DNA of 64,000 bases from Candidatus Eubacterium faecipullorum. Its GTDB lineage: Bacteria > Bacillota > Clostridia > Oscillospirales > Acutalibacteraceae. The DNA is taken from NCBI GenBank assembly GCA_019114085.1, contig DXGE01000024.1, forward strand, positions 4,227-68,226. The letters are read 5' to 3'. Shown one piece after another: positions 1 through 64,000 of this stretch (position 1 is the stretch's first letter; each line of letters opens with the position of its first letter). A program made the translations under genes and the position numbers. Below the pieces are notes generated by a model. That model saw nothing but the letters and a program-made list of their open reading frames with translations, had not been told where the DNA came from and ran no database searches.

Positions 1-2
1 AA

Positions 3-1091
3 AAGGACAAGAAAGATGGCATAAAAGCGGAAGCTCGATATACTACCCTCAATGATATATATGAGCTTTGGAAAGATTTGAAGCGTGGTCTAAAAAACAA
101 CACTTTTGAAAACTACAAATATATGTATGAGACATTTGTCCGCCAACAGATTGGCTCAAAGACCGTTTCTTCTTTGAAAAAATCGGATATTAAGAGGTTT
201 TACAACTACCTTGCAGATGAACGCCATTTGAAACCGGCGACTATTGATAATATCCATACGGTTCTTCATCAGATTTTGGATATGGCGGTTGATGATGATT
301 ATCTCAGAAACAACCCTTCCAATAATGTGCTGAAAGAGTTAAAGCAGTCCCATTGTTTTCAAACTGAGAAACGCAGAGCCTTAACGAGACCGGAACAGGA
401 ACTGCTCCTGAGTTATCTGAAGAATACACCGTCTGCAAGTTTGTGGTATCCTATTTTTGCAGTGTTGATTGGAACAGGGCTTCGTGTTGGAGAAGCGACG
501 GGTCTAAGATGGTGCGACATTGATTTGGAAGAAGGTATCATTGATGTGAACCACACGCTGGTTTACTATGACCACCGTACCGAGGGAAGTAAGCGTGGTT
601 GCTATTTTAACATCAATACTACGAAAACTCCGGCTGGCAAACGCCAAGTTCCGATGTTGGATTTCGTCAAAGAAGCATTCCTTATGGAAAAGGAAAGACA
701 GGAGTTGCTTGATATTCATTGCGAAGCTGTTGTGGACGGATATACTGATTTTATCTTTCTTAACCGTTTTGGACAGCCGCAACATCAAGCAACCCTTAAC
801 AAAGCAATACGTCGTATTATCCGTGACTGCAATGATGAACAGCTCCTGAAAGATGAAAATGCAAAGATTTTGCTACCGCATTTTAGCTGCCATTCATTAA
901 GGCATACATTCACGACAAGAATGTGTGAGGCAGGGGTTAATGTCAAAGTCATTCAGGATACGCTTGGTCACAAAGATATTTCTACTACCCTTAACATTTA
1001 TACCGATGTAACGAAGGAGTTAAGGAGGTCTGAATTTGAAGGTCTTGACTCGTACTTCAAAAATGAGTATAATAAAGCGGCAAACATTTGA
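3..1091 (+). CDS. tyrosine-type site-specific integrase, 5' end cut by window edge
   Basis: The frame is open from nt 3, with no stop before the listed TTG at 78. It carries the catalytic signatures of the phage-integrase family: GLRVGEATGLRW (Arg box), HSLRHTF (HxxR) and LGHKDISTTLNIYTD (His/Tyr). Confidence 0.9.
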   Translation, partial: KDKKDGIKAEARYTTLNDIYELWKDLKRGLKNNTFENYKYMYETFVRQQIGSKTVSSLKKSDIKRFYNYLADERHLKPATIDNIHTVLHQILDMAVDDDYLRNNPSNNVLKELKQSHCFQTEKRRALTRPEQELLLSYLKNTPSASLWYPIFAVLIGTGLRVGEATGLRWCDIDLEEGIIDVNHTLVYYDHRTEGSKRGCYFNINTTKTPAGKRQVPMLDFVKEAFLMEKERQELLDIHCEAVVDGYTDFIFLNRFGQPQHQATLNKAIRRIIRDCNDEQLLKDENAKILLPHFSCHSLRHTFTTRMCEAGVNVKVIQDTLGHKDISTTLNIYTDVTKELRRSEFEGLDSYFKNEYNKAANI

Positions 1092-1347
1092 CGTAGTTTT
1101 ATTGTTGGCGACGAAAAGATACTTACACCATTTACACCAAATACAACATCAAATAGCACGTATAGGGCAGTAAAGAAAGGGTGTATCAAACACAATAGGG
1201 CAGCAAATCATTTGGGGTAGTACAATGAATACCACTTTAGTAACCCAATAACCGAGATGTCTTTTCCGTCCCCACAATGAAACCGCTGGATAAATAAATA
1301 CAATTTCAGTTGGAGAACGTTTTTTCGGTTTGTAAGGGAGTATAGAT

Positions 1348-1701
1348 ATGAAAAACACATTTACTTTATATAACAAAAGACCGATCATGATTTCAATAGC
1401 GGCTTTCGTTTTATCCATGTGTCTTTTCTTTGTCTTTTTCAGCCTTGCATCCGGCTTGCCGGATACGGTTCCCACGCATTTTACAAATGGTGTCGGCATA
1501 GACGGTTGGGGTGCTAAATCAGAACTTTATCCGATTCCGATAATACCTGCCGTGTTTGGTGTGATCACAATCCCGCTTGCGGTGGTATGTACAAAAAAAG
1601 GCGTTCCCGGTTTGTCTTACTTTGCCAGTGGTATTTCGATTTTTGTTACTGCGCTTATGGCACTCATTGCTGCAATGTTTTTAAAAGCAGCCGGTGTATA
1701 A
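1348..1701 (+). CDS. small membrane protein, DUF1648-like
   Basis: An AAGGGAG RBS lies upstream of the ATG. The product has several hydrophobic helices, and the LPDTVPTHFTNGVGIDGWG motif resembles DUF1648/SdpI N-terminal regions. Confidence 0.6.
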   Translation: MKNTFTLYNKRPIMISIAAFVLSMCLFFVFFSLASGLPDTVPTHFTNGVGIDGWGAKSELYPIPIIPAVFGVITIPLAVVCTKKGVPGLSYFASGISIFVTALMALIAAMFLKAAGV

Positions 1702-1761
1702 ATCATAATTTTAAAGTAATCTAATTCCGCTGATTTGCGGTTAACAGGAGATGTGATTTTT

Positions 1762-3423
1762 ATGAGATCAGATTTAATCAAAGAAGGCCCGGGCAGGGCT
1801 TCCCACCGCTCTCTCCTTCGAGCTCTCGGCATTGATGAGCTTGAAATGAAAAGGCCGTTCGTAGCTGTTGTCAATTCAAAGAGCGACTATATTCCCGGCC
1901 ATATGCATCTTGATAAGATAGCGGAGCAGGTAAAAGCCGGTATCAGAAATGCCGACGGAGTTCCGTTTGAGTTTAACACTATCGGCGTGTGCGACGGTAT
2001 TGCCATGAACCACAAGGGCATGAAATACAGCCTTTGCTCGCGTGAGCTGATCGCAGATTCCATAGAGGTCATGCTCACCGCGCATCCGCTTGACGCCGTT
2101 GTTTTCATTCCGAACTGCGATAAGATCGTTCCCGGTATGCTGCTTGCGGCGTGCCGTCTGAACCTGCCGTGCATCTTTATCTCGGGCGGCCCCATGCTCC
2201 CCGGCAAAAGCACGGAAACGGATACCGGCATCGGCCTTTCGGAAATGTTTGAATATTCCGGCAAATATTTTGCCGGCAATATGAGCCTTGAAAATCTGGA
2301 GAGCTGCGCTTATACGGCCTGCCCCACCTGCGGTTCGTGCAGCGGTATGTATACCGCCAATTCCATGAACTGCCTTACGGAAACGATCGGTATGTCGCTC
2401 CCCGGCTCCGGCACGATCCCTGCTGTTATGAGCGCGCGTCTGCGCCTTGCCAAGGAAGCGGGCGAAAGGGTCATGGATCTGCTTAAAGAAGATATCAAGC
2501 CCAGCGATATTATTACGGAAAAAGCGATCGAAAACGCGATCCGCACAGATATGGCAATCGGCTGTTCCACAAATACCATCCTGCACCTGACTGCCATTGC
2601 GCACGCCGCAGGCCATGATATCAATCTGAAAGAGCTTGATGAATACGGAAGAAAGACCCCGCAGATCTGCAAGCTCAACCCCGCGTCTTCGGTATTTATT
2701 ACCGATCTGAACGAGGTGGGCGGCATGCAGGCTGTTATGAAGGAGCTTGCCAAGGGCGGTCTGATCAATACGGACGCGCTTACCGTAAGCGGCACCGTTG
2801 CGGACAGGATCGAAAAAGCGCCCGATGCAGACGGCAAGATCATCCGCACGCTGGACGATCCATTTTCTGCGGACGGCGGTATTGCCGTTCTTTGGGGCAA
2901 CCTTGCAGAGGAAGGCTCTGTAGTCAAGAAAGGCGCAGTCCTGCCCGAGATGATGCAGCACAAAGGCCCCGCAAAATGCTTTGACAGCGAGGAAGAGGCA
3001 ATCGAGGCGATCAACGGCGGCAAGATCACAGCCGGCGATGTAGTCGTTATCAGATACGAAGGTCCCAAAGGCGGCCCGGGCATGCGCGAGATGCTTTCGC
3101 CCACGTCGGCAATTATCGGAATGGGCCTCGGCAGCTCCGTGGCGCTTCTCACGGACGGCCGTTTCAGCGGCGCAACAAGGGGCGCGGCAATCGGTCACGT
3201 CAGCCCCGAAGCGGCAGCAGGCGGCAATATAGCGCTTGTTCAGGACGGCGATGAGATAGAGATCAACATCCCGGAAAGGGTGCTCAAAGTCAATGTTTCC
3301 GATGAAGAGCTTGTCAAAAGAAGAGCAAGCTGGCATCCGCCTGTTCAGGAGCTTACAGGTTATATCAAGAGATATGCCCGGCACGTAACAAGCGGTGCAA
3401 AGGGCGCTGTTTTTGACGATTGA
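1762..3423 (+). CDS. ilvD: dihydroxy-acid dehydratase
   Basis: The full-length product starts [23 protein letters not shown] and contains CDKIVPGML and TDGRFSG motifs. The ATG at 1762 follows an AGGAG at 1746-1750. The ORF-track start at 1735 is probably too far upstream. Confidence 0.95.
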
Positions 3424-3482
3424 CAGCTTGGCGGCAGACGCCGCCGGCCGGTTCGATCAATCAGAAAAAGGTAGGTGCAGCC

Positions 3483-4343
3483 ATGCGTGACGATATTGCA
3501 ATATCCGTTCAGAATGTGACCATGTCTTTCAACCTTAATAAGGAAAAGGTTGATAATTTAAAGGAATACGTAATCAAATTCCTTTCACATAAGCTGGAAT
3601 ACAAGCGCTTTCACGCGCTTCAGAATATCAGCTTTGATGTAAAAAAAGGCGAGCGCCTTGCGATTCTCGGCTTCAACGGCGCGGGCAAGAGTACATTGCT
3701 CAAAACAATCGTAGGCGTTTACAAGCCAACTTCCGGCAAGATTGAAAAGCAGGGCGTTATCGCGCCCCTGCTGGAGCTCGGCGCCGGGTTTGACCCCAAT
3801 TATTCCGGCAAGGAGAATATTTTCCTTTACGGCGCGATCCTCGGCTATTCCAGGGAGTATATCCAGTCCAAGTATGATGAGATCGTCGAGTTTTCCGAAC
3901 TGGGGCATTTTATCGATGTGCCGCTTAAGAACTATTCTTCCGGTATGCGCGCCCGCCTCGGTTTTTCCATAGCAACGGCCGTTGAGCCGGATGTGCTTAT
4001 CTTGGACGAGGTGCTTTCGGTCGGTGACGCCAAATTCCGCACGAAGAGCCTTAAAAAAGTACAGTCCATGTTTGATAAGGGCGTAACCGTGCTTTTTGTT
4101 TCGCACAGCATAGAGCAGGTAAAGGCGATATGCGATACCGCCATCTTGCTGGATCACGGCAAGATCATCGCGCAGGGTGATGTTGACGAAGTGTCCGATA
4201 TTTACGATCAGATGACCCGCGGTAATAAAGACAGCAAAGCGAAGGCTATGAAAGAGGAAAAGGAGATTCTTTCAAAATCTTCTGTCAAAAAAGCCGATTC
4301 CGAAGGCGGTAAATCTGCCGAAACGGATTCGTTAAAGTCATAG
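3483..4343 (+). CDS. ABC transporter ATP-binding protein, TagH/polysaccharide-export type
   Basis: It has Walker A GFNGAGKST, the signature YSSGMRARLGFS and Walker B LILDE. The N-terminus resembles teichoic-acid/O-antigen export ATPases. Start chosen at MRDDIAISVQN. Confidence 0.85.
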   Translation: MRDDIAISVQNVTMSFNLNKEKVDNLKEYVIKFLSHKLEYKRFHALQNISFDVKKGERLAILGFNGAGKSTLLKTIVGVYKPTSGKIEKQGVIAPLLELGAGFDPNYSGKENIFLYGAILGYSREYIQSKYDEIVEFSELGHFIDVPLKNYSSGMRARLGFSIATAVEPDVLILDEVLSVGDAKFRTKSLKKVQSMFDKGVTVLFVSHSIEQVKAICDTAILLDHGKIIAQGDVDEVSDIYDQMTRGNKDSKAKAMKEEKEILSKSSVKKADSEGGKSAETDSLKS

Positions 4344-4365
4344 AACTACAGAGTATCAAAATATC

Positions 4366-4398
4366 AAACGGGCTTGTTCATTCGAACAAGCCCGTTTT
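4366..4398. terminator. bidirectional intrinsic terminator between convergent genes
   Basis: A 14-bp perfect stem AAACGGGCTTGTTC/GAACAAGCCCGTTT with loop ATTC is flanked by an A-run and a T-run. Confidence 0.8.
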
Positions 4399-4420
4399 GC
4401 TGTAATTATCTTTGTTTTAC

Positions 4421-5164
4421 TTATCCCTCGTATTCGTCCTCATTTTCCCAGTTGTGCCAGATCGCCTGTACGTCGTCATCCTCTTCAAACATCTCGATCA
4501 TTCGGCTCATCTTCACCATATCATTCTCGCTCTCCAGGCGAGTGTAGGTAGAAGGAACGTATGCGGCTTCGCTTGAAACGATCGTGTAGCCCTTTGCTTC
4601 TAGATCGTCCCTTATTGCCCCAACATCGTTCGGCTCGGTGCGTATCTCAAAAACATCGGCGTCGTCCGTAATGAAATCCGTAGCTCCCGCGTCAAGCGCG
4701 TCCAGCATAAGCGCGTCCTCGTCCACGTCCTCTTTTTCGATCAGGATAACGCCCTGCCTGCTGAACATAAACATAACGGAGCCGGAAGTGCCCATATTGC
4801 CGCCGGCCTTGTCAAAGCAGTGCCTTACCTCCGCCGCAGTGCGGTTCCTGTTGTCCGTAAGTGCTTCCACAACAACCGCAACGCCGCTCGGGCCGTAACC
4901 CTCGTAAATGATCTCCTCATAATCGGCGCCGCCGTTGTCGCCGGATGCTTTCTTAAGCATTCTCTCAATATTGTCATTCGGCACGTTATTCTGCTTTGCC
5001 TTGGCGATTACATCTTTCAGTTTAGTATTCACGTTGGGATCAGGTCCGCCGTTTTTTACCGCAACCGCAAGCTCACGGCCTATTTTTGTGAATATCTTTG
5101 CCCTTGCCGCGTCGTTTGCGCCTTTTTTCCTCTTGATCGTGCTCCATTTTGAATGGCCGCTCAT
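4421..5164 (-). CDS. yebC: YebC/PmpR family DNA-binding transcriptional regulator
   Basis: It has the N-terminus MSGHSKWSTIKRKKGANDAARAKIFTKIGRE typical of the family and is full length at 247 aa. Confidence 0.95.
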   Translation of the reverse strand: MSGHSKWSTIKRKKGANDAARAKIFTKIGRELAVAVKNGGPDPNVNTKLKDVIAKAKQNNVPNDNIERMLKKASGDNGGADYEEIIYEGYGPSGVAVVVEALTDNRNRTAAEVRHCFDKAGGNMGTSGSVMFMFSRQGVILIEKEDVDEDALMLDALDAGATDFITDDADVFEIRTEPNDVGAIRDDLEAKGYTIVSSEAAYVPSTYTRLESENDMVKMSRMIEMFEEDDDVQAIWHNWENEDEYEG

Positions 5165-5237
5165 TTTATCAACTCCAAACTTCGTATTCTTTAAAAACCT
5201 GAATCATTTTACCACATTATATGGCTTGTTTCAAGGT

Positions 5238-6605
5238 CTATTTAAAATACTGCACTGCGTTTGCAAAGATGGATTCGTTTGCAAAGCGCGCTCCTATGCC
5301 GCTGCCCTTTTTTGTTTCCATTTTCAGCCCGGCAGGCGCGTATCCCTGCGGTATTTCTGCCTTAAAGGTGATCGTCTTGCCGCTCAAAAGTGCGTTCTTG
5401 TTATAGTTTTTAAAGGGTACCTCAATCTCTTTGCCGCTTTTGTCCCTGAATACCGCCGCAAAATAATCAAATGTCAGCGGCGGAGCAAAGCCGTAGTTTG
5501 TAAGCCCGAAAAACAGTTCGTTTCCCGTTGTATAAAGGTCTTTAACGGCAAGCTGGTAGCCAAGGTGGTATCTCAGAATATCAAATACGCTCAGCTTGAT
5601 TTCGCCGCCGTTTGCGTCTTTGAAAAGCGCGGGGTTGGCGCTTATTTTGTGCTTTACACAATCCGCGTAGCTCAGGTATACGCTTTTCCATTTTTCCATG
5701 CTGTATTGTTTTCCGTCGTCCTCCCGGTAATTGTGCTCCAGAGAAAAGGTGGTCAAAAAATACGCCTGCACCTGCTTGAGCACTGCAATGCCGTCAAAAT
5801 CATCGCAGTGCCCCTTGCTCTTTTTATCGTCCAAATAGGCTCTGCCCCACGGCATCTCGCCGTCGTTTACGGTAAATCGGGCGTGGTTGAGCACTTTGGT
5901 ATAGCGCTTTTTCTGCGTGCTTTTTACAAACGCCCACTTATGCGCCGTGTTTCCGGTAATATAATCGTCATGGATTCCCACCTGTGCAGCGTATTCGGCG
6001 GGTATTTTCCTGAGCATGGAATATGTCCTTACCTGGCTGTAGATCCCGGCGGGTGCCAGGCGGCAAACATCGCCGATAACGTCCTTTACGTGCCTGCGCT
6101 TGAACTTTTTATAAGAATGCCCCTCGCCCCAGAACCCTATGATGCCCGTCTGCATGCAAAAAAGCACTTTTTCAATCAGGCGTTCGTTTTCGGCAAACCA
6201 TTTTTTCAACTGCGTCAGGTGCACCTGCGCCGTTTCATACGGCACGTCGGGCTGGGATTCGGTTGCATACGCAAACCGTAAAAGCAGTCTTATGCCGTGC
6301 TTTTCAAACAGCTTAAAAAATTTCTCAAGCTGCGCAAACGCAAGTCCGTCAAGCTGTTTTGAAGCGTAATCGCAAAGGTAAACATATGCCTGAAAAACAG
6401 TGGGGGAGTCGGCCGCGTATTTTTCGATCAGTCTTTCGGCGCGCGTATAAGGCTCCTCATTATCACCGGGGTACGCGCGCAGGTTTTCCCCTAAGGTGAT
6501 ATACGTTTCCCCACGCAGCCCCCTGTTCGGGTTTTTCAGCAGAAAGCCGGCGCTGTCAAAGCAGACTTCCGGCATATCGATATCGTATGTAACAGCGTTA
6601 CTCAT
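5238..6605 (-). CDS. putative glycoside-hydrolase-like protein (DUF4874/DUF4832-like)
   Basis: A 455-aa ORF with an AGAGGAGAA RBS. The NPNRGLRGE motif near the N-terminus and the overall length resemble DUF4874+DUF4832 proteins. The assignment is from memory of the family, not a search. Confidence 0.55.
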   Translation of the reverse strand: MSNAVTYDIDMPEVCFDSAGFLLKNPNRGLRGETYITLGENLRAYPGDNEEPYTRAERLIEKYAADSPTVFQAYVYLCDYASKQLDGLAFAQLEKFFKLFEKHGIRLLLRFAYATESQPDVPYETAQVHLTQLKKWFAENERLIEKVLFCMQTGIIGFWGEGHSYKKFKRRHVKDVIGDVCRLAPAGIYSQVRTYSMLRKIPAEYAAQVGIHDDYITGNTAHKWAFVKSTQKKRYTKVLNHARFTVNDGEMPWGRAYLDDKKSKGHCDDFDGIAVLKQVQAYFLTTFSLEHNYREDDGKQYSMEKWKSVYLSYADCVKHKISANPALFKDANGGEIKLSVFDILRYHLGYQLAVKDLYTTGNELFFGLTNYGFAPPLTFDYFAAVFRDKSGKEIEVPFKNYNKNALLSGKTITFKAEIPQGYAPAGLKMETKKGSGIGARFANESIFANAVQYFK

Positions 6606-6694
6606 AGCGTTCTCCTCTAAGCTTTATATGTTATAAGTTTACCACATTCCGCCCCGCCGCACAAGAAGCAAAAATCCGTGTAAGCCGCAATATA

Positions 6695-6860
6695 GGCTCC
6701 CCCATTTCGGGGTCCCCAAAAAGCCCAAGGCTTTTTGGGGAAAGGAGAATTTGACGAAGCAGTTTAGAAACGGCGGTTGCAAGGATTTAAAATAGCTGTT
6801 TCGCCCATGCGAAGTCAAATTGGACGCGGGGAGCTGTCGGCAAAGCTGACTGAGGGTTAT
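6695..6860 (+). repeat. structured intergenic repeat element, family 1, copy 1
   Basis: It aligns end to end with 59565-59731 in the same orientation and shares nested helices with that copy. See findings. Confidence 0.8.
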
Positions 6861-6931
6861 AAAAAACATATAAGAAGTTTCATAAGCATCCGCAAAAACT
6901 CGCCCGCAAGTTCAAGTCTTGTTAGGATAAT

Positions 6932-6969
6932 GAAAAATGACCAAGTATCTGTTGATACTTGGTCATTTT
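6932..6969 (-). terminator. intrinsic terminator downstream of tRNA-Pro
   Basis: A 13-bp stem ATGACCAAGTATC/GATACTTGGTCAT with loop TGTT has T-runs on both strands and lies immediately 3' of the tRNA on the minus strand. Confidence 0.8.
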
Positions 6970-7045
6970 TGGTCGGAGTGACAAGACTTGAACTTGCGGC
7001 CCCCAGACCCCCAGTCTGGTGCGCTACCACCTGCGCTACACCCCG
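6970..7045 (-). tRNA. tRNA-Pro, anticodon GGG
   Basis: The reverse complement CGGGGTGTAGCGCAGGTGGTAGCGCACCAGACTGGGGGTCTGGGGGCCGCAAGTTCAAGTCTTGTCACTCCGACCA folds as a 76-nt cloverleaf. It has a 7-bp acceptor, GCGC D-stem, CCAGA/TCTGG anticodon stem with loop CTGGGGG, a TTCAAGT T-loop and an encoded CCA. Confidence 0.95.
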
Positions 7046-7156
7046 TTCTTAATGCTTTAATAATATAACATAAGTTTAAAAATAAATCAATAAAAATATT
7101 TAAAAAATTGAAAAAATATGTTATATTCATATCAAATTATAATTATTGGTGATTAC

Positions 7157-8701
7157 ATGAGTGAATATAAGCGTACTTTGGCGGATAAGCTCCGGCTGCT
7201 TTTTCATAAGGACGAGCGCGTGACGCAGGGCGGGGTTTACAGCGTGGTCAGAGAATTTGATTTTTCTTCTTACTGCCCGGTCGATTCTTATATAAGGCCG
7301 GCAGTGCCCCCAGATCATAATGTATATGATATAAGGGATTTCGGCGCTGTTGCAGGCGCGGAGACTTTTGACTGCGCCCCCGCGATAAACGCCGCTATAG
7401 ATGCTGCCGAAAAAAGCGGCGGCACCGTTTTGGTTAAAGGCGGGGATTTTACGTCAAGCGCTGTGTATCTTAAGAGCGGCATAACGCTTTTTATTGAAAA
7501 GAACGCAAGCGTCAGCGCCTTTAAAAACGGCAAGGGTTACCCGCAAAGGTCGCTGGTTTACGGTGAAGATCTGAACAATATCACGATCACGGGCGGCGGT
7601 ACGCTGAACGGCAACGGCAATTATTTCGGCAGGGAACCGATCTTCGCGCAGAATATGACCGCACCGCGCGAATATGTTGATGTTGTTCAGATGCGCTCCG
7701 ATTACAGAAAGCAGCTGCGTTTCGCGCATGAAAGCAAGTACGGCAGCGTGATCGTGCTTAAAAACTGCACGAACGTTAAGGCGGATAATTTTATGATAGA
7801 AAACAGCGCGTACTGGACTTTCCGTCTTGATAAATGCAGCGGTGCGGAGATACGGGATCTTGTTATAAATAATAACAGAAACGTTGCCAATGCTGACGGC
7901 ATCGATATGGTGGGCACAAGCGATGTGGTGATCGACCATTGCTTTATCTCAACGGCGGACGACGGTATCGTTATCAAAAACGCCGTGTGGGAGGGGTGTG
8001 ACGCGCCCATGCGCGATATCCATATCAAAAACTGCGAGATCATCTCACGCACCAATTCCATTAAGGTGGGAACGGAAACGACCCACGATATAAGCAATAT
8101 AAAAATCGAAAACTGCCGCCTTTTCATGACGGATCTGTATCCCGGCACGGTCAGCGCGATCGCGCTTGAAGCCGTAGACGGCGCAAAACTGTATGATGTA
8201 CATATCCAAAATATAGAGTGTGAACGCTGTTCCTGCCCGCTGTTTATCCGGCTCGGCAACAGAAACAGAGCTGCTAAGGTGAACGCGCAAAGCGCCCGCG
8301 CCATTGAATTCGGCAAGAGCGCGCAAAAGGGCGGCTCGGCAGACAAACGCGCGTTTGATTTTAAGAGCGAGATATTTGATATCTCCGTGGAAGACCTGAA
8401 AGCGCGGGAGGCGGAGATCCCTGTAATGATCTGCGGCTTCAGGCAGCGGGGCAGAACAAAACGAGTGAGAAATGTTTTGCTGAAAAATATCGATATCGAA
8501 ATGACGAAAAGGCCGTTCATTTCAGATAAACGCCTGTTCATTCCGGAATACGCCGCCGAATACCCGGAGGCAAACCGGTTCCGCAATCTGCCGTCCTACG
8601 CGCTGTTTATACGCCATGCCCGGAATGTAAAAACAGAAAATTTTAAATGCATTCCCGCTGTTAAGGGCAGAAAAATGACCTATATCAAAGATCTGAAATG
8701 A
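7157..8701 (+). CDS. glycoside hydrolase family 28 (polygalacturonase-like, pectin-lyase fold)
   Basis: It has YDIRDFGA..., NADGID and ADDGIVIKN motifs typical of GH28 parallel beta-helix enzymes. Start chosen at MSEYKRTL (ATG 7157). Confidence 0.85.
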   Translation: MSEYKRTLADKLRLLFHKDERVTQGGVYSVVREFDFSSYCPVDSYIRPAVPPDHNVYDIRDFGAVAGAETFDCAPAINAAIDAAEKSGGTVLVKGGDFTSSAVYLKSGITLFIEKNASVSAFKNGKGYPQRSLVYGEDLNNITITGGGTLNGNGNYFGREPIFAQNMTAPREYVDVVQMRSDYRKQLRFAHESKYGSVIVLKNCTNVKADNFMIENSAYWTFRLDKCSGAEIRDLVINNNRNVANADGIDMVGTSDVVIDHCFISTADDGIVIKNAVWEGCDAPMRDIHIKNCEIISRTNSIKVGTETTHDISNIKIENCRLFMTDLYPGTVSAIALEAVDGAKLYDVHIQNIECERCSCPLFIRLGNRNRAAKVNAQSARAIEFGKSAQKGGSADKRAFDFKSEIFDISVEDLKAREAEIPVMICGFRQRGRTKRVRNVLLKNIDIEMTKRPFISDKRLFIPEYAAEYPEANRFRNLPSYALFIRHARNVKTENFKCIPAVKGRKMTYIKDLK

Positions 8702-8835
8702 TCCGCCGCTGCCATAGCTTTCAGCAATGGCAGTCTATTCATTTTAAGTATTTGAATTTCCGTTTGTTACATTATAAAATAGAGTTAGCAAAACGCAGCT
8801 CGGCAAATATGCCGGTTCTGAACGGAGAAAATGAT

Positions 8836-9942
8836 ATGGCTGAAATGATATACAGAACGCTGCCGCGCGGCGGTGAAAAGATAAGCATTATCGGGCTCGG
8901 CATGGGCTCCATACACGAAAGCGGCGAAAGCGAGATAGAAAATACCGTTCGCTATGCAATAGAAAAGGGCGTAAATTATTTTGATATGGTGGCGTCTGAG
9001 GCAAAGCCCTATGCGCCGTATGCCCGCGCAATCAAAGACAACAGAAGCCGTGTTCTGCTTCAGATGCATTTCGGCGCCTTGTATGACGGCGGCACATACG
9101 GCTGGACAAGAGATGTCAAAAAAATAAAAAACGCTTTTGAATCGCAGCTTAAACTTCTACAAACGGATTACACTGATTTCGGCTTCGTGCACTGTATTGA
9201 TGAGGAAGACGATTATGACGACGTGATGCGTAAAAACGGCATCTGGGATTACCTGCGTTCTCTGAAAGAGGCGGGCGTAATACGCCATCTGGGCCTTTCC
9301 TCTCATGATCCGGATATAATCAGAAGATTCCTTGATTTGGATCTGATCGATATGGTCATGTTCAGCATAAACCCCGCCTATGATTATTCAACGGGTACAT
9401 ACGGAATAGGCACTTCCGAACAGCGCGGCAGGCTTTACCGCGATTGCGAAAGCGCCGGCGTCGGCATTTCCGTCATGAAGCCGTTCGGCGGCGGTCAGCT
9501 TTTGAATGCCAAAACCTCGCCGTTCGGGCAGGCGTTGAGTGAACATCAGTGTATGCAGTATGCCCTGGACAGACCCGGCGTGCTTACCGTGTTGCCGGGA
9601 ATCAGAGGAAAACGGGATCTGGATAAAATATTTTCTTTTCTTGATGCAACACAAGAGCAGCGCGATTATTCCGTGATCGGCAGGTTCGCGCCGCAAAACG
9701 CGGTGGGCAACTGCGTGTATTGCAATCACTGCCAGCCCTGCCCCGCCGGGATCAATATAGGGCTTGTGAATAAGTATTACGATCTTGCCCTCGCCGGCGA
9801 CGAGCTTGCCAAGGGCCATTATCAAAAGCTTTCCGTTAACGCTTCTGCATGCCTGCACTGCGGCCATTGTGAAAGCCGCTGCCCTTTCAGCGTAAAGCAG
9901 GAGCGCCGTATGGACGAGATCAACGCCTATTTTACAAAATGA
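8836..9942 (+). CDS. aldo/keto reductase with C-terminal 4Fe-4S ferredoxin-type domain
   Basis: The AKR core (ISIIGLGMG, YFDMV, LGLSSH) is followed by CVYCNHCQPCP and CLHCGHCESRCP cysteine clusters. The ATG at 8836 is preceded by GGAGAA. The upstream part of the listed ORF lacks an RBS. Confidence 0.85.
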   Translation: MAEMIYRTLPRGGEKISIIGLGMGSIHESGESEIENTVRYAIEKGVNYFDMVASEAKPYAPYARAIKDNRSRVLLQMHFGALYDGGTYGWTRDVKKIKNAFESQLKLLQTDYTDFGFVHCIDEEDDYDDVMRKNGIWDYLRSLKEAGVIRHLGLSSHDPDIIRRFLDLDLIDMVMFSINPAYDYSTGTYGIGTSEQRGRLYRDCESAGVGISVMKPFGGGQLLNAKTSPFGQALSEHQCMQYALDRPGVLTVLPGIRGKRDLDKIFSFLDATQEQRDYSVIGRFAPQNAVGNCVYCNHCQPCPAGINIGLVNKYYDLALAGDELAKGHYQKLSVNASACLHCGHCESRCPFSVKQERRMDEINAYFTK

Positions 9943-9998
9943 TAAAGGATATACATATTTAACAAATTCGGCGCAGAGCGCAAATAAAAGGTGATGTT

Positions 9999-10571
9999 AT
10001 GAAAAAGACGACTAAAAATTTAACTTTGTCCGCCATGTTCCTTGCCCTGGGGCTCGTGCTCCCGTTTTTAACAGGGCAGATCCCCCAGATCGGCAGCATG
10101 CTTTTGCCCATGCATATACCCGTAATGCTGTGCGGGCTCATCTGCGGCTGGCAGTACGGCGCCGTGGTGGGCTTCATTCTGCCGCTGCTTCGCTCCGCCA
10201 TCTTCGGCATGCCCGTTATGTTCCCGGCGGCAACGGCAATGGCGTTTGAGCTCATGACTTACGGCCTTGTGGCGGGCCTTATGTACGGCCTCTCCCGCTG
10301 GCAGTGCATCGTTGCGCTTTACAGAAGCCTGATCGTTGCCATGATCGCCGGCAGAGCCGTTTGGGGCGTTGTGCAGGTAATACAGCTCGGTTTCACGGGC
10401 AGCGAATTTACGTGGACAGCGTTTATGAGCGGCGCGTTTTTGAATGCGATCCCCGGCATCGTGGTGCAGCTTATCCTGATACCTGCAATTATGGCGGCGC
10501 TGAACAGAACCGGTCTTGCGCCGTATAAAAAACGTAAAAAAGAAACGGACAGCGCGCAGAATAACGCATGA
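9999..10571 (+). CDS. ECF transporter S component (substrate unknown)
   Basis: A 190-aa polytopic membrane protein. The N-terminal KNLTLSAMFLALGLVLPFLTGQIPQIGSMLLPMHIPVMLCG resembles ECF substrate-capture subunits. Confidence 0.7.
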   Translation: MKKTTKNLTLSAMFLALGLVLPFLTGQIPQIGSMLLPMHIPVMLCGLICGWQYGAVVGFILPLLRSAIFGMPVMFPAATAMAFELMTYGLVAGLMYGLSRWQCIVALYRSLIVAMIAGRAVWGVVQVIQLGFTGSEFTWTAFMSGAFLNAIPGIVVQLILIPAIMAALNRTGLAPYKKRKKETDSAQNNA

Positions 10572-11146
10572 ACAGGGAAGAACTGATCTTTGCGCTTGCA
10601 GACAGAATCAAAGCCGCAAAAGGCGCGGATAAGCCGTTTATACTTGCTATAGACGGCAGATGCGCCGCCGGTAAAACCACGCTTGCCCAAGAGCTTTCAC
10701 GTCTTACAGGCGCTGCTGTAGTGCATATGGACGATTTCTTTTTACAGCCGTTTCAACGGACAAAAGCGCGGCTGGATACCCCGGGTGAAAACGTGGATTG
10801 GGAACGCTTTAAGGCACAGGTGCTTTTGCCGCTCAGCAGGGGAGAAACGGCGCGTTTTCGGCCGTTTGACTGCCATACGCTCGGCTTTAAAGAAGAATCG
10901 TTTATAAGCCCTGAAAACGGCATTATCGTTGAGGGTACGTATTGCCTTCATAAAGCGCTTAGGGATTTCTATTCCCTTAAGGTCTTTGCTGACATCCCGC
11001 CGCAGGCGCAGCGCGAAAGAATAGAAAAAAGAAACGGCAAAGGGGGCGCAGCAGCGTTTGTTCAGAAATGGATACCGCTTGAGGAGAGCTATTTTTCCGC
11101 CTGTGATCCCGCCGCAATATGCGATTATGTAATCACTTCAGAATAA
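10568..11146 (+). CDS. P-loop nucleoside/nucleotide kinase family protein (uridine-kinase-like)
   Basis: It has a Walker A IDGRCAAGKTTL followed by VVHMDDFF. At 192 aa, its start overlaps the upstream stop (ATGA). Confidence 0.7.
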   Translation: MNREELIFALADRIKAAKGADKPFILAIDGRCAAGKTTLAQELSRLTGAAVVHMDDFFLQPFQRTKARLDTPGENVDWERFKAQVLLPLSRGETARFRPFDCHTLGFKEESFISPENGIIVEGTYCLHKALRDFYSLKVFADIPPQAQRERIEKRNGKGGAAAFVQKWIPLEESYFSACDPAAICDYVITSE

Positions 11147-11151
11147 AAAAA

Positions 11152-11190
11152 TCCGAGGGCACAGCTGTTCCGTGCTCTCGGAGCTTTTTT
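11152..11190. terminator. bidirectional intrinsic terminator
   Basis: The stem TCCGAGGGCAC/GTGCTCTCGGA (one G-T) is flanked by an A-run and a T-run, between convergent genes. Confidence 0.7.
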
Positions 11191-11195
11191 TATGT

Positions 11196-12350
11196 TTATT
11201 TCCAAAGATTTTTATAAATTTTGATGATGTCTTTTCGTGTCACGTTTTTGATCGTGTTCGCCGGGGAGCCGGAGTCTATTGCGTCATCCGTCATCTTCTC
11301 GATCGCCTCAAAGAATTTGCCCTTATCGATGCCGTATTCTGCAAGCGTGGGTATTTCGCAGGTTCTGCAAAGCTCGGAGCAGGCGTTCAAAAAAGCCTCG
11401 GCAGCCGTTCTGTCGTCGTCCGCGCGGTGCGCAACCTTGATTGCTCTGCCGAGATCGGCAAATCTGGAATACGCGCCGTCCAGCGCAAATTTAAAGCACT
11501 CTTCGATCAGCATTGCGTTTGAGATGCCGTGCGCCACATGGAAAAGCGCGCCGATCGGGCGGCTCATGCCGTGGATGATCGTAACGGATGCGTTGTTGAA
11601 CGCAACGCCCGCCTCAAGCGCCGCAAGGCTCATCTCTTCGCGTGCCTTTATATTTTTCGGCTCCGCGTAGCAGACCGGCAGGTTCTTGAATATTCGTTTT
11701 ACCGCGCTTACCGCAAGGTCGTCGGTTAACGGCTGCGCTTTTCTTGAGGTGTATGCCTCCGCCGCATGGCAAAGCGCGTCAAGGCCGGTCGCCGCCGTGA
11801 TGGAGGGCGGCGCGGTCACGGTGAATTTCGGGTCGTCAATCGCAAGATCCGGCATAAGCACAGGGCCTTTCAAAAGCATTTTGATGTCCCTTTTTGTATT
11901 CGTTATAATTGTGAACTGCGTTGCTTCAGAGCCTGTTCCGCTTGTGGTCGGAACGGCAACCATAGGCGGGGTGGGAATAGAGATCACTTTCCCGTAATAA
12001 TCGTCTATCTCTCCGCCGTTCGTTGCAACCGCGCCGATCGCTTTCATGGCGTCAATCGGGGAGCCGCCGCCGAGGGCAATCAGAAAATCGCAATTTTCAT
12101 CTCTGTATTGCTGAATGCCCATATCTATAATTACGTCGGTAGGCTCTGAATTCACGCCGTCAAAAACAGAAAATGCAATGCCCAGCCCGCTCAAAATATC
12201 CTCAACGGGGCGCACGTTTCCCGAACGCACCATAAATCTGTCCGTAACGATAAGCGCCTTTTTACCCATATCGGCAAGCAGCGGAGCAGCGTTTTCAAGC
12301 GCATTCTCCCCGTATACGATCTTGCCGGGCATAATAAACTGATTTCCCAT
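11196..12350 (-). CDS. iron-containing alcohol dehydrogenase
   Basis: The Fe-ADH family pattern is present (GGGSPIDAMKAI and histidine-rich metal-site regions). The ATG at 12350 is preceded by AAGAGGAAG. The ORF-track start at 12374 is a non-ATG extension. Confidence 0.9.
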   Translation of the reverse strand: MGNQFIMPGKIVYGENALENAAPLLADMGKKALIVTDRFMVRSGNVRPVEDILSGLGIAFSVFDGVNSEPTDVIIDMGIQQYRDENCDFLIALGGGSPIDAMKAIGAVATNGGEIDDYYGKVISIPTPPMVAVPTTSGTGSEATQFTIITNTKRDIKMLLKGPVLMPDLAIDDPKFTVTAPPSITAATGLDALCHAAEAYTSRKAQPLTDDLAVSAVKRIFKNLPVCYAEPKNIKAREEMSLAALEAGVAFNNASVTIIHGMSRPIGALFHVAHGISNAMLIEECFKFALDGAYSRFADLGRAIKVAHRADDDRTAAEAFLNACSELCRTCEIPTLAEYGIDKGKFFEAIEKMTDDAIDSGSPANTIKNVTRKDIIKIYKNLWK

Positions 12351-12400
12351 TCTTACACTTCCTCTTTGCCGCAAAATTTAAATATATACAAAACATATAT

Positions 12401-12428
12401 ATTTTAATCTAAAAAGAGTAAATGTCAA
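12401..12428 (-). promoter_or_regulatory. sigma-A-like promoter for the Fe-ADH gene
   Basis: The minus strand reads TTGACA, a 16-nt spacer, then TAAAAT. Confidence 0.5.
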
Positions 12429-12435
12429 GAGCGTA

Positions 12436-12470
12436 TATAAAAAATCCGCCGCCTTTTACGGCGGCGGATT
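12436..12470 (-). terminator. intrinsic terminator after mmsA
   Basis: An 11-bp stem AATCCGCCGCC/GGCGGCGGATT with a 6-nt loop is followed by a T-run on the minus strand. Confidence 0.8.
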
Positions 12471-12492
12471 TATCTTTCTTGCTTAAGTTGGA

Positions 12493-13998
12493 TTACAGCA
12501 GACCGTCCCAGGTGTCAACCTCTTTTGCCTTCTTTTCTTCCTCGTCAAACCAGTGCTGGGTTACGGATTTGCTTTCCGTAAAGAACCTGTAAGCGTCCTT
12601 GCCAAGGCAGTGCAGATCGCCGAAGAAGCTCTGCTTGTGCCCGCTGAACGGAACGAATCCAACGGGAACGGGAATGCCCACGTTGATGCCTACCTGGCCG
12701 CCGTCCGTATATCTTGCGAACTGCCTTGCGTAGTAGCCGCTCTGCGTATAGATAACGGAGCCGTTTGCATACGGGCTTGCGTTCATGATGGCAAGACCCT
12801 CGTCAAAATCCTTGCATCTCTTTATGCAAAGCACCGGGCCAAATATCTCGTCTCTTCCGATCGTCATATCCTCCGTAACATGGTCAAAAACGGTTGCGCC
12901 TATGAAGTAGCCGTTTTCGTATCCCTCCGGTACTTTGGGGTTGCGCCCGTCAACAACAAGCTCGGCGCCCTCGTCAATACCCTTTTGGATATCGGCAAGC
13001 ACTTCTTCATAATGCTTCTTATATGTTATGGGGCCAAGCCTTGTATTCTTATCCCATGCAGGGCCGCAGTTTACGGATTTGATCTGGTTCTTCAGCTCGG
13101 CAACAAATTTATCTGCAATGGATTCCTCCACCACGCAGCAGGAGAGCGCCATACATCTCTGACCGGCGCAGCCGAATGCCGAATTGATAACGCCGGCAAC
13201 GGTTCTTTCAAGCGCGCAGTCCTCCATAACAAGCGCGTGGTTCTTAGCCTGGCAGAGCGCCTGGCATCTCTTGCCCGCGGCAGCCGCTTTCTGATAGATC
13301 TTAAGACCTACCGGCGTAGAGCCTACAAAGGTTATTCCCTTAACGTCCGGGTGGTCAAGGATCGTGTCTATCTCGTTTCTGGAGCAGGTAACGATGTTTA
13401 TAACGCCGTCCGGGATTCCTGCTTCCTTGTAAAGCGCGCCGATGCGCATCGCCGTTCTCGGTGTGAGCGAAGCTGCTTTCAGCACCATCGTGTTGCCGCA
13501 GGCAACGCAAACGGGCGTCATCCAGCCAAAGGGTATCATAGCCGGGAAATTTACGGGTACGATTCCTGCGAATACGCCGAGCGGCTCGCGGTATTTTACC
13601 GTGTCAAAGCCGGTGGAGGCGTCCATAAGGCTTTCGCCCATCATAAGAGACGGCGCCTGCGTTGCAAGCTCGGTGCCCTCCTGCGCTTTGCCCACATCGC
13701 CCTCGGCCTCGCCCCATGCCTTGCCGTTTTCCTCGCAAACCAGCATCGTAAGCTCGTCTTTATGCTCTATCAGGAGTTCGCGCACTTTGTAAAGGATCTG
13801 CGCTCTTTTCCTTGCCGGTGTGTTTCTCCACGCCGGGTAGGCTGCTTTTGCGGCTTCTATTGCTTCAAGCACCTCCTCGTTCGTGCAGCACGGAGCTTGG
13901 CCCGTGACTTCGCCCGTAGAGGGGTTGTGGAGATCATACCATTTGTCGGTCTTGGACTCCTTGAATTCGCCGTTAACAAAGTATTTAAGTTTTTCCAT
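12493..13998 (-). CDS. mmsA: CoA-acylating methylmalonate-semialdehyde dehydrogenase (aldehyde dehydrogenase family)
   Basis: At 501 aa it has ALDH-family architecture with a catalytic Cys region (GQRCMA). The N-terminus KYFVNGEF...YDLHNPSTGEV is typical of MmsA/IolA. Confidence 0.85.
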   Translation of the reverse strand: MEKLKYFVNGEFKESKTDKWYDLHNPSTGEVTGQAPCCTNEEVLEAIEAAKAAYPAWRNTPARKRAQILYKVRELLIEHKDELTMLVCEENGKAWGEAEGDVGKAQEGTELATQAPSLMMGESLMDASTGFDTVKYREPLGVFAGIVPVNFPAMIPFGWMTPVCVACGNTMVLKAASLTPRTAMRIGALYKEAGIPDGVINIVTCSRNEIDTILDHPDVKGITFVGSTPVGLKIYQKAAAAGKRCQALCQAKNHALVMEDCALERTVAGVINSAFGCAGQRCMALSCCVVEESIADKFVAELKNQIKSVNCGPAWDKNTRLGPITYKKHYEEVLADIQKGIDEGAELVVDGRNPKVPEGYENGYFIGATVFDHVTEDMTIGRDEIFGPVLCIKRCKDFDEGLAIMNASPYANGSVIYTQSGYYARQFARYTDGGQVGINVGIPVPVGFVPFSGHKQSFFGDLHCLGKDAYRFFTESKSVTQHWFDEEEKKAKEVDTWDGLL

Positions 13999-14140
13999 TT
14001 TTTTACCTCACATAAATTAATTTCAACCTTTATTTTATCATCAGTCGGGCTGTATTTCAATTCGTAATGTGTGATAAATATCCCGTTCTTATATTGTGCA
14101 ATTTAACATATATGTGCCTTTTGCGTAGTATGCATAAGGG

Positions 14141-14620
14141 GTGCTTTTTTTGAAATTACATAAAAATAAGCCGCCGTGCACCGTTGCAATAGCAGGGCAG
14201 TGCGCTGCGGCGCAGATCAATCTGTTTGCGGAGCTTACCGGCTCTTTTATATGCGAATTTCCGCGGTTCGGGCTTATTAAAGGCATGTACTATTACAAAT
14301 ACCGTGAATACTTTGTTTCCTGCCTTTCTCCCGGAAGCCCTGCCGAAGAAGCGGAGGATTTTGACTGCGTGATCTATGTTATGAATCCTTATCGCCTTGA
14401 AAGCGAACTTGTAAATGCGCTGCGCTATTCCAGAAAGGCAAGGCGCCTTGTGCTGTTTTTATGCGCGCCGAGGGGAGGCGCAAAGGCAACTGTGCCCGTC
14501 AATATAAAGCTGCTTTCGGGCGCGCTCAGAGCACGCGCCGTTTTTGAGACCCGCTTCGGCTCACGGGGGGTGAACCGCCTGCTTGACGCCGTTGAAAGCA
14601 CGCTTAAGCAAGAGATATAA
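14141..14620 (+). CDS. hypothetical protein
   Basis: A 159-aa ORF with a TTG start, genome-typical GC and no recognisable domain. The real start is uncertain. Confidence 0.35.
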   Translation: MLFLKLHKNKPPCTVAIAGQCAAAQINLFAELTGSFICEFPRFGLIKGMYYYKYREYFVSCLSPGSPAEEAEDFDCVIYVMNPYRLESELVNALRYSRKARRLVLFLCAPRGGAKATVPVNIKLLSGALRARAVFETRFGSRGVNRLLDAVESTLKQEI

Positions 14621-14812
14621 ATCAGCATAAAAAAAGGACCCGCCCGTTTTATTCAGGCAGGATCCCCATAAGTAAGAATTGCTTAGATATCATGACAATT
14701 CTTTGCCGCATCGCAGACCCCCGCAACAATGAGCCTGCACAACCCGCGGCGCGGTTGGCTTGAATTCCAGCATTTAAACTATAACATTTTTTAAAACATA
14801 TTTCAATATACT

Positions 14813-14830
14813 ATTCGGAATTTTCCGAAT
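14813..14830. promoter_or_regulatory. perfect 18-bp palindrome, candidate operator upstream of nanE-nanA
   Basis: ATTCGGAATTTTCCGAAT lies in the 373-nt AT-rich gap upstream of the nan genes. Confidence 0.5.
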
Positions 14831-14993
14831 TGCATAGAGATTTTTTTATAATATTTCCATGCATGGTAAATCACGACTAAAAAATTGGACATATTTTTTT
14901 TATTTTCATTGAAAAGAGCACCGCCTTGTGATAGAATTGTGATATAAAAATAAAGGCGGTGGTATTACGGCAAATCTTAAAAGAGGGCTTATC

Positions 14994-15665
14994 GTGTCCT
15001 GCCAGGCAGTTCAGGGCGAACCCCTTTACGGGCTTCATATGATGGGGCATTTTGCCCGCGCGGCAGTGCTTGGCGGCGCCGTCGGCATCAGGGCAAATTA
15101 TGTTTCCGATATCAAGGAGATCAAAGAACAGGTAAATGTTCCCGTTATCGGCATAATCAAAGCCGAATATGCGGGCAGCGACGTCTATATTACACCCACC
15201 CTTAAAGAGGTCAAGGAACTTCTCGGCTCGGGGTGCGAGGTTATCGCGCTTGACGCCACCAAAAGGGAACGCCCCGGCGGCGAAAAGCTTGCCGATCTTG
15301 TAAACTATATCCGCGAAAACGCCCCGCAGGTAGAGATCATGGCGGACTGCTCCGATTTTGAAGAGGCGAAGGCGGCGGATGAAATGGGCTTTGATTACGT
15401 GGGTACCACGATGAGAAGCTATACGTCCTATACCGCCGGCGTTTCCATACCGGATTACGATATGCTCAAAAGAATGACCGGCGAGCTTTCGGCAAAGGTC
15501 ATCGCAGAGGGCGGCATCTGGGAAACGGCGCAGCTTCAAAAGGTGCTGGAATGCGATCCTTATGCTGTTGTGATCGGCAGCGCGATCACAAGACCTATGG
15601 ATATCACAAAGCGCTTTGAAAGCGTTTTTGAAAAAAATAATTTTTATAATAAACAGGAGAAGTAA
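14994..15665 (+). CDS. nanE: N-acetylmannosamine-6-phosphate 2-epimerase
   Basis: SCQA..GEPL, GIRANYV..IKEIKE..PVIGIIK and AVVIGSAITRP motifs of NanE are present. The GTG start has an AAGAGGG RBS, but family-like residues continue upstream without a canonical start. See findings. Confidence 0.85.
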   Translation: MSCQAVQGEPLYGLHMMGHFARAAVLGGAVGIRANYVSDIKEIKEQVNVPVIGIIKAEYAGSDVYITPTLKEVKELLGSGCEVIALDATKRERPGGEKLADLVNYIRENAPQVEIMADCSDFEEAKAADEMGFDYVGTTMRSYTSYTAGVSIPDYDMLKRMTGELSAKVIAEGGIWETAQLQKVLECDPYAVVIGSAITRPMDITKRFESVFEKNNFYNKQEK

Positions 15666-15666
15666 A

Positions 15667-16551
15667 ATGGCAGATCTGCAAAAATTCAAGGGCCTGTTTT
15701 CGGCTCTGCTCACCCCGTTTGATAAGAACGGCAGCATCAAATACGATTCTATTAAGGATCTTGTTGAATTCAATATCAAAAACGGTATTGACGGCTTTTA
15801 CGTAGGCGGAAGCACGGGCGAGGGTCTTTTGCTCACAAATGAGGAAAGAGAAAATGTGTTTAAGTGCGTTAAAGAGGCGGCGGGAGACAGAGTTACGCTC
15901 ATAGCGCATGTCGGCACCATTTCAACAGACGCCGCTATAGAAATGGCTAAAAGCGCCGAGGAGCTGGGTTATGACGCGATTTCGGCGGTCGCTCCGTTTT
16001 ATTACGGCTTCCCGCTTGAGGCGATCCTCGGCTATTATAAGGATATCGCAAACAGCACTTCGCTGCCGATGATCATTTATAATTTCCCGAATTCAAGCGG
16101 TTTTTCGCTTACTAAGGAGATTGCAAACGATCTTTTCAAGAACGAGAAATTTATCGGCATCAAGCATACCTCCAGCGATATGTTTGCGCTTCAGAAATTT
16201 AAGCAGCTGGACAGGGAGATTGTTGTTTACAACGGCTTTGACGAAACCCTGCTTGCCGGCCTTGCCATGGGGGCTGACGGCGCGATCGGCAGCACCTATA
16301 ACTTCATGGGCAAGAAGTTTAAGAAGATCATGACCGATTTTCAAAACGGCAATCTGAAAGAGGCGCAAAAGGGGCAGAACGAGGCGGATGAGATCATTAC
16401 GGAAATGATCAAATACGGCGTGTTCCAGTCCGAAAAGGCTATTTTGACTGAGATGGGCGTGGATATGGGCGAATGCAGAAAACCGTTCCTGCCTATAAGC
16501 GACGAATGCCGCGCTTCCATGAAGAAGATCGCCGAAAAGCTTGAAAAATAA
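15667..16551 (+). CDS. nanA: N-acetylneuraminate lyase (DHDPS/NAL family)
   Basis: The product begins MADLQKFKGLFSALLTPFDKNG and contains GFYVGGSTGE plus an active-site Lys region (GIKHTS). An AGGAGAAG RBS is present. Confidence 0.9.
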   Translation: MADLQKFKGLFSALLTPFDKNGSIKYDSIKDLVEFNIKNGIDGFYVGGSTGEGLLLTNEERENVFKCVKEAAGDRVTLIAHVGTISTDAAIEMAKSAEELGYDAISAVAPFYYGFPLEAILGYYKDIANSTSLPMIIYNFPNSSGFSLTKEIANDLFKNEKFIGIKHTSSDMFALQKFKQLDREIVVYNGFDETLLAGLAMGADGAIGSTYNFMGKKFKKIMTDFQNGNLKEAQKGQNEADEIITEMIKYGVFQSEKAILTEMGVDMGECRKPFLPISDECRASMKKIAEKLEK

Positions 16552-17399
16552 TGCTGGCTGAAGATATCAATATAAGAGATCCGTTCGTCCTTGCCGAAAA
16601 CGGCAGATATTATCTGTACGGCACACGTGCCGCTGATTTCGGCAGAAAGACCGGCGGTTTTGACGTTTATGTTTCCGATGATCTCAAAGCGTGGAACAGC
16701 CCTGTGTGCTGCTTTGATTCAGAGCAGGCAGGGCTTAACCGGGAAGTAAACTGGGCGCCGGAGGTACATAAATATGACGGCAGATATTACATGTTTGCCT
16801 CTTTTACCGGCGAAAACGGTCTTCGCGGTACCTATGCGCTTGTTTCAGACAGCCCGCTCGGCAAGTTTTGCCTGCATTCGGCAGGCGCGCTGACTCCCGA
16901 TGAGTGGGAGTGCATAGACGGCACATTCTACTGTGAAAACGGCACGCCCTATCTTGTTTTCTGCCATGAGCACACGCAGGCTGTGGACGGCGAGATCTGC
17001 TATCTGCCGCTCAGCGCGGATCTTAAAAGACCGGCAGGGCAGGCAAAGCTCATCTTTAAAGCTTCTTCACCTGCTTGGGCGGATAAGAAGCCGGCGGGCG
17101 AGCACTATATTACCGACGGCCCTTTCCTTTACCGCACAAAAAGCGGTGCGCTGCTTATGATATGGTCAACTTTTATTGACCATAAATACGCGCAGTGCGT
17201 TGCAAGGTCAAAAAACGGCAGTATAACGGGCGGCTTTGAACATCTGCCGCCGCTCATAACCGATGACGGCGGCCACGGCATGATCTTCAGGGCAGGGGAT
17301 GATCTGCTTTTGACATTCCATTCGCCCAACCAAACGGGCAGCGAACGTCCCCGTTTTGTAAGACTTTCCGACTGCGGCGATCATTTAAAAATTGTATAA
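16551..17399 (+). CDS. glycoside hydrolase family 43
   Basis: It has RDPFVLAENGRYYLYGT, WAPEVHKYDGRYYMF and DGPFLY motifs of five-bladed propeller GH43 enzymes. Confidence 0.85.
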   Translation: MLAEDINIRDPFVLAENGRYYLYGTRAADFGRKTGGFDVYVSDDLKAWNSPVCCFDSEQAGLNREVNWAPEVHKYDGRYYMFASFTGENGLRGTYALVSDSPLGKFCLHSAGALTPDEWECIDGTFYCENGTPYLVFCHEHTQAVDGEICYLPLSADLKRPAGQAKLIFKASSPAWADKKPAGEHYITDGPFLYRTKSGALLMIWSTFIDHKYAQCVARSKNGSITGGFEHLPPLITDDGGHGMIFRAGDDLLLTFHSPNQTGSERPRFVRLSDCGDHLKIV

Positions 17400-17406
17400 G
17401 AAACAG

Positions 17407-17442
17407 AAAAACGCTTTTGAGTCAATACCCAAAAGCGTTTTT
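17407..17442. terminator. bidirectional intrinsic terminator
   Basis: A 13-bp stem AAAAACGCTTTTG/CAAAAGCGTTTTT lies between convergent GH43 and GH2 genes. Confidence 0.8.
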
Positions 17443-17464
17443 GTTTGCCTGTATTTTGATCTGA

Positions 17465-19915
17465 TCAGCTGAACGTGTAATAAAACATATTTGCGATGTT
17501 TTCCGGCTGCGCTGCAAATTTCAGCCTGTAAGCGATCCGCTCCGCCTCTGTGTGGGAGGACTTAATGTTGTTCACGCATTTTACGGTTATACGCTTTGCG
17601 TCTATCTTGCTGTCTGCGCAAAGATAGACTGTTTTTTGCTCGCCCGGTATAAGATCAAAGCTGTTGTCCGAAAGCGGCGTGCTTTCGCCTGCAATATCTA
17701 TGAACACACTTCGCGCGTAGGTATTGCTTTCAAGGGTCAGGCTGTTGCCCTGAACGTAGATTCTGATCTTGGCGCGCGCAAGCGCAAGCGTCCTTTCAGG
17801 CGCAAGCACGGCAGTCGTTTCAAATATCCTTTTGCCGTCCTTGTAAAGCTCCGCCATTATAAAGTGCTTTCTTTTGTCATAACCGGCTGTTGAAATAACG
17901 GCGGCTCTTTGAGGCTCTCCGGCTTTTGAATACACGTTCTCAACTGTCTCGTCAAGCGTTTTGCCGTCAAAATCCATGATCTTTGCTTTCACGGTGTAAT
18001 CGCCGCTTTGAAGTGTGTCGTTTAAAAGATAGATTTCCGCCGCCTTGCCGGTGTCGTTTACGGAAAGTGCAACGGGGCTGAAAAATCTTTTCGCGTCATA
18101 CATAAGGGGCTTCCACTTGCCGAAATAGTCTACGGAAGACCAGCTCGGGCAGCCCCAGCAATCGTTAAGCTGCCACCAGAGCGATCCGTTGCACCTGCCC
18201 TTGTTGCGCCTGAAATGCTGCGCGGCGTTGCCCACGCACTGGCTTTGGATAAGCCCCGTAAGATAGATCAGGTCATCGAATCTGTCCGGCTCTTTATATC
18301 TTTCAAGCAGGTAGTATTTCATCTTGGCGTTTCCGCTCAGGCATTTTTGGTGATGCAGCATCGTTTCTGAAAAAAGATTCATCTCGTTTTCATCCGCAAA
18401 CTGCTTTATACAGTCCGTGCTGGGCAGGGATTCCATGCCGTATTCGCTCATAAAGCGCGTGTATCTTTTTGTATAGTATTTCAGGTTCTTGCCGCCGTGC
18501 CAAACATGCCACATATGCGTGTCGCCGCATTTATCGGCAGTTATGTTTTTTCTGAATCCGTCGCCGATCGGCGAAGTTTCAATATACGGCGTAACTCTGT
18601 CGTACTTTCTTATCTCCGTAGGCAGGATATCATAAAAGAATTTTCTGTACCATTTTACGATCTCCGATTCCTTGGGAAGATAGGTGAACATGAATTCTAT
18701 CTCGTTGTTGCCGCACCAAAGCGCAAGGGAGGGGTGGTGCATGATGCGCGAAACGTTGTATTTCACTTCATCAAGCACATTGCCCAAATATGCTTCCTCA
18801 TAAAACGGGTACATCAGACAGGCAAACATAAAATCCTGCCAAACCAGGATGCCGTTTTCGTCGCAGAGATCATACAGCCGGTCGCTGCCGTAGTAACCGC
18901 CGCCCCATATCCTGATCATGTTGAAATTTGCGCCTTTGCAGTCGTCAATGATCTTCTGTTCGGCTTTCTCATCTATCCTGTCCGCCATAGCGTCCGGCGG
19001 GATCACGTTGGCGCCTTTGGCAAAGACCGGTACGCCGTTCAGTATGAATCTGAAGTTGCTGCCGTATTGATCCTTGCTTCGGTCAAGCTTTATGGTGCGA
19101 AGCCCTATGCGCTTTTCAACACTGTCAATTTTTATCGTGTAAAGCGGCTGTCTGTCTTTGCCGGAAAGCTCTTTCGTCCACCAAAGTTCCGGCTCTGTTA
19201 CGGTGATCACCGCAGCGCCGTTTTCAACGTCAAATGTTTCCTGTCTGCCGTCAGGGTGTATCAGCGTGCCGCGGGTGTTTACAGCCGGTTCCGTTGTAAG
19301 CTCAAGTGTAACGGCGCCGTTCTCGTGCTTTTGAAATACGGTAAAATCGCGCGCCTCACCGTCATATGCAAGGATTCTTGTTTTGCCCAAAATGCCTGAT
19401 ACAGGCAGATTTATGCCCCAGTCCCAGCCGAAATGGCATGCGGGCTTTCTGATGTACGGCGCGCCGTCCGTGCCGTTGTTGTTTTTCGGGAGCGGTTTTT
19501 CCTTTTGCCTGTTCGTTATGTACTGAACGGGGGATTCAAAGTGTATTTTTATCTCGTTTTCGCCCTCGTGCAGCACGTCTTTTATATCCTTTTCAAATTT
19601 GATATAAGCATTTTCGGATCTGCCTATGCGTTTTGAATTGATGTATATATCTGCTAACGTGTCCAGCATATCGCAGGATAGAATCACGTTTTTGTGCCCA
19701 AGCAAATCGCTGTCCACGCTGAATCTGCGTGCAAAGCTTTTGCCTGTTTCTGCAAGGCATTGTACGTCGTTTTCGTTTGTGCCGTAAAACGGATCTTTTA
19801 TCTTTCCGGCTTTGTAAAAAGCGTTGAAATCGGTTACGGGCGTGCATGCTTCAACGCTTTCCCCCGTGGAATCAAGCGTTATCTTCCAAACGCCGTCAAG
19901 TGATAATTCTTTCAT
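17465..19915 (-). CDS. beta-mannosidase (glycoside hydrolase family 2)
   Basis: At 816 aa it has NMIRIWGGG, GILVWQDFMFAC and WCGNNE motifs typical of GH2 beta-mannosidases. Confidence 0.9.
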   Translation of the reverse strand: MKELSLDGVWKITLDSTGESVEACTPVTDFNAFYKAGKIKDPFYGTNENDVQCLAETGKSFARRFSVDSDLLGHKNVILSCDMLDTLADIYINSKRIGRSENAYIKFEKDIKDVLHEGENEIKIHFESPVQYITNRQKEKPLPKNNNGTDGAPYIRKPACHFGWDWGINLPVSGILGKTRILAYDGEARDFTVFQKHENGAVTLELTTEPAVNTRGTLIHPDGRQETFDVENGAAVITVTEPELWWTKELSGKDRQPLYTIKIDSVEKRIGLRTIKLDRSKDQYGSNFRFILNGVPVFAKGANVIPPDAMADRIDEKAEQKIIDDCKGANFNMIRIWGGGYYGSDRLYDLCDENGILVWQDFMFACLMYPFYEEAYLGNVLDEVKYNVSRIMHHPSLALWCGNNEIEFMFTYLPKESEIVKWYRKFFYDILPTEIRKYDRVTPYIETSPIGDGFRKNITADKCGDTHMWHVWHGGKNLKYYTKRYTRFMSEYGMESLPSTDCIKQFADENEMNLFSETMLHHQKCLSGNAKMKYYLLERYKEPDRFDDLIYLTGLIQSQCVGNAAQHFRRNKGRCNGSLWWQLNDCWGCPSWSSVDYFGKWKPLMYDAKRFFSPVALSVNDTGKAAEIYLLNDTLQSGDYTVKAKIMDFDGKTLDETVENVYSKAGEPQRAAVISTAGYDKRKHFIMAELYKDGKRIFETTAVLAPERTLALARAKIRIYVQGNSLTLESNTYARSVFIDIAGESTPLSDNSFDLIPGEQKTVYLCADSKIDAKRITVKCVNNIKSSHTEAERIAYRLKFAAQPENIANMFYYTFS

Positions 19916-20012
19916 TTTTTTACCCCTCTGCTTTGTTTTTGGGCGGTAACGCCCTACAGCGTATTAAATTATATCATATTTTGCCCGCTGTAGCAATATT
20001 TGCAATTCATTC

Positions 20013-20041
20013 TTGCTTTTTGCGCCTTGGTGCTATATAAT
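20013..20041 (+). promoter_or_regulatory. sigma-A-like promoter for queT
   Basis: TTGCTT, a 17-nt spacer, then TATAAT. Confidence 0.55.
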
Positions 20042-20070
20042 ACTCTCTGTCAGTTCGCAAAATCCTGACC

Positions 20071-20114
20071 AGTTCCGTTCCATTCGCGGAGCTTCTAAAA
20101 ACAAAACTAAGGAG
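20071..20114 (+). ncRNA. probable preQ1-I riboswitch
   Basis: A 7-bp stem AGUUCCG/CGGAGCU with the 9-nt loop UUCCAUUCG is followed by an A-rich tail UCUAAAAACAAAACUAAGGAG that contains the queT SD. The layout and tail closely resemble the published Thermoanaerobacter preQ1-I aptamer (…AACAAAACAAGG). It sits directly upstream of queT. Confidence 0.6.
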
Positions 20115-20124
20115 AAATTGAATC

Positions 20125-20676
20125 ATGAAAAACAAAAAGCTTATGTTCATCGTGCAGGCGGCGGTGATCGCCGCAATGTACGCCGCGCTTACCTATGCGC
20201 AAAACTTCCTTCTGCCGGGCACCACTTCCGCCGCCGTGCAGTTTCGTGTGTCTGAGGCGCTCAATGTTTTTGCGCTGTTCACGCCCGCCGCAATACCGGG
20301 GCTGACCATCGGTTGTGTGCTGTCGAATATCTATAATATCGGCTCCGGACTGCCGCTCGATATGATCTTCGGTTCTCTCGCAACCCTGCTTGCAACCCTT
20401 GCAATGTATCTGCTGCGCAACGTTAAGCTCAAAGCTTATCCGTTTCTTTCCATGCTTATGCCGGCAGTTTTTAACGGCGTGATCGTTGGCTGGGAGATAG
20501 AAACATTCTTTGTTGAAGGCGATTTCATCTTTGCCGATTTTCTTGTGCAGGGCGGTCTTGTTGCCCTTGGGGAGCTTGGTGTGATGCTTGTTCTCGGCAC
20601 GGTGCTTTACTTCCTATTCGTAAAGCGCGGGCTTGATAAAAAGCTGTTTTCGCCGGCGGCAAAACTGTCCGCATAA
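20125..20676 (+). CDS. queT: queuosine-precursor ECF transporter S component
   Basis: At 183 aa it contains AAMYAALTYAQNFLLPG...VQFRVSEALNVFALF, typical of the QueT family. Confidence 0.85.
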   Translation: MKNKKLMFIVQAAVIAAMYAALTYAQNFLLPGTTSAAVQFRVSEALNVFALFTPAAIPGLTIGCVLSNIYNIGSGLPLDMIFGSLATLLATLAMYLLRNVKLKAYPFLSMLMPAVFNGVIVGWEIETFFVEGDFIFADFLVQGGLVALGELGVMLVLGTVLYFLFVKRGLDKKLFSPAAKLSA

Positions 20677-20700
20677 TAAATTTAATATTCTGATTTTGCA

Positions 20701-20737
20701 AACAACCGGGCTGCAACTGTGCAGCCCGGTTGTTTTT
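20701..20737. terminator. bidirectional intrinsic terminator
   Basis: A 15-bp perfect stem AACAACCGGGCTGCA/TGCAGCCCGGTTGTT with loop ACTG, followed by TTT. Confidence 0.85.
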
Positions 20738-20739
20738 CG

Positions 20740-21108
20740 TTACAGTATATTAGAAAAATTTATTCTTGAATGCTCATATACCTGCAATATTTCGCTTTTC
20801 GCTTCTATCAGCGCTTCGTTCGTATCCTCTTCGTTCAGATCGTTCAGGTCGCCAAGCGTGCCGATAGAGATTTCCGCGCTGTGCAGAATCGCGTGGTCGG
20901 TAGTGTACGTAGCTTTTCGGTCAAAATCTTCCCAAAGTTTTTCTATCTCGGCGCATTGTTCTTTTTTCGTGTCAAGGTCATGCTCGTCTATAGCAACGTC
21001 TATGCGCTCTATGATCTCCCTGCATTCGCCGTAGACCACAAATTGTTCAAACGCGCAAAGTGAAAACGCAATTAAAATAAACGCCGCTGAAAACCAAAGC
21101 CGTTTCAT
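20740..21108 (-). CDS. DUF4363 family protein
   Basis: At 122 aa it has an N-terminal signal/anchor and a helical acidic body. It shows the typical pairing immediately downstream of a DUF421 gene. Confidence 0.7.
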   Translation of the reverse strand: MKRLWFSAAFILIAFSLCAFEQFVVYGECREIIERIDVAIDEHDLDTKKEQCAEIEKLWEDFDRKATYTTDHAILHSAEISIGTLGDLNDLNEEDTNEALIEAKSEILQVYEHSRINFSNIL

Positions 21109-21783
21109 TTATTTGTCCCTCTTTTCAATCATATTTACTTTCCCGCAGTCGTCTATCGTCAGCAGCAGGATATCTTCCATCCTTTTGCCGCTGTCCGCCA
21201 CAAGCAGTTCTATTTCGCTTTTCTTTATCTTGTTTTGGCCAAAGTATTCGTCAACGGGTTTTCCGTCTATGATGACTGGAACCGCCGTGGAGTTTTCCTC
21301 AACCTCCAGCTTAAGCTGTTTCGGCGTTACACTGCCGTATTCGGCTTTCGGCAAAACGGAAACGGTGCCGTTCGTTTCAACAACGGCGTCCTGCACCTCG
21401 GATATGTCAAAAAATCCTTTTTCGCGCAGCGCGTCCGTCAGGTCGTCAACGGTCAGCCTAAGTCTTTTCAGCTGCTTTTCGTCAAGCTTTCCGTTTTTTA
21501 TAACGAATATTGGCTTGCCCTGAATCAAATTTCTGAATCCAAGGCTTTTCATGGAAAGCGCGGATACGATGATCTCCAGGGATACGAATATCAGTATCGG
21601 AATAATCATGTTTGCAAGCGGCATGGAATTATCCTGCAGCGGGATGATGGCCACCTGTGAAACCAGTATCGTTATAACAAGCTCATGCGGCGTCATTTCT
21701 CCGATCTGCCTTTTTCCCATAACGCGCAGCGCTATGATTACCGCAACATAAATGATAACGGCTCTTATAAAAACTATACTCAT
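21109..21783 (-). CDS. DUF421 (YetF-like) membrane protein
   Basis: It has LRVMGKRQIGEMTPHELV and a C-terminal DUF421 fold region. The start is set at MSIVF, preceded by GGTGAT. The ORF is open to 21819. Confidence 0.8.
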   Translation of the reverse strand: MSIVFIRAVIIYVAVIIALRVMGKRQIGEMTPHELVITILVSQVAIIPLQDNSMPLANMIIPILIFVSLEIIVSALSMKSLGFRNLIQGKPIFVIKNGKLDEKQLKRLRLTVDDLTDALREKGFFDISEVQDAVVETNGTVSVLPKAEYGSVTPKQLKLEVEENSTAVPVIIDGKPVDEYFGQNKIKKSEIELLVADSGKRMEDILLLTIDDCGKVNMIEKRDK

Positions 21784-21860
21784 CTGAATCACCGCAATTA
21801 TTTTTTGCATAAGTTTCACAAATATAGAAAAAATACTTGTAGAAATTTTTTGGTGATTTT

Positions 21861-23318
21861 ATGGAAAAAATATTTGCTTCGATCATAGATAATAAAAACC
21901 GAATCGAAAGGGATTATAAGGACTGCTCTGATTTCCTGCTGCGCGAGATAAATGTCTGCGGCACAAGATGTATCGTATGCGTGCTGGACGGTATGATAAA
22001 TTCCCTTATGCTTTCCCAGATGATCATGAGCCCTATTTTGAATCATGATTTTGAAAGCGAAAACCCGTGCGATTTTTTTGAAGAGATAAAGCTGAAGGTA
22101 GTAAATGCGCTCGAAATGAGCGAGTGCGAAAATTTTGATGACGTTTATTTTTACCTTTCCTCCGGCTTTGCGGCCGTGTTTGTAAACGGCGTTTCAAAAG
22201 CGCTGGTCATGGGTATACAGGGCTTTGAAAAACGTAAAACAGAGGAGCCGTCAAACGAATCAAATATTAAAGGCGCAAAAGAGTGTTTTACGGAAACGCT
22301 TAACGATAATAAAGCGGTGCTTCACCGCAGGATAAAATCGCCCAAGCTAAAAATGAAGCAGTTTAAGATAGGAAATGAAGTCAAGACCTCCGTCGCGGTT
22401 TGTTATATAAAAGACGTTGCGGATATGCGCCTCGTGGCGGATGTGGAAAACAGGATACTCAGCGCGCCGGTTGACGATCTTTGCGATTACGGCGAGCTGG
22501 CAGAATTTTTAGACAGCGATATCAAATCCTATTTTACGGCAGTCGGCAATACGGAGCGCCCGGATACGCTTTGCTCAAAGCTCAGCGAGGGCAGGGTGGC
22601 GGTGCTTGTGGACGGATCGCCTTACGCCGTTTATGTGCCGTATCTCTTTACGGATTCTTTTTCCACGGTGGACGATTATAATAACCGCCCGTTCTACGCC
22701 ACGTTCAACAGACTGCTCAAATATTTTTCGTTTGTTATTTCTGCTTTGCTCCCCGGTTTCTATGTGGCTGTGGGAACGTATCATCAGGAGCTTTTGCCCG
22801 CGTCGCTCATGTATACGGTTGCGGCGGCGGAGGCGTCCACGCCGTTTTCGCTTATGCAGGAAGCGGTAATGGTTCTGATATTGTATGAGATCATGCGGGA
22901 GGCAGGTCTGCGCCTGCCTAAAACCATAGGTCACGCCGTTTCCATAATAGGCGCTCTCGTTATCGGCGACGCAGTTGTAAACGCCGGGCTTGTGGGTGCG
23001 CCCATGCTGGTCGTTGTAGCCGTTACCGCCATTGCGTCTTACGTTATCTATCCGCTGTACGAAAGCATTTCCGTGCTGCGGATCGTATTTATACTCTTGG
23101 GCGGATCCACGGGGATATACGGCGTTATGCTGGGCGTGTGTGCGCTCTGCGTCAATGTGACTTCGCTTAACCCTTACGGCGTGCCCTATTCGTCACCGAT
23201 CTCGCCGTTCAGCAGGAAGAGCGTTGCGGATACGTTTTACCGTGCAGGGTGGAAAAAACTGATAAGGCGAAACGTTAGGGTGCAGAATTTAAGGGGTGCC
23301 GATATAGACGATGATTAA
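21861..23318 (+). CDS. spore germination protein, GerA family A subunit
   Basis: The 485-aa GerAA/GerKA-like architecture has a soluble N-domain followed by TM helices. Confidence 0.9.
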   Translation: MEKIFASIIDNKNRIERDYKDCSDFLLREINVCGTRCIVCVLDGMINSLMLSQMIMSPILNHDFESENPCDFFEEIKLKVVNALEMSECENFDDVYFYLSSGFAAVFVNGVSKALVMGIQGFEKRKTEEPSNESNIKGAKECFTETLNDNKAVLHRRIKSPKLKMKQFKIGNEVKTSVAVCYIKDVADMRLVADVENRILSAPVDDLCDYGELAEFLDSDIKSYFTAVGNTERPDTLCSKLSEGRVAVLVDGSPYAVYVPYLFTDSFSTVDDYNNRPFYATFNRLLKYFSFVISALLPGFYVAVGTYHQELLPASLMYTVAAAEASTPFSLMQEAVMVLILYEIMREAGLRLPKTIGHAVSIIGALVIGDAVVNAGLVGAPMLVVVAVTAIASYVIYPLYESISVLRIVFILLGGSTGIYGVMLGVCALCVNVTSLNPYGVPYSSPISPFSRKSVADTFYRAGWKKLIRRNVRVQNLRGADIDDD

Positions 23319-24357
23319 ATATAAACGAGATAAAACGGCGCCGCTCAATCTGTTTTTTATGCTTTTCGTGAGCCGCAGCGTGATCGCTTTTACATTCAGC
23401 AGCGCGGCGCTCGAAAGCCGTTATTCCTTTGATCTTGTTTACAGTACTTTGGCAGCTCTTGCCGTAACGGCTGTGATCGCGCTGCCCGCTGTGCTTTGCG
23501 TGGCAAAAGGCAAATGCGTGCTTGATAATAAGATCCTGGGCGCGCTGTACGGGCTGTATTTCATATTCTCCGGCGCAATAAATGTGTCAAAATTCGCCGT
23601 GTTTGCTTCCGCAGAGCTGAGCCAAAGCGCTATAATCGCCGTCCTTGCCGGGCTCATGATACTTGCCGGTGCGTATGCGGCGTCGCTCGGTATAGAGGCA
23701 ATATCGCGTTTCGGTTCCATGGCCTTTGTCCTTACTTTGATCAGTATCGTTGCGTTGATCGCCTTAGGCTCCGGCGAGTTTTCCTATCTGAATATTTTTC
23801 CGATAACGCAAAATCCCATAGACAGCGTTGCACAGAATATGCTTTTTTCCGTTTGCAGCACAAATGAGATCGTGCTTTATATAGCGCTGGCGCCCAAGAT
23901 AAACGGTAAAACGGTAAAACCGTTTTATCTTTCGCAGATCGCGGCTTATTTCACCGCTGCGCTGCTTATCGCGTTTACGGTGGGCGTCTTGGGCGATACG
24001 GCGTCTCTGAGCGCGTATCCGCTTTTTGAGGTGGCGCAGCTTTCAAAGCTCGGTTCGGGCGAAAGACTGGAAGTCATATATACTTCGCTTTGGATCTTTG
24101 CCGTCTTTTTGAAAGTCACATTGTTTATCTACTGTGCCGGCCTGTCCTTTAAGTGCAAAAGGCCGATCGTAAAGATATCCGCCTGTGCGGCGGGCGTGCT
24201 GATACTGAGTCTTATCTTTCTTTATACAAGCGCTTTTGATAAAAATCAGCAGCTTGTGCTCTATCCTGCATTTGCGGTGTTTGCCTTCATTCTGCCGCTA
24301 TTCTATCTTATTTTCGGCAAAAGGGTGAAAAACAGTGAAAATATCTCGCATAATTAA
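23311..24357 (+). CDS. spore germination protein, GerAB-type permease subunit
   Basis: A 348-aa polytopic membrane protein that overlaps the gerA-subunit stop. Confidence 0.8.
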   Translation: MIKYKRDKTAPLNLFFMLFVSRSVIAFTFSSAALESRYSFDLVYSTLAALAVTAVIALPAVLCVAKGKCVLDNKILGALYGLYFIFSGAINVSKFAVFASAELSQSAIIAVLAGLMILAGAYAASLGIEAISRFGSMAFVLTLISIVALIALGSGEFSYLNIFPITQNPIDSVAQNMLFSVCSTNEIVLYIALAPKINGKTVKPFYLSQIAAYFTAALLIAFTVGVLGDTASLSAYPLFEVAQLSKLGSGERLEVIYTSLWIFAVFLKVTLFIYCAGLSFKCKRPIVKISACAAGVLILSLIFLYTSAFDKNQQLVLYPAFAVFAFILPLFYLIFGKRVKNSENISHN

Positions 24358-25465
24358 GATCTTCACGTGCGTTTTCCTTTCAGGCATCTTGCTCAGCGGC
24401 TGCGCGGGCAACGAAAATCTGAAAGATCTCAGCGTTGTGGAGGGAATGGGTATAGACCGTAATGAAGACAGTGTTACCGTTATCGTGCAAAGTCTTAATC
24501 TTTCTAAAGAGGGAAGCGGCGCGGAGGCGCTTTCCGGCAATATAACCATGAACGAGCAGGGCGGTGGGGCAAATATTTCCGACGCCGTTCAGACTGCCGG
24601 TCAGGGCATGTCCAAAAAGCTCTTTTTCGGGCAGAACAAGCTTTTGGTGCTCGGCTGGGACTATGCGGGCAACGATCTTCAAGACTGCTTTGATTATCTG
24701 ATACGCAATCCCGACTCGCGCCCGGACGTTGCGGTGTGTATCTCTTCCTCCACTGCCGATGAAGCGCTGTCCAGCAGCATCGGAGGCGCGCTGGTGCCCT
24801 CTCAGGCAATTACCGAACTGCTTTATAACGGTGAGCATAACGGTTTTGCAGCATATGTGACAGTAAACGAAATGCTCAATCTTTATAAAGATAAGACCTC
24901 GGATATCTATTTGCCCGTTGTGACCGCCTCGGAAAACAGCGCGGTCGTATCCGGCATCGCCGTTTTTAATTCCACGCATCTTGCCGCTGTTTTACCGCAG
25001 GAGCAGATACTCGGCTTCCTGCTGCTGAGCGATAAAACGGAACAGTGTTTTTTTGAGTTTGAGAGCGATCCGTTCGGCAGCGCGGGGGCAAAGCTTTCGG
25101 ATATCACAACAAAAGCGCGCACACGCTATGCGGATCAAACGGTTGTTTACAGCGTGGAGATAAACGCCACGCTTTCTGTTGAGGAACTGGAAGGCGGCGA
25201 TCTCGGCAGCCTGACGCAGCAGGATCTTCAAAATGTTGCAAAGCAGGCGCAAGAGGAACTTGAGGGTAGGTGCCGCAGTGTTTTTGCCGCCTGTGTTCAA
25301 AATAAAAGCGACTGCCTGCGTATAGGCGAGCGCCTTGCGGCAGACTGCCCGTCCGTATACAGCTCTCTCAGCACCGATTGGGCGGAGCAGCTTGGCAAGA
25401 TCCGCTTTGAAATCAGCTGTTCTCTTAAACTTGAAAAAGTCAATGAAAACGCAAACAGGTATTGA
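24335..25465 (+). CDS. Ger(x)C family germination lipoprotein
   Basis: A signal peptide with lipobox LLSGC is followed by DLSVVEGMGID, typical of GerAC-type proteins. Confidence 0.9.
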   Translation: MKISRIIKIFTCVFLSGILLSGCAGNENLKDLSVVEGMGIDRNEDSVTVIVQSLNLSKEGSGAEALSGNITMNEQGGGANISDAVQTAGQGMSKKLFFGQNKLLVLGWDYAGNDLQDCFDYLIRNPDSRPDVAVCISSSTADEALSSSIGGALVPSQAITELLYNGEHNGFAAYVTVNEMLNLYKDKTSDIYLPVVTASENSAVVSGIAVFNSTHLAAVLPQEQILGFLLLSDKTEQCFFEFESDPFGSAGAKLSDITTKARTRYADQTVVYSVEINATLSVEELEGGDLGSLTQQDLQNVAKQAQEELEGRCRSVFAACVQNKSDCLRIGERLAADCPSVYSSLSTDWAEQLGKIRFEISCSLKLEKVNENANRY

Positions 25466-25494
25466 CGCGGTATCGCAATCCGCCGTTTGCCGCT

Positions 25495-25632
25495 TTATGC
25501 CTGCGCTTCGCTGCTGAACAGCGTGGCAAGCTCGCTTGTGTCGTTTTCCTGCCCGGTGTTGATGCACGCTGCGGCGGGAACGGCAAGCGATAGCACAAAA
25601 AGCACAATAAAAATTACTGCCGCTTTCTTCAT
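25495..25632 (-). CDS. 45-aa secreted or lipid-anchored small peptide (not in ORF track)
   Basis: The minus strand reads CAAGGAGGGGTAAAA then ATG. The product is MKKAAVIFIVLFVLSLAVPAAACINTGQENDTSELATLFSSEAQA, a classic signal peptide with an AAA-C cleavage or lipobox-like site. Confidence 0.55.
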   Translation of the reverse strand: MKKAAVIFIVLFVLSLAVPAAACINTGQENDTSELATLFSSEAQA

Positions 25633-25699
25633 TTTTACCCCTCCTTGACTTTATATCTTATTATATTGTATAATAGACCTTAGATTTTTATGACATCTT

Positions 25700-25754
25700 A
25701 AGCTGACGGGAATCGAACACAATATGGTTTTAAGCGGCTGATTCCCGGAAGCGT
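25700..25754. repeat. palindromic repeat element, family 2, copy A (degenerate termini)
   Basis: It matches the reverse complement of 35435-35489 across ~55 nt, including the core ACACAATATGGTTTTAA. Confidence 0.7.
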
Positions 25755-25775
25755 AGGATATAAAGGAGTGATAAA

Positions 25776-27146
25776 ATGTCATCAAAATACATTTCACCCA
25801 TTTCTATGGACGCAATTTCAAAGCTCTGCGGCGAGCTTGAAAAAAATAATTCCATACGCCCCTCCGATTTTGAAAGGTACCATGTTAAAAGGGGTTTAAG
25901 AAATGAGGACGGCACCGGCGTTATGGCCGGCCTTACACGTATCTGCTCCGTAGAGGGCTATTATATTCTGGACGGCGAAAAGGTTGCAAAAGAAGGCAAG
26001 CTTTCCTACCGCGGATACGATATAGAGGACATCGTTAAAAACTGCGTTGCGGAAAACCGCTTCGGTTTTGAAGAGGTCATATGGCTCCTCCTTTTCGGCG
26101 AGCTTCCCACCCCTGCGCAGCTCAACTCGCTTTATGAAGTGATTGACGTATGCCGCTTTCTGCCGGATGATTTTATTGAGGATATGATGATTAAAAATCC
26201 ATCAAAGGATATTATGAATAAGCTTGCCCGCTGTATTTTGGGCCTTTATTCCTATGATGAAAATCCGGATGATATTTCGGTTCAGAACGTGCTTCGCCAA
26301 AGCCTGCAGCTCATTGCGCAGTTCCCAACCATATTAACGGTTGCCTATCAGGTAAAAAGAAGGGCGTTTTACGGCAAAACGATGTTTCTGCATCCCATCA
26401 AACGCGGGCTTTCAACCGCTCAGTACATACTGCGTCAAACAAGGCCGGATAAGCAATATACTGACGAAGAGGCAAAGCTGCTTGATATTATCCTTATGCT
26501 TCACGCGGATCACGGCGGCGGTAACAACTCCACGTTTGCCACAAGAGTGCTCACCTCCAGCGGCACGGATACGTATTCGGCGATTGCCGCAGGTATAGGC
26601 TCGCTCAAAGGCCCGCGCCACGGCGGTGCAAATGTTAAAACAACCAATATGATGTATGAGATAATGGAGAACGTGCCGGATTCAACAGATGAAGCGCAGG
26701 TGAAAGATTATCTTGTAAAGATACTCAATAAAGAGGCGGGAGACGGCCTCGGTCTTATATACGGTATGGGTCATGCCGTATACACCATTTCCGACCCGCG
26801 CGCCGTTATCCTTAAAAACAGCGCAAGAGAGCTTGCTTATCAGGCGGGCTTTGAAAAGGAATTCAAGACCCTTGAAAATATTGAAAAGGTAACTCCGGAT
26901 CTGCTGCACGAACTAAAGAAAGATGATAAAGAGATATGCGCCAACGTAGATCTGTATTCCGGGCTTTGCTATAAAGTGCTTGGTATACCGGAAGATCTGT
27001 TTACACCGCTTTTCGCAGGTTCAAGAATTGTAGGCTGGTGTGCGCACCGCCTTGAAGAGCTTACCTCCAGCAAGCGCATCATCCGCCCCGCGTACAAGAG
27101 CGTTTCGCAAAGAAGAGATTATATGCCGCTGGATAAGAGAAAGTGA
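25776..27146 (+). CDS. citrate synthase
   Basis: A 456-aa member of the citrate/2-methylcitrate synthase family (LHADHGGGNNSTF, GPRHGGAN, GMGHAVY). Confidence 0.9.
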   Translation: MSSKYISPISMDAISKLCGELEKNNSIRPSDFERYHVKRGLRNEDGTGVMAGLTRICSVEGYYILDGEKVAKEGKLSYRGYDIEDIVKNCVAENRFGFEEVIWLLLFGELPTPAQLNSLYEVIDVCRFLPDDFIEDMMIKNPSKDIMNKLARCILGLYSYDENPDDISVQNVLRQSLQLIAQFPTILTVAYQVKRRAFYGKTMFLHPIKRGLSTAQYILRQTRPDKQYTDEEAKLLDIILMLHADHGGGNNSTFATRVLTSSGTDTYSAIAAGIGSLKGPRHGGANVKTTNMMYEIMENVPDSTDEAQVKDYLVKILNKEAGDGLGLIYGMGHAVYTISDPRAVILKNSARELAYQAGFEKEFKTLENIEKVTPDLLHELKKDDKEICANVDLYSGLCYKVLGIPEDLFTPLFAGSRIVGWCAHRLEELTSSKRIIRPAYKSVSQRRDYMPLDKRK

Positions 27147-27955
27147 AAAGTGTTTTTTCAAAAGAGCGCTTTGTAACGGTGCTTGCCGCATTTGCAGTGC
27201 TTGCGGGTGCGGTCATAAGGTGTATTCTGCTCAGCGGTGCCGTTCCGGCTGCCGAAAGCAATGATCTGTCATTGTGTTTTTATATTTGTTTTGCTGCGGG
27301 CATACTCCTTTTTGCAGCGTCCTCTTTCATGCTGTTTTCCGGAAAGACCGATACAGTCGGTCCATCTCTGGAAAGCGGTATGTTTTTGCCATGTATTTTA
27401 GGCGCTGCGGGTGTGTTTTGTGATTTTATATACCAGTGCCTCAGCTGCTATGATTATGTGTCGCGCACAGCATATCCGGCTGCAAATCGCATTGTTCCCA
27501 TGATCGCCTGCGCGGTGTTCGCGCTGCTCAGCTGCGCGTATTTCATTGTTTTAAGCATTTGCTCGCGTTCCCGCAGTTTTGATCTTGGTAGGCTCCGGCT
27601 GCTTTGCTTTACGCCGCTTCTTTGGGCGTTTTGCCATGTTTTGCTTGGGCTTACGGAGTATGAAAGCGCTTATAATGATACGGAAAGCGCGTTGAAATAT
27701 ATAACGCTCATTTTCGGCCTTTTGTTTTTCTTTTTACTTGCGGCGCAAAAAGAAGGTGCAAAAGCGAACGGGTCGCTTGCGTTTTTCGGATTTGCATATT
27801 CCTCTATGTGCTTTGTTTGTGCAGCGCCCCGTATCATCGCTTATGCTTTGGGCGCGCAGCTTCCGCAGGCGGGCTATTTTTCCGTTTCGTTTCTTTTGGT
27901 CGGTGTCTTCGCGTTTGCCGCGGCAGCTGAAATCTCTTTTAAAAAGAAGGTTTGA
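27143..27955 (+). CDS. polytopic membrane protein, function unknown
   Basis: At 270 aa it has about 7 hydrophobic helices. Its GTG start overlaps the citrate synthase stop (GTGA). Confidence 0.55.
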   Translation: MKSVFSKERFVTVLAAFAVLAGAVIRCILLSGAVPAAESNDLSLCFYICFAAGILLFAASSFMLFSGKTDTVGPSLESGMFLPCILGAAGVFCDFIYQCLSCYDYVSRTAYPAANRIVPMIACAVFALLSCAYFIVLSICSRSRSFDLGRLRLLCFTPLLWAFCHVLLGLTEYESAYNDTESALKYITLIFGLLFFFLLAAQKEGAKANGSLAFFGFAYSSMCFVCAAPRIIAYALGAQLPQAGYFSVSFLLVGVFAFAAAAEISFKKKV

Positions 27956-28890
27956 ATTTGTTTCTTGAAAACCTGAAAACCATCGCTGTTCAGGTGCTTA
28001 TACTGTATCTGATTGCCGGCGTCGGCTTTGCGGCGGATAAAAGCGGCATCTTTACACGTGAAGATGCAAAGCGCGTTATCAATCTTCTTTTTAATCTGAT
28101 CCTGCCCATTGCCGTTATTCGCAGCTTTGCAAATATAGAATATTCAAAGGAGCATGTGCGCGGTCTTTTCGTTGCGTTTCTTTGCGCTGCGGCTACGCAC
28201 CTTTTCGGGGTCGCTATATCCGCTTTAACATTCCGAAAAAGAAAAAGCCTGCTTGAAAAGGGTCTTTTCCATTACGGCACCGTGTTTTCTAACGCCGCGT
28301 TTCTCGCCCTGCCGCTTGCCCAAAGCGTGATCGGTGACGAGGGCGTGTTCTATTGCTCCGTCTATATCGGCGTGTTCAATATTTTTGCCTTTACTTACGG
28401 GATTTATGAGATCAGCGGCAGAAAGGCAAAGATCAATATTAAAAAAATATTTTTGAACCCCGGTTCAATATCCGTTCTTATCGGCGTCCCTCTCTTTCTG
28501 CTCAGGGTAAAGCTGCCGTATATTATCGATTATCCTATGCAGCTTGCGGGCAGTATCAATTCGCCCCTTGCCATGATTATCTTCGGCACCTTCCTTGCAA
28601 ATGCGAATTTTAAAAATCTTTTTATAAAGAAAGAGCTGTATTTTGTTTCTTTTTTAAGGCTTGTTTTTATACCGGTAGTTATGACTCTGTTTTTCAGGCT
28701 CTGCGGCGTCACGGGCGATCTTCTGACCGCCATGGCAATCTCCGCCTCCGCCCCAACGGCAACCAATACCGCAATGTATGCTGCAAAGTACGATAATGAC
28801 GCCGGCCTCGGCTCGGAGATCGCCGCCCAGTCAAGCGTGCTTTCCGTTGTAACCATGCCGGTCATTGTTGCCGTTTCTTCTGTTTTGTAA
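27952..28890 (+). CDS. AEC (auxin efflux carrier) family transporter
   Basis: A 312-aa protein with the typical AEC two-domain membrane topology. The start is TTG at 27952 or 27958. Confidence 0.8.
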   Translation: MNLFLENLKTIAVQVLILYLIAGVGFAADKSGIFTREDAKRVINLLFNLILPIAVIRSFANIEYSKEHVRGLFVAFLCAAATHLFGVAISALTFRKRKSLLEKGLFHYGTVFSNAAFLALPLAQSVIGDEGVFYCSVYIGVFNIFAFTYGIYEISGRKAKINIKKIFLNPGSISVLIGVPLFLLRVKLPYIIDYPMQLAGSINSPLAMIIFGTFLANANFKNLFIKKELYFVSFLRLVFIPVVMTLFFRLCGVTGDLLTAMAISASAPTATNTAMYAAKYDNDAGLGSEIAAQSSVLSVVTMPVIVAVSSVL

Positions 28891-29024
28891 AAAAAATATT
28901 ACTTTCAGGATAATAAATTTATCCGTTTTGTTAATTTTATTTTAATTTAATTTTAATCTCCACATTTCGCGTTTATTTTGCGTTATAATGAACAAGAAGT
29001 TTATACTTTTCATTTTTCCTCATG

Positions 29025-29058
29025 CACCGGGTACGCCCGCGCCGCGGTGTGTTTTTGT
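29025..29058 (+). terminator. terminator-like GC-rich hairpin with U-tract in the gap upstream of darA
   Basis: CACCG...CGGTG encloses a GC-rich arm and is followed by TGTTTTTGT. It is either the AEC gene terminator or a leader attenuator. Confidence 0.4.
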
Positions 29059-29084
29059 CGGCGGGCGGAAGGGTTATGATTTTT

Positions 29085-29408
29085 ATGAAATTAATAATTG
29101 CCATCGTTTCCAACAAGGATGTTGAGAATGTATTTGAGAATTTAAGCAAATCCGGCTTTCGCGCCACAAAGATCTCAACCATGGGTCAGTTCCTTGAGGG
29201 CGGCCACACAAGCCTGTTTATAGGTATTGAAGACAGTAAGGTCGATGAGGCTTTTGATGTTCTTCAGAGCTCCGTAACCAAGCGTATCGTAAAACAGCAC
29301 GGTGTGCAGAGCACGCTCAAAGGCACGCTTTTAAAGCAGCCTGTTGATGTTGAGGAATTCGGCGGTATCGCCTTTGTTATAAACGTAGAGGAATTTAAAA
29401 AGTTTTAA
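29085..29408 (+). CDS. darA: cyclic-di-AMP receptor, PII-like (YaaQ/DarA)
   Basis: MKLIIAIVSNKDVENVFENLSKSGFRATKISTMGQFLEGGHTSLFIGIED closely resembles B. subtilis YaaQ. The yaaQ-holB-yaaT neighbourhood is conserved. Confidence 0.9.
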   Translation: MKLIIAIVSNKDVENVFENLSKSGFRATKISTMGQFLEGGHTSLFIGIEDSKVDEAFDVLQSSVTKRIVKQHGVQSTLKGTLLKQPVDVEEFGGIAFVINVEEFKKF

Positions 29409-29410
29409 AT

Positions 29411-30388
29411 ATGAATTTTACATATTTTAAAGGCAATGAAAATTTGAAACGGCGCATCTCCGCTCTTTTTTCGTCTTCCAGGCTGCCGCATGCAATCTTG
29501 ATAGAGGGGGAGAACGGGCTGGGCAAGAAAACGCTTGCGCGCGAGATAGCCTGTGCGCTTGTCTGCCGTTCGGGTGCGGATAAGCCCTGCTACGCCTGTT
29601 CGCAGTGCGTAAAGGCACTGAAGGGCGTTCATCCCGATATATATGAATACTGCGCGCCCGGCAGTGCAAATTCTTTCCATATCAGCACGGTGCGCAGCGT
29701 CATAAAGGATTGCGCCGTTATTCCGAATGAGGCAGATTACAAGGTCTATATCCTTGCAAACGCCCATTGTATGAATAACGCGGCGCAAAACGCGCTTCTA
29801 AAGATTTTAGAGGAGCCGCCTGCTTATGCGGTGTTTATTTTGACGGCGCAAAACAGATCCGCCATGCTGGAGACTATACTGTCCCGCGTGGTGTGTGTAA
29901 GTGTTCAGGGCGTTTCGCCGGAGGAGGGGGCGCAGATCGTCGTTTCACAAAACAGCGATGTATCTTTTGAAGAGGCGCGCAGCGCCGTGCTCACATTCGG
30001 CGGCAACGTAGGCAAGGCGCTTGAAAGCCTTGCCGGCGGTAAATTTGAGGAGATGCTTGCCCTTGCAGACGGTGTCTGCGGCGGCATTGCGGGCGGCAGC
30101 GAATATGAGCTGCTTAAGACTCTGAGTCCGCTCGTTTCCAGCAGGCAGGATACCGCCGCGCTTTTGGCTATGCTCAAAACCGTTTTTCGGGACGCTCTTG
30201 CAGGCGGCGAGGCGCTTTCCGGCAGGGTGGAGAGCGTTAAGCTGTTGCGCCGCAGTTTTACAAGAAAAAAACTGCTTGGGCTTTTTGAAGCCAGCGAGGC
30301 GCTGTATGATATGGCGCTGAAAAACGCCAATCAGCAGCTGCTTATAACAAAGATCTGCTGCACGCTCAGAGAAGCTGCCGGCAGATAG
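29411..30388 (+). CDS. holB: DNA polymerase III subunit delta'
   Basis: It has HAILIEGENGLGK (degenerate P-loop), a CxxCxxC zinc module (CYACSQC) and the SRV box (ILSRV). Confidence 0.9.
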   Translation: MNFTYFKGNENLKRRISALFSSSRLPHAILIEGENGLGKKTLAREIACALVCRSGADKPCYACSQCVKALKGVHPDIYEYCAPGSANSFHISTVRSVIKDCAVIPNEADYKVYILANAHCMNNAAQNALLKILEEPPAYAVFILTAQNRSAMLETILSRVVCVSVQGVSPEEGAQIVVSQNSDVSFEEARSAVLTFGGNVGKALESLAGGKFEEMLALADGVCGGIAGGSEYELLKTLSPLVSSRQDTAALLAMLKTVFRDALAGGEALSGRVESVKLLRRSFTRKKLLGLFEASEALYDMALKNANQQLLITKICCTLREAAGR

Positions 30389-30404
30389 GAGGATCGTGTA
30401 ATCA

Positions 30405-31283
30405 ATGACAGATATAGTTTCCGTTCGTTTTAAGGATTCGGGCAAGATCTATTATTTCTCGCCCGGCGAATATAAGATAAGCCCCGGCGAATACGTTATT
30501 GTTGAGACCGCAAGGGGCGTTGAATGCGCAAAGGCGGTCAGCGGTAATAAAACGGTCGAGGAAAACGCTATCGTTTCGCCGCTTAAGCCCGTTTTGCGCG
30601 TTGCCACAAAGCAGGATATAGAAACACTTGAAAACAACAGGTTCAAGGAAAAGGAAGCATATGAGATATGCAGCCGTAAGATCAAGGAGCATGGCCTGGA
30701 TATGAGCCTTTCCGAGGTGGAGTATTCATTCGACGGTTCCAAGATCACTTTCTATTTTACTGCAGACGGCAGGGTGGATTTCAGAGAGCTTGTCAAAGAC
30801 CTTGCCGCCACGTTCCGCACACGGATAGAATTAAGGCAGATCGGTGTGCGTGACGAGGCTAAAATGATCGGCGGGCTCGGTATATGCGGCAGGCCGTTTT
30901 GCTGTTCCACTTTTTTAAAGGATTTTCATTCCGTTTCCATAAAAATGGCGAAATCACAGGGAATCAGCCTTTCTCCCGGCAAGATAAGCGGCAGCTGCGG
31001 CAGACTCATGTGCTGCCTGCAATATGAGCAGAATTCGTATGATTATCTTGAAAAGATAACCCCTCGCCGCGGCAGCATCGTAGACTGTAAGGAGGGCAGG
31101 GGAACGGTTGTGGATTATTCGCTGATCACAGGCAAGCTCAAGGTTATGCTGGACAGCTCTGTAGAGGGCGCAGCCCCCGTGATCGTCAACAGGGAAGAAT
31201 GCGTTGTTGTTTCCCCGTCAGGCTCCCGCCGCGGTGATCCTAAAAAGAATACTGCAAAATCCAAAACCGGTGACGAGAGCTGA
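30405..31283 (+). CDS. ricT: PSP1-domain protein RicT/YaaT
   Basis: It has a PSP1 C-terminal domain (FRELVKDLA...RIELRQIG) and Cys cluster GRPFCCSTFL...GRLMCC. The position after holB is conserved. Confidence 0.9.
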   Translation: MTDIVSVRFKDSGKIYYFSPGEYKISPGEYVIVETARGVECAKAVSGNKTVEENAIVSPLKPVLRVATKQDIETLENNRFKEKEAYEICSRKIKEHGLDMSLSEVEYSFDGSKITFYFTADGRVDFRELVKDLAATFRTRIELRQIGVRDEAKMIGGLGICGRPFCCSTFLKDFHSVSIKMAKSQGISLSPGKISGSCGRLMCCLQYEQNSYDYLEKITPRRGSIVDCKEGRGTVVDYSLITGKLKVMLDSSVEGAAPVIVNREECVVVSPSGSRRGDPKKNTAKSKTGDES

Positions 31284-31346
31284 AAAAATTAGCCTGTACT
31301 AACTTCATTTACCACTTGCAAAATACTTTTTTTGTGTTATATTAGT

Positions 31347-31370
31347 AATTGAAAGAGGTAACTTTCAATT
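31347..31370. promoter_or_regulatory. 9-bp perfect inverted repeat between promoter and ferredoxin RBS
   Basis: AATTGAAAG-AGGTAA-CTTTCAATT lies downstream of the TTGCAA...TATATT promoter-like elements. Confidence 0.4.
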
Positions 31371-31391
31371 ATTTATAGGAGGTGTATCTAA

Positions 31392-31565
31392 ATGGCATAT
31401 AAGATTTCAGATGATTGCATTTCTTGCGGCGCTTGCGCGGCTGAATGTCCTGTAAACGCTATTTCAGAGGGTGACGGTAAGTTTGAGATTGACGCAGATA
31501 CCTGTATCGAATGCGGCTCATGCGCAAACGTTTGCCCTGTCGGCGCTCCTGCTCTTGATGAGTAA
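31392..31565 (+). CDS. fdx: 2x[4Fe-4S] clostridial-type ferredoxin (57 aa, not in ORF track)
   Basis: An AGGAGG RBS is present. The product MAYKISDDCISCGACAAECPVNAISEGDGKFEIDADTCIECGSCANVCPVGAPALDE contains two CxxCxxCxxxCP motifs. Confidence 0.95.
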   Translation: MAYKISDDCISCGACAAECPVNAISEGDGKFEIDADTCIECGSCANVCPVGAPALDE

Positions 31566-31589
31566 GATTTGCAGATTTACATAAAATGA

Positions 31590-31621
31590 AAGCTGTCGGT
31601 CTCCCGGCAGCTTGTTTTTTT
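31590..31621 (+). terminator. intrinsic terminator after ferredoxin
   Basis: The stem AAGCTGTCGG/CCGGCAGCTT (one G-T) is followed by a G then T7. Confidence 0.85.
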
Positions 31622-31628
31622 GCAGATT

Positions 31629-32312
31629 TTAATGATTTGTTTTTTCGTATATGCCGATTACCTTTAGATTGCTCCCTTTTACGCTGAACTTTATCTCGTA
31701 GCCGGCATAGGACAATCCGTAGATCCTGTTTTCGTCATCCTGATATGCAGGCCGCGGGTCGTCGGCAAGGAGCTTCATCAGTGCTGTCCGTTTGCTTTCC
31801 GGCAGCTTTTCAAGCACTTCCTTATCGCATTGTACAGCAAGTGAATATTCTTTGTTTTCCTCTGCAAAGCCGCCGCTTGCGTGCGGCACGCTGTCGCTGT
31901 ACGCCACATACGGTTTTATATCGTATACCGGAGTGCCGCTCAGCATATCCGCGCCGCCTATAACAAGCGAACAGCGCCCGGCGGTTTTCCGTATCTCTTT
32001 GAGCGCCACGCAGGAAAGCGCCAGATTGTTCGGCCTGAAAGGAGATCTGCTTGCAAACACGCCTATGCGTGTGTTGCCGCCCAGCCTCGGCGGCCGCACG
32101 GTGGCGTGCTTTTCCTTTTTCTCATTTTCGGAAAAGCCCCATATCACCCATATGTGCGAAAACTGCTCAAGCCCTTTAAAATGGTCATAAGTGCAGTAAG
32201 GCTCGCGGAATTCTATGATTCCCTTCAGCTCTTCTATCCTGCCGCTCTGGCGCGGTATGCCGAATTTTTGGTCAAAATCCGTCTTTATGATTCCAATCGG
32301 TTCAATCTCCAT
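31629..32312 (-). CDS. trmO: tRNA (t6A37) methyltransferase TrmO (YaeB family)
   Basis: It has PIGIIKTDFDQKFGIPRQSG and the TsaA-like beta-barrel region. Confidence 0.85.
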   Translation of the reverse strand: MEIEPIGIIKTDFDQKFGIPRQSGRIEELKGIIEFREPYCTYDHFKGLEQFSHIWVIWGFSENEKKEKHATVRPPRLGGNTRIGVFASRSPFRPNNLALSCVALKEIRKTAGRCSLVIGGADMLSGTPVYDIKPYVAYSDSVPHASGGFAEENKEYSLAVQCDKEVLEKLPESKRTALMKLLADDPRPAYQDDENRIYGLSYAGYEIKFSVKGSNLKVIGIYEKTNH

Positions 32313-33691
32313 TTTTCTTCTCCGTAAAGTCTGAGCGAAGTTATCGATCTTGCCTTAAGCGTGATACTGCCGTCAAATCCCGCCCCGCATGTGTACGTAA
32401 AATCGTTTTGAGAATCGGTAACCGCAATATCCGCCGCTTTATATCCTCCGCCGATCTCAAGCGTGGTGCTTTCTCCCTCGTTAACGGCAATCATCGTTTT
32501 GCAGCCGTCCGGCGTTTGGAATAAAAATATGCGCAGCGCGTTTTCGTTTTTGCTTTCGCCCAAAACCGTGCTGCCTGCGGGCGCAAATTTTGTAAAATGT
32601 TTAAGCGCATAATATCTTTTGCATATCCTGTAATGGGAAAATCCGCCGCTGGCGCTCAGCAGACCGTCGGAGTAATCCAGTCCGTCTCCCCGCAGATCGG
32701 CTATCTGATTCACGGCGACCCAAGCCGTCCAGCTCTGCGCGCCGAGATCACACAGATCACGCCCGATAACGCGTGCCGCAATGAGCGCGCTTTCCATACT
32801 GTTGATGTCGTGCACGCAGGGTAGCTCGCACCACTCGCTCATATCAAAGCGGATATCTTTGTTGCGCAAAACCGTGTTTCGGTAGAATTCGCGGCGTATG
32901 GCTAAATCTTCGTCCGCATGGTATGAATGTATCGCAAATACGCCAAGATGCTTCATGATCAGCCTGTCCGATTTGAACAGGCGCAGGTATTCGCCGGTCA
33001 GCCCGCCGATCTCTCCGCTCTCCGGGCCGTACAGGTAAACGCCGTTTAAATTCCGCTCTTCAAGCTTTTCGGCAAAAATATGAAATACCTGCTTAACTTC
33101 TTCCGGCTCGTAATGGCACCCCTCCTGCCAAACGGTTTTTCCGCCCCATTTCCACTGGGGCTCGTTTATGGGGCTTATGTATTTTACGGGTATTCCGTCC
33201 TCAATAAAATGCTGCGTTATATCCAGAAAATAATCCGCGTATCGTTCATAGTTTGAAAGCGGCAGGTTGCAGGTGTGGTGAATCAGGCTGCCGCTTGCCT
33301 GCCCGCTGGAGGTAAAGGCATAGTGGGGCGAGTTGGCAAACAGTATAACCGTGTCCGCAGTGCCGTCCTTAACACAGCGCTTCATAAAGGCGTAGGCGTT
33401 TTTATCTCGCGTAAAATCATATTTGCCGCCGGCGGCGTCCTCGCCCTCGTCCGGCACAAAAAAGGATTCGCAGCGGCGCCAAGGGTCGGAAACACGGCAG
33501 TTTTCCTTGTCCCAGCCTGCGCCAAGATTGTATCTGTATATGTTTAGCCCAAGCCCGTCCTTGCCGTACAGCAGCGCGCACAGCTCCTTTGCCGTTTCTT
33601 CTTCGGCAACATTCTGGCTCCACCAGCAGGCGGAAGCCCCGTAGCCTTTTATGATCTGCCTTGTTTCTGCACCGTTAAGATCGATCTTCAT
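32285..33691 (-). CDS. glycoside hydrolase family 30
   Basis: At 468 aa it shows IKGYGASACWWSQ plus a (beta/alpha)8 domain and a C-terminal beta-sandwich, the GH30 pattern. Confidence 0.8.
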   Translation of the reverse strand: MKIDLNGAETRQIIKGYGASACWWSQNVAEEETAKELCALLYGKDGLGLNIYRYNLGAGWDKENCRVSDPWRRCESFFVPDEGEDAAGGKYDFTRDKNAYAFMKRCVKDGTADTVILFANSPHYAFTSSGQASGSLIHHTCNLPLSNYERYADYFLDITQHFIEDGIPVKYISPINEPQWKWGGKTVWQEGCHYEPEEVKQVFHIFAEKLEERNLNGVYLYGPESGEIGGLTGEYLRLFKSDRLIMKHLGVFAIHSYHADEDLAIRREFYRNTVLRNKDIRFDMSEWCELPCVHDINSMESALIAARVIGRDLCDLGAQSWTAWVAVNQIADLRGDGLDYSDGLLSASGGFSHYRICKRYYALKHFTKFAPAGSTVLGESKNENALRIFLFQTPDGCKTMIAVNEGESTTLEIGGGYKAADIAVTDSQNDFTYTCGAGFDGSITLKARSITSLRLYGEEKWRLNRLES

Positions 33692-33740
33692 AATAACTCA
33701 TAACCCCCGTGCGTTGCGGTTTGATTTCTGTATTTTGTAT

Positions 33741-34163
33741 TTAAAGCGTTTTACGCATATAGATGTGCGGGCAGTGTTCGTCCAGATAAACGTCGCCGCT
33801 CGCCTCAAAGCCCAACGTTTCATAAAACCCTCTTGCCCTGCACTGCGCGGAAAGCTCGCAGCTTTCGGCGCCAAGCTCTTTTGCCTTTGCAAGCAGCGCG
33901 TCCATGATCTTTCTTCCGCATCCGTGTTTTCTGTATTCCTTTATAACAGCCATTCTTCCTATATGGTAGCTTTTACCGCCGTTTTCGGTAAACATTCTTG
34001 CCGTGCCCACGGCTTTGCCGTCCGAAAAAAGCACGGCGTGCAGGCTGCTTTTATCTGTTTCGTCAAATTCGTCATGAAAGCCCTGTTCTTCAACAAAAAC
34101 GGTTTTTCTGATGCGCATTGCCTCCTCGGGCAGCTGCGTAAAAAGCTTTATTTCTTCCATCAT
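33741..34163 (-). CDS. GNAT family N-acetyltransferase
   Basis: A 140-aa protein with an acetyl-CoA binding motif (RKHGCGRKIMDALL). Confidence 0.85.
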   Translation of the reverse strand: MMEEIKLFTQLPEEAMRIRKTVFVEEQGFHDEFDETDKSSLHAVLFSDGKAVGTARMFTENGGKSYHIGRMAVIKEYRKHGCGRKIMDALLAKAKELGAESCELSAQCRARGFYETLGFEASGDVYLDEHCPHIYMRKTL

Positions 34164-34229
34164 ATCACACCTTTTTTAATACTCTAACTATAGCATTATT
34201 TTAAAAATCAATCAATAGATAATATTATC

Positions 34230-34258
34230 TTGCATTTTTATTCATTTTGTAGTAGAAT
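34230..34258 (+). promoter_or_regulatory. sigma-A-like promoter for the amino-acid ABC operon leader
   Basis: TTGCAT, a 17-nt spacer, then TAGAAT. It predicts a ~220-nt leader. Confidence 0.55.
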
Positions 34259-34271
34259 TATTAATCATTAT

Positions 34272-34309
34272 ATCATGTCGGCGAGCGCGCAAGTGCGAGC
34301 CGGGATGAT
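34272..34309 (+). promoter_or_regulatory. 38-nt leader hairpin with GNRA loop and tandem G-A internal loop
   Basis: The sequence is AUCAU-G-UCGGC-GA-GCGC-GCAA-GUGC-GA-GCCGG-G-AUGAU. It is symmetric with a GCAA tetraloop. Confidence 0.5.
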
Positions 34310-34367
34310 ACAATGTTCTCCGAAATAATCCAAATCTTTGATTTGGCTATTATTTCGAGAGGTTATT
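34309..34367 (+). repeat. leader hairpin unit 1 (tandem duplicate, 100-nt period)
   Basis: The 59 nt are nearly identical to 34409-34467. They form a long imperfect hairpin around CCAAAUC-UUU-GAUUUGG. Confidence 0.8.
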
Positions 34368-34408
34368 ATACCGCAAGCGTAAGGCAAGAATTGTCGCCGG
34401 ACGTGTGG

Positions 34409-34467
34409 TACAATGTTCTCCGAAATAATCCAAATCTTTGATTTGGTCATTGTTTTGAGAGGTTATT
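34409..34467 (+). repeat. leader hairpin unit 2, ends 19 nt before the SBP start codon
   Basis: See unit 1. It is followed by UUAUUUUACU and the AAAAGGAG RBS. Confidence 0.8.
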
Positions 34468-34485
34468 TTACTAAAAGGAGAAGAA

Positions 34486-35376
34486 ATGATGAAAAAAGTA
34501 CTTAAGATCATGTCCGTGCTTCTTGCTGTAGCGGTTGTAGCTGTTTCTTTCGCAGCCTGCTCAGACTCAACGGATGATGCAAGCAACACAAACGGCGGTG
34601 CTGATACGCAGGCGGTAAAGGTAATTGACATCAACCTTTCCGATGAGGAATATGCTTTCGGCGTGGACAAGAATCAGCCCGAACTTATGGAAGAGGCAAA
34701 CGCCCTTATTGCCGAGATCAAGGCAGACGGCACGCTGGATGAGATCTGCAACCGTTATTTCGGCGGCGGCACTCCCGTAGGCGTTACCTCCGCGGCGCTT
34801 GATACCTCAAAGGATCAGCTCGTTGTTGCAACGAATGCGGAATTTGAACCTTTTGAATACAAGAGCGGCGATACTTTCTATGGCATTGATATGGAGATCG
34901 CGCAGCTCCTTGCAGACCGTCTCGGCAAGGAACTCGTTATTCAGGATATGAACTTTGACGCCGTTGTTCTTTCCGTTCAGCAGCAGCAGTGCGATATCGC
35001 TATGGCAGGCCTTACTGTTTCAGAGGAAAGGGCGCAGCAGGTTGATTTCACGGAATCTTATTATGAAGCTTCTCAGAAGCTCATCGTCAGGGGCGACGAC
35101 ACCACATTCGACGCCTGCACAGACAAAGCTTCGGTAGACGCTATTCTTAACGGCTTGGATTCTTCTGTAAAGATCGGCGGTCAGAACGGTACAACAGGTC
35201 AGTCCTATGTACAGGGCAGCGAGGATCTTGGATTTGCAGGCCTTCAGGCTCAGTTCGTTGGCTATCAGAGCGGTTCGCTTGCGGTAAATGACCTTATCAA
35301 CGGCAATGTTGATTACGTTATTATCGACGCCGCTCCGGCAGAGGCTATCGTTTCCTCCATTAATGCCGTAAACTGA
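34486..35376 (+). CDS. amino-acid ABC transporter substrate-binding lipoprotein (family 3 SBP)
   Basis: It has a signal peptide with lipobox SFAAC and family motifs such as VVATNAEFEPFEY and GIDMEIA. Confidence 0.9.
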   Translation: MMKKVLKIMSVLLAVAVVAVSFAACSDSTDDASNTNGGADTQAVKVIDINLSDEEYAFGVDKNQPELMEEANALIAEIKADGTLDEICNRYFGGGTPVGVTSAALDTSKDQLVVATNAEFEPFEYKSGDTFYGIDMEIAQLLADRLGKELVIQDMNFDAVVLSVQQQQCDIAMAGLTVSEERAQQVDFTESYYEASQKLIVRGDDTTFDACTDKASVDAILNGLDSSVKIGGQNGTTGQSYVQGSEDLGFAGLQAQFVGYQSGSLAVNDLINGNVDYVIIDAAPAEAIVSSINAVN

Positions 35377-35400
35377 TAAGCGGAATATCTGATTTAAACG

Positions 35401-35434
35401 ACCTCGCCCGTTCTGCAACGGGTGAGGCTGTTTT
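35401..35434 (+). terminator. intercistronic terminator-like hairpin after the SBP gene
   Basis: An 11-bp stem CCUCGCCCGUU-CUGC-AACGGGUGAGG (one G-U) is followed by CUGUUUUAAG. Confidence 0.5.
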
Positions 35435-35489
35435 AAGTTGCCGGGTATCAGCCGTTTAAAACCATATTGTGTTTGACTCCCGGCAACTT
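35435..35489. repeat. palindromic repeat element, family 2, copy B (intact 13-bp termini)
   Basis: TTAAGTTGCCGGG...CCCGGCAACTTAA flanks a 33-nt core. It is the reverse complement of 25700-25754. Confidence 0.75.
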
Positions 35490-35509
35490 AAATATAAAGG
35501 AAAATCATA

Positions 35510-36220
35510 ATGCAGAATTTTGATAAAAAAATAGATGTTTTTTTAACCACTTTTATAGATAACGGCGGCTACAATCAGGTGCTGAGCGGTTTAAAGAATA
35601 CGCTGATCATAGCCGTGCTCGGCCTTATTATCGGCATCGTTCTCGGCACGCTTATCGCCACCGTAAAGGTTGTGCCTAAAACGAACCCCGTTATAAGAGT
35701 GCTCGATAAGCTTTGCAGCTTCTACGTGTCTCTTTTTCGCGGAACACCCATGGTAGTTCAGCTGCTTGTCTTTTATTATGTGCTTATGCCCATCATGGGC
35801 GTTCGCCTGGATCCCGTTACGGTCTCCTTTGTGGTGTTCGGCATGAACTCGGGCGCCTATGTTTCTGAGATCATGCGCGCCGGTATCCTCTCCGTAGATC
35901 CCGGGCAGATGGAGGGCGGCCGTTCGGTAGGCCTCAGCTACGGCACTACGATGATGAAGATCGTTATTCCGCAGGCTGTAAAGAACATACTGCCGACCCT
36001 GGGCAACGAATTTATCTCGCTTATCAAGGAAACCTCTGTTGTAAGCTTCGTTGGCGCAATGGATCTTTATGTTGCTTTTAACAGGATCGGTTCCAACAAC
36101 TATGAATTCATGGTGCCGTATCTCGTTATGGCGGCTATCTATATCGTGCTTGTGTTGATCATCTCCATGCTTATCAAGCTGATGGAAAGGAGCCTGCGTA
36201 AAAGTGATAAAAGTATGTGA
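35510..36220 (+). CDS. amino-acid ABC transporter permease (His/Glu/Gln/Arg/opine family)
   Basis: A 236-aa protein with an EAA-type loop ([25 protein letters not shown]). Confidence 0.9.
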
Positions 36221-36926
36221 TCTGGAAAAAAGCTTCGGCGATAACCATGTGCTTAAGGGCATTGATTACGAGATACATAAAAATGAAAAGATCGTGGTTA
36301 TAGGCCCTTCAGGCTCCGGCAAAAGCACCTTTTTAAGGTGCCTTAATCTGCTTGAAACGCCCACGAAAGGTGAGATCTGGTTTGACGGTAAATTGATAAC
36401 CGATAAAAAAACGGATATCAACGAAGTCCGCAAGCATATGGGCATGGTATTTCAGCATTTCAATCTCTTTAATAATAAGACCATTCTGGATAATATAACG
36501 CTTGCGCCCGTGCATCATAAGCTCATGAGCAAGGAGGAGGCAAAGGAAAAAGCCCTGTCCCTGCTCAGAAGGGTAGGGCTTGAGGATAAGGCGGATGCTT
36601 ATCCCTCCAGCCTTTCCGGCGGGCAGAAGCAAAGGGCGGCTATCGTGCGCTCACTTGCAATGAATCCCAAAGTAATGCTCTTTGATGAGCCTACTTCCGC
36701 GCTTGACCCCGAAATGGTAGGGGAAGTTCTTCAGGTCATGAAGGACCTTGCCGACGAGGGCATGACCATGGTGGTCGTTACCCACGAAATGGGATTTGCT
36801 AGAGAGGTTGCGTCCAAGGTCCTCTTTATGGACGAAGGCAGGATACAGGAAGAGAATACACCGTATGAATTCTTTACGAATCCTCAGAATCCGCGCCTGC
36901 GCGATTTTCTCTCGAAAGTACTTTAA
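36204..36926 (+). CDS. amino-acid ABC transporter ATP-binding protein (GlnQ-like)
   Basis: It has Walker [10 protein letters not shown], the signature LSGGQKQR and Walker [12 protein letters not shown]. The GTG start overlaps the permease end. Confidence 0.95.
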
Positions 36927-36986
36927 AATAAGAAAAGCGGCGCCTCCGTGTATCAAGCCCGGAAGCGCCGTTTTTCATTGCTGTTA

Positions 36987-37901
36987 TTAAATATTTACTT
37001 TTGCTGCTTTATCACTCTCTTCAAAGAATTCCAGCATCTCGTCTATACATTCTTGTGCATAGGACGGCGTCGGGTCAAGAACGGAAAATACATGGGGCAG
37101 CTTTCTGCCCGAATATTTTCCTTTGAAATCATGAAGCGTGTTTTTTACGCCCAGTCTGTCAAGCGTCTTTTTCATATGATATGCGCCGCTGCGTAAAAAA
37201 TCGCCGGATGAAGTAACTATGTAAAACGGCGGCATGTTTTTAACGCCGATCCGGTCAACATCCATATATTTATAGTATTTGCTCTCTTTCGGCCTGCTGC
37301 CTAAAAGCTCGGGCAGGTTTATGTTCATAATAAGATTCGGGCTGATCAGGTCGGCGGCGGGGGAAACGGCGCCCACCGCTTTAAATCTGAGCAGCGGCTC
37401 GCTTATGCAGAAATCCTGCCTTAATATATATGAGCCGGATATTGCCGCGGCACAAAAGGCGTAGTGACCGCCTGCGGAATCGCCGGTAAGATAGCAGCTG
37501 TCAAGATCCGCGGGGAATCCGCCTGCGTTATCATATATCCACTCGAACGCCGCAAAAATATCCTCTATCTGTTCATGAAATCTGTATTCGCCGGCAAGGC
37601 GGTAGTTCAGATTAAAAACGCAGTAGCCGCGTTTGGCTATCGCAAGGCAGTAGTTTTTGTTGATCTCCTTGCTGCCCGCCATCCAGCCGCCGCCATGTAT
37701 GTCAATTATAACAGGCAGCTTTGCGCTTGCGCCCTCCGGGTAATATACGTCAAGCATATGTTCTTTCAAGCCGTCGTCCAAATACGCAACGTCCGTGATC
37801 TGCTCTACACCCGCAGTCGGCGTCTGCATGCTGATCCGCTTAAAATCATTTTTTTCATTCTGCTTCCAAAACAGTTTAAGTATAGGCGTAAAAAATCCCA
37901 T
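36987..37901 (-). CDS. alpha/beta hydrolase (esterase/lipase, HGGG type)
   Basis: It has an HGGGW oxyanion motif and a GDSAGG nucleophile elbow. Confidence 0.85.
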   Translation of the reverse strand: MGFFTPILKLFWKQNEKNDFKRISMQTPTAGVEQITDVAYLDDGLKEHMLDVYYPEGASAKLPVIIDIHGGGWMAGSKEINKNYCLAIAKRGYCVFNLNYRLAGEYRFHEQIEDIFAAFEWIYDNAGGFPADLDSCYLTGDSAGGHYAFCAAAISGSYILRQDFCISEPLLRFKAVGAVSPAADLISPNLIMNINLPELLGSRPKESKYYKYMDVDRIGVKNMPPFYIVTSSGDFLRSGAYHMKKTLDRLGVKNTLHDFKGKYSGRKLPHVFSVLDPTPSYAQECIDEMLEFFEESDKAAKVNI

Positions 37902-37922
37902 TGCAGTTGCTCCTCGTTGTAT

Positions 37923-38426
37923 TTATGCCGCGTTTATGACCTTTTCAATAAACGGTTCAACCTCATTCATATCCAGGTCAAGTACCATTGCGATCTCACT
38001 GTGAATGATATTTTGTGCTTTTTTATAGAATCTGTCGTCTGAAACAGATAGATTTTTGCCCGCCGATTCAAGCTTTATTTTTTGCTCATGCAGTGTTTTG
38101 AGCAGTTTTAAAAGCTCTGGACGTTCCGCCGCACTGATTATTCTTTTGTATTCCTCGCGCCGCAGATTTGCGTTCTCGTTCCAAATGCTCTCACATGCAG
38201 GCAGCGATCTTATCATCTCAAGTATTTCATTTTTGGAAAGCACGCTTTTCATTTTGCCGGTAAGCGCTTCATTGTCAACCGGTACGAATATAGTCTCCCT
38301 TGAATCAAAAAACGGCGAAAGAATATAATACGTTTTCGTCTCTCTTCCAAACTTTTCTTCTTTGATGTCCGTGATCACGCACGCGCCGTTTGCACCGTAA
38401 ACAAAAACGTCTCCTGTTTTAAACAT
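37923..38426 (-). CDS. CarD/CdnL-family transcriptional regulator
   Basis: MFKTGDVFVYGANGACVITDI...YYILSP matches the CarD_TRCF RNAP-interaction domain. An AGGAGGG RBS is present. Confidence 0.8.
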   Translation of the reverse strand: MFKTGDVFVYGANGACVITDIKEEKFGRETKTYYILSPFFDSRETIFVPVDNEALTGKMKSVLSKNEILEMIRSLPACESIWNENANLRREEYKRIISAAERPELLKLLKTLHEQKIKLESAGKNLSVSDDRFYKKAQNIIHSEIAMVLDLDMNEVEPFIEKVINAA

Positions 38427-38589
38427 TTCATCCCTCCTGCGTTTACGAAATGTAAAAAATGCTTTACGACTGATTTCTGATAATTATATTATATCACAAA
38501 ATTTCCAATTTTAAAAGAAAAATTTTACATATAGTAGAAAATTATTGTGGATTTCGCGCTTTTCAAACCGCCATAAAGCGTTTGCGCCA

Positions 38590-38623
38590 AAAGTTAAACC
38601 GCCCGAACATCGTGTTCGGGCGG
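38590..38623 (-). terminator. intrinsic terminator after the DtxR-like gene
   Basis: A 10-bp stem CCGCCCGAAC/GTTCGGGCGG is followed on the minus strand by TTTAACTTTT. Confidence 0.7.
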
Positions 38624-38635
38624 GGCAGGCAACCG

Positions 38636-39016
38636 TTATTGGTTCTGTTCTTTATTTTTATAATACTGCGCTTTGATAAGCCTGAAGCTCTCCTCGCTGA
38701 TATCGTGCTCTATTTTGCAGGAATCCTGAAACGCAATATCCTCAGGCGTGCCGAGCTGCATCAGAAAGCCGGCTATAACGTTATGCCTTTCATAGATCTT
38801 TTCCGCGATCTCGCGTCCCTTGTCCGTCAGCGTAATATCGCCGTTGTTGTCCATATGGATATAGCCGTCCTCACGCAGGTTTTTCATGTAGACCGAAACG
38901 GACGGCTTTGAAAATCCCATTTTGTTGCTAATATCAATACAGCGGCAGTAGCCTTTTTCATAGTGGATAACAAGGATTGTTTCCAGGTAGTTTTCCGCGC
39001 TCTCCTTTATCTGCAT
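38636..39016 (-). CDS. metal-dependent transcriptional repressor, DtxR/MntR family (short form)
   Basis: ENYLETILVI...SKPSVSVYMKNLREDGYI is a winged-helix region, followed by a metal-site region. 126 aa. Confidence 0.85.
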   Translation of the reverse strand: MQIKESAENYLETILVIHYEKGYCRCIDISNKMGFSKPSVSVYMKNLREDGYIHMDNNGDITLTDKGREIAEKIYERHNVIAGFLMQLGTPEDIAFQDSCKIEHDISEESFRLIKAQYYKNKEQNQ

Positions 39017-39067
39017 ACTACACTCACCTCATGTATTTATGTTAGCATAAATATGAGCGAATTTCAA

Positions 39068-39511
39068 TTAAAATAAAACCCTGAACTTGAACTTTTTGCC
39101 GCAGTGCGGGCAGGTCGCCATATGGCTGCCCTTTACTTTTTTCATTCTCAATACGGCTTTGCAGCCGGGGCAGGTTCTGAAGATATGCGTTTTTCTGAAT
39201 TTCCATCTGTTTGAAAGCAGCTTGAATCTTTTTTTGAAGAATCCCTCTATCTTCAGCCAGTTTTCGTTTTCTTTTCTTCGGTTTTCCGTTTTTTTGGAAA
39301 ACAGCCTGAGCGTTGCAAAAATAAATATTCCCCAAGCGATTACGGAGAAAACGGTGTAAAGCACGGGATCCACCGCTCTTCCCAACAGAATAGCCAGCAG
39401 TATCGCCGCAAGGTAAAACCACAAAAGCGCGCGGTACAGCTTATCTATTCCGTATCTGCCGTACATGAATCTTTGGAATTTTACACCGAGTTTTGCAAAA
39501 AAGTTTTTCAT
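39068..39511 (-). CDS. membrane protein with C-terminal zinc ribbon
   Basis: Two TM helices are followed by CPGC...CPHC. An AGGAAGGA RBS is present. Confidence 0.65.
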   Translation of the reverse strand: MKNFFAKLGVKFQRFMYGRYGIDKLYRALLWFYLAAILLAILLGRAVDPVLYTVFSVIAWGIFIFATLRLFSKKTENRRKENENWLKIEGFFKKRFKLLSNRWKFRKTHIFRTCPGCKAVLRMKKVKGSHMATCPHCGKKFKFRVLF

Positions 39512-39565
39512 CAGATCTGTCCTTCCTGTGCGCTTAAAGCGCGTGAAGCCGCTTTTTGGCTTTCG

Positions 39566-40369
39566 TCAGTTTTGTTGGGATTCTCCCGTGCGTTCTCCGA
39601 AATAAATGCCGTAATCGTCAGTCGTTTCGCTTTCGCCGTAATCCTGTGAATATCCCGTTTGCGGCTGTTGCTCGGGATTATAGCCGCCGTTGCTTCTGTA
39701 GCCGGAACCTGCCGTGAACGCAAGTGAAATTAAATAAAAAATGATGCGTATTATCAAAAGCAAGAATAAAAATTTTAGCAGCCTTGAAAGGCAGCCGCCG
39801 CCTCTTACGTTGTATACGCGCCCGTGTACGGGGCTTTCTTCTTCGCCGTCGTCAAACTCCGCAAAACCGCCGAACGGGTTTACAAAACCGCCCTGCGCGC
39901 TCATACGGATCCTGTTGTAAGTTTCGCGGTAGGTATAGTTTTCCGGAGCCATGGCGCATGCCTGCTGAATGTGGGAAAGCGAGATATCGCGTCTGCCGGC
40001 GCCGTAGTTCGCAAGCGCGGAAAGGTAATACCATTGGGCGTTTCTGTCCTCAATATGGTTCAGAAGATTCAGAGCCTGCGTGAATTGGCGGTTGTTTATG
40101 AACTGCGCTATCGAAGTATAATAGTCCGGCGCGCCGGCGCCTCTTGCGCTGCTTCGCCGTGCACCGGAATACGTTGCGCCGCCTGAAGCCGTCCCGTTTT
40201 TGATCTGGTCGAACGCCGCGTTTATTTCCGCCATTTTTTCGGCGGCATGTTTATCGTTGGGATTAAGGTCCGGGTGATACTTTTTAGCAAGCTTTCTGTA
40301 GGCCTTTGCGCATTCTTCCTCGGATGCGCCGTCCGGCACGCCCAGCACCTTATAAGGATTAGTTATCAT
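39566..40369 (-). CDS. J-domain (DnaJ-like) protein with C-terminal membrane anchor
   Basis: It has [34 protein letters not shown] with the HPD motif, a TPR-like middle and a hydrophobic segment [22 protein letters not shown]. Confidence 0.85.
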
Positions 40370-40571
40370 ATTGCTCCTTTAAAAAATCAACGTTCATTTG
40401 AAAGCAAGAAAAATCAGCGCACAAAATTTGTTCGGATTTTTCTTGCTTGCTAAGTTATCATATAATTATTGACTTTATGTTAATAACTTGTAACAAATCC
40501 GCAAATCCGCTCTTGAAATCGGGCGCTGTGTTTGGTAATATAATTCTATTAGGTATTATGGAGGTTCCTGT

Positions 40572-41471
40572 ATGGATTATTTGCTTTTATCGGTAGGCGA
40601 TTCAATCGACCGTGTATTTTACGGCTTTGATATTGCCGTTTTTGAATTTTTTGCCGGTATACAGAATTCTTTTTTTACGGTTCTGGCAAAATTTTTCACC
40701 TCTTTCGGCGATGAGGCTTTTGTGATTCCCATGGTGATCGTCGGCATCGTTTTAATGCTGTTCAAAAAAACAAGGAAATACGGCTTTGCGCTTGTGTTTG
40801 CAATCCTTGTCGGCACCATTGTTACAAATGTTATCGCAAAGCCCGCTGTTTTAAGGATACGGCCGTATAACACGCTTCAGGATATTGATTGGTATTGGCA
40901 GGCGTACTTAGGGGCAGGCGCGCTCAGCGAAGCCGATTATTCTTTCCCCAGCGGCCATACTACGGCTGCGTTTGAGATCGCCGTTTCCATGTTCCTCGTT
41001 TTCAGGTCGGACGGCAAAAAGAAGATCGCATGGGTATTCCCCGTGCTTGCCGTCTGCACGATGGGCAGCCGCGTATATCTTATGGTACATTATGCAACGG
41101 ACGTACTCGGCGGAATGATCATCGGTACGCTTTCCGGCATTGCAGGCTATTTCATAATGAAAGGTCTTATGTATCTTATAGCGAATGTGAAACCGTTTAC
41201 CGCGCTGCAGAAGCTTGATCTTGCAAAGCTCGGGTTTCTTAAGTGGAGCTCCGGCAGGGGCGGCGCCGCCGTCGTTACCGTTGCCGTAATCGGTATCTTC
41301 CTTTATTCTTTCATTCCCGTACTCAGCGAGGGAGGGGAGGATACGGTTCGCTGTGCTTATAATGAGGAATATGACTGTTATAACGCCGCCCGTGTTGACG
41401 ATGCGGATTACCCGCCCATAGACGGCAAAGAGTACTGCAAGATCCACTGGAACCAGCTGGCGGGCGAATAA
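40572..41471 (+). CDS. PAP2 family phosphatase
   Basis: It carries the KxxxxxxRP, PSGH and SRxxxxxHxxxD motifs (RIRPY, SFPSGHTT, SRVYLMVHYATD). Confidence 0.85.
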   Translation: MDYLLLSVGDSIDRVFYGFDIAVFEFFAGIQNSFFTVLAKFFTSFGDEAFVIPMVIVGIVLMLFKKTRKYGFALVFAILVGTIVTNVIAKPAVLRIRPYNTLQDIDWYWQAYLGAGALSEADYSFPSGHTTAAFEIAVSMFLVFRSDGKKKIAWVFPVLAVCTMGSRVYLMVHYATDVLGGMIIGTLSGIAGYFIMKGLMYLIANVKPFTALQKLDLAKLGFLKWSSGRGGAAVVTVAVIGIFLYSFIPVLSEGGEDTVRCAYNEEYDCYNAARVDDADYPPIDGKEYCKIHWNQLAGE

Positions 41472-41547
41472 TAAATCGCCCGATCGTTTCCGTCATTTTT
41501 ACAGACTCCCAAATTCATGATCAAAAGCGGAATTGATTTCGTGTTGC

Positions 41548-41570
41548 ACGGAATTTGATTCCGTTTTTTC
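41548..41570 (+). terminator. intrinsic terminator after the PAP2 gene
   Basis: ACGGAAT-TTG-ATTCCGT is followed by T6. Confidence 0.7.
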
Positions 41571-41601
41571 TTTATCGTCATAGTATGGTCTGGGTGATGA
41601 A

Positions 41602-42684
41602 ATGCAGACTGTAAGTCTTTGTATGATCGTAAAGAATGAAGAAAAAACCTTGCCGCGCTGCCTTGAAAGCGTAAAAGGTGTTTTTGACGAGATCGTAATT
41701 GCCGATACCGGCAGTACGGACGGTACCGTAAAAGCCGCTGAAAAGTATACGGATAAGGTGTGTTTTTTCAAGTGGTGCAATGATTTTTCCGCAGCGCGCA
41801 ATTTTGCTTTTTCCAAGGCGTCGTGTGATTATATTATGTGGCTCGATGCAGACGATGTTATCCTCCCCGGTGACCGTGAAAAGCTGCTCGCGCTTAAAGA
41901 CAGTCTTACGGGCAGGGAAGACGTTGTTATGATGCCGTACCACACGGCGCTTGATAAAAACGGAATGCCCGCTTATTCGTTTTACCGCGAAAGGATCATG
42001 AGACGCGCCTGCGGCTTCAAGTGGCGCGGCAGGGTGCACGAAGCGGTCGAATACGGCGGTAATGTTATCTATTCCGACGCCGCAGTCACGCACAAAAGTG
42101 TTAAAAAGCAGTACAGTGAAAGAAATCTCAATATTTATCTTACACAGGAAAAGCTGGGCGAGCCTTTTACGCCGCGCGATCAATTTTATTTCGGGCGCGA
42201 ACTGTATTACCACAATCATTTCGAACTTGCGGCTTGCGTGCTCGGCGGATTTCTTGACGGGGGCGGGGGCTGGTCGGAAAATAATATTGAAGCCTGCCGA
42301 ATTCTTTCTCAGTGCCTTAGGAAAACAAAGGGTGATGCGCAGGCGCTCGGCGCCCTGTTTCGCTCGTTTTTATATGATGCGCCGCGTGCCGAGGTGTGCT
42401 GTGATATCGGAAATATCTTTTTGGAGCAGGGCAGTTATCAGACCGCCGCTTATTGGTATTTACGCGCTCTTGATGCAGAGCCGCGCGAAAAGGGCGGCGG
42501 GTTTACGGATCATAAAGCCTATGGTTTTCTTCCCGCCATACAGCTCGCAGTCTGCTATGACAGGCTCGGGGATACGGAAACGGCGGCGCGGTATAATGAG
42601 CTGGCGGGCAGTTATGATCCCGGTTCCGATGCTTATCTCCATAATAAGCAATATTTTGATTCGCTTCTCCGTAACAAAAATTAA
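41602..42684 (+). CDS. family 2 glycosyltransferase with C-terminal TPR region
   Basis: The N-terminus SLCMIVKNEEKTLPRCLES...VIADTGSTDGT and the DADD motif (WLDADD) are followed by a helical repeat C-terminus. Confidence 0.85.
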   Translation: MQTVSLCMIVKNEEKTLPRCLESVKGVFDEIVIADTGSTDGTVKAAEKYTDKVCFFKWCNDFSAARNFAFSKASCDYIMWLDADDVILPGDREKLLALKDSLTGREDVVMMPYHTALDKNGMPAYSFYRERIMRRACGFKWRGRVHEAVEYGGNVIYSDAAVTHKSVKKQYSERNLNIYLTQEKLGEPFTPRDQFYFGRELYYHNHFELAACVLGGFLDGGGGWSENNIEACRILSQCLRKTKGDAQALGALFRSFLYDAPRAEVCCDIGNIFLEQGSYQTAAYWYLRALDAEPREKGGGFTDHKAYGFLPAIQLAVCYDRLGDTETAARYNELAGSYDPGSDAYLHNKQYFDSLLRNKN

Positions 42685-42734
42685 AAATAAGAATACAATG
42701 GTAAAGGATACATGAATTTGTATCCGCTGAATAA

Positions 42735-43673
<939 letters not shown>

Positions 43674-43728
43674 TGCGTTAAAGCAAATGTTTGATTTAAA
43701 GAAATAAAACGAATGTTATGTTCGTTTT

Positions 43729-43760
43729 CCGCACTCCCGTTTAAGGAGTGCGGTTTTTTT
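43729..43760 (+). terminator. intrinsic terminator after the collagen-like gene
   Basis: A 9-bp stem CCGCACTCC/GGAGTGCGG with a 7-nt loop is followed by T7. Confidence 0.85.
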
Positions 43761-43840
43761 ATTGTGCAAAGTCATGAATTTATTAGAAAAAGTTTGTTGA
43801 AATCGCTGAAAAAATTTTTTCAATTTTTTACATTTTTTTA

Positions 43841-43869
43841 TTGACAAAGCTTATTTGATTATATATAAT
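43841..43869 (+). promoter_or_regulatory. strong sigma-A-type promoter of the S10 operon
   Basis: TTGACA, a 17-nt spacer, then TATAAT, both consensus, preceded by an A/T-rich UP-like tract. Confidence 0.75.
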
Positions 43870-44071
43870 ATACGGGCGTGTGGAGATTGCTATATTATAA
43901 TATATGTAATATGCATGCTCCACCATGATATGCGATGATGCCGGAGGTGGCGCCTTACCCAAGGGCGGGAATTTCGGCGGAGTATGTCCGATTTTAAACC
44001 GGGCGAAATTATACTGAATGTCATTCCTTATGTGCAGATAGCTTGCGTATGTCTGCTCCGCACAAAGGTTG

Positions 44072-44101
44072 CCCGAATGATATGCTGTCATTCGGTTTTT
44101 A
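44072..44101 (+). terminator. terminator-like hairpin inside the S10 leader (candidate attenuator)
   Basis: CCGAATGA-TATGCTG-TCATTCGG is followed by T5, about 85 nt upstream of rpsJ. Confidence 0.55.
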
Positions 44102-44186
44102 AATGAGCAGCCTTGAAACACGCGGGTGGGTGGAATGATTCATTCAAGTAAAGTCTCGCACCAATATTTTTCAGGAGGAAAAGTAA

Positions 44187-44501
44187 ATGGCAGCAAGCAA
44201 AGTGAAAATCCGCATCAGGCTTAAGGGCTATGACCACAGCCTTGTTGATCAGGCTGCTGAAAAGATCGTTGAGACTGCAAAAGCTACAGGCGCTCAGGTA
44301 AGCGGTCCTATCCCGCTTCCCACAGAGAAGGAAGTTATCACGATCTTAAGAGCCGTTCACAAGTATAAGGACAGCCGCGAACAGTTTGAGCAGAGAACAC
44401 ACAAAAGACTCATCGATATCCTCAGGCCTTCAAACAAAACCGTTGAAGCTCTGACGAATCTTGAGCTCCCGGCAGGCGTAGATATAGAGATCAAGCTTTG
44501 A
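44187..44501 (+). CDS. rpsJ: 30S ribosomal protein S10
   Basis: The S10 sequence is recognisable ([10 protein letters not shown]...), an AGGAGG RBS is present, and it is the first gene of the conserved cluster. Confidence 0.97.
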
Positions 44502-44562
44502 TCGCATTCGCGCTTGACGAGGTCAAGTTGGGAAACCAACCAATAACCAAGGAGGAAAAATA

Positions 44563-45195
44563 ATGAAAAAAGGTATTATCGGAAAAAAGATCGGAATGAC
44601 GCAGATCTTTGATGAAAACGGCAAGGTCATCCCCGTAACCGTTATCGAAGCCGGCCCCTGCGTAGTTACGCAGAAGAAAACTATGGAAAACGACGGCTAC
44701 GAGGCAGTTCAGGTCGGCTTCGGCGATGTTAAGGTAAACAAGCTCAACAAGCCGCTCAAGGGTCATTTCGCAAAGAACGACGTTGCTCCCAAGAAAACGC
44801 TTAAGGAGTTCCGCCTTGAGGATTGCTCGGCGCTCAATGTCGGCGACATCATTAAGGCAGATACTTTTGCTCAGGGCGAGATCGTAGACGTCAAGGGCAC
44901 TTCCAAGGGTCACGGAACCGCAGGCGCAATCAAACGCTGGAATTTCTCAAGGCTCCGCGAATCTCACGGTACCGGCCCGAACGCACGTCATCAGGGCTCT
45001 CTGGGCGCATGCTCAAGCCCCTCAAGAGTATTCAAGGGAAGAAAAATGGCAGGTCACTACGGCCACGAAACAGTAACCATTCAGAATCTTCTGGTTGCTA
45101 AGGTAGACAATGAAAACAACCTGATCGCCATCAAGGGCGCCGTACCCGGCCCCAAGGGCGGAATCGTTGTTATTGCAGACGCTGTTAAGGCTTAA
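44563..45195 (+). CDS. rplC: 50S ribosomal protein L3
   Basis: The L3 sequence is recognisable ([13 protein letters not shown]) and the gene order is conserved. Confidence 0.97.
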
Positions 45196-45212
45196 GGAAA
45201 GGAGAGATTATA

Positions 45213-45836
45213 ATGGCACAGGTTCAGGTTTATAACCAGGAAGGCCGCAAAACATCAAAGCTTGACCTTGCGGATTCCGTTTTCGGTATTGAGCCGAATA
45301 AATATGCAATGCATCTTGCTGTTGTAAGCTATCTCGCTGCACAGCGTCAGGGAACGCAGTCAACTCTCACCCGTTCCGAGGTTTCAGGCGGCGGCGCAAA
45401 GCCGTGGAGGCAAAAGGGAACAGGCCGCGCGCGTCAGGGCTCAACAAGAAGCCCGCAGTGGACGCACGGCGGTATCGCTCTCGGCCCCAAACCCAGAAAG
45501 TATAAGGTAAACGTAAACAAGAAGGTGAAGAGGCTTGCAATGAAGTCCGCTCTTTCTTCTAAGGTTGCGGAATCTGAGATGCTTGTACTCAATAAGATAG
45601 AGCTGGAAGAGATCAAGACAAAGGCTGTTGCCGATATGCTTGCCAAGCTCAAGACCGGCAAGAAGGTGCTTATCGTTCTTCCGGAAAATAATGAAACCGT
45701 TTATAAGAGCGCCCGTAATATTGAGGGCGTAAAGGTTGCAACCGTAAACACGCTTTGCGTTTATGATATCCTCAATTGCAACAATCTTGTTGTTCTTAAG
45801 GACGCAGCCAAGAAGATCGAGGAGGTATATGCGTAA
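45213..45836 (+). CDS. rplD: 50S ribosomal protein L4
   Basis: The L4 sequence is recognisable (GGGAKPWRQKGTGRARQGS) and the gene order is conserved. Confidence 0.97.
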   Translation: MAQVQVYNQEGRKTSKLDLADSVFGIEPNKYAMHLAVVSYLAAQRQGTQSTLTRSEVSGGGAKPWRQKGTGRARQGSTRSPQWTHGGIALGPKPRKYKVNVNKKVKRLAMKSALSSKVAESEMLVLNKIELEEIKTKAVADMLAKLKTGKKVLIVLPENNETVYKSARNIEGVKVATVNTLCVYDILNCNNLVVLKDAAKKIEEVYA

Positions 45837-46132
45837 TGAAAACAGCTCACGATATCATACTGAAGCCTATCATTACAGAAGAGTCTATGACCGGGCTTAT
45901 GATCAAAAAGTATACCTTCAAGGTAGCAAAAGACGCTAATAAGATAGAGATAGCCAAGGCTATCGAGGAAGTTTTCCCCGGCACAAAGGTTGCCAAGGTA
46001 AACACAATGAACGTTCGCGGCCATGAACGCCGCCAGGGTATGAACAAGGGCTACACGCCGTCTTGGAAAAAGGCTATCGTTACACTTACCGAGGATTCAA
46101 AGGAGATTGAATTCTTTAACGATATGATGTAA
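45836..46132 (+). CDS. rplW: 50S ribosomal protein L23
   Basis: The L23 sequence is recognisable and the gene order is conserved. Confidence 0.95.
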   Translation: MKTAHDIILKPIITEESMTGLMIKKYTFKVAKDANKIEIAKAIEEVFPGTKVAKVNTMNVRGHERRQGMNKGYTPSWKKAIVTLTEDSKEIEFFNDMM

Positions 46133-46238
46133 CGCTCCTGCCCGAATATATATTACATTATATATTAGAGAAATTTCGAATGATGAGGTATGAAGAGTGC
46201 CATCTCTTCGCAAAGTTATTCAGAAAGGAAAAATAATA

Positions 46239-47072
46239 ATGGCTATAAAGAATTATAAGCCGACCACTCCTTCCAGAAGGAATATGTCGGTTACAGATTA
46301 TTCTTCCCTCTCTAAAGTTGCACCTGAAAGGTCCTTGCTTGAACCCATCAGCAAAAAGTCAGGCCGTAACTCTTACGGAAGAATAACCGTCCGTCACCGC
46401 GGCGGCGGAAACAGAAGAAAATACCGCGTAATCGATTTTAAGAGGCAAAAGTTTGATGTGCCTGCAACCGTTAAAACGATCGAATATGATCCCAACCGCT
46501 CGGCACACATCGCTCTGATTCAGTATGAAGACGGCGTTAAGAGCTATATCATAGCTCCCGAAGGCCTTAAGGTAGGCGCAACTGTTGTTGCCGGCCCTGA
46601 GGCGGATATCGTAGCGGGCAACGCGCTTCCGCTCAAGAATATCCCCGTCGGCACAGTTATCCACAATGTTGAGCTTTATCCCGGCAGAGGCGCGCAGCTT
46701 GCACGTTCAGCCGGCAACAGCGCTCAGCTTATGGCTATCGAAGGCCCTTACGCGCTGCTCAGGCTCCCGTCCGGCGAGCTTCGTAACGTACCTGTAGACT
46801 GTATGGCAACTGTCGGCGTTGTCGGCAACACAGACCATGCCAATGTCAAGATCGGTAAAGCAGGCCGTAAGCGCAATATGGGCTGGAGACCTACAGTCCG
46901 CGGTTCTGTTATGAACCCGAACGACCACCCGCACGGCGGCGGTGAAGGCAAGGCGCCTATCGGCCGTCCCGGTCCTGTTACACCTTGGGGCAAGCCTGCT
47001 CTTGGTTATAAGACACGTAACAGGAAGAAAGCTTCCAATAAGATGATCGTAAGACGTCGTAACGGTAAATAA
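46239..47072 (+). CDS. rplB: 50S ribosomal protein L2
   Basis: The conserved N-terminus [14 protein letters not shown] starts at ATG 46239. The ORF-track extension from 46197 is unlikely. Confidence 0.97.
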
Positions 47073-47090
47073 GAGGAAAGGAGAAGTTAG

Positions 47091-47363
47091 ATGAGTAGAA
47101 GCACTAAAAAAGGCCCTTATGTTGAAGAAAGCCTTTACAAGAAAGTAGCTGCCCTCAATGAAAAGGGCGATAAGCAGGTCATCAAGACCTGGTCAAGAAG
47201 TTCAACTATCTTCCCTGAGTTCGTAGGACACACCTTTGCCGTTCATGACGGCAGAAAGCATGTTCCCGTTTATGTAACTGAGGATATGGTTGGTCACAAG
47301 CTCGGCGAGTTCGCTCCCACAAGAACATTCCGCGGCCACGCAGGCTCAAAGACAACGAAGTAA
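47091..47363 (+). CDS. rpsS: 30S ribosomal protein S19
   Basis: The S19 sequence is recognisable ([11 protein letters not shown]). Confidence 0.97.
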
Positions 47364-47382
47364 TCGAAAGGAGAATTAAACT

Positions 47383-47721
47383 ATGGAAGCAACAGCAAAA
47401 GCAACATATGTTCGTATTTCTCCCAGAAAGGTTCAGATCGTTCTTGATTTAATCAGAAATCAGCCTTGCGATAAGGCTATGGCAATCCTTAAGCACACTC
47501 CCAAAGCTGCTACAGAGCCGCTGCAGAAGGTTCTTAAGTCTGCTATGGCAAACGCGGAGAACAACAATAATATGGACGTATCAAGACTGTATATAAGCTA
47601 CTGCAATGTTACTGCGGGCCCCACTCTTAAGAGAATCCGCCCCAGAGCGCAGGGCAGAGCATACAGGATCAATAAGAGAACATCACACATCACCATTACC
47701 GTTTCGGAAATGGAAGACTAA
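47383..47721 (+). CDS. rplV: 50S ribosomal protein L22
   Basis: The L22 sequence is recognisable and the gene order is conserved. Confidence 0.96.
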   Translation: MEATAKATYVRISPRKVQIVLDLIRNQPCDKAMAILKHTPKAATEPLQKVLKSAMANAENNNNMDVSRLYISYCNVTAGPTLKRIRPRAQGRAYRINKRTSHITITVSEMED

Positions 47722-47739
47722 GCGAGGAGGATAAGTTAA

Positions 47740-48477
47740 ATGGGACAGAAATGTAATCCAACCGGTTTAAGAATCGGCGTCATCAAAAACTGGGACTCCC
47801 GCTGGTACGCGAAAAAGGCAGATTTCGGCGATACGCTTGTTGAAGATCATAACCTTCGTAAGTATCTGCTCGAGACCCTTAAAGGCGCGGGTGTTCCCAA
47901 GGTAGAGATCGAGCGTGACGCAAAGCGCGTAAGAATCAACATCCACTGCGCAAAGCCCGGTATGGTTATCGGTAAGCAGGGCGCAGAGATAGAGAAGCTT
48001 AAGGCAATCTGCGCAAAGAAGCTCGGCAAAAAGAACGATGAAGTATTCATCAACATCATAGAGATCAAGCAGCCCGACCTCAATGCAACGCTTGTTGCGC
48101 AGAGCATCGCTACGCAGCTTGAAAAGCGTGTTTCCTTCCGCCGCGCCGTTAAGCAGGCAATCAGAAACACAATGAGATGGGGCGCTCGCGGTATCAAGGT
48201 TCAGGTATCCGGCCGTATCGGCGGTGCCGAGATCGCGCGTTCCGAAACTTATAAGGAAGGAACAATTCCGCTTCAGACGATCCGCGCCGATATTGATTAC
48301 GGCACTGCAGAAGCCGCCACAACCTACGGCAGGATCGGTGTTAAGACCTGGATCTATCAGGGCGAGGTTCTTCGCGAAAGCAGAAACAAGCCCCAGAGAA
48401 GAAACAACTACAATCGCCGCAGAGACAATAAGGATAACAACAGAGGCTCAAGGCGTAAGGAAGGAGGAAATCGTTAA
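47740..48477 (+). CDS. rpsC: 30S ribosomal protein S3 (with basic C-terminal tail)
   Basis: The S3 KH and C-domain sequence is followed by a tail rich in R/N/K. Confidence 0.96.
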
Positions 48478-48899
48478 TGCTCTTACCAAAGCGTGTTAAG
48501 CACCGTAAGCAGCACAGAGGTCGTATGACCGGTGAAGCTACAAGGGGCAATAAGGTAACTTACGGCCAGTACGGCCTTCAGGCAACGGAGCCTGCATGGA
48601 TCACCGCAGCGCAGATAGAGGCTGCACGTATCGCAATGACCCGTTACACAAAGCGTGGCGGTCAGGTATGGATTAAGATTTTCCCCGATAAGCCGATCAC
48701 GGCAAGACCTGCCGACACCCGTATGGGTAAAGGTAAAGGTAACGTAGACTACTGGGTAGCAGTCGTTAAGCCCGGCAGAGTTATGTTTGAGCTTGCCGGC
48801 GTAGATGAGGTCGTTGCTCGCGAGGCTATGCGTCTTGCGGCAAACAAACTTCCTATCAAATGCAAATTCGTAGTTAAAGAAGAGGGAGGCGAGCAGTAA
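48477..48899 (+). CDS. rplP: 50S ribosomal protein L16
   Basis: The L16 sequence is recognisable ([16 protein letters not shown]). Confidence 0.97.
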
Positions 48900-49102
48900 T
48901 GAAAGCAGCTGAAATAAAGAAGCTCAGCGCGGAGCAGCGCGCGGCAAAGCTTGCGGAGCTTAAGGAAGAGCTCTTTAATCTTCATTTCCAGCAGGCGATC
49001 AACCAGCTCGACAATCCCATGAGAATCAAAGCTGTAAGAAAAGATATCGCCCGCATCAAAACGGTTGAGCGCGAGATCGAACTTGCAGACTCAAATTCTT
49101 AA
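48899..49102 (+). CDS. rpmC: 50S ribosomal protein L29
   Basis: The L29 sequence is recognisable and the gene order is conserved. Confidence 0.95.
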
Positions 49103-49120
49103 GATAGGAGGTAGTTTATT

Positions 49121-49378
49121 ATGAGCGAAAGAAACCTCAGAAAAACAAGAGTTGGTGTAGTATCAAGCGATAAGATGGATAAGACCGTTGTTGTTACGAT
49201 CAAAGACAGGGTTCGCCATCCGCTTTACGGAAAGATCATTAACCGTACGGTTAAATACAAGGCGCATGATGAGGAAAACACCTGCGGCGTAGGCGATAAG
49301 GTTCTGATTATGGAAACCCGCCCGCTCAGCAAGGATAAGAGATGGCGCGTTGTTCAAATCATTGAAAAGGCTAAGTAA
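49121..49378 (+). CDS. rpsQ: 30S ribosomal protein S17
   Basis: The S17 sequence is recognisable ([14 protein letters not shown]). Confidence 0.96.
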
Positions 49379-49472
49379 TCATTACGAATTACGGCTTTTG
49401 ATAATTTAGTTTCATGAAATAATAACTGCAAGATGCAAAGTGTTATTTTGCAGTACGAAGGAGGAAAATGCT

Positions 49473-49841
49473 GTGATACAACAGGAAAGCCGTCTTAAAG
49501 TTGCAGACAACACCGGCGCGAAAGAGATCCTTTGCATCCGCGTGCTCGGCGGCTCGGGCAGAAGATATGCAAATATCGGCGATGTTATCGTTGCTTCTGT
49601 CAAAAAGGCAGCCCCCAACGGCGTTGTTAAAAAAGGCGAAGTTGTTAAAGCAGTCATCGTTCGTACAACTAAAGGTGTACGTCGTGACGACGGTCAGTAC
49701 ATTCGTTTTGATGAAAATGCTGCCGTAATTATCAAAGAGGATAAAACTCCTCGTGGCACCCGTATTTTCGGACCGGTAGCCAGAGAGCTTCGTGATAAGG
49801 ATTATATGAAGATACTCTCTCTCGCTCCGGAAGTACTTTAA
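49473..49841 (+). CDS. rplN: 50S ribosomal protein L14
   Basis: The conserved N-terminus (M)[17 protein letters not shown] starts at GTG 49473, preceded by GAAGGAGGA. Confidence 0.96.
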
Positions 49842-49855
49842 TGGAGGTGCCCAAT

Positions 49856-50158
49856 ATGAGTAAAATGTTTGTAAAGACCGGTGATACCGTAATGGTACTC
49901 AGCGGTAAGTCCAAGGGCGTTAAGGGCGAGGTCATCGCCGTAAGCCCCAAAGAGGGTAAGGTAATCGTTAAAAAGGTAAACATTGTAACCAAGCATGTAA
50001 AGCCCCGTAAGATGGGTGAGCAGGGCGGTCTTGTTCCCGTTGAATCTGCTCTTTATGCTTCAAAGGTTCAGCTTGTTTGCCCCAAGTGCGGTAAGGCTAC
50101 CCGCGTAGGTCATAAAGACGGTAAGCGCGTCTGCAAGCAGTGCGCTAACGAATTTTAA
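49856..50158 (+). CDS. rplX: 50S ribosomal protein L24
   Basis: The L24 KOW sequence is recognisable. The ATG at 49856 follows GGAGGTG. Confidence 0.95.
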   Translation: MSKMFVKTGDTVMVLSGKSKGVKGEVIAVSPKEGKVIVKKVNIVTKHVKPRKMGEQGGLVPVESALYASKVQLVCPKCGKATRVGHKDGKRVCKQCANEF

Positions 50159-50178
50159 GAAAGGGAGGAACATAACCG

Positions 50179-50721
50179 ATGGCTGCAAGATTAAGAGAAG
50201 CCTATAAGAGCGAGATCGCTCCGGCTCTTATGAAGAAGTTTGAGTACAAGTCTGTTATGCAAATCCCTAAGCTTGACAAAATTGTTCTCAATGTAGGCTG
50301 CGGTGAGGCGCGCGACAATTCCAAGGTCGTAGACGCTATCATCAATGACCTCAGCATTATTACAGGTCAAAGACCGATTATATGCCGCGCAAAGAAGTCC
50401 GTAGCAAACTTCAAACTGCGTGAAGGCATGCCGATCGGCGTTAAGGTTACGCTTCGCGGAGACAAGATGTATGAATTCCTTGACAGGTTCTTCAACCTTG
50501 CGCTTCCCAGAGTTCGTGACTTCAGAGGCATCAACCCCAATTCTTTTGACGGCCGCGGCAATTATGCCATGGGTATCAAAGAGCAGTTGATTTTCCCTGA
50601 GATCGATTACGATAAGATTGACGCTGTTCGCGGTATGGATATTATTATGGTAACAACTGCCAATACAGATGAAGAAGGCAGAGAGCTGCTCAGAATGCTG
50701 GGCGCTCCGTTCGCAGAGTAA
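50179..50721 (+). CDS. rplE: 50S ribosomal protein L5
   Basis: The L5 sequence is recognisable. Confidence 0.97.
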
Positions 50722-50733
50722 GGAGGGAATATC

Positions 50734-50919
50734 GTGGCGAAAACATCTATGAAAGTTAAGGCTGCAAGGCCTGCTAAGTATTCAACAAGAGCTTACAACA
50801 GATGTAAGATCTGCGGTAGACCTCATGCTTATCTTCGTAAGTATGGCGTATGCCGTATCTGCTTCAGAGAGCTTGCTCACAACGGCGAGATCCCCGGAGT
50901 AACAAAATCTTCTTGGTAA
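50734..50919 (+). CDS. rpsZ: 30S ribosomal protein S14, short zinc-binding type Z
   Basis: A 61-aa protein with the CxxC...CxxC motif (CKICGRP...CRICF). Confidence 0.95.
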
Positions 50920-50958
50920 GATATGGGAAATTGCTAAATTTATAAGGAGGAAATATCA

Positions 50959-51357
50959 ATGCATATTACAGACCCTATTGCTGATATGCTTACAAGAATT
51001 CGTAACGCTAATTCGGCAAAACACGATACAGTAGATATTCCTGCGTCAAAGATGAAGAAGGCAATTGCTCAGATTCTTGTTGATGAAGGTTATATCAAAT
51101 CATTCAAGGTTATTGAAGATGATAAACAGGGTGTTATCCGTGTAACCCTTAAATACGGAGAAGGTAAATCACAGGTTATCACAGGTCTTCGCAGAGTTTC
51201 CAAGCCGGGCCTTCGCATTTATTCCAATGTAGAGGATATGCCCAAGGTTATGAAAGGCCTCGGTGTGGCTATCATTTCCACATCAAAGGGCATTATGACG
51301 GATAGGGAAGCGCGCAAGCAGAATGTCGGCGGCGAAGTTCTTGCGTTCGTATGGTAA
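50959..51357 (+). CDS. rpsH: 30S ribosomal protein S8
   Basis: The S8 sequence is recognisable ([13 protein letters not shown]). Confidence 0.97.
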
Positions 51358-51373
51358 GGAGGTGCAGTAAGGT

Positions 51374-51913
51374 ATGTCACGTATCGGCTTAAAGCCAATT
51401 ACAGTTCCGGCCGGAGTTGACGTTGCGGTAAACGGTAATGAGATCACCGTGAAAGGCCCAAACGGCACCCTTTCCATGGATAAGCACCCCAACATCAGCG
51501 TAAGCGTTGCAGACGGTGTTATCACCTGTTCCAGGCCGAATGATGAAAAGGAAAACAGATCCCTTCACGGCCTTACTCGCGCGCTTATCAACAATATGGT
51601 AGAGGGCGTTGTAAACGGCTTCAAAAAGGTGCTTGAGGTAAACGGCGTTGGTTACCGTGTTCAGATGCAGGGCAACAACCTCGTTATGAACCTCGGCTAT
51701 TCACATCAGGTAACTATGACTGCTCCCGAGGGCATCAAGATCGAATGCCCCACTGCAAACCAGATTGTTATTTCCGGTGCAGACAAGCAGGCGGTCGGTC
51801 AGTTCGCGGCTCAGGTCCGTGAAAAGAGACCTCCCGAGCCTTATAAGGGCAAGGGCATCAAGTATGCAGACGAGCATATCCGCCGCAAAGAGGGCAAAGC
51901 AGGTAAGAAATAA
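51374..51913 (+). CDS. rplF: 50S ribosomal protein L6
   Basis: The L6 sequence is recognisable (MSRIGLKPI). Confidence 0.97.
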   Translation: MSRIGLKPITVPAGVDVAVNGNEITVKGPNGTLSMDKHPNISVSVADGVITCSRPNDEKENRSLHGLTRALINNMVEGVVNGFKKVLEVNGVGYRVQMQGNNLVMNLGYSHQVTMTAPEGIKIECPTANQIVISGADKQAVGQFAAQVREKRPPEPYKGKGIKYADEHIRRKEGKAGKK

Positions 51914-51931
51914 GGGAAGGAGTGAATTACT

Positions 51932-52291
51932 TTGGTTTCAAGACAGGATGCAAATAAGGCAAGAAAAAGACGCCATCAGAGAGTGCGCAGAAAGATTTCC
52001 GGCACGGTTGATTGTCCCAGGCTCAATGTATATCGCTCCCTCAGCAATATCTACGTTCAGCTTATTGACGATGTTGCCGGCGTAACACTTGCGCAGGCTT
52101 CAACCGTTGAAAAGGATTTCACCGCTTACGGCGGTAATGTAGAGGCAGCTAAGGCTGTCGGTAAAACACTGGCGGAAAGAGCCAAGGCAAAGGGCATTGA
52201 ACAGTGCGTATTTGACCGCGGCGGTTATGTTTATCACGGTCGTGTTGCCGCTGTTGCGGACGGCGCCCGTGAAGGCGGACTTAAGTTCTAA
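51932..52291 (+). CDS. rplR: 50S ribosomal protein L18
   Basis: The L18 sequence is recognisable. The start is non-ATG (TTG). Confidence 0.95.
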
Positions 52292-52310
52292 AGAAGGAGG
52301 ATAATGCTTT

Positions 52311-52811
52311 ATGTCAAAGATAGATGTGTCTTCAATGGAACTTGAAGAAAGAGTTGTAAAAATTAACCGCGTTTCAAAAACCGTAAAGGGCGGCCGTATT
52401 TATAAGTTCTCAGCTCTTGTTGTCGTAGGCGACGGCAACGGTCTTGTCGGCTTCGGCGTTGGCAAGTCCGGCGAGGTTCCGGACGCTATCCGCAAGGGTA
52501 TAGAGGACGCTAAAAAGAATGTTATGAGAGTTGCTTTAAGAGGCACTACGATCCCGCACGAGGTTAAAGGCAAGTACGGCGCCGGAGAGGTGCTGCTCAT
52601 GCCCGCTCCCCAGGGTACCGGCGTTATCGCTGGCGGCCCCGTTCGTGCCGTTGTAGAAACAGTCGGCATCTCTGATATCCGTACAAAGGCTATAAGATCT
52701 AACAACCCTTATAATGTTGTAAGAGCAACTTTGAACGGTCTTGCACAGCTTCGCACTGCAGAGCAGGTTGCAGCAGTACGCGGCAAGTCTGTTAAGAAGA
52801 TCTTTGAATAA
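52311..52811 (+). CDS. rpsE: 30S ribosomal protein S5
   Basis: The S5 sequence is recognisable ([16 protein letters not shown]). Confidence 0.97.
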
Positions 52812-52823
52812 GGAGGGTGGAAA

Positions 52824-53003
52824 ATGGCAGATATTAAAATCACTTTAAAGAAAAGCCTTATCGGCTGCAAAAAGGATCAGATTGCCACGGCCCACTCGCT
52901 CGGTCTTCGCAAGATTGGCAATGTAACCGTTCAGCCGAATAATGAACAGACCAAGGGAAAGATCAAAAAGATCTCTCATCTTGTAGAAGCTCAGGAAGCA
53001 TAA
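52824..53003 (+). CDS. rpmD: 50S ribosomal protein L30 (59 aa, not in ORF track)
   Basis: An AGGAGGGTGG RBS is present. The product is [59 protein letters not shown]. The position between rpsE and rplO is conserved. Confidence 0.93.
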
Positions 53004-53019
53004 GAGGAGGTGCAGATAG

Positions 53020-53463
53020 ATGAAATTACACGAACTTTCTCCTGCTGAGGGCTCAAAGAAAGCAGTAAAAAGGATCGGCAGAGGCGCAGGCTCAGGTCAA
53101 GGCAAAACTGCCGGCAAGGGCCACAAGGGCGCCAAGGCGCGTTCGGGCTACAGCCGTCAGGCTGGCTTCGAGGGCGGCCAGATGCCTCTCCAAAGGCGCG
53201 TACCCAAAAGGGGCTTCAACAATATCTTCCGCACAGAGTATGCCGTTGTAAACCTCTCCTCTCTTGAAGAGAGATTTGAGGCAGGCGCAACCGTAGACGC
53301 TGAAAGCCTTAAGGCTTGCGGACTTATCAAAAAGGAGCTTGACGGTATCAAGGTTCTCGCAAGGGGCGAGGTTACCAAAGCTCTCAATATCAAAGTAAAT
53401 GCAGTCAGCGAGGCTGCAAAGGCAAAGATTGAAGCTGCAGGCGGCACCGTGGAGGTATTGTAA
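53020..53463 (+). CDS. rplO: 50S ribosomal protein L15
   Basis: The L15 sequence is recognisable. Confidence 0.97.
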
Positions 53464-54813
53464 ATGATCAAAACCATCCTTAACGCCTGGAAGGTTCCGG
53501 AAATAAGAAAAAAGCTGCTGTTTACGGCGTTTATCATTCTTGTTTTCAGAATCGGCTCGTTCATTCCGGTGCCGTTTCTTGATATAGCCGGCGAGATCGA
53601 AGTCGGCAGAGGAAACACGATCCTCACATATCTCAGTCTTATGACCGGTTCCGCATTTACCTACGGTACGATATTCGCAATGTCTATCACCCCGTACATC
53701 AATGCGTCCATCATCATGCAGCTGCTTGCCGTTGCGATTCCCGCGCTGGAAAGGCTTCAAAGGGAAGGCGAGGAAGGCAGAAAGAAGATCGCTTCCATCA
53801 CACGTATCGTAACCGTTGTGCTCGGTCTTCTTCAGTCCCTTGCATATTATTTCTTCCTTCGTGCCAATGATTATCTTATGACAGATGCTTCCGGCGCGCA
53901 GTTCACAGGTTTCGCAGGCGTGTTCCAGGCGATCGTCATCGTTGTTGTGCTCACTGCCGGCACCGCAGTTATCATGTGGCTCGGCGAGCAGATCACGCTC
54001 TCCGGCATCGGCAACGGTATCTCAATCATACTTTTTGCAGGTATCATTTCAAGATTCCCAACAATCATCAGGCAGTATATCGGCTATCTTGAAACAGGCC
54101 GTATGGTTTATAATTTCCTTGTTCCGGCAATCCTTATCGTATTCCTTCTTATGATCGTATATATCGTATTTATGGATAATGCCGAAAGAAGGATACCCAT
54201 CCAGTACGCAAAGCGCGTTGTAGGCCGTAAGATGTACGGCGGTCAGGCCACGAATATGCCTATCAAGGTCAATATGAGCGGCGTTCTTCCCATCATCTTC
54301 GCGTCTTCCATTCTCTCACTCCCCGGCACGGTTCAGATGTTCCTTTCTGCTGATCAGTACGAGGGCACTTTCTGGGAGAGCTTCTTCAATGCGTTTCAGA
54401 GCGATTCCTGGTGGTATGCAGGTATGTATTTTGTGCTGATCATCTTCTTCGGATATTTCTACAGCACAATTCAGTACAATCCCATCGAAATGGCGAACAA
54501 TCTTCGCAAGAACAACGGTTCCATCCCCGGCATACGCCCCGGCAAGCCAACTTCGGATTATATATTCAAAGTGCTTATGAGGCTCACGCTCATCGGCGTG
54601 CTTATGCTTTCGGTAATCGCACTTCTTCCGATCATTTGGTCGCTGATTTGTGACGCAGCAATTCCTCCGCTTACGGAAGGCGGCACGGACGGCGGATTCT
54701 CCGTAACGCTCGGCGGTACTTCTATCATCATTATGTGCGGCGTAGCGCTTGAGACGGTTCGTCAGCTCGAATCACAGATGATGATGCGTCACTACAAAGG
54801 ATTTCTTGATTAA
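53464..54813 (+). CDS. secY: preprotein translocase subunit SecY
   Basis: A 449-aa protein with the 10-TM SecY pattern, in the conserved position. Confidence 0.97.
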   Translation: MIKTILNAWKVPEIRKKLLFTAFIILVFRIGSFIPVPFLDIAGEIEVGRGNTILTYLSLMTGSAFTYGTIFAMSITPYINASIIMQLLAVAIPALERLQREGEEGRKKIASITRIVTVVLGLLQSLAYYFFLRANDYLMTDASGAQFTGFAGVFQAIVIVVVLTAGTAVIMWLGEQITLSGIGNGISIILFAGIISRFPTIIRQYIGYLETGRMVYNFLVPAILIVFLLMIVYIVFMDNAERRIPIQYAKRVVGRKMYGGQATNMPIKVNMSGVLPIIFASSILSLPGTVQMFLSADQYEGTFWESFFNAFQSDSWWYAGMYFVLIIFFGYFYSTIQYNPIEMANNLRKNNGSIPGIRPGKPTSDYIFKVLMRLTLIGVLMLSVIALLPIIWSLICDAAIPPLTEGGTDGGFSVTLGGTSIIIMCGVALETVRQLESQMMMRHYKGFLD

Positions 54814-54830
54814 TTGAAAGGGTTTGGGTT

Positions 54831-55463
54831 ATGAATTTAATACTTCTCGGCGCTCCGGGTGCCGGCAAAGGCACGCAGGCGGAAAAAATTGTTGAAAAGT
54901 ATGGCATTCCCGCCGTTTCGACCGGCAACATGATCCGCGCTGCTCTCAAAGAGGGCACGGAAATGGGCTTAAAGGCAAAGGCTTATATGGAAGCCGGCCA
55001 GCTCGTTCCGGATGATGTTGTAATCGGTATAATTAAGGACAGACTTGCTCAGAAAGACTGTGAAAACGGTTTTATTCTTGACGGATTTCCGCGCACCATT
55101 CCTCAGGCGCAGGCGCTTGAGGATATGGGCGTAAGAATTGATAAGGTACTTGATATCGAAGTGCCGGATGAAAAGATCACCGCAAGAATGTCAGGTAGGC
55201 GTGTGTGCTCCAAATGCGGCAATTCCTACCATCTTCTTTATAAAAAGCCTGCTGAAGAGGGCGTTTGCGACGCCTGCGGAGGAGAGCTTGTTCAAAGAAA
55301 GGACGACGCTCCCGAAACAGTTGCCGCAAGGCTTAAGGAGTATCACGAGATGACGGAGCCTTTAAAAGACTTCTACCGTGAGCTCGGCAAGCTCGTTGTT
55401 GTTGAAGGTCAGGAGGAGGTTGCGGATACGACCGCTCTTGTCTTCAAAGCGTTGGAGGATTAA
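54831..55463 (+). CDS. adk: adenylate kinase (zinc-lid type)
   Basis: It has the P-loop GAPGAGKGT and a CxxC...CxxC lid. Confidence 0.97.
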   Translation: MNLILLGAPGAGKGTQAEKIVEKYGIPAVSTGNMIRAALKEGTEMGLKAKAYMEAGQLVPDDVVIGIIKDRLAQKDCENGFILDGFPRTIPQAQALEDMGVRIDKVLDIEVPDEKITARMSGRRVCSKCGNSYHLLYKKPAEEGVCDACGGELVQRKDDAPETVAARLKEYHEMTEPLKDFYRELGKLVVVEGQEEVADTTALVFKALED

Positions 55464-55464
55464 C

Positions 55465-56214
55465 ATGGTAGTGCTTAAAAGCAAAAGAGAGCTTGAGCTT
55501 ATGAAAGAAGCCTGCAAGATCTCCGCTGAGGCATTAATGGTGGCGGGCGAGGCTGTGCGCCCCGGCGTTTCAACCAAGGAAATAGATAAGGTCGCCTATG
55601 ATCTTATAAAGAAAAGGGGCGCTGTCCCCAATTTCCTCGGTCTGTATGACTTTCCTGCCACCGCATGTATTTCCATAAACAATGAAGTGATTCACGGCAT
55701 CCCGAAGAAAGACCGTATCATCAAAGAAGGCGATATAGTCAGCATAGATCTGGGTGCCGCGAAGAACGGCTATAACGGCGATAATGCTGCCACTTTTGTT
55801 GCAGGGACTTGCTCTCCCGAGGCAAAGCGGCTGATAGATACCACCCGTGAGAGCCTTTATAAAGGCATTGAACAGGCGGTACCCGGCAACAGGATCGGCG
55901 ATATAGGCCATGCAGTGCAGGCGTATTGCGAGGCGCGCGGTTTCAGCGTCGTTCGCGATTTCGTCGGTCACGGTGTGGGAACAAAGCTTCATGAAGATCC
56001 AAGCGTACCCAACTTCGGACACGAAGGTCGTGGTATCAGACTGTTACCCGGAATGACATTGGCAATTGAACCGATGATCAATCAGGGAACCTATAAGGTA
56101 AAGCAGCTTTCAGACGGCTGGACGATCGTTACGCAGGACGGCAAATTGTCCGCCCATTTTGAGCATACGGTAGCCATCACGCCGGACGGTCCCGTTATAA
56201 TGACCAAAATATGA
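55465..56214 (+). CDS. map: type I methionine aminopeptidase
   Basis: Starts MVVLKSKRELELMKEACKIS at ATG 55465 after GGAGGA. Metal ligands are conserved. Confidence 0.96.
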   Translation: MVVLKSKRELELMKEACKISAEALMVAGEAVRPGVSTKEIDKVAYDLIKKRGAVPNFLGLYDFPATACISINNEVIHGIPKKDRIIKEGDIVSIDLGAAKNGYNGDNAATFVAGTCSPEAKRLIDTTRESLYKGIEQAVPGNRIGDIGHAVQAYCEARGFSVVRDFVGHGVGTKLHEDPSVPNFGHEGRGIRLLPGMTLAIEPMINQGTYKVKQLSDGWTIVTQDGKLSAHFEHTVAITPDGPVIMTKI

Positions 56215-56303
56215 AAGCGAGATCAATTGTTGGCGATTACGCCGCGATGTGATTCCAGATAAATTTTAACATCTATATTCGTAAAACGCAGCGAGGTAAA
56301 TTG

Positions 56304-56522
56304 ATGTCAAAGTCAGATATGATAGAAGTTGAAGGTACCGTGGTTGAGGTATTGCCTAACACAACTTTTAAGGTTACGCTTCAGAACGACCACATTATTT
56401 TGGCCCATATCAGCGGAAAGCTTCGTATGAACAACATCAGAATACTTCCCGGTGATAAGGTAACGATCGAGATGTCACCTTACGACCTTACAAAAGGCCG
56501 TATCATCTGGCGCTCGAAGTAA
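56304..56522 (+). CDS. infA: translation initiation factor IF-1
   Basis: The IF-1 S1-fold sequence is recognisable ([18 protein letters not shown]). Confidence 0.96.
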
Positions 56523-56540
56523 ATAAAGGAGGATATCAAA

Positions 56541-56654
56541 ATGAAAGTTAGACCTTCTGTTAAGAAAATCTGCGATAAATGCAAAGTTATAAAGCGCAAT
56601 GGAAAAGTAATGGTTATCTGTGAAAATCCAAAGCACAAACAGCGTCAGGGCTGA
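56541..56654 (+). CDS. rpmJ: 50S ribosomal protein L36 (37 aa, not in ORF track)
   Basis: An AAGGAGGA RBS is present. The product is [37 protein letters not shown]. Confidence 0.95.
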
Positions 56655-56686
56655 TCCTGAATTAATAATCGGAGGTAAACAGTAAT

Positions 56687-57055
56687 ATGGCACGTATTTC
56701 AGGTGTTGACTTACCAAACGATAAGAGAGTAGAAATCGGCCTTACCTATATTTACGGTATCGGCAGAACTACTGCTACTCAGATTATCAACGCAACGGGA
56801 ATCAATCCGGACACTCGCTGCAGAGATCTGTCCGAGGACGAGGTTTCCAAGATCCGTGATTACATTGAAAAGAATGTAACCGTAGAAGGCGACCTGCGCA
56901 GAGATGTCGCTTTCGATATAAAAAGACTTATAGAGATCGGTTGCTATCGCGGCATTCGCCACAGAAAGGGCCTGCCCGTAAGGGGCCAGACCTCCAAGAA
57001 CAATGCCCGCACAAGAAAAGGTCCCAAAAAGACCATAGCAAACAAGAAGAAATAA
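56687..57055 (+). CDS. rpsM: 30S ribosomal protein S13
   Basis: The S13 sequence is recognisable ([10 protein letters not shown]). Confidence 0.97.
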
Positions 57056-57076
57056 TTGTAGGAGGAAACAGAAAGT

Positions 57077-57472
57077 ATGGCTACTAAAAAGACCACTGCC
57101 ACACGCAAGCGCCGTGAAAAGAAAAATATTGAGCGTGGTACAGTTCATATTCAGTCAACCTTCAACAACACTATCGTAACCATTGCCGATATGCAGGGCA
57201 ACGCCGTATCCTGGGCGTCCGCCGGTGAAATGGGCTTCAGGGGCTCAAGAAAATCCACCCCGTTCGCTGCCCAGACTGCTGCGGAAACAGCTGCCAAGGC
57301 CGCTATGGAGCACGGTATGAAAACAGTTGAAGTTTACGTTAAGGGCCCCGGCTCAGGCCGTGAATCCGCTATCAGAGCGCTTGAAACGGTTGGGCTTCAG
57401 GTTACTCTTATTAAGGATGTTACTCCTATCCCGCACAACGGCTGCCGTCCGCCTAAGAGACGCCGCGTATAG
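57077..57472 (+). CDS. rpsK: 30S ribosomal protein S11
   Basis: The S11 sequence is recognisable. Confidence 0.97.
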
Positions 57473-57494
57473 TTTTTAATGGAGGTTACTTGAT

Positions 57495-58121
57495 ATGGCA
57501 AGATATACAGGACCTGCCTGCAAGCTTTGCCGCCGCGAGGGCAAAAAGCTCTTCCTTAAGGGTGACAGATGCTATACAGGTAAATGTGCGATTGAGCGTC
57601 GTTCCTACGCGCCCGGCCAGCACGGTCAGAATCGTAAAAAAACTTCGGAATACGGCATGCAGCTTCGCGCAAAGCAGAGCGCGCGCCGCTACTACGGCCT
57701 TTCCGAAAGTCAGTTCCACAAATATTTCCTTATGGCTGAAAGAAAAGACGGTGTTACCGGTACAAATCTTCTTCAGCTTTGTGAAAGCCGCTTAGACAAT
57801 ATTGTTTACGAGAGCGGTTTTGCAAGCTCCAGAGCGCAGGCTCGCCAGCTTGTAAACCATGCTCACTTCGCTGTAAACGGGCATAAGGTTGATATTCCTT
57901 CCTATCTCGTGTCAGCTGGTGATGTTGTTTCCGTAAGGGATAACAGCAAATCCTCAGATGAGTTCAAGAATCTTGTTGAAAGCAACGGCTCACGTCCCGT
58001 TCCGCAGTGGATGGAGGCAGATAAAGAGGCTATGCAGGTAAAGGTTCTCAGAGCGCCGGAAAGAGAAGAGATCATGACGCCCGTTGAGGAGCACCTCATC
58101 GTAGAGTTCTATTCTAAATAA
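57495..58121 (+). CDS. rpsD: 30S ribosomal protein S4
   Basis: The S4 sequence is recognisable ([16 protein letters not shown]). Confidence 0.97.
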
Positions 58122-58172
58122 TAGTTGATCATTTCTGTTGTTTAGAACAAATATTTTTTAGGAGGCTTTTAA

Positions 58173-59129
58173 ATGATTGAAATTGATAAGCCGAATATCG
58201 AGATAGTAGAGTTATCTACTCAGGGAAGCAGAAGCGTTGGCAGATTTGTTGTTGAGCCGCTTGAAAGGGGCTTCGGCACCACCCTCGGAAACAGTATGAG
58301 AAGAGTTCTTCTTTCCTCTCTTCCGGGCTACGCCGTAACTTCCGTTAAGATTGATGGTGTATTGCACGAGTTCTCTACCATTCCCCACGTTAGGGAGGAT
58401 GTTACGGAGATCGTTTTGAACCTTAAAAACATTGTTCTCAAGATCCACGATGAGGGCCAGAAAACGCTTTATATCAAAGCCAGCGGAGAGGGTGAAATCA
58501 CCGCAGGCGATATAGAGCACGGCTCTGATGTTGAGATCCTGAACCCGGATCTTCATATTGCTTATCTTGATGAGGGCGCAGATGTGATCATGGAGCTTAC
58601 CGCCAACAGCGGCAGAGGCTATGTTCCCTGTGACCGCAATAAGCAGCTTATGGATCTGCCCATCGGCACCATCGCAATAGATTCTATCTATACCCCCGTC
58701 CTTAAGGTAAACTACACGGTTGAAAATACCCGTGTAGGCCAGCAGACGGATCTTGATAAGCTCGTTCTTGATGTTGAAACGGACGGCACGATCCCGGCAG
58801 ACGAAGCCGCTTCACTTGCCGCCAAGATCCTTAACGATCATCTGAAGCTCTTTGTTGATCTTTCGGAAGAGGTCGGCAATCAGGAGATCATGGTTGAAAA
58901 GGACGAGGACGGCAAAGAGAAAGTTCTTGAAATGACCATTGAAGAGCTTGATCTTTCGGTTCGTTCGTTCAACTGCCTCAAGAGAGCGGGCATCAATACA
59001 GTAGAAGATTTGATCGCAAAATCTGAAGAAGATATGATGAAAGTCAGAAACCTTGGGCGCAAGAGCCTTGATGAAGTTGTGCAGAAGCTTGCATCTCTCG
59101 GCTTTTCGCTCAGTCATGATGACGACTAA
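58173..59129 (+). CDS. rpoA: DNA-directed RNA polymerase subunit alpha
   Basis: The 318-aa product has recognisable NTD and CTD sequence. Confidence 0.97.
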
Positions 59130-59143
59130 AGGAGGGAATTTCT

Positions 59144-59485
59144 ATGCCAGGTACCAGAAAATTGGGCAGACCTACTGATCACAGAAGGGCTATGCTCAGA
59201 GGAATGGTAACTCACCTTTTGGAAAACGGCAGGATCGAGACCACCGTTACCAGAGCTAAAGAAGTTCGTGCCATGACCGAGAAGATGATTACTTTCGGCA
59301 AGGAAAACACACTCGCGTCAAGAAGACGTGTTCTTGCTTATGTAACGAAGGAAGACGTTGTTAAGAAGCTTTTTGACGAGATTGCACCTAAGTATGAGGA
59401 CAGAAACGGCGGCTACTGCCGTATTATCAAAACAGGTCCTCGCCGCGGAGACGCTGCGGAGATGTGTTTCATCGAGCTTGTATAA
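59144..59485 (+). CDS. rplQ: 50S ribosomal protein L17
   Basis: The L17 sequence is recognisable. It is the last gene of the alpha operon. Confidence 0.97.
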
Positions 59486-59492
59486 ATAATTA

Positions 59493-59525
59493 AAGGAGCG
59501 TTCACTCGAACGCTCCTTTTTCTTC
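59493..59525 (+). terminator. intrinsic terminator after rplQ
   Basis: AGGAGCG-TTCACTCGAA-CGCTCCT is followed by TTTTTCTTCTTTT. Confidence 0.85.
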
Positions 59526-59564
59526 TTTTAATACCCCTATCGAAGCCCCGGAAAGCCTTAGTTA

Positions 59565-59731
59565 GGTTCCCACATCGGGGTCCCCGAAAAGCCGCAAGGC
59601 TTTTTGGGGAAAGGAGAATTTGACGAAGCAGTTCAGAAACGGCGATTGCAGGGATTTAAAACAGCCGTTTCGACTGGTGTGAAGTCAAATTCAACGCGGG
59701 GAGCTGGCAGCTTCGCTGCCTGAGGGGTTGT
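59565..59731 (+). repeat. structured intergenic repeat element, family 1, copy 2
   Basis: It aligns with 6695-6860 and has the same helices with wobble-compatible differences. Confidence 0.8.
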
Positions 59732-59904
59732 AGAAATGCAGCGTTGTTTTAACAAAAACGTCCTGCAACAATCCCTCCGTCATTGCTTACGCAATGCCAC
59801 CGGCTGCGCTACCCTTTTGTCGCTGCGCAACATTTCCCCTGGCAGGGGAATCTTCTTTGCACAAGGGAGGCTTAATTGTAGCCATAACGCTGTTGATAGA
59901 AACG

Positions 59905-59952
59905 GCTCCCCTGTGCAAGGGGAGCTGTCAACGGAGTTGACTGAGGGGTTGT
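59905..59952 (+). repeat. family 1 minimal module (closing stem plus terminal hairpin only)
   Basis: GCUCCCC-UGUGCAA-GGGGAGC-U-GUCAAC-GGA-GUUGAC-UGAGGGGUUGU. Confidence 0.7.
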
Positions 59953-59968
59953 TATACAAAATTACTAA

Positions 59969-60000
59969 ACAAAAAAGAGCAGCCTTTTTCAAGACTGCTC
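59969..60000 (-). terminator. intrinsic terminator on the minus strand
   Basis: The minus strand reads GAGCAG, a 12-nt loop, CTGCTC, then T7. Confidence 0.6.
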
Positions 60001-60321
60001 ATCAAGGTATACTTCTTAGTTGTTTTTGACTTGGAAGATTACCACTCAACTGTCCAATCAATTTATCGGCATGTCATCTCGCCACGCTGACGGCAATGCT
60101 TTAACTTATTTTATAATCAATATTCGTCAGGACCGCCCATTTGTCCATACAGGAAATAAACCTTCAAACATTTTTCTCCTGTCCAGCTGTTTGTGGTCTG
60201 TTCCACATATACGTTATAGCCATTTCTGGTAGTTCCATTATACCACCAAAGAGAATCTTGAATTCCTTGTTTTATATCACTTACTGAATCATCCAAATAA
60301 ATCTCTTTTTTTATTTATCTA

Positions 60322-60350
60322 TTGAAAAAAAGGCGTTTATCATGTAAAAT
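60322..60350 (+). promoter_or_regulatory. sigma-A-like promoter for the pur operon
   Basis: TTGAAA, a 17-nt spacer, then TAAAAT, 28 nt upstream of the purE ATG. Confidence 0.55.
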
Positions 60351-60377
60351 AATACATTATAAAAGGAGGAACGGCTC

Positions 60378-60875
60378 ATGAAGAAGGTTGCTATCATTAT
60401 GGGGTCGGACAGCGATCTGCCCGTAGTTACCCCGGCGATTACACAGCTTAAAGAACTTGATATAGAAACAGAAGTAAGGGTCATGAGCGCCCACAGAACA
60501 CCCAAACAGGCGCAGGAATTTTCTGAAAGCGCGGCAGATAACGGCTTCGGCGTGATCATTGCGGCAGCAGGAATGGCTGCGCATCTCGGCGGCGTGCTTG
60601 CGGCAAGCACTACCTTGCCCGTCATCGGTATTCCTTGCTCCGCCAAGGTGCTGGACGGTATGGACGCCATGCTCGCTACGGTCATGATGCCGCCGGGGAT
60701 CCCGGTTGCAACGGTCGGCGTGAACGCGGCAAAAAATGCGGCGCTGCTTGCGGCGGAGATCCTTGCCGTTGGCGATGACGCACTTGCCGCAAAATTAAAG
60801 GCAATGCGCGCCGATATGGCACAGGCGGTTATTGAAAAAGACAAGGCTTTACAGGAAAAATTAAAAGAGATCTAA
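60378..60875 (+). CDS. purE: PurE (N5-CAIR mutase or class II AIR carboxylase)
   Basis: It contains VAIIMGSDSDLPV...RVMSAHRTP...AGMAAHLGGV. An AAAGGAGGA RBS is present. Confidence 0.95.
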   Translation: MKKVAIIMGSDSDLPVVTPAITQLKELDIETEVRVMSAHRTPKQAQEFSESAADNGFGVIIAAAGMAAHLGGVLAASTTLPVIGIPCSAKVLDGMDAMLATVMMPPGIPVATVGVNAAKNAALLAAEILAVGDDALAAKLKAMRADMAQAVIEKDKALQEKLKEI

Positions 60876-60894
60876 ACAGGGAAAGGCTAAGATT

Positions 60895-61932
60895 ATGCAG
60901 AAAAGCTTCAGCAACAGCTATGCTGCCGCCGGCGTGGACGTTACGGCGGGTTATGAGTCCGTAGAACTCATAAAATCACATGTTAAGAAAACGGAAATCC
61001 CCGGCGTGATCGGCTCAATCGGCGGCTTCGGCGGTATGTTTGAGCTTGGCGCGGCGGATTATATGAACCCCGTGCTGGTCAGCGGCACGGACGGCGTCGG
61101 CACAAAGCTTAAACTCGCGTTCCTTATGGATAAGCACGATACCATCGGTATAGACTGCGTTGCCATGTGCGTGAACGATGTTGCGTGCAGCGGTGCCAAA
61201 CCGCTCTTTTTCCTTGATTATATCGCCTGCGGCAAAAACTATCCCGAAAAGATAGAGCAGATCGTCAAGGGCGTGGCGGACGGCTGCGTGCAGGCAGGCT
61301 GTGCGCTCGTCGGCGGCGAGACTGCCGAGCATCCCGGCCTGATGCCGGATGAGGAATACGACCTTGCCGGCTTCACAGTAGGCATCGGTGAAAAGGATAA
61401 GCTCGTATCCGGCGATAAACTGAAAGCCGGCGACGCGCTGATCGGCGTTGCGTCATCAGGCGTGCATTCAAACGGCTTTTCGCTTGTAAGAAAAGTGTTT
61501 GACATCAGTGAAAAGACCATAGGCAAAAAATATGACGAGCTTGATAAGCCCCTCGGCGAGGAGCTTTTAACGCCGACAAGGATCTATGTAAAACCGCTCT
61601 TGAAGCTGATGGAAAGCGTGCAGGTCAACGCGATTTCCCATATCACGGGCGGCGGTTTTTACGAAAATGTGCCGCGTATGCTGAAAGACGGCTTTACCGC
61701 GGTTATAGAAAAAGACAAATGCTTTAAAAGACCGATATTTGATCTGATTCAGAAGATAGGCGCTATCCCGGAAAGGGATATGTATAATACATTTAATATG
61801 GGCACCGGTCTTGTGATTGCCGTTGACGCGGATAAAGCCGATGAGGCTGTTGCCGTTTTAAATGCCTGCGGCGAGCAGACGGCGGTGATCGGCGAGATCA
61901 AAGCGGGCGAAACGGGTGTTGAGCTATGCTGA
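60895..61932 (+). CDS. purM: phosphoribosylformylglycinamidine cyclo-ligase (AIR synthetase)
   Basis: It contains YAAAGVDV...SGTDGVGTK...GGETAE. Confidence 0.95.
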   Translation: MQKSFSNSYAAAGVDVTAGYESVELIKSHVKKTEIPGVIGSIGGFGGMFELGAADYMNPVLVSGTDGVGTKLKLAFLMDKHDTIGIDCVAMCVNDVACSGAKPLFFLDYIACGKNYPEKIEQIVKGVADGCVQAGCALVGGETAEHPGLMPDEEYDLAGFTVGIGEKDKLVSGDKLKAGDALIGVASSGVHSNGFSLVRKVFDISEKTIGKKYDELDKPLGEELLTPTRIYVKPLLKLMESVQVNAISHITGGGFYENVPRMLKDGFTAVIEKDKCFKRPIFDLIQKIGAIPERDMYNTFNMGTGLVIAVDADKADEAVAVLNACGEQTAVIGEIKAGETGVELC

Positions 61933-62549
61933 ATATAGCTGTGCTCGTTTCCGGCGGCGGCACCAATCTTCAGGCGCTGATCGACGCGGAGAAAAGGGGA
62001 GAGATCCAAAACGGCTCCATCACCTGCGTGATCTCTTCAAAGCCCGGCGTGTATGCGCTTGAGCGCGCGAAAAAAAACGGCATAGATACCGTGGTCATCG
62101 CGCGTGCCGATTACCCGGATATCCGTTCCTACACCGCTGCCGTCACAAAGGAACTTCGGGCGCGCCATGCGGATCTTGTAGTCTATGCCGGGTTTATGAC
62201 GATCCTTGACGAACAGATCGTAAAAGCATTTCCCGGGAAAATGATGAACGTTCACCCGGCGCTTATTCCGTCTTTCTGCGGCAAGGGCTATTACGGTCTG
62301 CACGTGCATGAGGCGGCGCTGGAAAAAGGCGTCAAGCTTACCGGCGCAACCGTTCATTTTGTTACCGAGGAGTGCGACGGCGGCCCCATCATTCTGCAAA
62401 AGGCGGTTCCCGTTTTAAACGGCGATACGCCGGAGATCCTGCAAAAAAGAGTTATGCAGGAATGTGAATGGAAAATACTTCCCGAGGCGGTCTCTCTTTT
62501 TTGCCAGGGACGCATAAAAATAATCGGAAATAAAACAGAAATTATTTAA
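61926..62549 (+). CDS. purN: phosphoribosylglycinamide formyltransferase
   Basis: It contains IAVLVSGGGTNLQALID...NVHPALIPSFCG. Confidence 0.95.
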   Translation: MLNIAVLVSGGGTNLQALIDAEKRGEIQNGSITCVISSKPGVYALERAKKNGIDTVVIARADYPDIRSYTAAVTKELRARHADLVVYAGFMTILDEQIVKAFPGKMMNVHPALIPSFCGKGYYGLHVHEAALEKGVKLTGATVHFVTEECDGGPIILQKAVPVLNGDTPEILQKRVMQECEWKILPEAVSLFCQGRIKIIGNKTEII

Positions 62550-62558
62550 GGTGAGAAT

Positions 62559-63263
62559 ATGGAAATTAAAGATCTTGCACAACTTCTTACAAATAATTCC
62601 TACCCCGGCAGGGGCATCGTTTTGGGGCGGACTCCGAACGGCAGGTGCGCTGTTATCGCGTATTTCATTATGGGCAGAAGTGAAAACAGCCGCAACAGAA
62701 TCTTTGAGGAAAATGACCGCGGCGGTATCCGCACCAAGGCTTTTGACGAATCCAAAATGACGGATCCCAGCCTGATCATCTACAATCCCGTCCTTAAGCT
62801 GGACGGCAAAACGATCGTTACAAACGGCGATCAGACTGATACCATCTATGATTATATGAAAGACGGGCATTGCTACCGCCATGCGCTGCTCACACGTGAA
62901 TTTGAGCCGGACGCACCCAATTATACGCCCAGAATATCCGGCGTGGTCAAGCCGAACGGAGATTATGTGCTGTCCATACTCAAATCCAATATGGGCAAGC
63001 CGCAGTGCCTGCGTTTCTTTTTTGAATACCCGTCTGAAGCAGGGCTTGCGCATTTTATCCATACGTATAAGTGCGACGGCGATCCTATCCCGTCCTTTGA
63101 GGGCGAGCCGGTACCCGTTCGCGTAGATACGGATGATATTGATGCGTTCACTTCTTCTGTTTGGGATCATCTCAATGCAGATAATAAAGTATCCCTTTTC
63201 ACCCGCTTTATAGATCTCCAGACCAAAGCGGAGGAGACCAGGATCATCAATAAGAATGAATAA
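62559..63263 (+). CDS. purO: IMP cyclohydrolase, PurO-like (archaeal type)
   Basis: At 234 aa, the N-terminus YPGRGIVLGRTPNGRCAVIAYFIMGRSENSRNR resembles PurO-family IMP cyclohydrolases. It sits between purN and purD. Confidence 0.75.
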   Translation: MEIKDLAQLLTNNSYPGRGIVLGRTPNGRCAVIAYFIMGRSENSRNRIFEENDRGGIRTKAFDESKMTDPSLIIYNPVLKLDGKTIVTNGDQTDTIYDYMKDGHCYRHALLTREFEPDAPNYTPRISGVVKPNGDYVLSILKSNMGKPQCLRFFFEYPSEAGLAHFIHTYKCDGDPIPSFEGEPVPVRVDTDDIDAFTSSVWDHLNADNKVSLFTRFIDLQTKAEETRIINKNE

Positions 63264-63322
63264 CAATTACAAGCGAGGGGGCATTGCGACCCCCTTACTG
63301 TGTTTAGAAAGGCAGTGTAAAT

Positions 63323-64000
63323 ATGAAAGTTCTTGTAGTCGGCGGCGGCGGCCGCGAGCACGCGCTCATCAGAAAGATAAAGGAATCCCCCAAAGTTACG
63401 GAGATCGCCTGCTGCCCGGGCAACGGCGGCATTTCGTATGACGCGGCGTGTTATCCCGTTTCGGCAACGGATATTGACGGCGTTGTTGATCTTGCCAAAA
63501 AGATCAGCGCGGATTTTGTTGTTGTAGCGCCGGATGATCCGCTCGTCATGGGCATGGTGGACGCGCTGAACAATGCGGGCTTTGCCACATTCGGCCCCAA
63601 TGCCGCTGCGGCGATCATAGAAGGCTCCAAGGTGTTTTCAAAAGATCTTATGCTCAAATACAATATTCCAACAGCGCAATATAAGGTTTTTGACAACCCG
63701 GCGGACGTTATTACATATATTAAAGAGAAAAACGAATTTCCCACCGTTATCAAGGCAGACGGTCTTGCGCTCGGCAAGGGCGTTATCATCCCCGAAACGC
63801 TTGAAGAGGCTGAGGCCGGCGTCAAGGAGATCATGGAGGATAAGATATTCGGCGAAAGCGGCAATAAGGTAGTCGTAGAAGAGTATCTTACCGGGCCGGA
63901 GGTCTCCGTGCTTGCGTTTACGGACGGCAAATGCGTAAAGCCCATGGTCTCGTCCATGGATCATAAGCGCGCGCTGGACGGCGATAAGGGGCTGAATACC
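63323..64000 (+). CDS. purD: phosphoribosylamine-glycine ligase, 3' end cut by window edge
   Basis: MKVLVVGGGGREHALIRKIKESPKV... with an ATP-grasp region. The frame stays open to nt 64000. Confidence 0.93.
   Translation, partial: MKVLVVGGGGREHALIRKIKESPKVTEIACCPGNGGISYDAACYPVSATDIDGVVDLAKKISADFVVVAPDDPLVMGMVDALNNAGFATFGPNAAAAIIEGSKVFSKDLMLKYNIPTAQYKVFDNPADVITYIKEKNEFPTVIKADGLALGKGVIIPETLEEAEAGVKEIMEDKIFGESGNKVVVEEYLTGPEVSVLAFTDGKCVKPMVSSMDHKRALDGDKGLNT

Follow-up and report, generated by a model that had tools for sequence, protein, structure and literature searches.

A structured intergenic element of Candidatus Eubacterium faecipullorum and its relation to a dispersed REP-like hairpin repeat

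An intergenic element occurs twice in a 64,000-nt stretch of DNA from Candidatus Eubacterium faecipullorum (contig DXGE01000024.1; the whole stretch is hereafter called the window). An earlier note had read this element as a free-standing novel RNA gene. We find no support for that claim, the ends of the element being a 47-nt interspersed repeat found at at least 120 loci in genomes and at 53 viral loci. Our preferred reading, held with moderate confidence, is that of a mobile REP-like hairpin DNA repeat in a long form specific to one lineage, and not of a dedicated RNA gene. The element is modular, its long form is restricted to one lineage, its copy at the rplQ site is gained and lost among strains, and its helices are biased to one strand.

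The 47-nt module and its long form

The two copies are colinear from end to end on the same strand and their flanks cannot be aligned, which bears out the alignment given in the earlier note. Identity is 84% over 253 columns that include the unrelated flanks and 88% over a gap-free 95 nt, and mean column identity reaches 91% across four copies of the element proper. Copy 1 has the start of a minus-strand DUF4874/DUF4832 gene (5238-6605) on one side and a minus-strand tRNA-Pro (6970-7045) on the other, while copy 2 stands between the rplQ terminator upstream and purE downstream. The features are collected in Table 1.

Table 1. Coordinates of the element, the bare module and their parts in the window
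Feature	Position	Strand	Basis or remark
Long-form element, copy 1	6695..6860	+	alignment and fold
Copy 1, 5' arm of module hairpin 1 (GGCTCCCCC)	6695..6703	+	pairs with 6828-6834
Copy 1, nested insert of ~125 nt in the loop of hairpin 1: 12-bp hairpin 6714-6740; SD-like AAAGGAGAA; AAUUUGAC/GUCAAAUU helix enclosing GAAACGGC/GCUGUUUC	6704..6827	+	
Copy 1, module 3' half: GGGGAGC arm; hairpin 2 GTCGGC-AAA-GCTGAC (6836-6850); tail TGAGGGTT	6828..6858	+	pattern match, repeat family
Long-form element, copy 2: 5' arm 59565-59572; GGGGAGC arm 59698-59704; hairpin 2 59706-59720; tail 59721-59731	59565..59731	+	after rplQ terminator
Mosaic spacer of partner ("B-type") hairpins, including AATCCCTCCGTCATTGC..GCAATGCC and TTCCCCTGGCAGGGGAA	59732..59903	+	
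Bare module, 47-49 nt: GGCTCCCC-TGTGCAA-GGGGAGC TG TCAAC-GGA-GTTGA CTGAGGGGTTGT	59904..59952	+	

The closing stem of the element, its 3' hairpin and its UGAGGGGUU tail together make up the 47-nt repeat. The plan of this module is a hairpin 1 (GCTCCCC/GGGGAGC), the dinucleotide TG, a hairpin 2 of 6 bp that usually carries a C-G closed GNA triloop, and the tail TGAGGGGTT. At 59904-59952 the module is bare, with the closing stem around a 7-nt loop, then the terminal hairpin and the tail; the 5' arm of copy 1 is the same arm as that at 59904-59911. This locus, which the earlier note had counted as a third copy, is real but holds only the 49-nt bare module and not the full element. In the long form, about 125 nt are nested within the hairpin 1 loop of such a module, and this form occupies three loci in a single lineage.

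The search for the module used its 3' half, any sequence being allowed for the inner hairpin (GGGGAGCTG-N13-CTGAGGGGTT); this pattern fixes the 3' arm and the tail, so that statistics are unbiased only for hairpin 2. Three matches were obtained in the window against 0.23 expected by chance, and 98 matches at 53 loci in the viral contigs of IMG/VR, while in species-representative genomes the module stands at at least 120 loci. The genome and viral loci fetched hold 186 distinct instances, the viral ones not being independent of one another, and the 5' arm lies 3-7 nt upstream in nearly all of them. Among the matches listed, the hosts are mostly Oscillospiraceae, Ruminococcus and other Clostridia MAGs, together with the Negativicutes Pectinatus, Megasphaera, Phascolarctobacterium and Schwartzia and at least 7 Deinococcus species, in which the module always comes with a CCTCCCC..GGGAGG partner hairpin. 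The same 19 specified bases are thus common to Clostridia, Negativicutes, Deinococcus and phages.

A module may stand alone, be repeated in tandem or be combined in a mosaic with a partner motif of the form AACCCCTCCG-hairpin-CACCTCCCCT-loop-AGGGGAGG. This partner fills the mosaic spacer of the window and stands ahead of the third long copy (locus L063), and it is also found with modules at loci of phages and of Deinococcus. More than 25 modules lie between the genes of a single phage contig, which has coat, scaffold and terminase genes; of 126 genome instances, only 11 are within a predicted ORF. When the element itself was used as a BLAST query, plasmids gave a single 29-nt match (the module 3' half, on a Deinococcus aetherius plasmid) and phages gave no match. 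A literature search by sequence string returned irrelevant human-gene matches only.

The long form has a far narrower range than the module. Its insert was probed with the internal 19-mer GGGGAAAGGAGAATTTGAC, which is absent from the viral contigs; its true matches in the metagenome collection come only from two assemblies, both of this lineage, where they mark counterparts orthologous to copies 1 and 2 as well as a third locus, named copy 3 (L061 and L063). The lineage goes by Candidatus Eubacterium faecipullorum at NCBI, where identical RplQ, RpoA and DUF4832 proteins carry that name. Only 5 distinct full-length sequences of the long form are present in all data fetched. Copy 3 (L063) has the same B-to-A architecture as window positions 59832-59952, but with the insert in hairpin 1. 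Since the same partner hairpin and spacer stand before copy 3 and before the bare module at 59904, the two loci differ essentially by the ~125 nt in the hairpin 1 loop. An intermediate is found in a rabbit-gut MAG (L183), GGCGCCCC-TCGGGGTCCCCACAAAAA..TTTTTGTGGGG-TGGTGTA-GGGGAGC, with the first inner hairpin only, and three other loci (L102, L105, L258) have unrelated inserts at the same position of hairpin 1.

Two origins for the insert were considered and rejected. As an independent element it finds no relatives: blastn-short against all loci returned chance 19-mer matches and, in L183 and L093, partial forms. Nor does blastx show any similarity that would mark it as a decayed DUF559 gene (see below), apart from one 15-aa match to the DUF559 protein call P0028.

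The three long copies are placed differently with respect to their neighbours: copy 1 is antisense to both, copy 2 is sense between two terminators, and copy 3 lies in a convergent spacer behind a terminator. No conserved promoter shared by the three was found, only weak promoter-like sites that are not conserved.

Polymorphism among strains

The rplQ-purE spacer was compared among contigs with identical RplQ and exists in three states. It is empty in L192, L194, L198 and L200, holds one bare module in L193, whose hairpin 2 is the same as that of copy 2, and holds the long composite as in the window in L195-L197 and L199. The contigs of the sister species (Clostridium sp. CAG:678 / Ca. Eubacterium faecale), 10 of 10, have a spacer of 108-148 nt with no copy in it. 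The rplQ copy is therefore an insertion polymorphism inside the species that is absent from the sister species. Neither a target-site duplication nor a sharp insertion boundary is visible when the empty, bare and composite alleles of the rplQ site are compared.

Copy 1 is present in every strain examined, and no empty site for it was found among the strains seen. It is kept where the rplQ site is empty (L247, which shares a scaffold with L192) and where that site holds the bare module (L250, which shares one with L193). Contigs assembled from short reads (Logan) break off within the element, as they would be expected to do at a repeat.

Reshuffling within the element is also seen. The orthologues of copy 3 (L061 and L063) differ only by a swap of hairpin 2, GGCAGC-TAT-GCTGCC versus GGCAC-GAA-GTGCC, and the 5' arm of copy 1 in its L247 allele is longer by 30 nt, a block similar to the left flank of copy 2.

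Folding strand of the element and the module

Read as RNA, the plus strand of copy 1 has an MFE of -69.7 kcal/mol (z = -5.1 versus shuffles) and that of copy 2 an MFE of -72.0 kcal/mol (z = -4.5 versus shuffles). Every helix that the earlier note had drawn is in the copy 1 fold at the position it gave: GCUCCCC (6696-6702) with GGGGAGC (6828-6834), a hairpin of 12-13 bp (6714-6740), a terminal 6-bp hairpin (6836-6850), and the pairing of AAUUUGAC with GUCAAAUU and of GAAACGGC with GCUGUUUC. Copy 2 folds likewise. RNAalifold applied to four copies yields 47 pairs, 7 of which vary on one side only; all 7 remain G-U or U-G on the plus strand, in agreement with the wobble pattern already noted. One pair of the terminal hairpin is doubly compensated, two cells of the alignment are unpaired (one C.A and one G.G), and across the four copies conservation is about threefold better in the stems of the long form than in its loops. 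The loops of the 12-bp hairpin are of the GNRA type in copies 2 and 3 (GCAA and GUAA). The earlier note had staked its reading on helices that are never broken without compensation; one such break exists, an A>C change in the 12-bp hairpin that disrupts one pair and segregates in four independent assemblies. With 7 one-sided G-U changes and 1 compensatory pair, the 5 distinct full-length sequences are too few for an R-scape-type test.

As the earlier note had supposed, the element belongs to no named RNA family: neither copy has a match in Rfam 15, at the gathering score or at E values up to 10, and 14 module-rich loci have none either. That note had also named a known IS or MITE terminus as an outcome that would count against it. 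The element comes close to such an outcome, in that its ends are those of an interspersed repeat, although this repeat is not a named one.

The minus strand folds worse by 9-15 kcal/mol with RNA parameters. The plus strand also wins with DNA parameters, at -33.8 versus -28.7 and -38.4 versus -32.9 kcal/mol for the two long copies. G.T is the best-tolerated mismatch in single-stranded DNA. Given that tolerance, the DNA-type GC-GNA-GC triloop and the result with DNA parameters, the asymmetry tells us that one strand folds and not that this strand is RNA. The inference that the asymmetry argues for selection on a transcript is thus unsupported. What stands of the first reading is that the element is real and strongly structured, that its substitutions keep the helices intact on the plus strand only and that it has no Rfam family; an RNA gene, or selection on a transcript, is not proven by the asymmetry.

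Hairpin 2 allows the folding strand to be examined over the whole family. Its 5 free pairs in 186 instances give 930 pair cells, 891 of them Watson-Crick, with heavy covariation at two positions; G.T cells number 11 on the plus strand and 2 on the minus strand. The loop is GNA in 151 of the 186 instances (GAA in 79, GCA in 44, GTA in 25) and the closing pair is C-G in 181. The family therefore has the features of the d(GC-GNA-GC) mini-hairpin, namely a GNA triloop, a C-G closing pair and a short G+C stem. Within the window the bare module has a GGA loop (59927-59941), and the two long copies, with AAA and TTC loops, fall outside the GNA class. Mini-hairpins of this kind are exceptionally stable as DNA and depend strongly on the C-G closing pair (PMC13037366, PMC3201870); they were first noticed at phage origins (PMC13037366). 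The resemblance to d(GCGNAGC) lies in a hairpin 2 that is mostly GC-GNA-GC with nearly invariant C-G closure, and the difference is that the mini-hairpin is a structural motif and not a genetic element. The family-wide data point to the plus strand as the folding strand, and to single-stranded DNA at least as much as to RNA.

Gene orientation around the modules was judged from crude ORF calls. In bacterial genomes, among the matches listed, 60 modules share the strand of the local genes and 65 do not, and the four possible arrangements of flanking genes are about equally common, so the module has no orientation bias relative to genes there. On viral contigs 48 modules are antisense to genes versus 9 sense, a count inflated by related phages. 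Modules within any one locus are all co-oriented.

DUF559 genes, related repeats and interpretation

The 150 module-flanking ORFs of the genome loci were scanned against Pfam. The top family among them is DUF559, a Vsr-like PD-(D/E)XK endonuclease domain, with 4 members (in Ruminococcus, Phascolarctobacterium and two Clostridia MAGs), and tblastn added a fifth gene in Deinococcus phoenicis. At two loci (L074, L092) a module precedes a 120-aa DUF559 gene and an inverted module abuts its stop codon; the arrangement [module>] gene [<module] is found at these two and at L262. In L135 and L118 the DUF559 start codon comes just after the module tail, and in L146 the gene has inverted modules on both sides.

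The association also holds when it is approached from the protein. A DUF559 protein search returned 2660 homologues, and modules lie within about 60 nt of the DUF559 gene in 5 of the 5 bacterial contexts fetched: between hsdS and hsdR (P0045, P0034), between purH and purD, where 1-5 tandem modules are present depending on the sample (P0043), and in other spacers (P0056, P0120). For phage-borne homologues, modules adjoin about 5 of the 9 closest at 48% identity or more, and none of those below 40% identity has adjoining modules. A variant of the module with compensated arms, GCTCCCT/AGGGAGC, and the tail GAGGGAG tracks one DUF559 clade of 64-96% identity. The nearest solved structure to DUF559 is 3hrl (E = 1e-13). 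The protein call P0028 has an N-terminus that is translated from its upstream module. No DUF559 gene was found in the window or among the further contigs of this lineage that were fetched, nor any remnant of one in the window, and full-text literature searches of limited reach returned no paper linking DUF559 to dispersed repeats. The module is physically associated with one subfamily of small DUF559 genes, often as inverted pairs; a functional link between the two may be suggested by this association.

The closest parallel is with REP/BIME repeats and the REPtrons of Proteobacteria (RAYT/TnpA_REP). Both are short, multi-copy extragenic hairpin repeats that occur solo, in tandem or in mosaics, and in both, inverted copies bracket a small nuclease encoded by a single gene and the repeat variant tracks the nuclease clade. 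Being a short extragenic imperfect palindrome in many copies (186 distinct instances, with tandem arrays), the module answers to the general description of a REP. REPs have a guide tetranucleotide GT[AG]G 0-2 nt 5' of the hairpin foot (PMC6006769), while no GTAG or GTGG is found at the foot of the module hairpin on either strand, the 5' bases there being variable (..aaaGGCTCCCC, ..cttGGCTCCCC). The nuclease also differs, an HUH-Y1 transposase in REPtrons and a PD-(D/E)XK Vsr-like DUF559 protein beside the modules; the 25 Pfam families with most matches in the 150 flanking ORFs do not include Y1_Tnp. REPs are species-specific (PMC6006769), whereas the module is nearly identical across phyla and phages.

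Several other systems share part of the pattern. The SNRs of Deinococcus radiodurans, compared by description alone, are small mosaic non-coding intergenic repeats like the module; D. radiodurans is not among the genome matches listed. SNRs are reportedly lacking in D. geothermalis, and no link between them and a nuclease has ever been made (PMC1978522). The Vsr/DUF559 fold includes a proven homing endonuclease, I-Bth0305I (PDB 3r3p), and the PD-(D/E)XK clade of DUF559 contains Vsr together with this group I intron homing endonuclease (PMC3424549). The DUF559 genes resemble such endonucleases in being tiny (about 120 aa) and alone in the spacers of conserved operons (purH-purD, hsdS-hsdR). With regard to classical intergenic repeats, BOX, RUP and SPRITE of Streptococcus pneumoniae, bcr1 of Bacillus cereus and Correia of Neisseria are modular structured repeats of 100-200 nt. 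Like the present element they contain sub-modules in variable number, and some are transcribed with their neighbours. They are genus-restricted and are thought to be mobilised by IS transposases via terminal inverted repeats with target duplications, neither of which is seen in the present element, and to our knowledge they have no sequence similarity to it. Similarly, we know of no homing endonuclease gene bracketed by a dispersed hairpin repeat that vastly outnumbers it.

Three further classes fit the element poorly. A MITE does not agree with the alleles of the rplQ site, which show neither target-site duplication nor sharp boundary. An IS200/IS605-derived PATE does not agree with hairpins 1 and 2, which are unrelated in sequence, and no TnpA was found among the neighbours. 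In Firmicutes gene direction is a proxy for replication direction, and by this proxy the modules lack the orientation bias expected of a PATE. An independent sRNA gene is at odds with the promoter-like sites, which are weak and not conserved, and with the rplQ locus, which is empty in some strains and in the sister species.

One explanation for the structure of the long form is a plus-strand non-coding RNA, either a 3' UTR or read-through sRNA or a cis-acting stabiliser, for which the module merely provides the closing stem and the 3' hairpin. The strong plus-strand folds (z = -5.1 and -4.5), the 7 of 7 one-sided helix changes that keep G-U, the better conserved stems, the GNRA loops of copies 2 and 3 and the fixation of copy 1 across strains would all fit such an RNA, as would the position of copies 2 and 3 downstream of same-strand genes, then terminator-like hairpins. 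Against this, copy 1 is antisense to both neighbours, the orientation relative to neighbours differs between copies and no promoter is conserved among them; DNA folding parameters give the same asymmetry; and the longest helix has an A>C change that segregates without compensation. With only three loci and 5 distinct sequences, all in one lineage, the long form is moreover too sparse for statistical covariation. The support for an RNA is common to the DNA reading, and an RNA role is weakened by copy 2, which is polymorphic and dispensable within the species and absent from the sister species. We regard an RNA of this kind as unlikely. It is also conceivable that the structure serves as a single-stranded DNA replication signal that works in one orientation only, like the sso/ssi priming sites of rolling-circle plasmids and phages. 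Strand-specific structure, GC-GNA-GC mini-hairpins as found at phage origins (PMC13037366), co-orientation of the modules within any one locus and the arrays in every intergenic gap of one phage are in its favour, but the orientation of modules is uncorrelated with local gene direction in bacterial genomes and their presence or absence on the chromosome between strains is hard to reconcile with it, which makes it very unlikely.

The remaining alternatives concern the window itself. Copy 1 read on the minus strand might be a cis-regulatory insertion from which the DUF4874/DUF4832 gene takes its promoter or 5' leader: the only upstream minus-strand promoter-like site of that gene (TTGACT-18-TATTTT, 6818-6789) lies inside the element, and at many phage loci the module is found on the other strand, 20-60 nt ahead of an RBS and ATG. 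Copies 2 and 3 have degraded hexamers, both genes next to copy 2 are on the plus strand and the helix asymmetry favours the other strand, and we consider this role highly improbable. The earlier note had further raised a micro-ORF of 14-20 codons that opens at UUG 6751 behind AAAGGAGAA. The SD-like motif followed by UUG does exist and is identical in all copies, but the peptide is not conserved among the three paralogues: it runs for 14, 20 and 14 codons, the copies differ mostly by substitutions that alter the amino acid (F/I, G/D, C/Y, K/R, K/E) and one difference turns a stop into Gln. The spacing from the SD is only 3 nt, and the conserved stretch is accounted for by the AAUUUGAC/GUCAAAUU helix. 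The micro-ORF was therefore rejected, and we give it next to no credence.

We thus prefer the long form of a mobile REP-like DNA repeat, for which the following course of events can be proposed. In the Candidatus Eubacterium faecipullorum lineage a self-folding cassette of about 125 nt would have entered one module at the loop of hairpin 1, and the composite would then have come to occupy three loci. The hairpins would matter when the plus strand is single-stranded or extruded DNA, and the helix asymmetry would reflect the folding of one DNA strand, or possibly of a transcript. By analogy with RAYT proteins on REPs and with a homing endonuclease on its site, a DUF559 nuclease probably acts on the modules in trans, spreading and reshuffling them. 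The long form itself may have no dedicated cellular function beyond incidental effects on neighbouring transcripts. Among the observations that weigh against this preferred reading are the fixation of copy 1 and the roughly threefold better conservation of the stems, since selection for a functional RNA would give the same pattern. Others are that no DUF559 gene was found in the window or the further fetched contigs of the lineage, that the rplQ site shows neither target-site duplication nor sharp boundary, that the loops of hairpin 2 in the two long copies of the window are AAA and TTC, and that modules on viral contigs are mostly antisense to genes.

A bolder hypothesis, which we put forward tentatively as a possibility short of even chances, is that the module and DUF559 form an undescribed REPtron-like mobile system of Clostridia, Negativicutes, Deinococcus and their phages, in which a PD-(D/E)XK nuclease replaces the HUH transposase. 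The 125-nt cassette would then be a second-order structured passenger targeted to the hairpin 1 loop and functional as single-stranded DNA or as RNA.

The element was first proposed as a new class of structured RNA, and the evidence leads instead to selfish hairpin repeats that shape intergenic DNA. It also carries a caution for similar cases, that helices varying only through G-U on one strand tell which strand folds and not which nucleic acid it is. In practical terms, the repeat breaks assemblies and yields spurious ORFs and extended N- and C-termini in the annotation of gut metagenomes. The repeat family is common, nearly base for base, to distant phyla and phages, unlike classical REPs. 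DUF559 is a nearly unstudied family of tiny Vsr-like endonucleases; if its link to the module is functional, this would provide a role for DUF559 and a second enzymology for the spread of REP-type repeats.

Module tail and partner motif

At its head, the partner motif, the hairpin motif found with the 47-nt REP-like hairpin module in mosaics, has a sequence (CTACAACCCCTCCG) complementary to the module's tail (CTGAGGGGTTGTAG), both in the window and at other loci. A long-range stem is therefore possible within a pair made of one module and one partner. The final hairpin of the partner, TTCCCCTGGCAGGGGAA, is followed by a T-rich run and looks like a + strand terminator.

Other repeats and spacers in the window

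Beside the long-form element copy next to tRNA-Pro, an inverted repeat of the 3' half of this tRNA lies on the other side of a bidirectional terminator, and together with the tRNA's own 3' end this inverted segment makes up a 46-nt inverted repeat. In other strains a unit of roughly 150 nt, ending in the tRNA 3' terminus, is present two to three times in tandem, and a phage-type integrase gene comes next in two of the loci (L247 and L248). Repeats of the tRNA-Pro 3' end with a phage-type integrase suggest att-site remnants of an integrative element.

Strains with identical RplQ differ in the length of the rplQ-purE spacer, from 504 nt up to 1668 nt, and it is just 108-148 nt in the sister species. 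The spacer contains a minus-strand ORF of low-complexity, lipoprotein-like sequence that is decayed to varying degrees.

The long 9-nt periodic run (GGN NNN NNN) is typical of a coding, collagen-like Gly-X-Y repeat. The arms of a 58-nt inverted repeat, 84% complementary and 9.7 kb apart, could mark the boundary of an invertible or mobile segment or else be two leader copies. Two 66-nt direct repeats (91% identity, 100 nt apart) each contain an internal palindrome (AAATAATCCAAATCTTTGATTTGG). The operon for ribosomal proteins has at its head a leader of the S10-Clostridia family (Rfam RF03136, 36.4 bits), which fits an origin of the window in Clostridia.

Modules in phage and around DUF559 genes

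In a phage whose coat, scaffold and terminase genes are of the P22 type, intergenic gaps hold more than 25 modules, in arrays of up to 17, all in a single orientation, antisense to the genes.

The module also directly brackets small genes (about 120 aa) for DUF559 (Vsr-like) endonucleases, frequently as an inverted pair. These genes stand by themselves in conserved-operon spacers (purH-purD, hsdS-hsdR), and the number of tandem modules upstream varies from sample to sample.

Locations of the features (window positions unless a fetched locus, L, or a database protein homologue, P, is named)
Feature	Location	Example
Tail/head complementarity	59721-59790; L014, L047, Deinococcus loci	
Final partner hairpin	59834-59850	
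Inverted tRNA-Pro 3' half	6904-6925 (region 6862-6999)	
rplQ-purE spacer region with decayed ORF	59953-60377; L192-L200	
9-nt periodic run	42828-43280	
58-nt inverted repeat arms	25698-25755; 35434-35491	
66-nt direct repeats	34306-34371; 34406-34471	
S10-Clostridia leader	43926-44006	
Module-rich phage	L047, L014, L017, L022, L030	IMGVR_UViG_3300032167_004945
Module-bracketed DUF559 genes	L074 1400-2150; L092 100-800; L135 4000-4750; L218, L228, L235, L240, L243, L262	
DUF559 protein calls with module-derived extensions	P0013, P0017, P0019, P0028, P0054, P0074, P0077, P0101	

Many DUF559 protein calls in the databases carry N- or C-terminal extensions, such as GELSAKLTEG, that are translated flanking modules. 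Because these calls include translated modules, the module contaminates gut-metagenome protein annotation.
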